NCBI RefSeq assembly: GCF_000172995.2 | Contig: NC_014729.1 | Coordinates: 1-32,000, forward strand | Direction of reading: 5' to 3' | Source of the DNA: Halogeometricum borinquense DSM 11551 | Lineage (GTDB): Archaea > Halobacteriota > Halobacteria > Halobacteriales > Haloferacaceae | DNA: 32,000 bases | In this document: positions 1 to 32,000 of the stretch, piece by piece | Layout: every line of letters begins with the position of its first letter | How positions within the stretch are numbered: the stretch's first letter is position 1 | The notes under the pieces: generated by a model | Told to the model about the DNA's origin: nothing | The model's database searches: none | The model's input: the letters and a program-made list of their open reading frames with translations, nothing else | Program-made: the position numbers and the translations under genes

Positions 1-23
1 CTCCGAACTGCTAGGCGAGTTCG

Positions 24-1067
24 ATGGACGCGCCCCTGTGGACGGAGACACACGCGCCCTCGCTCTCGGACCTGCCGCAGTCGGAGGTCCGCGACCGACT
101 GGGCCGAACGGTAGACGAACCGATGAATCTCGTACTGCAGGGGCCGCCGGGTGTCGGCAAGACGGCGGCCGTCCGCGCACTCGCCCGTAAGTCCCACGAG
201 GACCCCGAGAACGACCTCGTTGAGATCAACGTCGCGGACTTCTTCTCGCGGACGAAAAAGCAGATTCGCACCGATCCTCGATTCGAGCAGTTCCTCACCG
301 GCCGGAGTCGGATGGCAAAGCGCGATATGATTAGTCGCGTGTTGAAGGAGTCGGCGGGCTACGCGCCCGTCTCTGGCGACTACAAGACCATCCTGCTCGA
401 CAACGCCGAACACATCCGCGAAGACTTCCAGCAGGCGCTTCGCCGCGTGATGGAACAGCATCACCGCACCACACAGTTCGTCATCACGACGCGGCAACCG
501 ACGAAACTCATCCCGCCGATTCGCTCGCGGTGTTTCCCGGTTCCCGTCCGCGCACCCTCGACCGACGAGACGGAGGCTATTCTCAGCGACATTGCAGAGG
601 CCGAGGACGTGGCATACGACGAGATGGCGCTGAACATCATCGCCTCGAAGGCCGACGGCAACCTCCGAGAGGCCATTCTCGCCGCGCAGAGTGCCGCTGT
701 CGAGGGTGACGATGAGATAACGATGGAGTCGGCGCAGACGGCCCTCTCGGAAGTCGGCCACGACGACAAGTTGAAGGAGATTCTCGAGACGGCCCGCAAC
801 GGAGAGATACGGGACGCGAGAAAGACGATAACGACGCTGTTGGACGACGAGGGGTACGACGGGCAGGAACTGCTCCGTGACCTCCTCGCCATTGCTGACA
901 AGTATCCCGAAGAGTTCGGCGAGGCGGACGTGATGCGTCTACACCGCCTCGCGGGAGCGGTCGATTTAGACCTGACAGAAGGGCTTGACGACCGACTGCA
1001 CCTCACGCATCTGCTTTCAGCATGGGCGGCCGGTCAGCACGAACTGGACGAGGAGCAACTAGCCTAA
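24..1067 (+). CDS. Replication factor C small-subunit-type AAA+ clamp-loader protein (non-canonical paralogue)
   Basis: 347-aa ORF. N-terminal LWTE... start, Walker A GPPGVGKT and SRC motif (IRSRCF), as in RFC small subunits. The Walker B position reads ILLDNAEH rather than DEAD. Stop overlaps the next start (TAATG at 1065-1069). Confidence 0.85.
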   Translation: MDAPLWTETHAPSLSDLPQSEVRDRLGRTVDEPMNLVLQGPPGVGKTAAVRALARKSHEDPENDLVEINVADFFSRTKKQIRTDPRFEQFLTGRSRMAKRDMISRVLKESAGYAPVSGDYKTILLDNAEHIREDFQQALRRVMEQHHRTTQFVITTRQPTKLIPPIRSRCFPVPVRAPSTDETEAILSDIAEAEDVAYDEMALNIIASKADGNLREAILAAQSAAVEGDDEITMESAQTALSEVGHDDKLKEILETARNGEIRDARKTITTLLDDEGYDGQELLRDLLAIADKYPEEFGEADVMRLHRLAGAVDLDLTEGLDDRLHLTHLLSAWAAGQHELDEEQLA

Positions 1068-1672
1068 TGCGCTACGCGCCCGGTGTCCGACGGTTCGCGC
1101 TTCCCGCGTTCCTCGCGGCCGCCCTCTTTGCCGTCATCGCGCCACCGCTCTCCCTCGTCTCGCTTCTGGGAGGCGGATTCGTGCTGTGGTTCTTCCGTGA
1201 TCCAGAGCGGAGACCCTCGGCACAGGGCATCATTTCGCCCGCCGACGGTCGCGTGTCAGTTGTCCGCGAGGAGGGCGAACAGATCCGGATTGGCGTGTTT
1301 ATGAACGTCACCGACGTACACGTCAACCGCGCGCCGTTCGACGCGACGGTCGAGCGTGTCACCCACCGCTCCGGCGCACATCGCCCGGCGTTCTCGAAGG
1401 AATCCGAACGGAACGAGCGTGTTGACGTTGCTCTCCAGACGCCCGAGGGACCGGCAGAACTGTCGCTTATCGCCGGTGCGTTCGCTCGTCGGATCCACCC
1501 GTACATCGCGGAGAACGACGAACTCGCTCGGGGAGAACGAATCGGCCACATCGACTTCGGGAGTCGCGCTGACGTACTCCTCCCGCCGTGCTACGACCGC
1601 TCTGACCTCCTTGTCGAAGAGGGAGACACGCTCCGCGCCGGTGAGTCAGTCGTCGCGCGGCGTGCCGACTGA
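1067..1672 (+). CDS. asd: Phosphatidylserine/archaetidylserine decarboxylase-related proenzyme
   Basis: 201 aa from ATG 1067; the ORF-track start at 1022 lies inside the rfc 3' end. N-terminal TM segment, ISPADGRV, and G-S self-cleavage-type motif (IDFGSRADVLLP) typical of short PSD-like decarboxylases. Confidence 0.8.
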   Translation: MRYAPGVRRFALPAFLAAALFAVIAPPLSLVSLLGGGFVLWFFRDPERRPSAQGIISPADGRVSVVREEGEQIRIGVFMNVTDVHVNRAPFDATVERVTHRSGAHRPAFSKESERNERVDVALQTPEGPAELSLIAGAFARRIHPYIAENDELARGERIGHIDFGSRADVLLPPCYDRSDLLVEEGDTLRAGESVVARRAD

Positions 1673-1728
1673 ACGACAACACGTCTGTACAGCTACACTT
1701 ATCCAGTTGAAGGGAGTACCCACAGCCA

Positions 1729-1950
1729 ATGTCCTCCGAAGAAACCGGCGTCCTCGACACGTTCCTCAAGGGCGCGTTGAATCTCGAAACGCTCGTCGTC
1801 CTCCTCGCGTGTTGCGGCGCGCTCGGCTATCTGACGTACGAGTCGTTACTCTCGACCACTACCGCATTCCTCGCCGCGGTTGGCGGTGGTGCGGCGGGCA
1901 TCGTCGCAACCGTTGTACTGCTGGTACTCGGCCGTCGGTTCTGGTTCTGA
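1729..1950 (+). CDS. Small membrane protein, unknown function
   Basis: 73-aa ORF with an acidic N-terminus, two hydrophobic helix-like stretches and GC-rich third codon positions. No family recognised. Confidence 0.5.
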   Translation: MSSEETGVLDTFLKGALNLETLVVLLACCGALGYLTYESLLSTTTAFLAAVGGGAAGIVATVVLLVLGRRFWF

Positions 1951-2065
1951 GCGAGTGCTTTCGGTCTCGATGTCCCTGGTACTGACACTCACCGCCGCAC
2001 CGGTCATCGAACGCCGATCATGTTTGTAAGGCAACTGTTATTGGGTTGATCCGAGTAGCGCAGCC

Positions 2066-2455
2066 ATGTCCAGACCCTCCAGATGGTGGTACGGCGTCGT
2101 GCCGTTCCCCCTCGTCGTCCTTACCGCACTGCTGTCGCGTTTTGCTGTGCATCGGTTCATCAAACTCTCCACGTCCGGCAGTGGAGAATCGGACTCCGTC
2201 GCCGCAATCGCCTCGTTTCTCCTTTCGAGTTTCGCCGATTTGGTCGGCCTCTCCGTCGCCCTGTTCGTTCTCGTCTGTCTCATCCTCGACGTGCGGGCAC
2301 TCCGACGAGACAGTGCGTGGTCACCGAGTTGGGCGTGGGGACTCGCAGGCGTCGTCCACCTCGTCGGAACCATGTTCACCACCCTTCTCGTCGTCTCGGT
2401 CCCGGCGCTCTCGGTGTATCTCTATCGCCGCCGCGGACAAGTCGGACTGCGTTAG
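2066..2455 (+). CDS. Membrane protein, unknown function
   Basis: 129-aa ORF with about four hydrophobic segments. Two longer overlapping ORFs in other frames (2046.., 2083..) are Arg/Ser-rich and look like frame artefacts. Confidence 0.55.
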   Translation: MSRPSRWWYGVVPFPLVVLTALLSRFAVHRFIKLSTSGSGESDSVAAIASFLLSSFADLVGLSVALFVLVCLILDVRALRRDSAWSPSWAWGLAGVVHLVGTMFTTLLVVSVPALSVYLYRRRGQVGLR

Positions 2456-2460
2456 CCCCG

Positions 2461-3450
2461 TTAGGTTCGCGAGAGAACGTGGACGTGCCGGTCCAGCGAG
2501 CGATGTACTCGGCGTTCGAACCGCGCGTCTACGGTCCATCCGGCGTCTTCGGCTTCCGCATCCCACGGCCGGTCAGCGATGAGGACGGCTGCGGGAGCCA
2601 CGCGTGCCGCCTCCGCAAGCGCACCGCCTACGAGGTCCGAGAGTTCGTGGCGGGCGATTTTCGACTGCCGACCGTACGGTGCATCGAACACTACTGCGTC
2701 GGCCGCGTCGTCGCAAAGGGGGAGCGAAGTAGCGTCACCACGGACGACATCCCATTCAGCGTCTGGAAGGTACGCCGTGAGGTTCTCGCGTGCCCCGCGA
2801 GCCATTTTCGACTGCGCATCGTTACCCACGCCGCGTGCGCCGACGAGTCCCGCTTCGATGAGGATGCCGCCAGTACCGCACATCGGATCCACGACTGTCG
2901 CGTCCGGTAAGTCGGGTCCCGCCGCGAGGTTCACGTACGCGCGGGCGTCCAAGGGATCCATACTGCCCGGTTGGAAGAACGGGCGGTCGGTCGGAGCGCG
3001 ACTCCCGAAGTCGCGGACGCTGGCGGCCGCTTCCCATCCGAGAAGGCAGGTATCGTCGGCAAAAAGGGCGCGGAGGACGTGATCGGGGTCGTCCAGATCG
3101 ACCTCGAACCCGCGGTCAACGAGGACGCCGCCGAGCGCGCGTTCGGCGGCCGACGCACTCACACCCGAAGAAGAACGCACGTCGCGTCCGCGAACGGCGA
3201 CGCTCCCCTCACGGTCGAACGAAGCGGCCGAGAGCAGGGCGACCGCACTCTCGACATCGGCGTCCGTTCGCCCGAGAAGTTCCGAGACGTGATGGGTGTA
3301 CGCGAGGGTCGGCACGCGACCGAGACGGACGCCGCGGGCCGTCGCTAACCCGGGTGCAACCCGTTCGACGGCCGTGGCGGCGGCGCGTTCGGCTTCGAGG
3401 GCGGCGAGGGATTCGTCAGCCTCCTCACCGGCGAGTTCGAGGCAGTACAC
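2461..3450 (-). CDS. THUMP-domain tRNA (guanine-N2)-methyltransferase (Trm-G10/Trm11-like)
   Basis: SAM motif I DPMCGTGGILIEAG and motif IV FDAPYG, with an N-terminal THUMP-like region. I place the start at GTG 3450 (V-YCLELAGEE), giving 329 aa. The ORF-track extension to 3585 is basic and encoded by intergenic direct repeats. Confidence 0.8.
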   Translation of the reverse strand: MYCLELAGEEADESLAALEAERAAATAVERVAPGLATARGVRLGRVPTLAYTHHVSELLGRTDADVESAVALLSAASFDREGSVAVRGRDVRSSSGVSASAAERALGGVLVDRGFEVDLDDPDHVLRALFADDTCLLGWEAAASVRDFGSRAPTDRPFFQPGSMDPLDARAYVNLAAGPDLPDATVVDPMCGTGGILIEAGLVGARGVGNDAQSKMARGARENLTAYLPDAEWDVVRGDATSLPLCDDAADAVVFDAPYGRQSKIARHELSDLVGGALAEAARVAPAAVLIADRPWDAEAEDAGWTVDARFERRVHRSLDRHVHVLSRT

Positions 3451-3494
3451 GCTCGGAGCGTGTCCATCCGCGCGTATCAGCGTATCGATGCTGG

Positions 3495-3552
3495 TCGTTC
3501 GGCTGTCGGCGCGGATCGTTCGGCTGTCAACGATTCTAGTCGTTCGACTGTC
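3495..3552. promoter_or_regulatory. Three direct repeats TCGTTCG(G/A)CTGTC in a divergent intergenic region
   Basis: Copies at 3495-3507, 3516-3528 and 3540-3552 (one mismatch in the third), spaced 21 and 24 bp. They sit just upstream of a TATAAG (3563-3568) about 25 nt before ATG 3591. Confidence 0.4.
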
Positions 3553-3590
3553 CGACCGACGGTATAAGTCATCGGACGGCCTCATCTCCG

Positions 3591-3950
3591 ATGATGCCGG
3601 GTCTCGCTTCGTTCATCTCGTTTCCGTCAGCGGTTCCGATGCTCGACGCCGTCCTGTGGGTTATCGCCGTCATCTTCTACGGTATCGGGGACTACGTTAC
3701 CACCATCGCGGCGACATCGCGCCCCGGGGCGCGCGAGCGAAATCCATTCGTTCGACGCCTGTTCGACGGAATTCCCGTTCCGCCGTCGATGACGTTCGCC
3801 GCCGCAAAAGTCACCGCGTTCGCCTTCTTCGTCGTGGGCTATGCCACGATCGGTTCATCACTGCTTCGTCCCCTGATTCCGGGCGTCGTCGCCGCCATCG
3901 GTATCCTCGTGACGATTCAGAATATCCGGGTACTCGGCGTGAAGAGCTGA
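3591..3950 (+). CDS. Small integral membrane protein, unknown function
   Basis: 119-aa ORF with 3-4 hydrophobic helices and a conserved-looking GIGDYVTT...RERNPF segment. TATA-like box about 25 nt upstream. Confidence 0.6.
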   Translation: MMPGLASFISFPSAVPMLDAVLWVIAVIFYGIGDYVTTIAATSRPGARERNPFVRRLFDGIPVPPSMTFAAAKVTAFAFFVVGYATIGSSLLRPLIPGVVAAIGILVTIQNIRVLGVKS

Positions 3951-3982
3951 ACTGTCAGTGTCTGCACTAACCTTTTTCAACC

Positions 3983-3989
3983 TTAAATA
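3983..3989 (+). promoter_or_regulatory. Candidate TATA box of the tbp promoter
   Basis: TTAAATA centred about 22 nt upstream of ATG 4008, preceded by a T-rich stretch. This fits a leaderless or short-leader archaeal transcript. Confidence 0.35.
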
Positions 3990-4007
3990 CGTCATTTAAG
4001 TCGTCGC

Positions 4008-4571
4008 ATGACCGACCCCAAGGATACTATCAACATCGAGAATGTCGTCGCCTCGACCGGTATCGGTCAGGAACTCGACCTCCAGAGCGTGGCGATGGAC
4101 CTCGAGGGTGCGGACTACGACCCCGAGCAGTTTCCCGGTCTCGTCTACCGGACGCAAGAACCCAAATCTGCGGCGCTTATCTTCCGCTCCGGTAAAATCG
4201 TCTGTACCGGTGCGAAATCGACGGACGACGTACACGAGAGCCTCAATCTCGTCTTCGACAAACTCCGTGCACTGCAGATCCCGGTCGATGACGAACCGGA
4301 TATTACGGTCCAGAACATCGTCACTTCGGCTGATCTCGGCCGGAACCTGAACCTCAACGCGATTGCCATCGGTCTCGGACTGGAGAACATCGAGTACGAA
4401 CCAGAGCAGTTCCCCGGGTTGGTCTACCGTCTCGACTCACCGGATGTCGTCGCGCTTCTGTTCGGGTCGGGCAAACTCGTCATCACGGGCGGTAAACACC
4501 CGTCTGACGCCGAAGGAGCGGTGGACGAAATCGTCTCTCGTCTGAGCGACCTCGGTCTGTACGGCGGATAG
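4008..4571 (+). CDS. tbp: TATA-box binding protein
   Basis: 187 aa with the two TBP repeats: NIVAS..GQELDL...EQFPGLVYR...SGKIVCTGAKS, then NIVTSADLG..LNLN...EQFPGLVYRL...SGKLVITGGK. Confidence 0.97.
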   Translation: MTDPKDTINIENVVASTGIGQELDLQSVAMDLEGADYDPEQFPGLVYRTQEPKSAALIFRSGKIVCTGAKSTDDVHESLNLVFDKLRALQIPVDDEPDITVQNIVTSADLGRNLNLNAIAIGLGLENIEYEPEQFPGLVYRLDSPDVVALLFGSGKLVITGGKHPSDAEGAVDEIVSRLSDLGLYGG

Positions 4572-4623
4572 CGCTCGGCTTTCTTTCGACGGACGAATAT
4601 ACGCGCCTAAGTCGTCGGCGTTC

Positions 4624-5019
4624 GTGCGTCCGAACATGACGCTACCCGCCACGCCGTTGCAGTCCGGAGCCTCGGGCAGTGCCCTCGCTGTCGCAGGGAC
4701 GTTCGCCTCGCTGGCGCTGTTTCTCTCCCTAACCGCTCACATCGCCGCGCGGAACGTCCTCGGCGACGTGCCAGTCAAGTACGCGTTCGTCGTCGGTCCG
4801 ATTCCGGCGGCTATCGCCGTCGTCGTCACCACGTTCGAACTCAACTCCTATCTCGGTGTCTTCGTCGCCATCATCTTAGACGGCGTGGCGGTGAAGTATC
4901 TCTACGGGCAGTCGAACCGACTGTCAGGGTACATCACGTTCATCCACGTGATCGTCTCAATCATTATCGGGACTGTCCTGTACGCCTTATTGGCTCTCTT
5001 GAGTACGGCCCCGGTGTAG
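4624..5019 (+). CDS. Membrane protein, unknown function
   Basis: 131-aa ORF (GTG 4624; alternative ATG 4636) with four hydrophobic helices. Confidence 0.6.
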   Translation: MRPNMTLPATPLQSGASGSALAVAGTFASLALFLSLTAHIAARNVLGDVPVKYAFVVGPIPAAIAVVVTTFELNSYLGVFVAIILDGVAVKYLYGQSNRLSGYITFIHVIVSIIIGTVLYALLALLSTAPV

Positions 5020-5068
5020 ATAGGTCGAACACGGCGCAGTCGGCTACTTTCTTGCCCCCACAGTTCGA

Positions 5069-6019
5069 ATGCTGACTGTGAACCTCCGTGCACTCGTCTG
5101 GAATGCGGACGAGCGGCGTCCGCCCGCTCCAGTCCGTCTGATGCTGGCAGTAGTTGCGCTCATCGTCTCCGTCCTCCTGCTCGGTCTCTTCCTCAGTTTG
5201 TTTTTCACCACGACGCCCATTACGTCCGCCTCCTTCGGCCTCTCGTTCGTCGCAATTCTCTTTCCCGGCGTCCTTGCCGTCGGACTTGCTGTCGTCGTTG
5301 ACCGCAGGACGATAGCCGACCTCGGATTCGGGTTCGACAGAGACTGGTGGATCGACCTCGGGTTCGGTCTATTCCTCGGAGCGGCCCTCATGACCGCCAT
5401 CTTCCTCGTCGCCCTCGCCGCCGGATGGGTTCGCGTTGAGGGAACGCTCACCGGCGGGTCACGCGGATTCCTTGCCGGATTCACGTTGTTGACGATCCAG
5501 TTTCTCGCCGTCGGCGTCTCCGAAGAAATCGTCTCGCGCGGCTACCTCCTCACAAACGTCGCCGAGGGGTTGTCAGGCTACACCACCCGATTCGTCGCCG
5601 CGAGTACCGCTGTCCTCTTTTCCTCGGTTGTCTTCGGGGCCGCACACCTCCAAAATCCGAACGCAACGCTCGTGAGTACGGTTGGGATCTCGCTGGCAGG
5701 TATCTTCCTCGCTATCGGCTACGTGCTCACCGACGAACTCGCCATTCCCATCGGTCTGCACATCACGTGGAATCTGTTTCAGGGCGGCGTGTACGGATTC
5801 GCCGTCAGCGGACTCGGCGTCAGCGCGAACGTCGTGGATACGGTCGAGACAGGACCCGACCTGTTCACTGGCGGCGCGTTCGGTCCCGAGGCGGGACTCC
5901 TCGGCGTCTTCGCCATCATTCTCGGGACGTTTCTGATCATCGGCTACGTCCGGTGGCGATACGGCGAAGCGCGACTCGCACCCGGTCTATTCTCTCCCGA
6001 ACTGCGCTGGCGGGAGTGA
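5069..6019 (+). CDS. CPBP-family intramembrane glutamic endopeptidase (CAAX protease/Abi-like)
   Basis: 316-aa polytopic protein with CPBP motifs EEIVSRGY, FGAAHLQN and HITWNLF. Confidence 0.85.
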   Translation: MLTVNLRALVWNADERRPPAPVRLMLAVVALIVSVLLLGLFLSLFFTTTPITSASFGLSFVAILFPGVLAVGLAVVVDRRTIADLGFGFDRDWWIDLGFGLFLGAALMTAIFLVALAAGWVRVEGTLTGGSRGFLAGFTLLTIQFLAVGVSEEIVSRGYLLTNVAEGLSGYTTRFVAASTAVLFSSVVFGAAHLQNPNATLVSTVGISLAGIFLAIGYVLTDELAIPIGLHITWNLFQGGVYGFAVSGLGVSANVVDTVETGPDLFTGGAFGPEAGLLGVFAIILGTFLIIGYVRWRYGEARLAPGLFSPELRWRE

Positions 6020-6051
6020 TGTCCGGCACGCGGCGAGCGACTGGGAGACAC

Positions 6052-6897
6052 CTACTCGACCAATCGCTCGATTTCGGTGACGAGGATGCCCGATGCGCCA
6101 ACGGACTTCAGATCGTTTACGACCTCGAAGACGTGGCGTTCGTCCACGACAGCGTGGACCGCGACCATATCGTCGCCCGCGACATCCATCACCGTCGGCC
6201 CGCCGAGACCGGGAAGCACCTCGCGCACGTCGTCCAGTCGTTCTTGGGGCACGTTCATCATCACGTAGCGTTTGTCCTCCGCGGCGATGACCGACTGGAA
6301 CGCCGTCACTAACTGATCGACTTTCGGGTCGTCAACCACGTCGGGACGGGCGAACAGGCGAACCGAAGAAGAGAGTACCTCGTCCACGATAGCGAGACGG
6401 TTCACGCGAAGCGTCGTCCCCGTAGAAGTGATGTCGATGATGGCATCCGCCATCTCGACGTGTGGGGTGAGTTCCGTCGCACCGGAGACTTCGACGACAT
6501 CCGCCTCGACACCCTGCTCATCGAAGTAGTTCCGAGCGATGGTTGGGAACTCCGTCGCCACGATTTTGCCCGCCACGTCTTCGACCGACTCGATATCGCC
6601 GTCCTCGGGCGCGGCGAGAACGAGGCGACAGGATCCGAACTGCAGATCAACCAGTTCTTCGAGGTCGTGGCCGGACTCGCGCATCTGGTCGAGACCGGTG
6701 ATTCCGACAGCGGCCGCCCCGTCGCGGACGTACTCGGGAATATCGGCCGCGCGGGCGAACAGCACTGTGACATCGGGATCAACGGTGTCAGCGTACAGTT
6801 TCCGGTCGGCACCGCTCTGAATGTGGAGTCCGGCGCGTTCGAGGAGTTCGACGCTCGGATCGTGGAGACGCCCCTTGTTGGGCACGGCGATACGCAT
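6052..6897 (-). CDS. hisG: ATP phosphoribosyltransferase
   Basis: 281 aa, [11 protein letters not shown]...ADIPEYV..G..AVGITG.D. Long-form HisG with a C-terminal regulatory domain. Confidence 0.95.
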
Positions 6898-6987
6898 ACG
6901 AGGTTCTCTCGGCGATGGAACCTACACCTTTCGCTCCCGGTGAGGTTGGACGCCGCTCTCCCGCCCAAACGTTAAGTAACCGACTGT

Positions 6988-7509
6988 TCAGTCCGCGTCC
7001 ACAGGCGTCTCCGCCCCGGTGGAGTGTTCCACGTCGCGTCCAGCCGTTCCGACAGTCTCGGAGTCGAGACGCGCGAGCAACGCCGCCGTCGCCGCCGGGC
7101 GTTCGAGAACCAGCGTCACGCGATTTCTGATGTCGCGTTCCTTTCGCACGATTCCCTCTTCCTCTAAGTGGCCGACGTGCCATTCGAGCGTACTCCGCGC
7201 GACGCCGAGATCTTCAGCGAGCGAGGCAGGTCGTGCCTCCTCGGCGTCGAGGAGAGTTGTGAGGATGTTTCGCGCCGTCTCGCGGTGGTAGAGGGCAACA
7301 GTCGCACGTTCCCATTCGGTGAGTCCGGGCGGGTAGTAGTGCGTCCGGCCGTAGAACTCCTCGCGGACGAGTCGATCAGAATCGATGAGACGGCGGACGT
7401 GATGCTGTACCTGACCGGGCGCAAGATCCAACGAACGGACGAGTCCGTTGAAGTGAATACCCGGATGCGAGTCGACGTACGTTCGAATCTGAATTCGTGT
7501 GTCGGTCAT
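6988..7509 (-). CDS. Winged helix-turn-helix transcriptional regulator (two wHTH-like halves)
   Basis: 173 aa. The segments IRTYVDSHPGIHFNGLVRSLDLAPGQVQHHVRRL and LAEDLGVARSTLEWHVGHLEEEGIV resemble ArsR/TrmB-type wHTH. Confidence 0.75.
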   Translation of the reverse strand: MTDTRIQIRTYVDSHPGIHFNGLVRSLDLAPGQVQHHVRRLIDSDRLVREEFYGRTHYYPPGLTEWERATVALYHRETARNILTTLLDAEEARPASLAEDLGVARSTLEWHVGHLEEEGIVRKERDIRNRVTLVLERPAATAALLARLDSETVGTAGRDVEHSTGAETPVDAD

Positions 7510-7721
7510 CTATCGCTCCCATCGACGCGCCGCGCCGACGCGCCGACGTGTTACTCGCCGTTCGGTTCTCATGGGGGGTAAGTTGGGTCGTCGATTCTCG
7601 AAAATCGGGAATCGGATACCTCGGCCGTTTTCACTGGTGGTTTCGGCAGATAACGTCTCGTGTTGCCGCGTGCCAAACTCGACCCGATGGAGTCATACGG
7701 CCGCCGTCGGTACGGCCGTGC

Positions 7722-9023
7722 ATGAACGCACTCTGTATTATCGGTGGGCGAGTTCTCCGCCCAGACTGTTCTGTCGAGAACGCCGACGTAGTCATCGATA
7801 CCGACACGGGTCGCATTCACGACATTGGAGAGGACATTGCGGCCGACTACGACGCCGCAGAGACACTCGACGCTGACGGCTGTCTGGTCATGCCGGGTCT
7901 CGTCAACGCCCATACGCACGTTGCCATGACGCTTCTCCGCGGGTATGCCGACGACAAACCGCTCGATTCGTGGCTTCGAGAGGACATCTGGCCCGCAGAA
8001 GCCGAACTCGAACCCGAAGACGTGCGTGCCGGGACCGAACTCGGTCTCATCGAGATGATTCGATCCGGGACGACGACGTTTGCTGATATGTACTTCGAGG
8101 TGCCCGAGATAGCCGCCGCCGTCGAAGCGTCGGGAATGCGCGCCCGTCTCGGTCACGGGATCGTCACCGTCGCCAAAGACGATGCGGAGGCTGCCACTGA
8201 CATCGAGGAGGGCCTCCGCGTCGCCCGCGAGTTCGACGGCGCGGCCGACGGCCGGATTCACACCGCGTTCATGCCGCACTCGCTGACGACCGTTGACGAG
8301 AAGTTCCTCCGCGAATCCGTGGCGACGGCCCGCGAGAACGAGATTCCCCTGCACTTCCACGCCAACGAGACGACGGATGAGGTCGATCCCATCGTTGAGG
8401 AGCGCGACCAGCGGCCGCTCGCGTACGCAGACGAGCTTGGAATGGTCAGCGAGGAAGACTTCCTCGCACACGGCGTCCACGTCGATGCAGCGGAGATCGA
8501 ACTGCTGGCCGAACGCGGGACCGGTGTGATTCACTGCCCGGCCTCGAACATGAAACTCGCCTCGGGCATCGCACCCGTCCAGCAGATGCTCGACGCGGGC
8601 GTTACCGTCGGCATCGGAACCGACGGGGCCGCCTCGAACAACGACCTCGACATGTTCGACGAACTGCGCGACGCTGCGATGCTGGGCAAACTCGGCGCAG
8701 ACGACGCCTCCGCTGTTCCTGCTGAAGCGGCGATCACGGCCGCAACGGCCGGCAGTGCGGACGCGATCGGTCTTCCCGGCGGGCGCATCGAAGAAGGCGG
8801 CGTCGCCGACATTGCCGTCGTTGACCTCGATGCACCACACCTCGCGCCCGCACACGACGTGGTGAGCCATCTCGCCTACGCCGTCCGCGGGTCGGACGTG
8901 CGCCACACCATCTGCGACGGACAGATCCTGATGCGTGACCGCGAAGTACTAACGCTAGACGAGGAGGAAGTCGTGGAGACGGCGTGTGAACGGGCGATGG
9001 CGCTGGTCGAGCGGGCGGAATAG
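7722..9023 (+). CDS. mtaD: Amidohydrolase: 5'-methylthioadenosine/S-adenosylhomocysteine deaminase
   Basis: 433 aa from ATG 7722 (MNALCIIGGRVL...). Metal-binding NAHTHVAMTLLRGYADD, HANET and GTDGAASNNDLDM match MtaD-type deaminases. The upstream part of the 7497 ORF is basic and non-protein-like. Confidence 0.85.
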   Translation: MNALCIIGGRVLRPDCSVENADVVIDTDTGRIHDIGEDIAADYDAAETLDADGCLVMPGLVNAHTHVAMTLLRGYADDKPLDSWLREDIWPAEAELEPEDVRAGTELGLIEMIRSGTTTFADMYFEVPEIAAAVEASGMRARLGHGIVTVAKDDAEAATDIEEGLRVAREFDGAADGRIHTAFMPHSLTTVDEKFLRESVATARENEIPLHFHANETTDEVDPIVEERDQRPLAYADELGMVSEEDFLAHGVHVDAAEIELLAERGTGVIHCPASNMKLASGIAPVQQMLDAGVTVGIGTDGAASNNDLDMFDELRDAAMLGKLGADDASAVPAEAAITAATAGSADAIGLPGGRIEEGGVADIAVVDLDAPHLAPAHDVVSHLAYAVRGSDVRHTICDGQILMRDREVLTLDEEEVVETACERAMALVERAE

Positions 9024-9152
9024 CCGTCAGAGATCACGTCTCCGCGAGCGAAGCGAGACAGTTTTTGCGAGAAGCAGTGTGCCTTCGGCGCATCCGACGA
9101 AGCAAAAAGCTGGTTCGGTAGGATTTTGCCGTGCCTCCGCAAAGCGTCGCCC

Positions 9153-10436
9153 ATGAGCGATTATCCCCCAATCAGCGAGCATCTCGACGATGTCGAGTCC
9201 GCTCGTGAAGCGGGCCGCCGCAAGATGGACTGGGCGCTGCAGCACATGCCCATCCTGAACGAACTGCGCGATCAGTTCGAGGCCGAGAAACCCCTCGACG
9301 GCGAGGTCATCGGCATGGCGATGCACGTCGAGGCCAAGACGGCCAATTTGGTCGAACTGCTGGCCCTCGGCGGTGCCGAGGTAGCTATCACCGGGTGCAA
9401 CCCGCTCTCGACGCACGACGACGTGAGCGCCGCGCTCGACGCCAACGACAACATTACCTCGTACGCGGTCCGCGGTGTGGGCGACGACGAGTACTACGAG
9501 GCCATCGAGTCGGTCATCTCGCACGAACCCACCATCACGGTTGACGACGGGATGGACATGGTGTTCGCAATCCACGAAGAGTACCCCGAACTCATCGACA
9601 CCATCGTCGGCGGCGCAGAAGAGACGACGACGGGCGTCCACCGTCTCCGCGCGATGGACGACGACGGCGAACTCAAATACCCCGTCTTCGCCGTCAACGA
9701 CACGCCGATGAAACGGCTGTTCGACAACATCCACGGCACGGGCGAGTCTTCCCTCGCTAACATCGCCATGACGACGAACGTCTCTTTCGCCTCGAAGAAC
9801 GTCGTCGTCGCGGGCTACGGCTACTGTGGGAAGGGCGTCGCAAAGAAGGCGGCCGGACAGAACGCCAACGTCATCGTCGCCGAAGTCGAACCCCGCCGCG
9901 CGCTCGAAGCGCACATGGAGGGCTACGACGTGATGCCGATGAACGAAGCCGCGAAGGTCGGCGACATCTTCGTGACGACGACGGGCAACCGAGACATCAT
10001 CACCGAAGAAGACTTCGAGGTGATGAAAGACGGCGCAATTCTCTCGAACGCCGGTCACTTCGACATCGAAATCGACCTCGACGCGCTCTCGGATCTCGCC
10101 GTAGACGAGTACGAGGCACGCGACGGCGTGCAGGCCTACGAGATGGAAGACGGCCGCCGTCTGAACGTCCTCGCAGAGGGTCGCCTCGTCAACCTCGCCT
10201 CACCAATCGCACTCGGGCACCCCATCGAAGTGATGGACCAGTCGTTCGGCGTGCAGGCAGTCTGCGTCCGTGAACTCGTCGAGAACGGCGACGACTACGA
10301 CGCCGGAGTCCACGACGTACCCGACGAATTAGACAAAGAAGTTGCCGAAATCAAACTCGACGCCGAAGGCGTCGAAATCGACACCCTGACCGACGAACAG
10401 CGCGAGTACATGGGTAGCTGGAGCCACGGAACGTAA
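9153..10436 (+). CDS. ahcY: Adenosylhomocysteinase (SAH or S-inosylhomocysteine hydrolase)
   Basis: 427 aa from ATG 9153. GRRKMDWA...MPIL, HVEAKTANL, ETTTGVHRL and the NAD-binding VAGYGYCGKGVA are hallmarks of SAHH. Confidence 0.95.
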   Translation: MSDYPPISEHLDDVESAREAGRRKMDWALQHMPILNELRDQFEAEKPLDGEVIGMAMHVEAKTANLVELLALGGAEVAITGCNPLSTHDDVSAALDANDNITSYAVRGVGDDEYYEAIESVISHEPTITVDDGMDMVFAIHEEYPELIDTIVGGAEETTTGVHRLRAMDDDGELKYPVFAVNDTPMKRLFDNIHGTGESSLANIAMTTNVSFASKNVVVAGYGYCGKGVAKKAAGQNANVIVAEVEPRRALEAHMEGYDVMPMNEAAKVGDIFVTTTGNRDIITEEDFEVMKDGAILSNAGHFDIEIDLDALSDLAVDEYEARDGVQAYEMEDGRRLNVLAEGRLVNLASPIALGHPIEVMDQSFGVQAVCVRELVENGDDYDAGVHDVPDELDKEVAEIKLDAEGVEIDTLTDEQREYMGSWSHGT

Positions 10437-10463
10437 GCGGCCGCCAGAATCCACGCGAGCTAC

Positions 10464-10625
10464 TTATTCGATTTCTTCGAACGAGTCAAAAACGTCCCAG
10501 CAGTCGCAGTCGAGGTCATCTAGCGATTGGACTTCGTCCGGCAGGCTAGATATCGGCATCCCGCTCCCGACGGCATCACACTCACTCGTGTGTACCGTAA
10601 AGTCGCTGCTCGACATCGTGTACAT
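10464..10625 (-). CDS. Candidate 53-aa acidic Cys-containing micro-protein
   Basis: My own translation, below the ORF-track cutoff: MYTMSSSDFTVHTSECDAVGSGMPISSLPDEVQSLDDLDCDCWDVFDSFEEIE. Acidic composition and GC-rich third positions fit a haloarchaeal coding region. No family recognised. Confidence 0.3.
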   Translation of the reverse strand: MYTMSSSDFTVHTSECDAVGSGMPISSLPDEVQSLDDLDCDCWDVFDSFEEIE

Positions 10626-10880
10626 ATAGCACACATCAGAATCCCAATACCAAAAAGCTCACTCTCTCAACCGTGTCTTTCAGTGTGTCTTCAGCGCCCG
10701 ATTTGGGGACGCTCCGGCGTTCTAACGCTGTCTGTCTATTCAGGCCGCGCGGCATCGAGCGGGCGAGGACGCTGGCGACGACTCGGCCGACGAACCAATC
10801 AATGAAAAACCAGATCTCTCCGGGCCATCCTCCGACTCCGCTTCGGCCAATTTAAGAGCGGCCACGGCCGAGAATCGGCT

Positions 10881-11336
10881 ATGTCTTCGAACCGAAAGGG
10901 CGACCGCAGGGAACGCGAACTCGTCAACAAACTTGACGACGCCGGGTTCGCGGTCATGCGCGCCCCGGCGTCCGGAAGCGCGACGGAACGCGAACTGCCG
11001 GACGTACTCGCGGGTAACGGCGAGATGTTCTACGCCATCGAGGCGAAGGCGAGTTCCGGCCGACCCATCTATCTCCAAGGCGAAGAAGTCGAGGCGCTCA
11101 TCTACTTCGCGCAGAACTTCGGTGCGAAATCGCGCATCGCTGTCCGGTTCGACCGGGAAGACTGGTATTTCTTCCACCCCGGCGACCTCTACGTGACCGA
11201 CGGCGGAAACTACCGCGTCAAAAAGGAAACGGCGCTTGCGGAGGGCGAACCGTTCGACTCGTTCGTCGGCGGTCCCGCACAGAGTCGGTTGACGGATGTC
11301 GCGGACGAAACAGACGAAGCCGCAGACGACGCCTGA
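10881..11336 (+). CDS. hjc: Holliday junction resolvase Hjc
   Basis: 151 aa. [26 protein letters not shown]....PDVLAG......AIEAKAS is the archaeal Hjc nuclease fold signature (E..PD..E-x-K). Confidence 0.9.
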
Positions 11337-11426
11337 AGCGGGATAAGAAACCACTGTTACCCACGAGGGGCCATAGACACCGTACCCCACAGATTCATCT
11401 TATCGCAGTGATAAACGGGGATTCGA

Positions 11427-11615
11427 ATGGTACACTGTCCTGAATGTCAGTCCACCCTATCCTCCAGCGAAGATATCGCGTTTGAGGAGACCGAGGCGAG
11501 AACCGGCTTCGTCAGAGCATCCAAGCGGTTCTACACAGCAAACTGTGCGTCGTGCGGCATGACGATTGGGAGCGGCGTTGCAGGTGCGAAAGCAAACGGC
11601 GGAGGTGCCACCTAA
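11427..11615 (+). CDS. Small zinc-ribbon protein (CPxC...CxxCG), tandem paralogue 1
   Basis: 62 aa: MVHCPECQ...SKRFYTANCASCGMTIGSGVAGA. Four Cys in two knuckles. Confidence 0.6.
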   Translation: MVHCPECQSTLSSSEDIAFEETEARTGFVRASKRFYTANCASCGMTIGSGVAGAKANGGGAT

Positions 11616-11617
11616 CG

Positions 11618-11785
11618 ATGGTTCACTGCCCCGAATGCGAGACGGAGTTAGCCGGACAGGGTGACGTCGAATTCGTCGATTTAGGCGCTGAAACTGGATT
11701 TTTCAAAGCCTCGAAACGGTTCTACATCGTCGGCTGTAACGAGTGTGGTGCCGCAATCGGTAGCGGCGTTGCTGGCGCGCGGTAA
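11618..11785 (+). CDS. Small zinc-ribbon protein (CPxC...CxxCG), tandem paralogue 2
   Basis: 55 aa from ATG 11618, 2 nt after the preceding TAA. MVHCPECE...SKRFYIVGCNECGAAIGSGVAGAR is clearly paralogous to the preceding ORF. Confidence 0.6.
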   Translation: MVHCPECETELAGQGDVEFVDLGAETGFFKASKRFYIVGCNECGAAIGSGVAGAR

Positions 11786-11866
11786 ATCGGACGACAGCCA
11801 ACCCCCTTCTTACGAGACTCGACAGTCACGTCTGACCCCTTCGTTTCCACTGTACGCTGACGTCCG

Positions 11867-12475
11867 TCAGACGGGTGATGACTGCATCAACTCGCTTCGA
11901 GTCGAATCCGTGGCACCGCGCACCGCCTCGGAGTCAGCGAAGTCGAGTTCTACCGGACGGAGGCGTGAGGCTGGGAAGCGATACCGCGTTCGGTTAGCGA
12001 GGTCGGCAACACCGCCCGAAAGGGGTACCGAATCCACGTAGACGGCCTCAAAGACGGGTTCGTGCCGTCCGTAGTTGGCATTCGTCTCGTAGTCGGAGAC
12101 AAGTATTCCCTGCTCGGTCACCGACTCGTCGGCGCGCTCACCGGTCGCACGAACGACGACGAGAAGGCTCTGTGTCTCCCTGTCGCGCACTAGGTCGCCG
12201 GGTGCGTGGTCGTGTCGTTCACAGAGAGACGGAGCGTGGTCGAACATCGGGACAAACGTCCGGCGACCGCAGACGGCGCATGCGCTGGTGCGTTCGCCCG
12301 GAGCGGGAACGAGGCGTGCAGTAATCTCAATGGCGACGCGTCGGAGATGCTTGCACCGCACGTGCCTGATGCTGCTATCCGGGCAGGTGCAGGTTCCGGC
12401 CTCCACATCGGCGACGTAAGTCCCACCCTCCGTCTCGACAACGTAGCGCCCGTCTCTGAGCGGCCGGACGGCCAT
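11867..12475 (-). CDS. SWIM zinc-finger domain protein
   Basis: CxC..C.H signature (GTCTCPDSSIRHVRCKHL). Start proposed at ATG 12475 (MAVRPLRDGRYVV), giving 202 aa. The ORF-track extension to 12601 is basic and atypical. Confidence 0.7.
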   Translation of the reverse strand: MAVRPLRDGRYVVETEGGTYVADVEAGTCTCPDSSIRHVRCKHLRRVAIEITARLVPAPGERTSACAVCGRRTFVPMFDHAPSLCERHDHAPGDLVRDRETQSLLVVVRATGERADESVTEQGILVSDYETNANYGRHEPVFEAVYVDSVPLSGGVADLANRTRYRFPASRLRPVELDFADSEAVRGATDSTRSELMQSSPV

Positions 12476-12950
12476 CGGTTCCTCGCGGGCGCGGCGGGTG
12501 CGGCCTGCGTATCCCGCCGCGGGGAACGTCGTCTTCTCCCGGATTGACCGAGCGACGACAGAACGATCTTTCGACGCGGGTGTGTTTCGAGTGTGCGTCA
12601 TGGGTTATTCTGACTGAGAGCAACTGCTCTCTCGATACTATATGATATGCACCCATCGAACCTAAACCCTCGTTTCAGTTGGAACTGCTCGAACAGTCCC
12701 TGACGAGAGTAGCCACTCGATTGGATCTCGCGCGTTCGTTCTGGTGCGCGTACATTTCTATCCAGACGCCAATAGAATGTTTTTCTGACATTATTGTCGT
12801 AGAGAGCCAGATTAGACAAAAACCGCATTGAACGGAGGTAGAATACCTCTCAATGCCGTATAATATCCGAGTTAAACGGGCTTAATTTCGCATAAGGCGG
12901 ATTGTCCAACTCTCGGATACATACGAGCCGAAGAGTGTGTGGCAATCGTG

Positions 12951-13880
12951 ATGCGTCGAAACGCGACCATACTGATGACCGCCATGCTGCTCGTCGCAGC
13001 ACTGGCTACCGTGCCGATGGCGAGTGTCGCCCAATCGGAGGGCGGAACGACTGCGACCGAGACGCCGATGGCTGGATCAGATTCGACCAGCAACGAGAGT
13101 ACCCAATCCGGAGAACTGTTGAGCGGCGTTCTCGCCGTTCAGGATGCCGAAATCGCGCGCGAAGTCGAGACCCGAACGTTCGGGATTCGAGTCGCACAGG
13201 CGGCGACAGACGAGGCGAAAGCCGACGTCGTTGCCGAGCGGCTCAACTCGAACGAAGCGCGGCTTGCCGAACTCGAACAACGCAAAGCACGACTTGAGGC
13301 TGCGCGCGAGAACGGCTCGATAAGTAAAGGCGAGTACAACACGAGGATGGCCAGAGTCGCCGCCGAAACGGAGACAGTCAAAGAGCTAACCAACCGCTCT
13401 GCAACCGCCTCGGAAAGGCTTCCGAACGAGTTGCTGGAACAGCGAGGAGTCAACACCACGGCCATTCGGACCCTCGCGACGCGGGCTGAAGACCTGACTG
13501 GTCCAGAAGTCTCCGAAATCGCCCGTCAGATTGCGGGATCGGCCACCACCCGCGGAAACGCCACGGCGCACCGCGGTCCGTTCGAGGAGGTTCCCCCACG
13601 CGGCAACCACACCGAGAATGGTAACGGGCAAGCCAACGCTCACGGACAGCGTGAAACGCTGGAAAACGCCACTACGGAGAACGCCAGCAGCACGATTCCC
13701 GACAATGAGACGGCGACCGACACGCCGCTGTCGGGGTCTGAACAGGGAGCATCCGAGCGAGATAGCGACGACTCCACCAACGCGGGAAAAACCGATTCCA
13801 GCAGCAAAAGCGGCGCTGACGCGCGTGGGTCAGACGCTCTGTCTGTTTCGAGAAGCGGACTCCTCGTTCGAATCGAATGA
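12951..13880 (+). CDS. Secreted protein with a helical (coiled-coil-like) domain and an acidic low-complexity tail
   Basis: MRRNATILMTAMLLVAALATVPMASVAQS signal peptide, a heptad-like region (AERLNSNEARLAELEQRKARLEAAREN) and many N-x-S/T sequons. Stop overlaps the next start (ATGA at 13877-13880). Confidence 0.7.
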   Translation: MRRNATILMTAMLLVAALATVPMASVAQSEGGTTATETPMAGSDSTSNESTQSGELLSGVLAVQDAEIAREVETRTFGIRVAQAATDEAKADVVAERLNSNEARLAELEQRKARLEAARENGSISKGEYNTRMARVAAETETVKELTNRSATASERLPNELLEQRGVNTTAIRTLATRAEDLTGPEVSEIARQIAGSATTRGNATAHRGPFEEVPPRGNHTENGNGQANAHGQRETLENATTENASSTIPDNETATDTPLSGSEQGASERDSDDSTNAGKTDSSSKSGADARGSDALSVSRSGLLVRIE

Positions 13881-14590
13881 TGAACGAGGTGACGCGGTTC
13901 CTGTCGCTGTTGCTGGTCGGCGCAGTCGTACTTGCCGTCGGCACAGCATCGACTGCCGCGGCGGCGGAGCCAACTGAACCCGGACTCATCGTCGAACTGC
14001 ACGAGGACGGCTCAGCCACAGTGACGCTCCGAACGACCTACGACTTAGCGAGTGACGAGGAGGCGCGAGCGTTCACCGACCTGCGCGAGGACGACGACGC
14101 TCGTGAGAAACTCGTCGAAAAGTACAAAGACAGGATGTCTCGGGTCGCCGCAACGGCCGCAACAGAGACCGGTCGAACGATGCAGGTCACCAACGAACGT
14201 ATCGAACTCTCGACCAGCGGCGACGTGGGTGTCGTGGCGCTCTCAGTCCAGTGGGAGGGTCTCGCAGCGACAGATACCGGACGACTCGTCGTCACTCGCC
14301 CGTTCGCTGGCGACTTCGAAAGTGACCACTCACTCACACTCGTCGGACCACACGGCTACGACGTAACTGCGACCAATCCTTCGCCCGACAGCCAGACCGA
14401 GAATCGACTCACGTGGCAGTCGGGAACCGAACTGAACGAGTTCGAGGTGACGTTCGCCTCGTCTGACGCTGCCGAGAGCGAGGCGTCTGGAGACAGCACT
14501 GACACGGGAACGAACACTCCCGGATTCGGTATCGTCATCGCAAGCGTCGCCCTGCTTGGCGCTGCACTGTTGGCTCGACTCCGGGAGTGA
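13877..14590 (+). CDS. PGF-CTERM-anchored secreted protein
   Basis: 237 aa with an N-terminal signal peptide and a C-terminal Thr/Ser-rich linker. This is followed by PGFGIVIASVALLGAALLARLRE, the PGF-CTERM archaeosortase sorting signal. Confidence 0.8.
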   Translation: MMNEVTRFLSLLLVGAVVLAVGTASTAAAAEPTEPGLIVELHEDGSATVTLRTTYDLASDEEARAFTDLREDDDAREKLVEKYKDRMSRVAATAATETGRTMQVTNERIELSTSGDVGVVALSVQWEGLAATDTGRLVVTRPFAGDFESDHSLTLVGPHGYDVTATNPSPDSQTENRLTWQSGTELNEFEVTFASSDAAESEASGDSTDTGTNTPGFGIVIASVALLGAALLARLRE

Positions 14591-14729
14591 GTTCGCTCCC
14601 ACCAACGACCGATTCCAGATCGGACACTAAGACGATTAAAATCGGTATTTAGCACGCTCAATCCGGGTATATTCGGATTAACGGCCACCTCGATTAATAT
14701 CCCGAGCCTACCTTGGGGTGCTTGCAGAC

Positions 14730-14987
14730 ATGAACCGATCACTCATCGCGCCACTGCTCGTCGCGTTCCTCCTTGCAACGCTCGCGGTTGCACCCGCGGC
14801 GGCAGTCGGACCAGACAAGGACGTAGACGAGTGTCAAAACGCAAGTAACGGTCCCGCTGGCGACGCCGGCCCGCCGGCGTTCGTGAGTGGACTGGTGAAT
14901 AACGCCGTCGGATCCCTCAGTGACCTGTTCGCGTCGCTCCCGGTCCCGAACTTCGTGAAAGGGTTCTTCGGCGCATCGGCGTGTTAA
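14730..14987 (+). CDS. Small secreted protein, unknown function
   Basis: 85 aa from ATG 14730. Signal peptide MNRSLIAPLLVAFLLATLAVAPAAAV; two Cys in the mature part, one at the C-terminus. Confidence 0.55.
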   Translation: MNRSLIAPLLVAFLLATLAVAPAAAVGPDKDVDECQNASNGPAGDAGPPAFVSGLVNNAVGSLSDLFASLPVPNFVKGFFGASAC

Positions 14988-15105
14988 CACCCGTAACGTA
15001 GACAACTCGACACTCACGCAGCACAGTCATCGCGGAGACGGGACCCCAGCCACTGACGGCCGAAACTTCGAAGCGCTTTTAGAATGGCCGCGGGAAGGCG
15101 GGAGC

Positions 15106-15303
15106 ATGGCTCTCGAAGCGGAGATGCGTCGGAAGATACTCGTCTCCGTCGTCGCAGTCGGCTTCTTCATCTCACTCATTGTAGGGGTCGGTGTGACGTA
15201 CAACAACAGCGGACTCGGCGGAACCGGCGGGCTCATCCTCGTCGGAACCATTGCACTGTTCATCCTGGCCATGGGCGTCATCGGCGTCTTCCTCAACCGG
15301 TAG
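15106..15303 (+). CDS. Small two-helix membrane protein
   Basis: 65-aa ORF with two hydrophobic helices. TTTTAGAA about 25 nt upstream of the ATG. Confidence 0.5.
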   Translation: MALEAEMRRKILVSVVAVGFFISLIVGVGVTYNNSGLGGTGGLILVGTIALFILAMGVIGVFLNR

Positions 15304-15356
15304 ACTGGCCGAGCGTCTATTGCCACTCGAAATAACTGTCTCGAACGCTTCTACCG

Positions 15357-16484
15357 TCACTCATCGTCGGTGACGGTTTCGCGCCAGTCCCGTACGTCGC
15401 CAGCGTCGCGGACGGCACTCGTGTAGTACGAAAGCGGATGCGAAATCGTCTCGCACCGTTCATCCTTGTTCACGCAGTCGCCGTACGACTGCATGCTCGC
15501 ACACGAAGGCGGCGCAAACTGTGAACCACCAGCGTCAGTGAGGTATTCCACGCGCGTCGCAATTCGGCTCGCTGTTTCGTCCGTAACGTCGAGCAGCGTC
15601 GTCACTTCTGTCGCGTCCATGCCGAGCGCGACCAAGAAGGAAACGAGTGAAAACTCGCTGTGCGCCGGAAGCGACTCGCCTTCCCGTGCCCGCTGAACGA
15701 GTGCTTTCATGCACGGCGGGAACAGAGCCGGGACGACTGCTTCGACATCCGTTCGGCCGGCGGCGTCGTGGTCGTTCAACAGATCACGAATCGACGCTAC
15801 CTCGTCTTCGAGTGCATCGGCGATTTCGTCGCCCGCCGAACTCCCGCGAACCTCGAACGGGAGGCCGTCTGCGACGCGCCGGTGAACGGCCTCTTCTAAC
15901 AGGCGGTGGAGTTCGTCGGTCGTCACGCGCACCGCACCTGTAGCGAGTTCGCGGTTGACGAGACGCCACCGCTCACCCCAATCAGCCGTCGAAAGCGTCA
16001 GATACGCGCCGACATCGATCCAGTACTGTGTCGGGTCGCGTCCGCTTCGTCGGCGGCTATCGGGGGTGGAACGTTCCGGTCGAACGTCGGCCGCAAGTTC
16101 GAATTCACGGAGGACATCCTCCAGTGAAACCGTCCGGGTGGTCGTACTCTGGAGACCATCGTCATCGGTCTCGAAGTCGGCGCGGAAGCGGTCGTGTGCC
16201 GTTGTCGCCTCCGCCGCCGCGTATTTGTCCACCGCGGCGGGCGTATCCACCAGCGAAACCAAAATCCGGGCGATGGGATACGAGAGTAGTTCCTCACGGT
16301 CGCTCCAGCGATGAGGTTCTTCGGCGGCGACAGTGCCCTCCATCAGGGCGCGCTCGACCCGCTCTAGGCCACGCTCGACGGCAGGAGCGTCCTCGGCGAT
16401 GAGGGCTGCCGGTGAAATATCCGCATCACCGACGGCAGCGCGTGCGCCGTCGAAGAACGGGTACCGAGCGTAGTGCGGGTCCAT
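15357..16484 (-). CDS. priL: DNA primase large (regulatory) subunit PriL
   Basis: 375 aa. N-terminal YPFF... start and a C-terminal domain with four Cys (PPCM, PSCAS, GDCVN, ERCET) fit the PriL 4Fe-4S domain. Confidence 0.9.
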   Translation of the reverse strand: MDPHYARYPFFDGARAAVGDADISPAALIAEDAPAVERGLERVERALMEGTVAAEEPHRWSDREELLSYPIARILVSLVDTPAAVDKYAAAEATTAHDRFRADFETDDDGLQSTTTRTVSLEDVLREFELAADVRPERSTPDSRRRSGRDPTQYWIDVGAYLTLSTADWGERWRLVNRELATGAVRVTTDELHRLLEEAVHRRVADGLPFEVRGSSAGDEIADALEDEVASIRDLLNDHDAAGRTDVEAVVPALFPPCMKALVQRAREGESLPAHSEFSLVSFLVALGMDATEVTTLLDVTDETASRIATRVEYLTDAGGSQFAPPSCASMQSYGDCVNKDERCETISHPLSYYTSAVRDAGDVRDWRETVTDDE

Positions 16485-16597
16485 CGGTCGAATCGTCGTA
16501 ACCAGTGATACCGAATAAACACGGCGATTATCGGAAGTCGTCGGAGATCAGTCACGGTGTGGCCGGACGCGACGAGAGAACCCTTGTTCGCCACCTT

Positions 16598-16652
16598 AGC
16601 GCTCGTCATCTCAACGCCCGATCAACTCCCGAACTCAGCGCTCGTCATCTCA
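16598..16652. repeat. Perfect 16-bp direct repeat AGCGCTCGTCATCTCA (x2) in the priL-divergent intergenic region
   Basis: Copies at 16598-16613 and 16637-16652, followed by a partial third GCGCTCGA at 16653-16660. Confidence 0.5.
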
Positions 16653-16664
16653 GCGCTCGACACC

Positions 16665-17288
16665 GTGTCACCTAAGACGGCCCCCATCCTCCCTCACCAC
16701 GTGCCGCAGTTCGACTACCCGTGTCCTGACTGCCGGGCTACTAACAGCCTCCACGATGCGGACTGCCGTTTCGAGGGGACGACGTGGCCCGTCGTCGAGA
16801 AAGCCTACGTGGATTTGGTCGTCCAACTCACGACCGGTCCCGTAGACGAAGACGACCTGCAGGAGTCGGTTCACGGCGACTGGGACAACCTCCATCGCGC
16901 CGCACTCGACCGGCTAAAACGCGACGGCCGGGTGTCCGAAGCGAACGGGACACTCCGCCTCCTCACAGCCGAAGAGTTCCGCGAAGAGGTATCCGAACCG
17001 ACCAGAGAGCCGATGAAGACCATCTACCGCCATGGAAGCGTGCCGGGATGTCACGATAACGCCGTCTTCGCGATGGTCGCATGGTACGAGATGGTCGGTC
17101 TCTCGTGGTCGGAGACGAGAGAAAAAGTCATCTCGTGGCTCGAAGAAAGCGGCGCGTGGTCTCGCGGTGGGTTCGAGGAGGCCACGCCCGCCCAACTAGT
17201 CGATAGCAAACGCCACGTCTACGAAGCGGGCTACGGGTGGAAGGAGAAAGCGCAATCGGCAAAGCGCGTTATCGACCGACACCGCTGA
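16665..17288 (+). CDS. Zinc-knuckle protein with PriCT-like C-terminal domain, unknown function
   Basis: ORF open from 16557 with no ATG before residue ~150; GTG 16665 is the proposed start. CPDC..H...C knuckle, a wHTH-like middle (LDRLKRDGRVSE), and a C-terminal HDNAVFAMVAWYEMVGLSWSETREKVISWLEE that resembles primase C-terminal (PriCT) helices. Confidence 0.6.
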   Translation: MSPKTAPILPHHVPQFDYPCPDCRATNSLHDADCRFEGTTWPVVEKAYVDLVVQLTTGPVDEDDLQESVHGDWDNLHRAALDRLKRDGRVSEANGTLRLLTAEEFREEVSEPTREPMKTIYRHGSVPGCHDNAVFAMVAWYEMVGLSWSETREKVISWLEESGAWSRGGFEEATPAQLVDSKRHVYEAGYGWKEKAQSAKRVIDRHR

Positions 17289-17389
17289 CGGCAGGCATCT
17301 TCGACGACAATCGGCGGTGATCTATCCCGCCGCAACGACGGCTACTGTACCGTTCCAGTAGACGGTCGTCTTCCTTGCCGTGTTCCTCC

Positions 17390-17983
17390 TCACTCACCGA
17401 TGATTGGTTGGGGGACGATACGACCCGTTGCCGTAGCGACGGCCCACCAGAGCGCGGCAAACTGAGCGATGACAACGGTGAGGAGGAGAACCGCTCCCGC
17501 ACCCGTTCCGACGCCGGTGACGGCGGTGATGACGGCACCGAAACCAACAACCGCGAATCCGATAGGGGGGCCGATCCTCCGGTCAGTACTGTCACGGAGT
17601 GTAACACCCACACTACAGCAGAGGACGACACCGAACGTCACGAGCGCCTGTCGTAACCAGCGTAACACTGTCGAGGGGGGCTCTCGGACAGTTCGGACGA
17701 CGTATTGTTCGTCGCCGTCGGTCACGACGGACCGTCCCGGTTCGAACGCCGGGTCAGTGGTCTGTTTGACGACGACACCGTCGGTCGAACGCGCCGAATC
17801 GAACGTGTTCTGCGCCGACTGGGGGAGGGTAGAATACACTACGGGCGACGTCTCTACGTCCTCATCCACGGACTGTATCGTATATCGGTAGGAGGACATC
17901 GTGGCATGTGGGAGGATGTAGAGGGGGGAGGCAACGAGGAGGATCCCGATGAGGAGGGTAAACGCGAGGACGAACCGATCCAT
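17390..17983 (-). CDS. Membrane protein with extracytoplasmic middle domain, unknown function
   Basis: 197 aa with an N-terminal TM helix, a ~90-aa soluble region and three C-terminal hydrophobic helices. Confidence 0.6.
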   Translation of the reverse strand: MDRFVLAFTLLIGILLVASPLYILPHATMSSYRYTIQSVDEDVETSPVVYSTLPQSAQNTFDSARSTDGVVVKQTTDPAFEPGRSVVTDGDEQYVVRTVREPPSTVLRWLRQALVTFGVVLCCSVGVTLRDSTDRRIGPPIGFAVVGFGAVITAVTGVGTGAGAVLLLTVVIAQFAALWWAVATATGRIVPQPIIGE

Positions 17984-18103
17984 ACCAGATCATGTTTTTC
18001 TATTGCCATGAGCGTTCTGGGTGAATGACATACCGCTACTCGTCGGGGACTGAGTAACAAAGAGAGAACCGGGGACCGAGAGACGGAACCGACGCGTCGG
18101 CCG

Positions 18104-18847
18104 TTATTCGCTCTGAATGCGCGGCGCGAGCATGTAGGTGACGTGTCCTTGTCCCTCTGCGATTTGGTAGTGCAGTTTAACAGGGAACTCCTCACCGAGT
18201 TCGGCGGTGACCTCGGCGTCCTTCGGGATGGCCTTGTTCATATCCTTCAGGTAGTCCAGCGAGAACAGCGAGTCAGCCGTCCCCGAGGTGAGGTCGATAA
18301 GGTCCTCGGTGTCGAGTTGGAAGTCAACGTCGTCAGTGTCACCCTGTGCTTGGATGTGGAACGCCTCCGCCGTGTCGTCTACACGAAGTCGGACGTGGTC
18401 TGAGACCATGTCCGCGGCCTTGATACCGCGGTCGAGTTGCGCGCCTTCGAGGACGATTTCAGCCGGGAGATCGAGGTCCGGAATATCGGGTTCCTGTCGG
18501 ATAGAGTCGGGGTCGATGAGCGCGAGCGTCGAGGAAAGGCCGTCGATTCGGATGTTGAGTTTTCGCGTCTCCTCGTCGAGTTCGAGTTCGACCAACTGGT
18601 CGGAGTTCGCCATGCCGACGAAGTCCTCCAGTTTCGAGAGGTTGACGCCGATGACGCCGCCGTCAGCCTCGTAGGATTCGAACGATGCGGCGTCGAGCGT
18701 CAGATCGACCATCCCGACGTTCGCGGGGTCAACCGCTCGGATCGAGAGGTTGTCCTCGTTCAGTCGAATCTTACACTCATCGACGAGTACGCTCACCGAA
18801 TCCAGCGCGTCCCGAAGTGTGGAGGCGCTCACGATGGCCTTGAACAT
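18104..18847 (-). CDS. pcn: DNA polymerase sliding clamp PCNA
   Basis: 247 aa: [29 protein letters not shown]...SLDYLKDM...MLAPRI. Full-length archaeal PCNA. Confidence 0.97.
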
Positions 18848-19067
18848 GTGATCTGTGGTACGACAGCGGGCTTAAAAATACCCGTGATTTTCGCGCTTGC
18901 TAAGTATGTACCCGCACGTCGCGTGAGCGTGCGCACGAGTTTCTGACCGTCGCCGTGAACACCACACTCTCAGCAAAATCGTTTCATCGCATAAAACGGC
19001 AGAACAGCGCGTTTGTCTCCTGTTACGTCCGAGGCCGACTATCGCCGGGTTCTGTTGTGGTGAGTTT

Positions 19068-19823
19068 CTATGAATCTTGAATCTCAGTTGTCTTCTGAAC
19101 GCGGCTTACTTGGTTCGTGCTCCCCACGCTGACCGCCTGTACGTCGTCAGCGACGTTCTGAGTGATGTCCGAGACGCCGGTGTCGCCGTCAACGTTGGCC
19201 ACGTCGTCAACATCGGCACCACCGTTCTGCATCTCGGTCACGTCGATATCGACGGTTGTCACCGAATTCTGCTCGTGGGCCTCGTTCGTACTCTCTGCTG
19301 AGGTTTCGCTCGACCCCTCGTCGGACTGGACTGAGCCTACTTCCACCGTTACTGCTCCGCCCGATTCTCCCTCGGACTGGGTCGAAGACTCCTCGGCCGC
19401 CGCGTTCGGTCCCTCAACAGCCGTTGACACCTCCAGCGACTGACTGTCGTCCGCAACGTGGACATCCGTCACGCCCGGACTGTGTATGTACTGACCCGTG
19501 TCACCGCAGATCCCACCCATACAGGTGGGTGGGGCGGTTTGGCACTCAAGACCCATACAGACCGGTGGATGCGGGGATTGTGGATAGCACATGTCTCCCG
19601 GCCACAGGCAGGGGGTCGTCGGTGGGGGGAGACAGTGGACCCACGAAACACCTGAACAGGCCGGTTCTGGAATCTGAGCGTAAGTACGGTCACCCACACT
19701 AGGCGCATCTCCTGGTGCGGCGGATGCACTAACCGCGAATCCACCGAGGACTAGCATCGCCGCGAAAAGGACGACGATAGCGGGGACGATACCTACTGTG
19801 ATTTTATGTATTTTATCTTTCAT
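19068..19823 (-). CDS. Secreted Cys/Pro-rich protein with acidic C-terminal region, last gene of the small-protein array
   Basis: 251 aa from ATG 19823; the ORF-track start 19850 is TTG. Signal peptide MKDKIHKITVGIVPAIVVLFAAMLVLGGFAVSASA. Eight Cys lie in a Pro-rich ~60-aa stretch. The acidic tail contains QNVADDVQ and QNGGADV motif relics. Confidence 0.7.
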   Translation of the reverse strand: MKDKIHKITVGIVPAIVVLFAAMLVLGGFAVSASAAPGDAPSVGDRTYAQIPEPACSGVSWVHCLPPPTTPCLWPGDMCYPQSPHPPVCMGLECQTAPPTCMGGICGDTGQYIHSPGVTDVHVADDSQSLEVSTAVEGPNAAAEESSTQSEGESGGAVTVEVGSVQSDEGSSETSAESTNEAHEQNSVTTVDIDVTEMQNGGADVDDVANVDGDTGVSDITQNVADDVQAVSVGSTNQVSRVQKTTEIQDS

Positions 19824-19830
19824 GTTATGG

Positions 19831-19842
19831 ATAAAAAATATA
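19831..19842 (-). terminator. Oligo-T tract (TATATTTTTTAT on the minus strand) between paralogue 5 and the Cys-rich gene
   Basis: A T6 run lies immediately after the TAA of 19852..20103 and about 10 nt before ATG 19823. Archaeal termination or attenuation commonly uses T-runs, but it is too close to the ATG to serve as a TATA box. Confidence 0.25.
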
Positions 19843-19851
19843 CGCCCCAAA

Positions 19852-20103
19852 TTAAAGGACGTCTATATTGTTCTGGGTGGAGACGCTCACTTGCGTCACC
19901 TGAGCATTGTTGAGGTTGACAGCTGCAACCCCCCCATTCCAGCCCAGGTTTCCGCTGTTCTGCTGGACCGTCGCGTAGTTCGAGGCGACGTTGGCGTTGT
20001 TGCTCGCGTCGTCCGCGAGCGCTGCTGCCCCACCGCTGAACGCGGTGAGGACCAGCATCGCTGCGAAGAGGGCAACACCAATTCGACGGAATGTCACTCT
20101 CAT
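19852..20103 (-). CDS. Small secreted N/Q/G/A-rich protein, tandem paralogue 5 of 5 (two N-x-A-x-V-x-Q motifs)
   Basis: 83 aa. Signal MRVTFRRIGVALFAAMLVLTAFSGGAAA. Mature part ...NYATVQQNSGN...NNAQVTQVSVSTQNN. Confidence 0.7.
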   Translation of the reverse strand: MRVTFRRIGVALFAAMLVLTAFSGGAAALADDASNNANVASNYATVQQNSGNLGWNGGVAAVNLNNAQVTQVSVSTQNNIDVL

Positions 20104-20107
20104 GATC

Positions 20108-20356
20108 TCAGATGTTGTCTGTGTTAGTTTGGCTAGCTAACGCAACTTGAGTGACGCCCGCAGAGTTGGTGCTAAACGCGGAGAACCCGCCACCCGCGTT
20201 TCCGCTGTTCTGTGCGACGTACGCGCCATTGGACGCGATGTTCGTGTTGCCGCTCGCGTCGTCACCGTGGAATGCCGCCGCCCCGCCGCTGAACGCGGTG
20301 AGGACCAGCATCGCCGTGAGGAGAACGACGCCCATCCGGAGGACTGTGTCTCTCAT
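20108..20356 (-). CDS. Small secreted N/Q/G/A-rich protein, tandem paralogue 4 of 5
   Basis: 82 aa. Signal MRDTVLRMGVVLLTAMLVLTAFSGGAAA. The mature 54 aa have no K/R/E and include NGAYVAQNSGN and NSAGVTQVALASQTNTD. Confidence 0.7.
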   Translation of the reverse strand: MRDTVLRMGVVLLTAMLVLTAFSGGAAAFHGDDASGNTNIASNGAYVAQNSGNAGGGFSAFSTNSAGVTQVALASQTNTDNI

Positions 20357-20361
20357 TGGTC

Positions 20362-20604
20362 CTAGATGAGGTCCGTGTTGGACTGACCAGCTAGCGCCAC
20401 TTGAGTGACGTCGGCATGGTTGGAGTTAGCAGCGGAGAACAGACCGCCACCGCTGTTCTGTGCGACGTATGCGCCATTGTACGCGACGTTCGTGTTGTCG
20501 CTCGCGTCGTCACCGTGGTATGCCGCCGCCCCACCGCTGAACGCGGTGAGGACCAGCATCGCCGTGAGGAGAACGACGCCCATCCGAAGGATTGTGTCTC
20601 TCAT
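20362..20604 (-). CDS. Small secreted N/Q/G/A-rich protein, tandem paralogue 3 of 5
   Basis: 80 aa. The signal-coding DNA is nearly identical to paralogue 4. Mature part has NGAYVAQNSGG and NHADVTQVALAGQSNTD. Confidence 0.7.
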   Translation of the reverse strand: MRDTILRMGVVLLTAMLVLTAFSGGAAAYHGDDASDNTNVAYNGAYVAQNSGGGLFSAANSNHADVTQVALAGQSNTDLI

Positions 20605-20608
20605 GGTC

Positions 20609-20857
20609 TCAGATGTTGTCCGTGTTTTGCTGCAGCCCTATCGCCACTTGGGTGACTCCAGCGTGGTTACTGTTGAACGCGGAGAATCCGCCACCGTACG
20701 CGTTCCCGCTGTTCTGTTCGACGTATGCGCCGTTATACGCGATGTTGGTGTTGTCGCTCGCGTCGTCAGCGTACGCGGCTGCTCCACCGCTGAGCGCGGT
20801 GAGGACCAGCATCGCCGTAAGGAGAACGACGCCCATCCGAAGGAATGTTTCTTTCAT
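20609..20857 (-). CDS. Small secreted N/Q/G/A-rich protein, tandem paralogue 2 of 5
   Basis: 82 aa. Signal MKETFLRMGVVLLTAMLVLTALSGGAAA. Mature part has NGAYVEQNSGN and NHAGVTQVAIGLQQNTD. Confidence 0.7.
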   Translation of the reverse strand: MKETFLRMGVVLLTAMLVLTALSGGAAAYADDASDNTNIAYNGAYVEQNSGNAYGGGFSAFNSNHAGVTQVAIGLQQNTDNI

Positions 20858-20861
20858 GGTC

Positions 20862-21107
20862 TTAGATCCAGTCCGTGTTGGTCTGACTAGCTAACGCCAC
20901 TTGGGTGACGCCAGCGTCGTTGTGATTAAACGCGGAGGCGCCGGAACCCAGATTTCCGCTGTTCTGTACGACGTGCGCGTCATTATGCGCGACGTTGTAG
21001 TTGTTACTCGCGTCGTCACCGAGCGCGGCTGCCCCGCCGCTGAATGCGGTGAGGACCAGCATCGCAACGACGAGAACGCCGGTCATTCGGATTACTGCTT
21101 TTCTCAT
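20862..21107 (-). CDS. Small secreted N/Q/G/A-rich protein, tandem paralogue 1 of 5 (first in array)
   Basis: 81 aa. Signal MRKAVIRMTGVLVVAMLVLTAFSGGAAA. Mature part has NDAHVVQNSGN and NDAGVTQVALASQTNTD. Confidence 0.7.
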   Translation of the reverse strand: MRKAVIRMTGVLVVAMLVLTAFSGGAAALGDDASNNYNVAHNDAHVVQNSGNLGSGASAFNHNDAGVTQVALASQTNTDWI

Positions 21108-21117
21108 TTGTTCTCAC

Positions 21118-21135
21118 GGGTTCTCGACGGAACCC
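21118..21135 (-). promoter_or_regulatory. Inverted repeat GGGTTC-N6-GAACCC just upstream of the array
   Basis: Lies 11-28 nt upstream of ATG 21107, inside an AT-rich ~300-bp tract. A TATA-like AACTATAAC (about 21164-21172) lies about 60 nt upstream. It could be an operator or a 5'-UTR hairpin. Confidence 0.3.
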
Positions 21136-21611
21136 AACACATCCATGCCCCGTGGTAACCTTTGTTATAGTTACTACCCTTCTTAACAACGGATTCATTT
21201 GTTCGATAGAATGGCTCGTTTGAACGCTGAATTGAACGATTTGGGAAATCAGGCCCCAAGATTATTCGATCAAATAACCAATTAATACTCTCAGAGAATC
21301 TCACTGAGCAAGCGACGGCGCAGATTCGTCGGTACAGTACGAACCCGACGCGATACTGCACAACTGGCGCAGTTCGCCTGTTAGACCGCTACTGCGTACA
21401 CATCGAACTGTATGTTAGCCAGAATATTATCAGTTGTCGGATGTTTTTGAACCACGAAATGCGGAGAAACCGACGTCCTGAATTTCCGGGATATCAGTCC
21501 CACGAATCAGTTCCACAGCTGATTGCATGGGTTCGCGCCGTTCGCCACTACGGGAATCCAGCATCTGGACAGGACAGTGCCTAAACCAATCGTACCATCA
21601 CTCACGACCGC

Positions 21612-21800
21612 TTGACATCCTCCTCCGCCTGAAGGTGGAGGAATCCCGAGCGGTGGGAGTTTCAGGTTTGCAGTCCAATCACTGGACTACCAGCCCTTTT
21701 GGGCACGGGTAGTCCCACAGCATCGGACTGGTGGACTGATGGCGGTGCCAAACCGCTGTTACCCCTATCCTCGACCGTGTATGGCGTCCCGGTGTTGTTT
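21612..21800 (-). pseudogene. Relic of an IS1341-type (IS200/IS605 family) element: right end/omega-RNA-like segment plus decayed tnpB 3' end
   Basis: 21612-21673 matches 26218-26279 at 54 of 62 positions (my hand alignment), including the TCCTCCG..CTGAAG..GGAGGA hairpin. The minus-strand translation ...GNSGLAPPSV...GLQT* parallels the intact TnpB tail ...SNGWLAQPGV...ACKP*. Upstream frames are broken by stops. Confidence 0.5.
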
Positions 21801-22574
21801 TGGCCACGGGGACGCCAGCAGGCATCAGCAGAGTCGGGGGTATCGTCTGGTTCGCTTCAAGCAGTCAACACAGACACACGCTTCGAGCATGTGCGTTCAC
21901 CGATTGCCCTTTCGGATATTGCCTCGTTAGGTAGGCGGACAGGCCGCCTCCGTAGGACGGTTCAGAATCCGCTCCGTTCCGACCGATTCCTACCCTTCGG
22001 TACGGCGGCCTGTCAATTAAAGTTCTCGTAGGAAACTCAGAGCGTCCGTTTGAGCGGTAGACTGGTGCCCAGAGTGACGGCGCGTATCCACGGCCTGAAG
22101 GCCGTGATATTGCGCCTGTTCCACGTATAAGAGAGAGCGACTATCGCTGGAGAAGGACCTGTGACCTACACGGGGTGCGTCGAGATCTCTGATGCGAGGG
22201 AAGGTCCGCCGTCTACGGCGGAGAAGGTGCGAGGAATCCGCACGTATCGACAGAGCCACAGCGGGAAGAGGGAAATCACGCGAGCCCCACTGTTTCCGAA
22301 CAACGTGAGAGGCGTGGATGCACTCGGAGACTACCTTCGTCTTGTCCGGGTCATGCGTACTCTGACTGGAGATGAGGGTTGTGCCACGCGTGCGAGAGTG
22401 TATGATGCACCAGGACAGACGCACAAATCGGCCGAGTACTCACGCTCGAAGCTGACAAGAGAACGCTGCTCGGTGAGGAGTTGGCGGAGATATACTCTAC
22501 TGGTGGCTACACAGGAAAAGTACGGAACGAGTATGCCGGAGCGGCGTGTGTCCGTCGGTGGTGACGTGACCTGT

Positions 22575-24245
22575 TCAAGCGGACGTGAGGCTCCGCCAGA
22601 GTATGTCGGCCCCGTTTCGAAGCCCTTCGAACAACAACCGCGAGACGGCATCGACACCACCGAGGTCGCCAGCAAACAGCGGCAAGAGGTACGCGACGAA
22701 CAGGACACTGGCGACGATACTGCCGACGTTAGTCAAGGCGACAATCGCAAGCAATCGAAGGAGCGGAACGCTCGCCACCTTCGAACGGATGTCCGAGAGG
22801 CCGTCGTCACCACTCAACAACTCGTTTAGCGCGTCGAAGTCGGCAACATCCACCGGTGTCCGACGGAGTTCGACGTAGCCGACGAACCAGCCCGGAGCCA
22901 ACACTGGATTGACGGACGTAAGCCAAGCGACTGCACCACCCGTTAACGCAGCAGTCCAGCACGCGCCGGCCAAATAGGCCATTCCCGCAGCGAACACGCC
23001 GTTGACCAGAAACCACGCAACGAACACTTCGAGTAGATACGCGTCGTCAACACCTGCCATCGCTAAGAGAACGAAAGAGGCGACGAACGCGACTGAGATG
23101 AGCGCACCGGCAATTTTTTTCACCGGAACAGACGGACCTCGGCTTGTCCCAACGAGCGTCCCGTGTGGTGGAAGCGTTGCAGGATTCGAGAGGTACTGTT
23201 CCACGCCGCCTCGGTGACCCGCTCCCAGTACAGCCACGACATCCAACCCCGAATCACGGAGCGCCACGAGTTGGTAGGCGATGTAGGCGTCGCGTTCGTC
23301 GATGAGCGCTCTCGCCCCGTTAGGACAGAGCTCGCGGAACTCCGTGAGCATCGTCTGTACCACATCAGTGTCAGTGAGATCCGCTGCGACGAATTCGTCG
23401 GCTTCGTCGATGTCGATGCCACTGAGTCCGAGACGCTCGGCCACGAGTCCGCCGAGGACACCGACCACGAGACCGGCCGACAGACCGATCAAGAGACTCC
23501 CGATCCCGTGAAGCAGCATCGGCGGCAGATAGGCGGTTACAGTCCCATCAGCTATGCCAAGTCCTGCACCAGCGAGAAGCCCGATACTTACCCCACCGGT
23601 TAGCGACGCGGTCACCACTGTCCGATGGTCGAAAATCGCCTTTCCGACGGTGTAGAGGACCGTACCAACAGCAAGAGCAAGCAGTCCGCTCGCAGCGACG
23701 CGGGTCAAGAGTGGATCGGTGACGCCGAAATTTCCGCCGAACAGGCCGACAATCGGTCCCAACGTGATGCCGATAAACAGGCCGAGTACGAGTCCTACTG
23801 TGCGAGTGTCAGCGAATCCGAGCAGCAATCCGCCGGCTAGGCGAAGCTTCTCTCTGATCGTCATCTGTGACCAGAAGCGCTGGACGGTCACTCTGATATC
23901 ACGATCAACGAGTGCGATGTCAGTTCCGATCTCGTCGGCGGTTTCGACGGCTTTGAGCAGTTCGCTCCCTGGTTCGATGTCGAACTGGTCTCCGAGTTGA
24001 GCCTGTACGTACGAAAGAACCCAGTGAAGAATGAGTCGGACACTCGTCGTCGATTCCAACAGCGCTTCGGGGTCTGGGTCGTCTGTGTCACCCGTGAGTC
24101 GGCGGTAGCGGCCTTCGTCCAGTTCGACGGCGACCACATCAGGGTGTTCGTCACGAATCACAGACTCGACCTCGCGGACGCTGTCCGCGGAGACGTGAGC
24201 CGTCCCGACAATCCGAATCGTTCCGTTCTCCGTTCGTTCGCTCAC
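22575..24245 (-). CDS. TraB/PrgY/GumN-superfamily membrane protein
   Basis: Start proposed at GTG 24245 (VSERTENGTIRIVGTAHVSADSVREV), overlapping the upstream stop (GTGA). TraB motifs GTAHVS and, later, VLGAGHRGGV are separated by several hydrophobic helices, and further TM helices follow at the C-terminus. Confidence 0.85.
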   Translation of the reverse strand: MSERTENGTIRIVGTAHVSADSVREVESVIRDEHPDVVAVELDEGRYRRLTGDTDDPDPEALLESTTSVRLILHWVLSYVQAQLGDQFDIEPGSELLKAVETADEIGTDIALVDRDIRVTVQRFWSQMTIREKLRLAGGLLLGFADTRTVGLVLGLFIGITLGPIVGLFGGNFGVTDPLLTRVAASGLLALAVGTVLYTVGKAIFDHRTVVTASLTGGVSIGLLAGAGLGIADGTVTAYLPPMLLHGIGSLLIGLSAGLVVGVLGGLVAERLGLSGIDIDEADEFVAADLTDTDVVQTMLTEFRELCPNGARALIDERDAYIAYQLVALRDSGLDVVAVLGAGHRGGVEQYLSNPATLPPHGTLVGTSRGPSVPVKKIAGALISVAFVASFVLLAMAGVDDAYLLEVFVAWFLVNGVFAAGMAYLAGACWTAALTGGAVAWLTSVNPVLAPGWFVGYVELRRTPVDVADFDALNELLSGDDGLSDIRSKVASVPLLRLLAIVALTNVGSIVASVLFVAYLLPLFAGDLGGVDAVSRLLFEGLRNGADILWRSLTSA

Positions 24246-24793
24246 GAGGAGATCACCCCCGCGAGAATGGTTCCGAACACGAGAAGGATGACGACACTTG
24301 TGACGTTCACGAGTGGTTGGAACAGAAGATAGACGAGTAGTACCGCGATAGATCCAGAGACGACCGCCCCCTGCGCGGGAGAGACGCGTAGCCACCTCCA
24401 AGCGCCTCTCACAGTGTGTTTCTCCTGGAAGAATGATCCGAGTTCGGAGAGCTTGTCGGTCGTGTGGACGATGCCTTGTGACCGGTCGTATTCGATGAAG
24501 CCCGCGTTCTCCAGTGTTGGAAGGTGCGTCTGGTAGAACGAGTTGTAGACGCTCTGATACTGTCTGAGCGAGATATCATCGACGAGGGTATCGTTCTCCC
24601 AAGCGGTTACTTGTTCAGCGAGAGAGCCACACGAGACACTCTCGTCGATCGCATAGAGATAATAGAGGATATACCGTCGGCGTCGGTTCCCGAGTACCTC
24701 GAAGAGTTCGTTTCGACAGAACTCGTCTAACTGTTCACTGTCTTCGGACGGCAGTGTATGGGTGAGATAGCTCAGGCTCATGGACAGTTCCAT
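24242..24793 (-). CDS. Membrane-tethered winged-helix (ArsR-like) protein of the haloarchaeal LFEVLxNRRRRYxLxYL type
   Basis: The wHTH signature ELFEVLGNRRRRYILYYL...SLAEQVTAWEN...LYQTHLPTLENAGFIEYD is followed by two C-terminal hydrophobic helices. The start is uncertain (ATG 24793, 24781 or 24904). Confidence 0.7.
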   Translation of the reverse strand: MELSMSLSYLTHTLPSEDSEQLDEFCRNELFEVLGNRRRRYILYYLYAIDESVSCGSLAEQVTAWENDTLVDDISLRQYQSVYNSFYQTHLPTLENAGFIEYDRSQGIVHTTDKLSELGSFFQEKHTVRGAWRWLRVSPAQGAVVSGSIAVLLVYLLFQPLVNVTSVVILLVFGTILAGVISS

Positions 24794-25450
24794 CCCAGCG
24801 TAATACGCAACTGTATCAGCGTATCGTACCTCTGCGTGCTGTGCCCCCAGAGTAGTAGCGTCGGTCGCTGGGTGTCTCCCATCATCACATGACCAAGTTG
24901 ACATCCTGTAGTATTGTTACAAGCCGTAAAAGATGACAGAAGACGAATATGGATACAACAAACCATTCGATTATTCAAATCGCTCACAGATAGTATTCTA
25001 TTTACAGAATAAGTACTGCGTACGATAACTTACCGAAGGGCAGTACTACAGCTAGATCGTACTTTCACGCCCTCTATCCAACATCTGGATCATCATTACA
25101 GGACAGTACACCCAATAGAATATGAGCAGTCAGTAGTTCTATTTTCTACGCCATTTCAGTCGGAAGTGCCGTCTTTAAACTTATGATCTTTATCTGATAT
25201 ATAGACCAGTATATCCATCCGACTATACATATTCAATGACTGTTAAATCGGCCTCGTTCGGAGCAGAGATTGGTTGAGCGGTGAGTTTCGTACGGACAGC
25301 AAACACGTTCGTCCGTCACTTCCTTCGACAGTCTCTGAACCGTGTCGTCAATCCTTTCTGCACCAGGACCGTTTGTTCGGGTATGATTCACCCGCACGTG
25401 GCTACTGGCGAGGGGCGAACAGTTCGGTTCGAACGGAGGTGGAGTTAGTA

Positions 25451-26221
25451 ATGGGACGTGACCACTACTACAACAAAGCAAAGCAAGAGGGCTACCGGAC
25501 CCGCTCAGCGTACAAGCTGAAACAGTTAGACGAAGAGACGGGTCTGTTCGGTCCCGGAAATACCGTCGTTGACCTCGGTGCCGCCCCCGGCGGGTGGCTT
25601 CAGGTCGCCGCAGAAGAAGTCAGCGACCACGGGACGGTCGTCGGCGTGGACTTACAGCGGATCCGCGACATCGACGCCGACAACGTCGAAACCATCCGTG
25701 GAGACATGACCGACGAGGAGACGAAAGAGAGCCTCCGAGAGCGAATCGGTGAGGAGGGTGCCGACGTGGTCATCTCCGATATGGCCCCGAATATGACCGG
25801 AGAGTACTCGTTGGATCACGCTCGCTCGATCCATCTCGCTCGACAGGCGTTCGAGGTTGCGCTCGACCTGCTGCCCGCCGGAGGCGACTTCGCAGTGAAG
25901 GTGTTCGACGGACAGGACTTAGCGGACTTCCGTGCCGACGTCGAAGAGGAGTTCCAGTACGTCAGGTCCATTCGGCCGGACGCCTCGCGGGACGAATCCT
26001 CCGAACAGTATCTGGTAGGCAAACACCGCATCACCGCGCCCGTCGCCGCTGGTGACGAACTCGATGTCGTGATCGACGACGTGGGAAGCGAAGGCGACGG
26101 CATCGCCAAGGTGGACGGCTACACACTGTTCGTCTCGGAGACCGAAACGGGTGATGAAGTCCACGTCCGCGTCACCGACATCAAGCCGAACTTCGGGTTC
26201 GCCGAAGTCATCGACCATTGA
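25451..26221 (+). CDS. rrmJ: 23S rRNA (uridine-2'-O)-methyltransferase RrmJ/RlmE with C-terminal TRAM domain
   Basis: 256 aa from ATG 25451. YRTRSAYKLKQLDE, VVDLGAAPGGW and SDMAPNMTG are FtsJ motifs. The C-terminal GDGIAKVDGYTLFV...GDEVHVRVTDIKPNFGFAEV is TRAM-like. Confidence 0.9.
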   Translation: MGRDHYYNKAKQEGYRTRSAYKLKQLDEETGLFGPGNTVVDLGAAPGGWLQVAAEEVSDHGTVVGVDLQRIRDIDADNVETIRGDMTDEETKESLRERIGEEGADVVISDMAPNMTGEYSLDHARSIHLARQAFEVALDLLPAGGDFAVKVFDGQDLADFRADVEEEFQYVRSIRPDASRDESSEQYLVGKHRITAPVAAGDELDVVIDDVGSEGDGIAKVDGYTLFVSETETGDEVHVRVTDIKPNFGFAEVIDH

Positions 26222-26400
26222 CATCCTCCTCCGACTGAAGCCGGAGGAATCCCGAGCGTTGGGATATTACGGTTTGCAGGCTCCCTGTTCTCTCGTGTTG
26301 AACGACCCGCTCTCGCGGTCGAACAGGAAGACTCCGGGCTGTGCCAACCAGCCGTTACTCATATCCCCTGTTGGGGGACTCTGAGTTATCTTTCGTCGGA
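26198..26400 (-). ncRNA. Predicted omega-RNA (sense-overlapping tnpB 3'-end transcript), scaffold plus flanking guide
   Basis: Inferred from the known TnpB architecture: scaffold overlapping the tnpB 3' end and right end, guide read from flanking DNA. A conserved 9-bp hairpin lies at 26226-26247. Extent is approximate and no transcript data exist. Confidence 0.4.
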
Positions 26401-27523
26401 TATTCACCGCACCGTTCACGTCTGCGTTCATCGTCGTCTCGCACGACGAACAGACGTACAGCCCTCGCTCCACGCGGTTGCTATCCCGAATCTTCCCGCA
26501 ACACGAACACGTCTTCGAGGTGTTCTCCTCGTCCACACGGTCAACGAGGATGCCGTGTTCCTCGGCCTTGTATTCAAGGAGACGGGCGAATCGGTCGAAC
26601 TCCCAGCCGTGCAACTTCTTGTTTTCCGACGCACCCCAGTTCCGCGAGTCACCGTTTTCATTCTCGCGGATGTCACTGAGGTCGCCAACCGCTATCTTCT
26701 CCACGCCTTCTTCCACACACCGCTCAACGATGTGTTTGCTGAGGGTGTGAAGGAAGTGGTCTTTGCGTCGGGAGAGTTTCTGTCGAGCCTTCCGCGCTCG
26801 CTTCGACGGGCCGTTCTCGCCTTCGGTCTGGTACTCCTCGCGGGTGAAGTAGTGTTTGTCCTCTTTCAGCACGTTCCCCGGATATAGTTCGCTCTCGCCA
26901 TCTTCGTAGTCGATGGCGAGGTAGTTGCTGATACCGAGGTCGATACCCGCCGTGTTGTTTCCGGGTGCGTCTTCGACTGGAATCTCCGTCTTGCAGACGA
27001 GGTGGAGTTCCCACTCGTCGCCGTTCCAGACGGCACGCACCTGCTGGATGTTCTCAACTTCTACGTCGGGGCGAGTTTCGTACTCCGCGAGGATGAAGTC
27101 AGACCGACTCTCTTTCAGGTTAAACCCTTTCGAGAGACGGAGTTGACCGTGCTTGTCGTCGTGCTTGATGGCCCGTTTCTTCCACGTGACGGTGGAGCGC
27201 GGGTGGTCGTCGCCACGTTTCCGGTAGCCCGGTGGGTTGTTGCCGTCGTCGGAGTTGTACCAGCCAGTGAACGCCTCAGCAAGTTCTTCGAGAACTCGCT
27301 GACTTGACTGAGAATGAAGGTCACTGTAGCGTTTGTGGTCTTTCAACTCCGATTTGAGTTCGGCTTCGTCGGGTATCTCACCGTCGTCGTCCCACCGTTG
27401 TTGGATGTAGTAGCGACCGACGTTCCACAGTTTGGATGCGGAGAACCCGCACTGGTCGAGGTCGTCACGAACCTGCTGGTGGTTCGTAATGCGTGCGACG
27501 TAGGTGCGGGTGGTTTCCAGCAT
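26267..27523 (-). CDS. tnpB: RNA-guided endonuclease TnpB (IS605 OrfB family)
   Basis: 418 aa. RuvC-I TAGIDLGISNYLAI, zinc finger CSCCG...CSSCE and RuvC-III NADVNGAVNIRRK are all present. Confidence 0.93.
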   Translation of the reverse strand: MLETTRTYVARITNHQQVRDDLDQCGFSASKLWNVGRYYIQQRWDDDGEIPDEAELKSELKDHKRYSDLHSQSSQRVLEELAEAFTGWYNSDDGNNPPGYRKRGDDHPRSTVTWKKRAIKHDDKHGQLRLSKGFNLKESRSDFILAEYETRPDVEVENIQQVRAVWNGDEWELHLVCKTEIPVEDAPGNNTAGIDLGISNYLAIDYEDGESELYPGNVLKEDKHYFTREEYQTEGENGPSKRARKARQKLSRRKDHFLHTLSKHIVERCVEEGVEKIAVGDLSDIRENENGDSRNWGASENKKLHGWEFDRFARLLEYKAEEHGILVDRVDEENTSKTCSCCGKIRDSNRVERGLYVCSSCETTMNADVNGAVNIRRKITQSPPTGDMSNGWLAQPGVFLFDRESGSFNTREQGACKP

Positions 27524-27534
27524 CGAACTGTCTT

Positions 27535-27566
27535 CATAACATGTTATGTGAGAACAGGTATTAAAA
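27535..27566 (-). promoter_or_regulatory. tnpB promoter region: TATA-like TTTTAATA plus perfect 14-bp palindrome CATAACATGTTATG
   Basis: The palindrome (27535-27548) lies between the TATA-like box (27559-27566, minus strand) and ATG 27523. Confidence 0.35.
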
Positions 27567-27686
27567 CCAACGACCGGACGTTGAATATCCGGTTGGAGTG
27601 TAGTCGGTGGATTGGCGGTCAGAGTGTCGGATTCATCCCGCGCCTAAAGGCCCGGGTATTCTCCTTGCTCTTTATAAGTTATCGTT

Positions 27687-27896
27687 TCAACGCTCGACGA
27701 CCACATCCACGTGGAGCGTTACATCACAACTGCCACTACTACCGCCGTTTCTACACCGACCCGTGGCGATGATGTCCGAGATGGCCGTGTATGTCCCACA
27801 CGCAGGGCATCGAAGCCCGCTCTCCATGCTGTCGCCCTCCGTTAGACGGATGCGTCGCTCTGGCCCCATACCCTGTCGTACGACACCATACATCAT
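27687..27896 (-). CDS. Small zinc-ribbon-like protein (CPxCG-type)
   Basis: 69 aa with four Cys (LRCPACG...GRC...GSC). Less acidic than its neighbours, so coding status is only moderate. Confidence 0.45.
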   Translation of the reverse strand: MMYGVVRQGMGPERRIRLTEGDSMESGLRCPACGTYTAISDIIATGRCRNGGSSGSCDVTLHVDVVVER

Positions 27897-27969
27897 AAGA
27901 AGTTAGTTCAGTTCAACGACATACCCCAGCAGCGCGGAAACGACTGTCGTCGGTGAGAGATCAGTGCGC

Positions 27970-28689
27970 TTACTCTGCCGCCCACGGGTCCTGTCCGTCG
28001 TCAGCGCTGTTACCAACGAGACTGACAACGAGATAGACGAACGGTGTATCGACGAGCGCAATGAGCAGTTTCAGGAGATATTGGCCGATCATGAGGCCGA
28101 GAATGATGTTTTCCGGAAGCGCCTCACCGATTCCGAAAAACCGCGGCGCGAGAGCGAACGCAACGCTGACGAAGATGAACGTATCGATTGCCTGGCTAGT
28201 CGCCGTCGAGGCGATATTGCGAAGCCAGAGGTGGCTGGAACCCGTCAGCTCACGGATGCTGTGGAAGGCAACAACGTCCCAGTTCTGGCTTACGAGGTAG
28301 GCGAGAAGACTGCCGGCGATAATGTTAGTTCCGGAAGCGAGAACAGTTCGGAACTGTCCGGCGAACTCGGGATTGGCAGCGGGCGCGAAAATCGTCCCCC
28401 ACACGAGGGCAAGAAGGATGAAGTTCATCGCAAAGCCGACGTTAACCATTAGCTGTGCCGGACGACGGCCGTACAGTTCGGAGTAACAGTCCGAGGCGAA
28501 GAAGGTCAGCGCGTACGCTAACGCCGCGCCGGGCATGAGTATCGTCGTACCGACGATGGGGAGCGAACCGACAGCGTCGGGGATCGGAATGGCGAGTAGT
28601 TTCGAGGCGGTGAGTTGCGCCGTCGTCAACGCCATGATGAACAGTGCAAGCAGTGCGACTTGCCCCACGCCGAATCGGGTTTCACTCAT
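27970..28689 (-). CDS. yhhQ: YhhQ/VUT-family (DUF165) queuosine-precursor-type transporter
   Basis: 239 aa from ATG 28689. A polytopic protein with LTASKLLAI...GAALAYALTFFASDCYSELYG and QAIDTFIFV motifs typical of the family. Confidence 0.8.
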   Translation of the reverse strand: MSETRFGVGQVALLALFIMALTTAQLTASKLLAIPIPDAVGSLPIVGTTILMPGAALAYALTFFASDCYSELYGRRPAQLMVNVGFAMNFILLALVWGTIFAPAANPEFAGQFRTVLASGTNIIAGSLLAYLVSQNWDVVAFHSIRELTGSSHLWLRNIASTATSQAIDTFIFVSVAFALAPRFFGIGEALPENIILGLMIGQYLLKLLIALVDTPFVYLVVSLVGNSADDGQDPWAAE

Positions 28690-28855
28690 CGTCAAGTCTG
28701 TCGTGACGTGCATCGATTTCATCGAGCACGTCCAACGTTTTGCGGATCGACGCGCGGATTGCGTCGCTTCGGTTAACGAACTTCTTGTCGTCACCAACGT
28801 GTTCATCGATATCCGCGAGCAGTTCGTCCGGGATCTCGACGCTTATCTTAGACAT
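28682..28855 (-). CDS. Ribbon-helix-helix (CopG-like) protein
   Basis: My own translation, 57 aa, below the ORF-track cutoff: MSKISVEIPDELLADIDEHVGDDKKFVNRSDAIRASIRKTLDVLDEIDARHDRLDDE. This fits a beta-strand plus two helices. The stop overlaps the yhhQ start by 8 nt (ATGAGTGA). GTAAATATG lies about 28 nt upstream. Confidence 0.6.
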   Translation of the reverse strand: MSKISVEIPDELLADIDEHVGDDKKFVNRSDAIRASIRKTLDVLDEIDARHDRLDDE

Positions 28856-29120
28856 ATCTGTGGATTATCAGGGGCATATTTACGCTTTTTCAACCGTGTC
28901 GAGAACGCTACACATGTCACTTAGATAATCCCTGAATAATCTATCAGCAAACATTTCTCGCCGCAGGCGGGCGATTGCTGCAGTATCCAAGCACTCGGTA
29001 GCCAGGGAGAGTTAATTACCGGTAAAAAGAGAGCTTCGCGTCTGAACGAAAGTACACCGCACAGGGGCGTTCGATTAGATGTGCGCATCGGCGTCAAACA
29101 CCGAGAGGCAATCGCCCGCC

Positions 29121-31310
29121 TCAGATGCTATCGCGGGCCGGAGCGAGGTTCCGACGGCCGCCGAGGGTGACGACGAACAGGACGGCCAAACCAACGCCGT
29201 AGGCGACCATCAGCGGAATCGTCACGAGGAACATCGACACGATACCGGCAGGGGTGAACAGAGCGGCGAACGTGAGGATACCGACGGTCACCTCGCGCCA
29301 GCGGCTCCGGAGGACTTGGTAGGTGATACCCGAACCGTTGAGCAACACCATCAGGATTGGAACGTCCGCCAAGAGACCGATTCCGGCCGTCGTGAAGAAG
29401 ATGAGCCAGAAGAAGTCGGTGACGCGGTACGAGATAATCATGTTCGCCTGCACCGCGTCGTTCACTAACCACGAGATAACCGCGGGTGCGATGTAGAAGT
29501 ATCCGAGGACTAGCCCACCGAGGAGACCGACAACGAGCGATCCCGTCCAGAGGAAGATGGTACTGCGGCGACGTCGGACAATGTTCCGCTCACGGAGCGC
29601 GGGCCACGCGTAGTACGCGACCAGCGGCAACGTGACGATGATGGCGACGAGCGTCGAGAACTTCACCTCGAACAGCAGTGCCTCCATCGGGTGGAGCGTG
29701 ACGACGTTCAGTACCTCATTGGGTCGTACTTCGGCAGGGAGTCGGTTGAGGAACTGCTGGAATACGGCCTTGAATCCGACAGTGTACAGCCACGTGAACG
29801 TCCCCGCCAAGGCGGCCATAAACACCGCGACGATGCGGAACGTCTTCGAGGTGATCGTCTCAAAGATGAACGCGAGGTCTTTGTAGTAGCCGCCGATGTC
29901 GTCTTCGTCCGTCTCGCCATCGGTGAGTTCACTGAGGAACGTCCCGCCGGCGCGCGTCGCCCGGTCTTCGAGTTCGCCCGGTTGGTCGTCCGCGTCGGCG
30001 CCCGCGGCGGCCTCGGCATCGGCGTTTTGGCCCTCCTCGGCCTCGTCGAATCGGTCAACGATAGCTTGAGCTTTGTCCTTGTCACCGTCGTCGAGCGCGT
30101 CGCCCGCGATAGCCATCGCCTCGTCCTCGCTCAGGTCGGTGAACGCTTCTGGCGGTGCAGCGCGAACGCCCATCGCGTCCAGTTCCCGCAGATCGATCTT
30201 CGAGGGATCACCGACACCGCGTTCGAGCGGGCCGACGGACTCCTCGATGTCTTTGTAGACGACGTATCCGAGTCCGATAACGGTGAAGACGGTAGCACCG
30301 ACGACAGACCAGACGATGAGCGCAGTCTGCGGTGCAACACCGAGAACCGTACCGAGAGCGGGAATGGAGTAGTCGCTGCCGACGCTGTCGAGCAATCCGT
30401 TGACGGCCGTTGGGCCGCCGTAAGTGTAGTAGAGATAGACGACTGCACCGCCGAGCGCGGTGCTTCCGACGACGAGATTCCACCGCTTTCCGATGGCGGC
30501 CCGGAAGTCAAGTTGTTCGCTCCCCCGTCTTGCAGTTACCACCACTTTCGAGATGTAGAGACTGATGCCGTACAGCGTCAGCACCGGGACGGCCCACAGA
30601 ATCTGCGTGAACGGATCCGGCGGCGTGAACAGCGCACCGGCGGCGAAGACACCGAGGACCGCATAGCGCCACTGGTCGCGGAACGTCTCGTACGGGACGA
30701 TCTCGGCGTACGAGAGAATCGTCATCACCAACGGGAGTTGGCTCGCCAACCCGAACGAGACAGTCAAGAGGAACATGAACTGCGCCCACTTGACGATAGA
30801 GTACTTGGGCGAGAAGCCGATGTTCACCGTGTTCTGTGCGAGGAATTCGAACGTAATCGGGAAGAAAAAGAGGTAGCCGTAGGCGACGCCGAGGCTGAAC
30901 AGCACTACCATCCCGGTACCGATGAGAGCGAGTTGCCACCGCGGAACCGGTGCAGACGGCCACAGATCGCGTTCTCTGAGCGCATCACGGGAGAAATAGA
31001 TAAACACCGGCGCAGCGATGATAAGCCCCGTCACAAGCCCGATCTTCGCCTGCAACAGAACGACGTCGAACGGCGTTTGCGCAATAATTTCGAGATCTTG
31101 ATTTATCACCTGGTTCATATTCCGTCTGGTAACGGATTCCAGGAACCCCCAAACGTAGAGTCGGAGCGCATAGAACGTTCCGAGGAAACCGACGAGGAAG
31201 ACGATGAAGACCTTCTGTAGGTCCTTTTGGGCCGCACGGAGCATCGCGCCTGCAGTCTCTCGACCGTCGTCGATTGCGCGGCGGGTGTCCTCGTCGAGCG
31301 CGCTAGACAT
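29121..31310 (-). CDS. tatC: Twin-arginine translocase subunit TatC, fused double-TatC form (TatCt)
   Basis: 729 aa from ATG 31310; the ORF-track start 31340 is TTG. Two successive TatC-like six-helix halves are joined by an acidic cytoplasmic linker (DEAEEGQNADAEAAAGADADD...), as in haloarchaeal TatCt. Confidence 0.92.
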   Translation of the reverse strand: MSSALDEDTRRAIDDGRETAGAMLRAAQKDLQKVFIVFLVGFLGTFYALRLYVWGFLESVTRRNMNQVINQDLEIIAQTPFDVVLLQAKIGLVTGLIIAAPVFIYFSRDALRERDLWPSAPVPRWQLALIGTGMVVLFSLGVAYGYLFFFPITFEFLAQNTVNIGFSPKYSIVKWAQFMFLLTVSFGLASQLPLVMTILSYAEIVPYETFRDQWRYAVLGVFAAGALFTPPDPFTQILWAVPVLTLYGISLYISKVVVTARRGSEQLDFRAAIGKRWNLVVGSTALGGAVVYLYYTYGGPTAVNGLLDSVGSDYSIPALGTVLGVAPQTALIVWSVVGATVFTVIGLGYVVYKDIEESVGPLERGVGDPSKIDLRELDAMGVRAAPPEAFTDLSEDEAMAIAGDALDDGDKDKAQAIVDRFDEAEEGQNADAEAAAGADADDQPGELEDRATRAGGTFLSELTDGETDEDDIGGYYKDLAFIFETITSKTFRIVAVFMAALAGTFTWLYTVGFKAVFQQFLNRLPAEVRPNEVLNVVTLHPMEALLFEVKFSTLVAIIVTLPLVAYYAWPALRERNIVRRRRSTIFLWTGSLVVGLLGGLVLGYFYIAPAVISWLVNDAVQANMIISYRVTDFFWLIFFTTAGIGLLADVPILMVLLNGSGITYQVLRSRWREVTVGILTFAALFTPAGIVSMFLVTIPLMVAYGVGLAVLFVVTLGGRRNLAPARDSI

Positions 31311-31410
31311 ACCCGACGAAAGCCTTCTCGTAGTTATCAATCTTTTTCACTGCGTCGGGTCGCGGCTATCCGGAAAGGCCTATAAGAACCGGGCGGCGTA
31401 TCTCTGATGA

Positions 31411-32000
31411 ATGGCCGACGACTCGGAGTCGGACCGTCCTTCGTCGGACGCCGACGAGTCCGTGGACTCATCCCCGGACGATACTGAGACGCCCGAACCG
31501 TCCGACACGCCGACCGAAGAAGCGTCTGCGCCGTCGGATGACTCCGATAGCGGCGACTTCGACTCCGACGGCGCTACCGACGACGTGGATGACGTGACAC
31601 TCGAGCGCGAGGACCTCATTCCGCCGCCGGACGAGGAATCGGACGGTATGGAGACGGCTGGCGGCACAGAGACGGATGCAGCCGACGCCGAGCCAGATTC
31701 GGAAGCCGATTCCGGAACTGACGCAGAAGACGATTCCGGAACTGACGCAGAAGACGATTCCGGAACTGACGCAGAAGACGATTCCGGAACTGACGCAGAA
31801 GACGATTCCGGAACTGACGCAGAGACAGACAACGGCTCCGAGGACGACACAGGAACGGATGCCGAGGATCTGTGGCCGGACGACCACGAACCGCCCAAAA
31901 CGAAAACAGCCGAGGAGATGGGGCTGACGGACGACGAAAGCGAGGAAGCCATCACCAACACCGACGGCGGCGCGCCGGCCAACGCCACCATCGATGGAAC
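31411..32000 (+). CDS. 5'-partial CDS: highly acidic repeat-containing N-terminus, running off the window
   Basis: My own translation from ATG 31411 (MADDSESDRPSSDADES...), open to the window end. It is D/E/S/T-rich with GC-rich third positions. TATAAG lies about 25 nt upstream. It is divergent from tatCt, so it could be the extended N-terminus of a second TatC, but no TatC domain is visible here. Confidence 0.6.
   Translation, partial: MADDSESDRPSSDADESVDSSPDDTETPEPSDTPTEEASAPSDDSDSGDFDSDGATDDVDDVTLEREDLIPPPDEESDGMETAGGTETDAADAEPDSEADSGTDAEDDSGTDAEDDSGTDAEDDSGTDAEDDSGTDAETDNGSEDDTGTDAEDLWPDDHEPPKTKTAEEMGLTDDESEEAITNTDGGAPANATIDG
31708..31823 (+). repeat. Perfect 24-bp tandem repeat GATTCCGGAACTGACGCAGAAGAC, 4 full copies plus a 20-nt partial
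   Basis: Units at 31708, 31732, 31756 and 31780, with a partial at 31804-31823. In frame, encoding (DSGTDAED)n. Confidence 0.95.

What the first reader, a model, noticed from the sequence alone, without database searches (positions are those of the whole stretch)
19068..21107. Five tandem small secreted N/Q/G/A-rich paralogues with curlin-like N-x-A-x-V-x-Q motifs plus a Cys-rich secreted protein: candidate haloarchaeal fibre or functional-amyloid system
Seen: six co-directional minus-strand genes. The five small genes are separated by only 4-5 nt, with 28 nt before the sixth. Each small gene encodes a ~28-aa hydrophobic signal ending SGGAAA, followed by a ~52-55-aa mature part. For paralogue 4 I counted 54 mature residues: 8 N, 3 Q, 8 G, 9 A, 7 S, 5 T, 3 D, and no K, R or E. 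That composition is very unlike the acidic proteins elsewhere in the window. All five carry two copies of N-x-A-x-V-x-Q (for example NGAYVAQ and NSAGVTQ). The first copy is followed by N-S-G-(N/G) and the second by V-A-x-x-x-Q-x-N-T-D. Established: bacterial curli subunits (CsgA/CsgB, Pfam Curlin_rpt) are built from S-x5-Q-x-G-x-G-N-x-A-x3-Q units, which stack as a beta-solenoid. The motif here fits the N-x-A-x3-Q core, and Q-N-S-G-N resembles Q-x-G-x-G-N. Inference: these could be secreted stackable beta-arch subunits, an archaeal analogue of curli or chaplin-type fibres. The sixth protein might act as a nucleator, anchor or cap. Alternative readings are secreted antimicrobial (halocin-like) or signalling peptides. 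I know of no described family matching this, but I cannot search.
Basis: partly seen in the sequence, partly recalled or inferred. Interest (0 to 1): 0.88.

Follow-up and report, generated by a model that had tools for sequence, protein, structure and literature searches.

The report
Orphan haloarchaeal secreted mini-protein operon
Halogeometricum borinquense carries a real but undescribed operon of five tiny secreted Asn/Gln/Gly/Ala-rich proteins plus a cysteine-rich secreted partner; its make-up resembles bacterial curli fibre subunits, but it is not related to them by sequence and its function is still untested.

Summary
Five tandem minus-strand genes (80-83 aa) and a sixth Cys-rich gene are present, intact in two strains and under purifying selection (dN/dS about 0.3-0.4).

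The organism is Halogeometricum borinquense; paralogue 5 is Hbor_00280. Nothing matches Pfam, NCBIfam, PADLOC, PHROGs or PDB. The Curlin_rpt model scores CsgA at 1e-27 but does not hit these proteins. So the curli resemblance lies in composition and a partial motif, not in homology.

Searches of billions of proteins found the small family in only two other lineages, both uncultured.
- Each pairs the small genes with a Cys-rich secreted protein carrying a C-x(3-6)-H-C-[LP]-P-P motif.
- Each has the same 11-nt upstream element, TATAACMAAGK.
- In one lineage the cluster also holds a membrane-anchored DUF7344 protein, TraB and a dedicated signal peptidase I.

The mature proteins lack N-glycosylation sequons (0 against 7 expected). 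The same roughly 45-aa unit occurs twice in tandem in a large H. borinquense protein with an N-terminal signal-like segment.

My best reading is a new, lineage-restricted system of Sec-exported, self-associating extracellular proteins (confidence 0.4). Structure prediction was uninformative. Secreted signalling or antimicrobial peptides remain a live rival.

The parts
21158..21169 (-). Conserved upstream element TATAACAAAGGT (family consensus TATAACMAAGK), 62 nt before the first start codon. Candidate TATA-box promoter or operator.
   Evidence: It is unique in the window (0.01 expected by chance). It occurs exactly once in every array-bearing locus (L002, L003, L004, L005, L006, L007), 47-62 nt upstream of the first small gene. 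It occurs nowhere else in the 88 loci fetched.
20862..21107 (-). Small secreted paralogue 1 (81 aa; 28-aa signal plus 53-aa mature part).
   Evidence: Intact in strain CP048739 with dN/dS 0.57.
20609..20857 (-). Small secreted paralogue 2 (82 aa).
20362..20604 (-). Small secreted paralogue 3 (80 aa).
20108..20356 (-). Small secreted paralogue 4 (82 aa).
   Evidence: AlphaFold2 models only the signal helix with confidence.
19852..20103 (-). Small secreted paralogue 5 (83 aa), annotated as Hbor_00280 / ADQ65641.1.
19833..19838 (-). T6 run inside the 28-nt spacer (19824-19851) between paralogue 5 and the Cys-rich gene. Inferred to be an archaeal oligo-T terminator or attenuator, or part of an internal promoter.
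   Evidence: The sequence is. A T6 run also lies in the equivalent spacer of L005. The function is inferred.
19068..19823 (-). Cys/Pro-rich secreted partner (251 aa). It has a related signal peptide, 8 Cys including A-C-x6-H-C-L-P-P-P, and an acidic C-terminal half. GenBank annotates only the last 150 aa.
   Evidence: Partners with the same motif follow the small genes in L005 (ACSQHAFHCLPPP) and L007 (LCESIHCPPP). The signal region is related to that of the small proteins (hhalign E 3e-5). The truncated annotation is P0014.
22575..24245 (-). TraB/PrgY/Tiki-family membrane protein, upstream in the same direction. Its link to the array is uncertain.
   Evidence: Pfam PF01963 at 3e-21 and TIGR00261 at 6e-68. 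The same order is seen in L005. However, none of the metagenomic TraB loci with readable downstream flank, about 60 of the 80 fetched, has an array.
24242..24904 (-). DUF7344 protein (weakly ArsR-like, winged-helix type) with two C-terminal transmembrane segments. It overlaps the TraB start by 4 nt. Candidate regulator. The start codon may instead be at 24793.
   Evidence: PF24035 at 6.5e-27. Hydropathy gives segments 180-196 and 198-218. A same-strand DUF7344 gene upstream of TraB is found only in the array-bearing loci.

Best explanation
This is a lineage-restricted haloarchaeal operon for exported mini-proteins.

Shown:
- One transcription unit is preceded by a conserved TATAACMAAGK element.
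- It encodes five tightly coupled paralogues, followed after an oligo-T tract by a Cys/Pro-rich secreted partner.

Inferred:
- Each small precursor carries a Sec-type signal peptide: no twin arginine in four of the five, a 15-residue hydrophobic core, and a conserved S-G-G-A-x-A site of the kind signal peptidase I cleaves.
- Cleavage would release a peptide of about 53 residues with no basic residues, few acidic ones and no N-glycosylation sequon. The only positions invariant across lineages in the mature part are Asn and Gln.
- I propose that these peptides stay unfolded until export and then self-associate through beta-strand stacking. The result would be an abundant extracellular or cell-surface material such as a fibre, matrix or coat.
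- The five paralogues would be the major subunits. The Cys-rich protein would be a less abundant partner, acting as anchor, nucleator or cross-linker.
- The large H. borinquense protein that carries two tandem copies of the same unit may be a surface attachment point.
- The membrane-anchored DUF7344 protein upstream is the likeliest regulator.

The resemblance to curli is convergent (composition and a polar N/Q motif), not homologous.
For: Real genes:
- The ORFs are intact and under purifying selection in two strains, with native GC3.

Export:
- The signal peptide architecture is conserved in all family members and in the Cys-rich partners.

Conserved module in three lineages:
- H. borinquense; metagenome contig L005 and its variant L006; and Logan contig L007.
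- All share the promoter element.
- L005 and L006 add an archaeal/ER-type signal peptidase I directly upstream (TIGR02228 at 1.8e-9, SEC11A at 6.7e-7). Dedicated signal peptidases accompany known fibre subunits: TafD in haloarchaeal tafi (PMC11821415) and, from established knowledge, SipW for TasA.

Hints of a structural role:
- Tandem multi-copy genes suggest high dosage.
- A T6 tract lies before the partner gene in two lineages.
- Composition nearly equals that of mature CsgA.
- N-x-S/T sequons are absent: 0 against 7.0 expected (p = 1.5e-4), and 0 against 4.9 expected with one protein per lineage (p = 0.003).
- The invariant mature positions are N39, Q76 and N78.
- The unit is reused twice in tandem in a large protein with an N-terminal signal-like segment and an N-E-T-rich linker.
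Against: - There is no expression, secretion or assembly data. No paper mentions these loci.
- AlphaFold2 gives no confident fold for the mature part. pLDDT is below 50 with a 12-sequence alignment, and 34 for an artificial concatenate of five mature parts.
- The uncharged, curli-like composition is specific to H. borinquense. The relatives in L005 are 16-22% acidic.
- H. borinquense has no dedicated signal peptidase in its cluster.
- A mature size of about 5 kDa is much smaller than known archaeal fibre subunits.
- The family is very rare: three lineages among billions of proteins.
- dN/dS of about 0.4 would also suit fast-evolving secreted effectors.
Confidence: 0.4

Rival explanations
1. 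The small proteins are diffusible secreted peptides, acting either as intercellular signals or as halocin-like antimicrobials. The five paralogues would be variants. The Cys-rich protein would be a second effector or an immunity or processing factor. The neighbouring TraB/PrgY-family protease and the membrane-anchored DUF7344 regulator would control or sense them.
For: - The products are small, exported, multi-copy and fairly fast-evolving (dN/dS 0.38).
- The distribution is narrow and patchy, with copy number differing between related contigs: 4 in L005 and 2 in L006.
- The order DUF7344, TraB, array occurs in two lineages whose TraB proteins are not each other's closest relatives.
- PrgY/TraB proteins control peptide pheromones in Enterococcus, and the Tiki/TraB fold is a predicted protease (references).
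Against: - TraB (arCOG02142) is broadly conserved in Euryarchaeota (PMC12462473). None of the metagenomic TraB loci with readable downstream flank, about 60 of the 80 fetched, has an array. TraB may therefore be only a positional neighbour.
- There is no ABC exporter, immunity-like gene or modifying enzyme in the H. borinquense cluster.
- Halocin C8 and bacteriocin models give no hit.
- Reuse of the unit as a tandem module in a large protein with a signal-like N-terminus and the dedicated signal peptidase fit a structural role better.
- The locus is chromosomal and present in all H. borinquense assemblies seen.
Confidence: 0.25
2. The proteins are non-polymerising cell-envelope proteins. They would be either uncleaved signal-anchored membrane mini-proteins or monomeric accessory proteins associated with the S-layer, for example for ion or surface binding, with the Cys-rich protein as a metal-binding or disulphide-bonded partner.
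For: - The hydrophobic N-terminus could act as an anchor if it is not cleaved.
- The C-x-H-C-x-P-P-P motif could bind metal.
- AlphaFold2 sees only the N-terminal helix as ordered.
Against: - The hydrophobic core is only about 15 residues. It is followed by a strictly conserved small-residue S-G-G-A-x-A site typical of signal peptidase I cleavage.
- A signal peptidase gene sits in the related cluster.
- Five near-redundant copies are hard to explain for a stoichiometric accessory protein.
Confidence: 0.15
3. The proteins are true curlin (CsgA/CsgB) homologues, making this an archaeal curli system.
For: - The N-x-A-x3-Q motif occurs twice per protein, 19-23 residues apart, against 22 in CsgA.
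- Composition is almost identical to mature CsgA.
Against: - Curlin_rpt gives no hit at E up to 10, even on ten concatenated motif copies, while the CsgA control scores 1.4e-27.
- hhalign probability is 0.3-0.5%.
- A profile search of PDB, which holds CsgA entries 8ENQ and 8C50, finds nothing.
- The Q-x-G-x-G-N and S-x5-Q parts of the consensus are absent.
- No CsgE/F/G-like neighbours are present.
Confidence: 0.02

Closest known systems
Curli major and minor subunits CsgA/CsgB (Pfam Curlin_rpt PF07012)
   Same: - Sec-exported and rich in N/Q/G/A/S/T with almost no charge; composition matches within 0.03 per residue class.
- An N-x-A-x3-Q motif recurs about every 21 residues.
- A major subunit sits next to a distinct minor partner.
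   Different: - No profile or profile-profile similarity.
- Only two half-motifs in a 53-aa polypeptide, instead of five full strand-loop-strand repeats.
- The multiplicity comes from five separate genes.
- No CsgE/F/G machinery, and archaea have no outer membrane.
- The partner is Cys/Pro-rich and unrelated to the major subunit.
Streptomyces short chaplins (ChpD-H), from established knowledge
   Same: - Several paralogous genes, each with a Sec signal peptide.
- Mature peptides of about 50-55 residues that self-assemble into surface amyloid layers. This is the closest analogue in size and gene multiplicity.
   Different: - No match to the chaplin Pfam model in the full Pfam scan.
- Chaplins are strongly hydrophobic with a conserved Cys pair. 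These proteins are polar and N/Q-rich with no Cys.
- Chaplin genes are not in one tight tandem operon.
Archaeal and bacterial donor-strand fibres with a dedicated signal peptidase: haloarchaeal tafi (TafA-G, PMC11821415), archaeal bundling pili (AbpA, PMC9245690) and B. subtilis TapA-SipW-TasA
   Same: Cluster logic is shared: secreted major subunit(s), minor secreted subunit(s), a transcription regulator and, in the L005/L006 relatives, an archaeal/ER-type signal peptidase I inside the cluster.
   Different: - Those subunits are 17-25 kDa beta-sandwich proteins; tafi subunits use Tat export.
- These subunits are about 5 kDa and use Sec-type signals.
- No match to TasA/Peptidase_M73 or the SipW-cognate signal model.
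- The H. borinquense cluster itself has no signal peptidase.
Enterococcal pheromone systems with PrgY/TraB
   Same: Small exported peptides lie next to a TraB/PrgY-family membrane protein and a DNA-binding regulator.
   Different: - Enterococcal pheromones are 7-8-residue fragments of lipoprotein signal peptides. Here the conserved, selected part is a 50-aa mature domain.
- Archaeal TraB is a widespread gene that usually has no such neighbours.

Membership tests
Curlin (CsgA/CsgB, PF07012) | Significant match to the Curlin_rpt profile | tested here: not met
   No hit at E up to 10 for any of the five proteins or for the concatenated mature parts. The E. coli CsgA control, recalled from memory and verified against PDB 8ENQ at 2.7e-79, scores 1.4e-27 in 5 stretches.
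Curlin (CsgA/CsgB, PF07012) | Full repeat consensus S-x5-Q-x-G-x-G-N-x-A-x3-Q | tested here: not met
   A regular-expression search found N-x-A-x3-Q twice per protein. Q-x-G-x-G-N and the full consensus are absent in all five.
Curlin (CsgA/CsgB, PF07012) | Profile-profile similarity to CsgA | tested here: not met
   hhalign probability is 0.3% for full length and 0.45% for mature parts, the latter resting only on a 7-residue VTQV match.
Curlin (CsgA/CsgB, PF07012) | Stacked beta-solenoid fold and amyloid behaviour | tested here: inconclusive
   AlphaFold2 pLDDT is below 50 for the mature region, and 34 for a five-unit concatenate run without an alignment. Dye binding and EM cannot be tested here.
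Curlin (CsgA/CsgB, PF07012) | csgE/F/G-type export and assembly genes nearby | tested here: not met
   Neighbours are a DUF7344 protein, TraB, PCNA, a DUF7979-like protein and the primase large subunit (PriL).
TasA / tafi / archaeal bundling pilus type fibres | Subunit homology (TasA/Peptidase_M73 model, or SipW-cognate signal peptide TIGR04088) | tested here: not met
   No Pfam or NCBIfam hit at E up to 10.
TasA / tafi / archaeal bundling pilus type fibres | Dedicated signal peptidase I encoded in the cluster | tested here: inconclusive
   Present in the related clusters L005 and L006: a 212-aa protein with the catalytic motif SGSMxP, TIGR02228 at 1.8e-9 (below the curated cut-off) and SEC11A at 6.7e-7. 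Absent from the window and from strain CP048739 by tblastn.
TasA / tafi / archaeal bundling pilus type fibres | Subunits of about 17-25 kDa that assemble by donor-strand complementation | tested here: not met
   On size, the mature peptides have 52-55 residues. Strand donation itself cannot be tested here.
Chaplins (Pfam chaplin model) | Chaplin-domain profile match and a conserved Cys pair | tested here: not met
   No Pfam hit. There is no Cys in any mature small protein.
Halocin C8-type and other described bacteriocins | Profile match to a halocin or bacteriocin family; Tat signal; immunity or export genes | tested here: not met
   No significant Pfam or NCBIfam hit; P0010 gives only E 0.094 to Bacteriocin_IId, within its signal region. 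There is no twin arginine in four of the five signals. No transporter or immunity candidates lie in the cluster.
Archaeal type IV pilins (class III signal peptide) | [KR]-[GA] cleavage motif immediately before the hydrophobic stretch, plus a pilin-domain profile | tested here: not met
   By inspection of alignment A3, the motif R-A-A-S-V occurs only in two L005 copies. It is absent from all H. borinquense copies, P0008 and the other L005 copies. There is no pilin Pfam hit.
Sec / signal peptidase I secretory precursors | Basic n-region, hydrophobic core of 7-15 residues, small residues at -3 and -1 | tested here: met
   One or two Arg/Lys lie in residues 2-7. The Kyte-Doolittle core spans residues 8-22. 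S-G-G-A-x-A is invariant or nearly so across the family. No dedicated predictor such as SignalP was available, and cleavage is not shown experimentally.
Enterococcal PrgY/TraB pheromone control | Specific genomic association of TraB with the peptide genes | tested here: inconclusive
   They are adjacent in two lineages. However, none of the metagenomic TraB loci with readable downstream flank, about 60 of the 80 fetched, has a family member. Only the DUF7344 gene upstream of TraB co-varies with the array.

The most novel reading that the evidence does not exclude
This would be the first genetically defined functional-amyloid-like, beta-stacking fibre or matrix system of Halobacteria. It would be built from 5-kDa Sec-exported N/Q-ladder peptides encoded by a tandem gene array, nucleated or anchored by a Cys/Pro-rich partner and by a large surface protein carrying two copies of the same unit. 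It would have arisen independently of curli, Fap and chaplins, yet converged on the same amino-acid composition despite the pressure for acidic proteins in a salt-in halophile.
Probability: 0.17. Interest if true: 0.85.

Novelty: new variant of a known kind. Interest (0 to 1): 0.55.

Why it matters
No responsible genes are known to me, and the literature search here found none. If these mini-proteins self-assemble, they would give a tractable genetic handle on archaeal matrix formation, since H. borinquense is culturable and has been genetically manipulated (PMC11566945).

They would also be a case of convergent evolution on curli-like chemistry at 2-4 M salt. In that environment nearly all secreted proteins are highly acidic and glycosylated.

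If they are instead signals or toxins, the conserved set of membrane-anchored DUF7344 protein, TraB and signal peptidase around them would be a new archaeal peptide-communication or antagonism module.

Whichever reading is correct, three concrete results stand. The family is unannotated. The sixth gene is mis-annotated in GenBank, which omits its signal and Cys-rich domain. The conserved 11-nt upstream element gives a regulatory site that can be tested directly.

Tried and rejected
- Family libraries. Pfam, NCBIfam, PADLOC and PHROGs scans of all six proteins and their relatives gave nothing significant.
- PDB. A profile search gave only noise, with E of about 1.
- Word-indexed search of 5.8 billion proteins. 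It found only H. borinquense at first. The Cys-rich protein matched only itself.
- P0007. This 929-aa repeat protein was the second-best hit of the exhaustive search (E 2e-8 summed over 6 repeats). I judged it compositional or spurious. The match spans part of the signal c-region, and the protein has no informative annotation.
- Genome-collection scan. It returned only a signal-peptide look-alike in a Mageeibacillus metagenome-assembled genome.
- Other collections. The metagenome scan with the small-protein profile found nothing. The viral scan found nothing. Plasmid tblastn with a small protein and with the Cys-rich protein found nothing.
- Signal peptidase in the gap between TraB and the array. 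None is present. The extra length of that gap in this strain is a remnant of a mobile element.
- Cys-rich C-terminal half as a degenerate copy of the small-protein unit. Rejected, with hhalign probability 0.15%.
- Structure prediction. One run used a 12-sequence alignment and one used an artificial five-unit concatenate. Both were low-confidence, so no fold search was run.
- RiPP precursor idea. Rejected because there are no modifying enzymes in the H. borinquense cluster and the N-terminus is a hydrophobic Sec-type signal, not a leader peptide.
- Literature. There are no papers on DUF7344 or on Hbor_00270 to Hbor_00320. The H. borinquense secretome paper's text and its supplement held here do not list these loci.

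Full report
**1. Observation**

- Five minus-strand ORFs of 80-83 aa are separated by 4, 4, 5 and 4 nt. A sixth ORF follows after 28 nt (ATG at 19823, 251 aa).
- The five are 60-73% identical to the first. At DNA level they form a tandem array of period 253 with 4.5 copies.
- Each has a 28-residue N-terminal segment ending in SGGAAA.
- N-x-A-x-V-x-Q occurs twice in every copy, 19-23 residues apart.
- The genes look native and coding. GC3 is 0.70-0.76, like PCNA or TatC.
- All six ORFs are intact in a second strain, CP048739, which is 97% identical at DNA level. Between-strain dN/dS is 0.38 for the small genes pooled, 0.29 for the Cys-rich gene and 0 for the adjacent PCNA.
- Paralogues p2 and p4 differ by dS of about 0.87. 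The copies are therefore old and have been kept individually.

**2. Organism and annotation**

The proteins are those of Halogeometricum borinquense, all annotated as hypothetical; paralogue 5 is Hbor_00280. GenBank annotates the sixth gene as only 150 aa, starting at MGGICGDTGQ. This omits the signal peptide and the whole Cys-rich region. The homologous partners in other lineages show that the long form is the real one.

**3. Family membership searches**

- No Pfam, NCBIfam, PADLOC or PHROGs family matches the six proteins. A PDB profile search with the small-protein alignment gave only noise.
- The curlin hypothesis was tested directly with a positive control. I recalled E. coli CsgA from memory and verified it against PDB 8ENQ at 2.7e-79. 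It scores 1.4e-27 on Curlin_rpt in five stretches.
- The five proteins give no Curlin_rpt hit at E up to 10, and neither does a concatenate of their mature parts containing ten motif copies.
- hhalign against CsgA gives a probability of 0.3-0.5%.
- Only the N-x-A-x3-Q half of the curlin consensus is present. The proteins are therefore not curlins.
- The compositional resemblance is real and close, comparing pooled mature peptides with mature CsgA. D+E is 0.08 vs 0.08, K+R 0.00 vs 0.03, N+Q 0.24 vs 0.21, G+A 0.27 vs 0.29 and S+T 0.16 vs 0.16.

**4. Relatives and conserved context**

The word-indexed search of 5.8 billion proteins found only H. borinquense. The exhaustive HMMER search of 1.84 billion cluster representatives found a few distant relatives, and a second indexed search with an enlarged alignment added two more. 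They fall into three lineages.

(a) H. borinquense. Besides the array, one strain's assembly encodes a large protein, RYJ15478.1 (ELS19_14545), at another locus.
- It has an N-terminal hydrophobic signal-like segment and a long N-E-T-rich linker.
- Two tandem copies of the same roughly 45-aa unit follow (…NVNNAGVTQVAISLQYN…), and then a repeated C-terminal domain.

(b) A 29.8-kb hypersaline metagenome contig, L005. Its genes run in this order:
- DUF7344 protein with two C-terminal transmembrane segments;
- TraB, overlapping the previous gene by 4 nt;
- a 212-aa protein;
- a gap of about 800 nt;
- four tandem small paralogues with 5-nt spacers;
- a 123-aa Cys-rich secreted protein (…ACSQHAFHCLPPP…);
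- a second, soluble DUF7344 protein.

The 212-aa protein is a divergent archaeal/ER-type signal peptidase I. It has the catalytic SGSMxP box, scores 1.8e-9 on TIGR02228 (below the curated cut-off) and 6.7e-7 against human SEC11A. A related contig, L006, has the same peptidase but only two small genes.

(c) A short Logan contig, L007. One small gene is followed by a Cys-rich secreted protein (…LCESIHCPPP…). A further small N-rich secreted ORF lies upstream on the other strand.

The window has the same order as L005, without the peptidase: DUF7344 with transmembrane segments (24242-24904), TraB (22575-24245), a gap, the array, and the Cys-rich gene.

The minimal conserved module is therefore one or more small proteins plus a partner with the C-x(3-6)-H-C-[LP]-P-P motif. 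All of them share one signal-peptide type, …LVL..[FL]SGGA.A.

**5. Conserved non-coding elements**

- The 11-nt motif TATAACMAAGK occurs exactly once in every array-bearing locus, 47-62 nt upstream of the first small gene. It occurs nowhere else in the 88 loci fetched. In the window it is unique, with 0.01 expected by chance. It is a good candidate for the promoter TATA region or an operator.
- A T6 run lies in the spacer between the last small gene and the Cys-rich gene, in both H. borinquense and L005. From what is known of archaeal oligo-T termination, I infer that it lowers expression of the partner relative to the small genes. An internal promoter is an alternative.

**6. Is TraB part of the system?**

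- I fetched 80 metagenomic loci encoding TraB relatives. About 60 had readable downstream flank.
- None encodes a member of the small family (hmmsearch). The usual downstream neighbour is a membrane protein of about 215 aa with an HELAHK motif.
- None has a same-strand DUF7344 gene upstream. One has a DUF7344 gene on the opposite strand.
- The TraB proteins of H. borinquense and L005 are not each other's closest relatives.
- TraB (arCOG02142) is a widely conserved predicted Tiki-type membrane metalloprotease of unassigned function (PMC12462473).
- So the DUF7344 gene co-varies with the array, while TraB may be only the landing site. A functional role, such as N-terminal trimming or release of the membrane-tethered regulator, cannot be excluded.

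**7. Clues to mechanism**

- Export. Four of the five signals lack a twin arginine. The hydrophobic core is about 15 residues, and small residues occupy positions -3 and -1. This fits Sec export with signal peptidase I cleavage rather than Tat, lipoprotein or class III (pilin) processing. A class III motif is not conserved across the family.
- Conserved positions. Across the three lineages the only invariant mature positions are N39, Q76 and N78. N53, A60 and A66 are nearly invariant. Within H. borinquense units the invariant set is N11, N15, V19, Q21, N22, N36, A38, V40, T41, Q42, V43, Q48 and N50.
- Sequon avoidance. Despite 7-12 Asn per roughly 53 residues, none of the mature small proteins contains an N-x-S/T sequon. 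For the five H. borinquense copies this is 0 against 7.0 expected (shuffle p = 1.5e-4). With one protein per lineage it is 0 against 4.9 expected (p = 0.003). The Cys-rich protein also has none. Haloarchaeal surface proteins are commonly N-glycosylated, so this suggests that bare Asn side chains matter. That is expected for tight beta-stacking, but it would also suit a peptide ligand.
- Structure prediction. AlphaFold2 with a 12-sequence alignment modelled only the signal helix, with the mature part at pLDDT below 50. An artificial concatenate of the five mature parts, run without an alignment, gave pLDDT 34. These results neither support nor refute assembly.

**8. Interpretation**

The best-supported reading is a new, narrowly distributed family of Sec-exported mini-proteins produced from a multi-copy operon together with a minor Cys/Pro-rich partner.

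I favour a self-associating extracellular or surface material (confidence 0.4), for these reasons:
- gene dosage from the tandem copies;
- a dedicated signal peptidase in a related cluster, as with TafD in haloarchaeal tafi (PMC11821415) and SipW for TasA;
- sequon avoidance;
- N/Q-only conservation in the mature part;
- reuse of the unit in tandem in a large protein with a signal-like N-terminus;
- the curli-like composition of the H. borinquense copies.

Against this reading:
- there is no experimental or structural evidence;
- the relatives in L005 are acidic;
- the subunits are only about 5 kDa;
- the family is very rare;
- it evolves fairly fast.

The main rival (0.25) is diffusible signalling or antimicrobial peptides controlled by DUF7344 and TraB. 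A non-polymerising envelope role (0.15) and true curlin homology (0.02) follow.

**9. Novelty**

No Pfam, NCBIfam or PDB family and no paper covers these proteins. The kind of system is known: small secreted self-assembling subunits with a minor partner, and sometimes a dedicated signal peptidase. The sequence family, the Cys/Pro-rich partner, the subunit size and the haloarchaeal setting are new. I therefore rate it a new variant of a known kind, with function unproven.

Noticed in passing
window 21614-22127 (and about 84 extra bp near 22420-22504): The gap between TraB and the array is 1467 bp here but 873 bp in strain CP048739. The difference is mainly an insertion of about 516 bp. Its end (21621-21800, minus strand) matches Rfam sot0042 at 43.7 bits (E 1e-9, below the gathering score). 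That RNA family overlaps TnpB 3' ends. The insertion looks like a solo IS200/IS605-type right-end (omega-RNA-like) remnant.
   Followed up: partly
window 26227-27523 (-): A TnpB-type gene (OrfB_IS605 plus Cas12f1-like TNB domain, 418 aa) has an sot0042 RNA match above the gathering score (91.4 bits) overlapping its 3' end. This appears to be an intact TnpB with guide-RNA unit, sitting between FtsJ/TRAM and the Vut_1 transporter. The element appears to be missing at this position in strain CP048739, where FtsJ and Vut_1 lie much closer together.
   Followed up: partly
window 19068-19823 (-): GenBank and RefSeq annotate this gene as only 150 aa (ADQ65640.1, WP_006054971.1), starting at Met102. 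This omits the signal peptide and the Cys-rich domain, which is conserved in two other lineages. It is probably a start-codon mis-annotation.
   Followed up: yes
L088 9279-11196 (H. borinquense strain with ELS19 locus tags, contig RZHH01000002.1): A large protein (RYJ15478.1, split by an assembly gap) has an N-terminal signal-like segment and an N-E-T-rich linker. It then has two tandem copies of the small-protein unit and two C-terminal repeats (TRDEISQAKYGYDFAALS…). No family matched it in the Pfam and PHROGs scans run on it. It may be a surface anchor for the small proteins.
   Followed up: partly
L005 9272-10258 versus L006 1284-1792: Two closely related metagenomic contigs carry four and two small paralogues respectively, behind the same signal peptidase gene. 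The array varies in copy number within a population.
   Followed up: no
L008-L087 (metagenomic TraB loci): In many haloarchaeal TraB loci the gene immediately downstream is a membrane protein of about 210-220 aa with an HELAHK motif, resembling a site-2-protease/M50 enzyme. TraB and this protein may form a conserved protease pair. The partner is missing downstream of TraB in the two array-bearing loci.
   Followed up: no
window 12939-14590 (+): Two adjacent ORFs may encode secreted or surface proteins. One gives a weak DUF7096 match (E 3e-4, below the Pfam cut-off). The other matches DUF7345 and has a PGF-CTERM archaeosortase sorting signal. DUF7344 and DUF7345 carry adjacent Pfam accession numbers. 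Both occur in this 32-kb window, about 10 kb apart.
   Followed up: no
L005 11507-11758 (+): An 83-aa ORF has the same type of signal peptide (…AAMVLVAFGGTAAA) and two Cys. It lies just downstream of the cluster, followed by a BAT/HTH_10 regulator. It may be a further member of the exported set.
   Followed up: no
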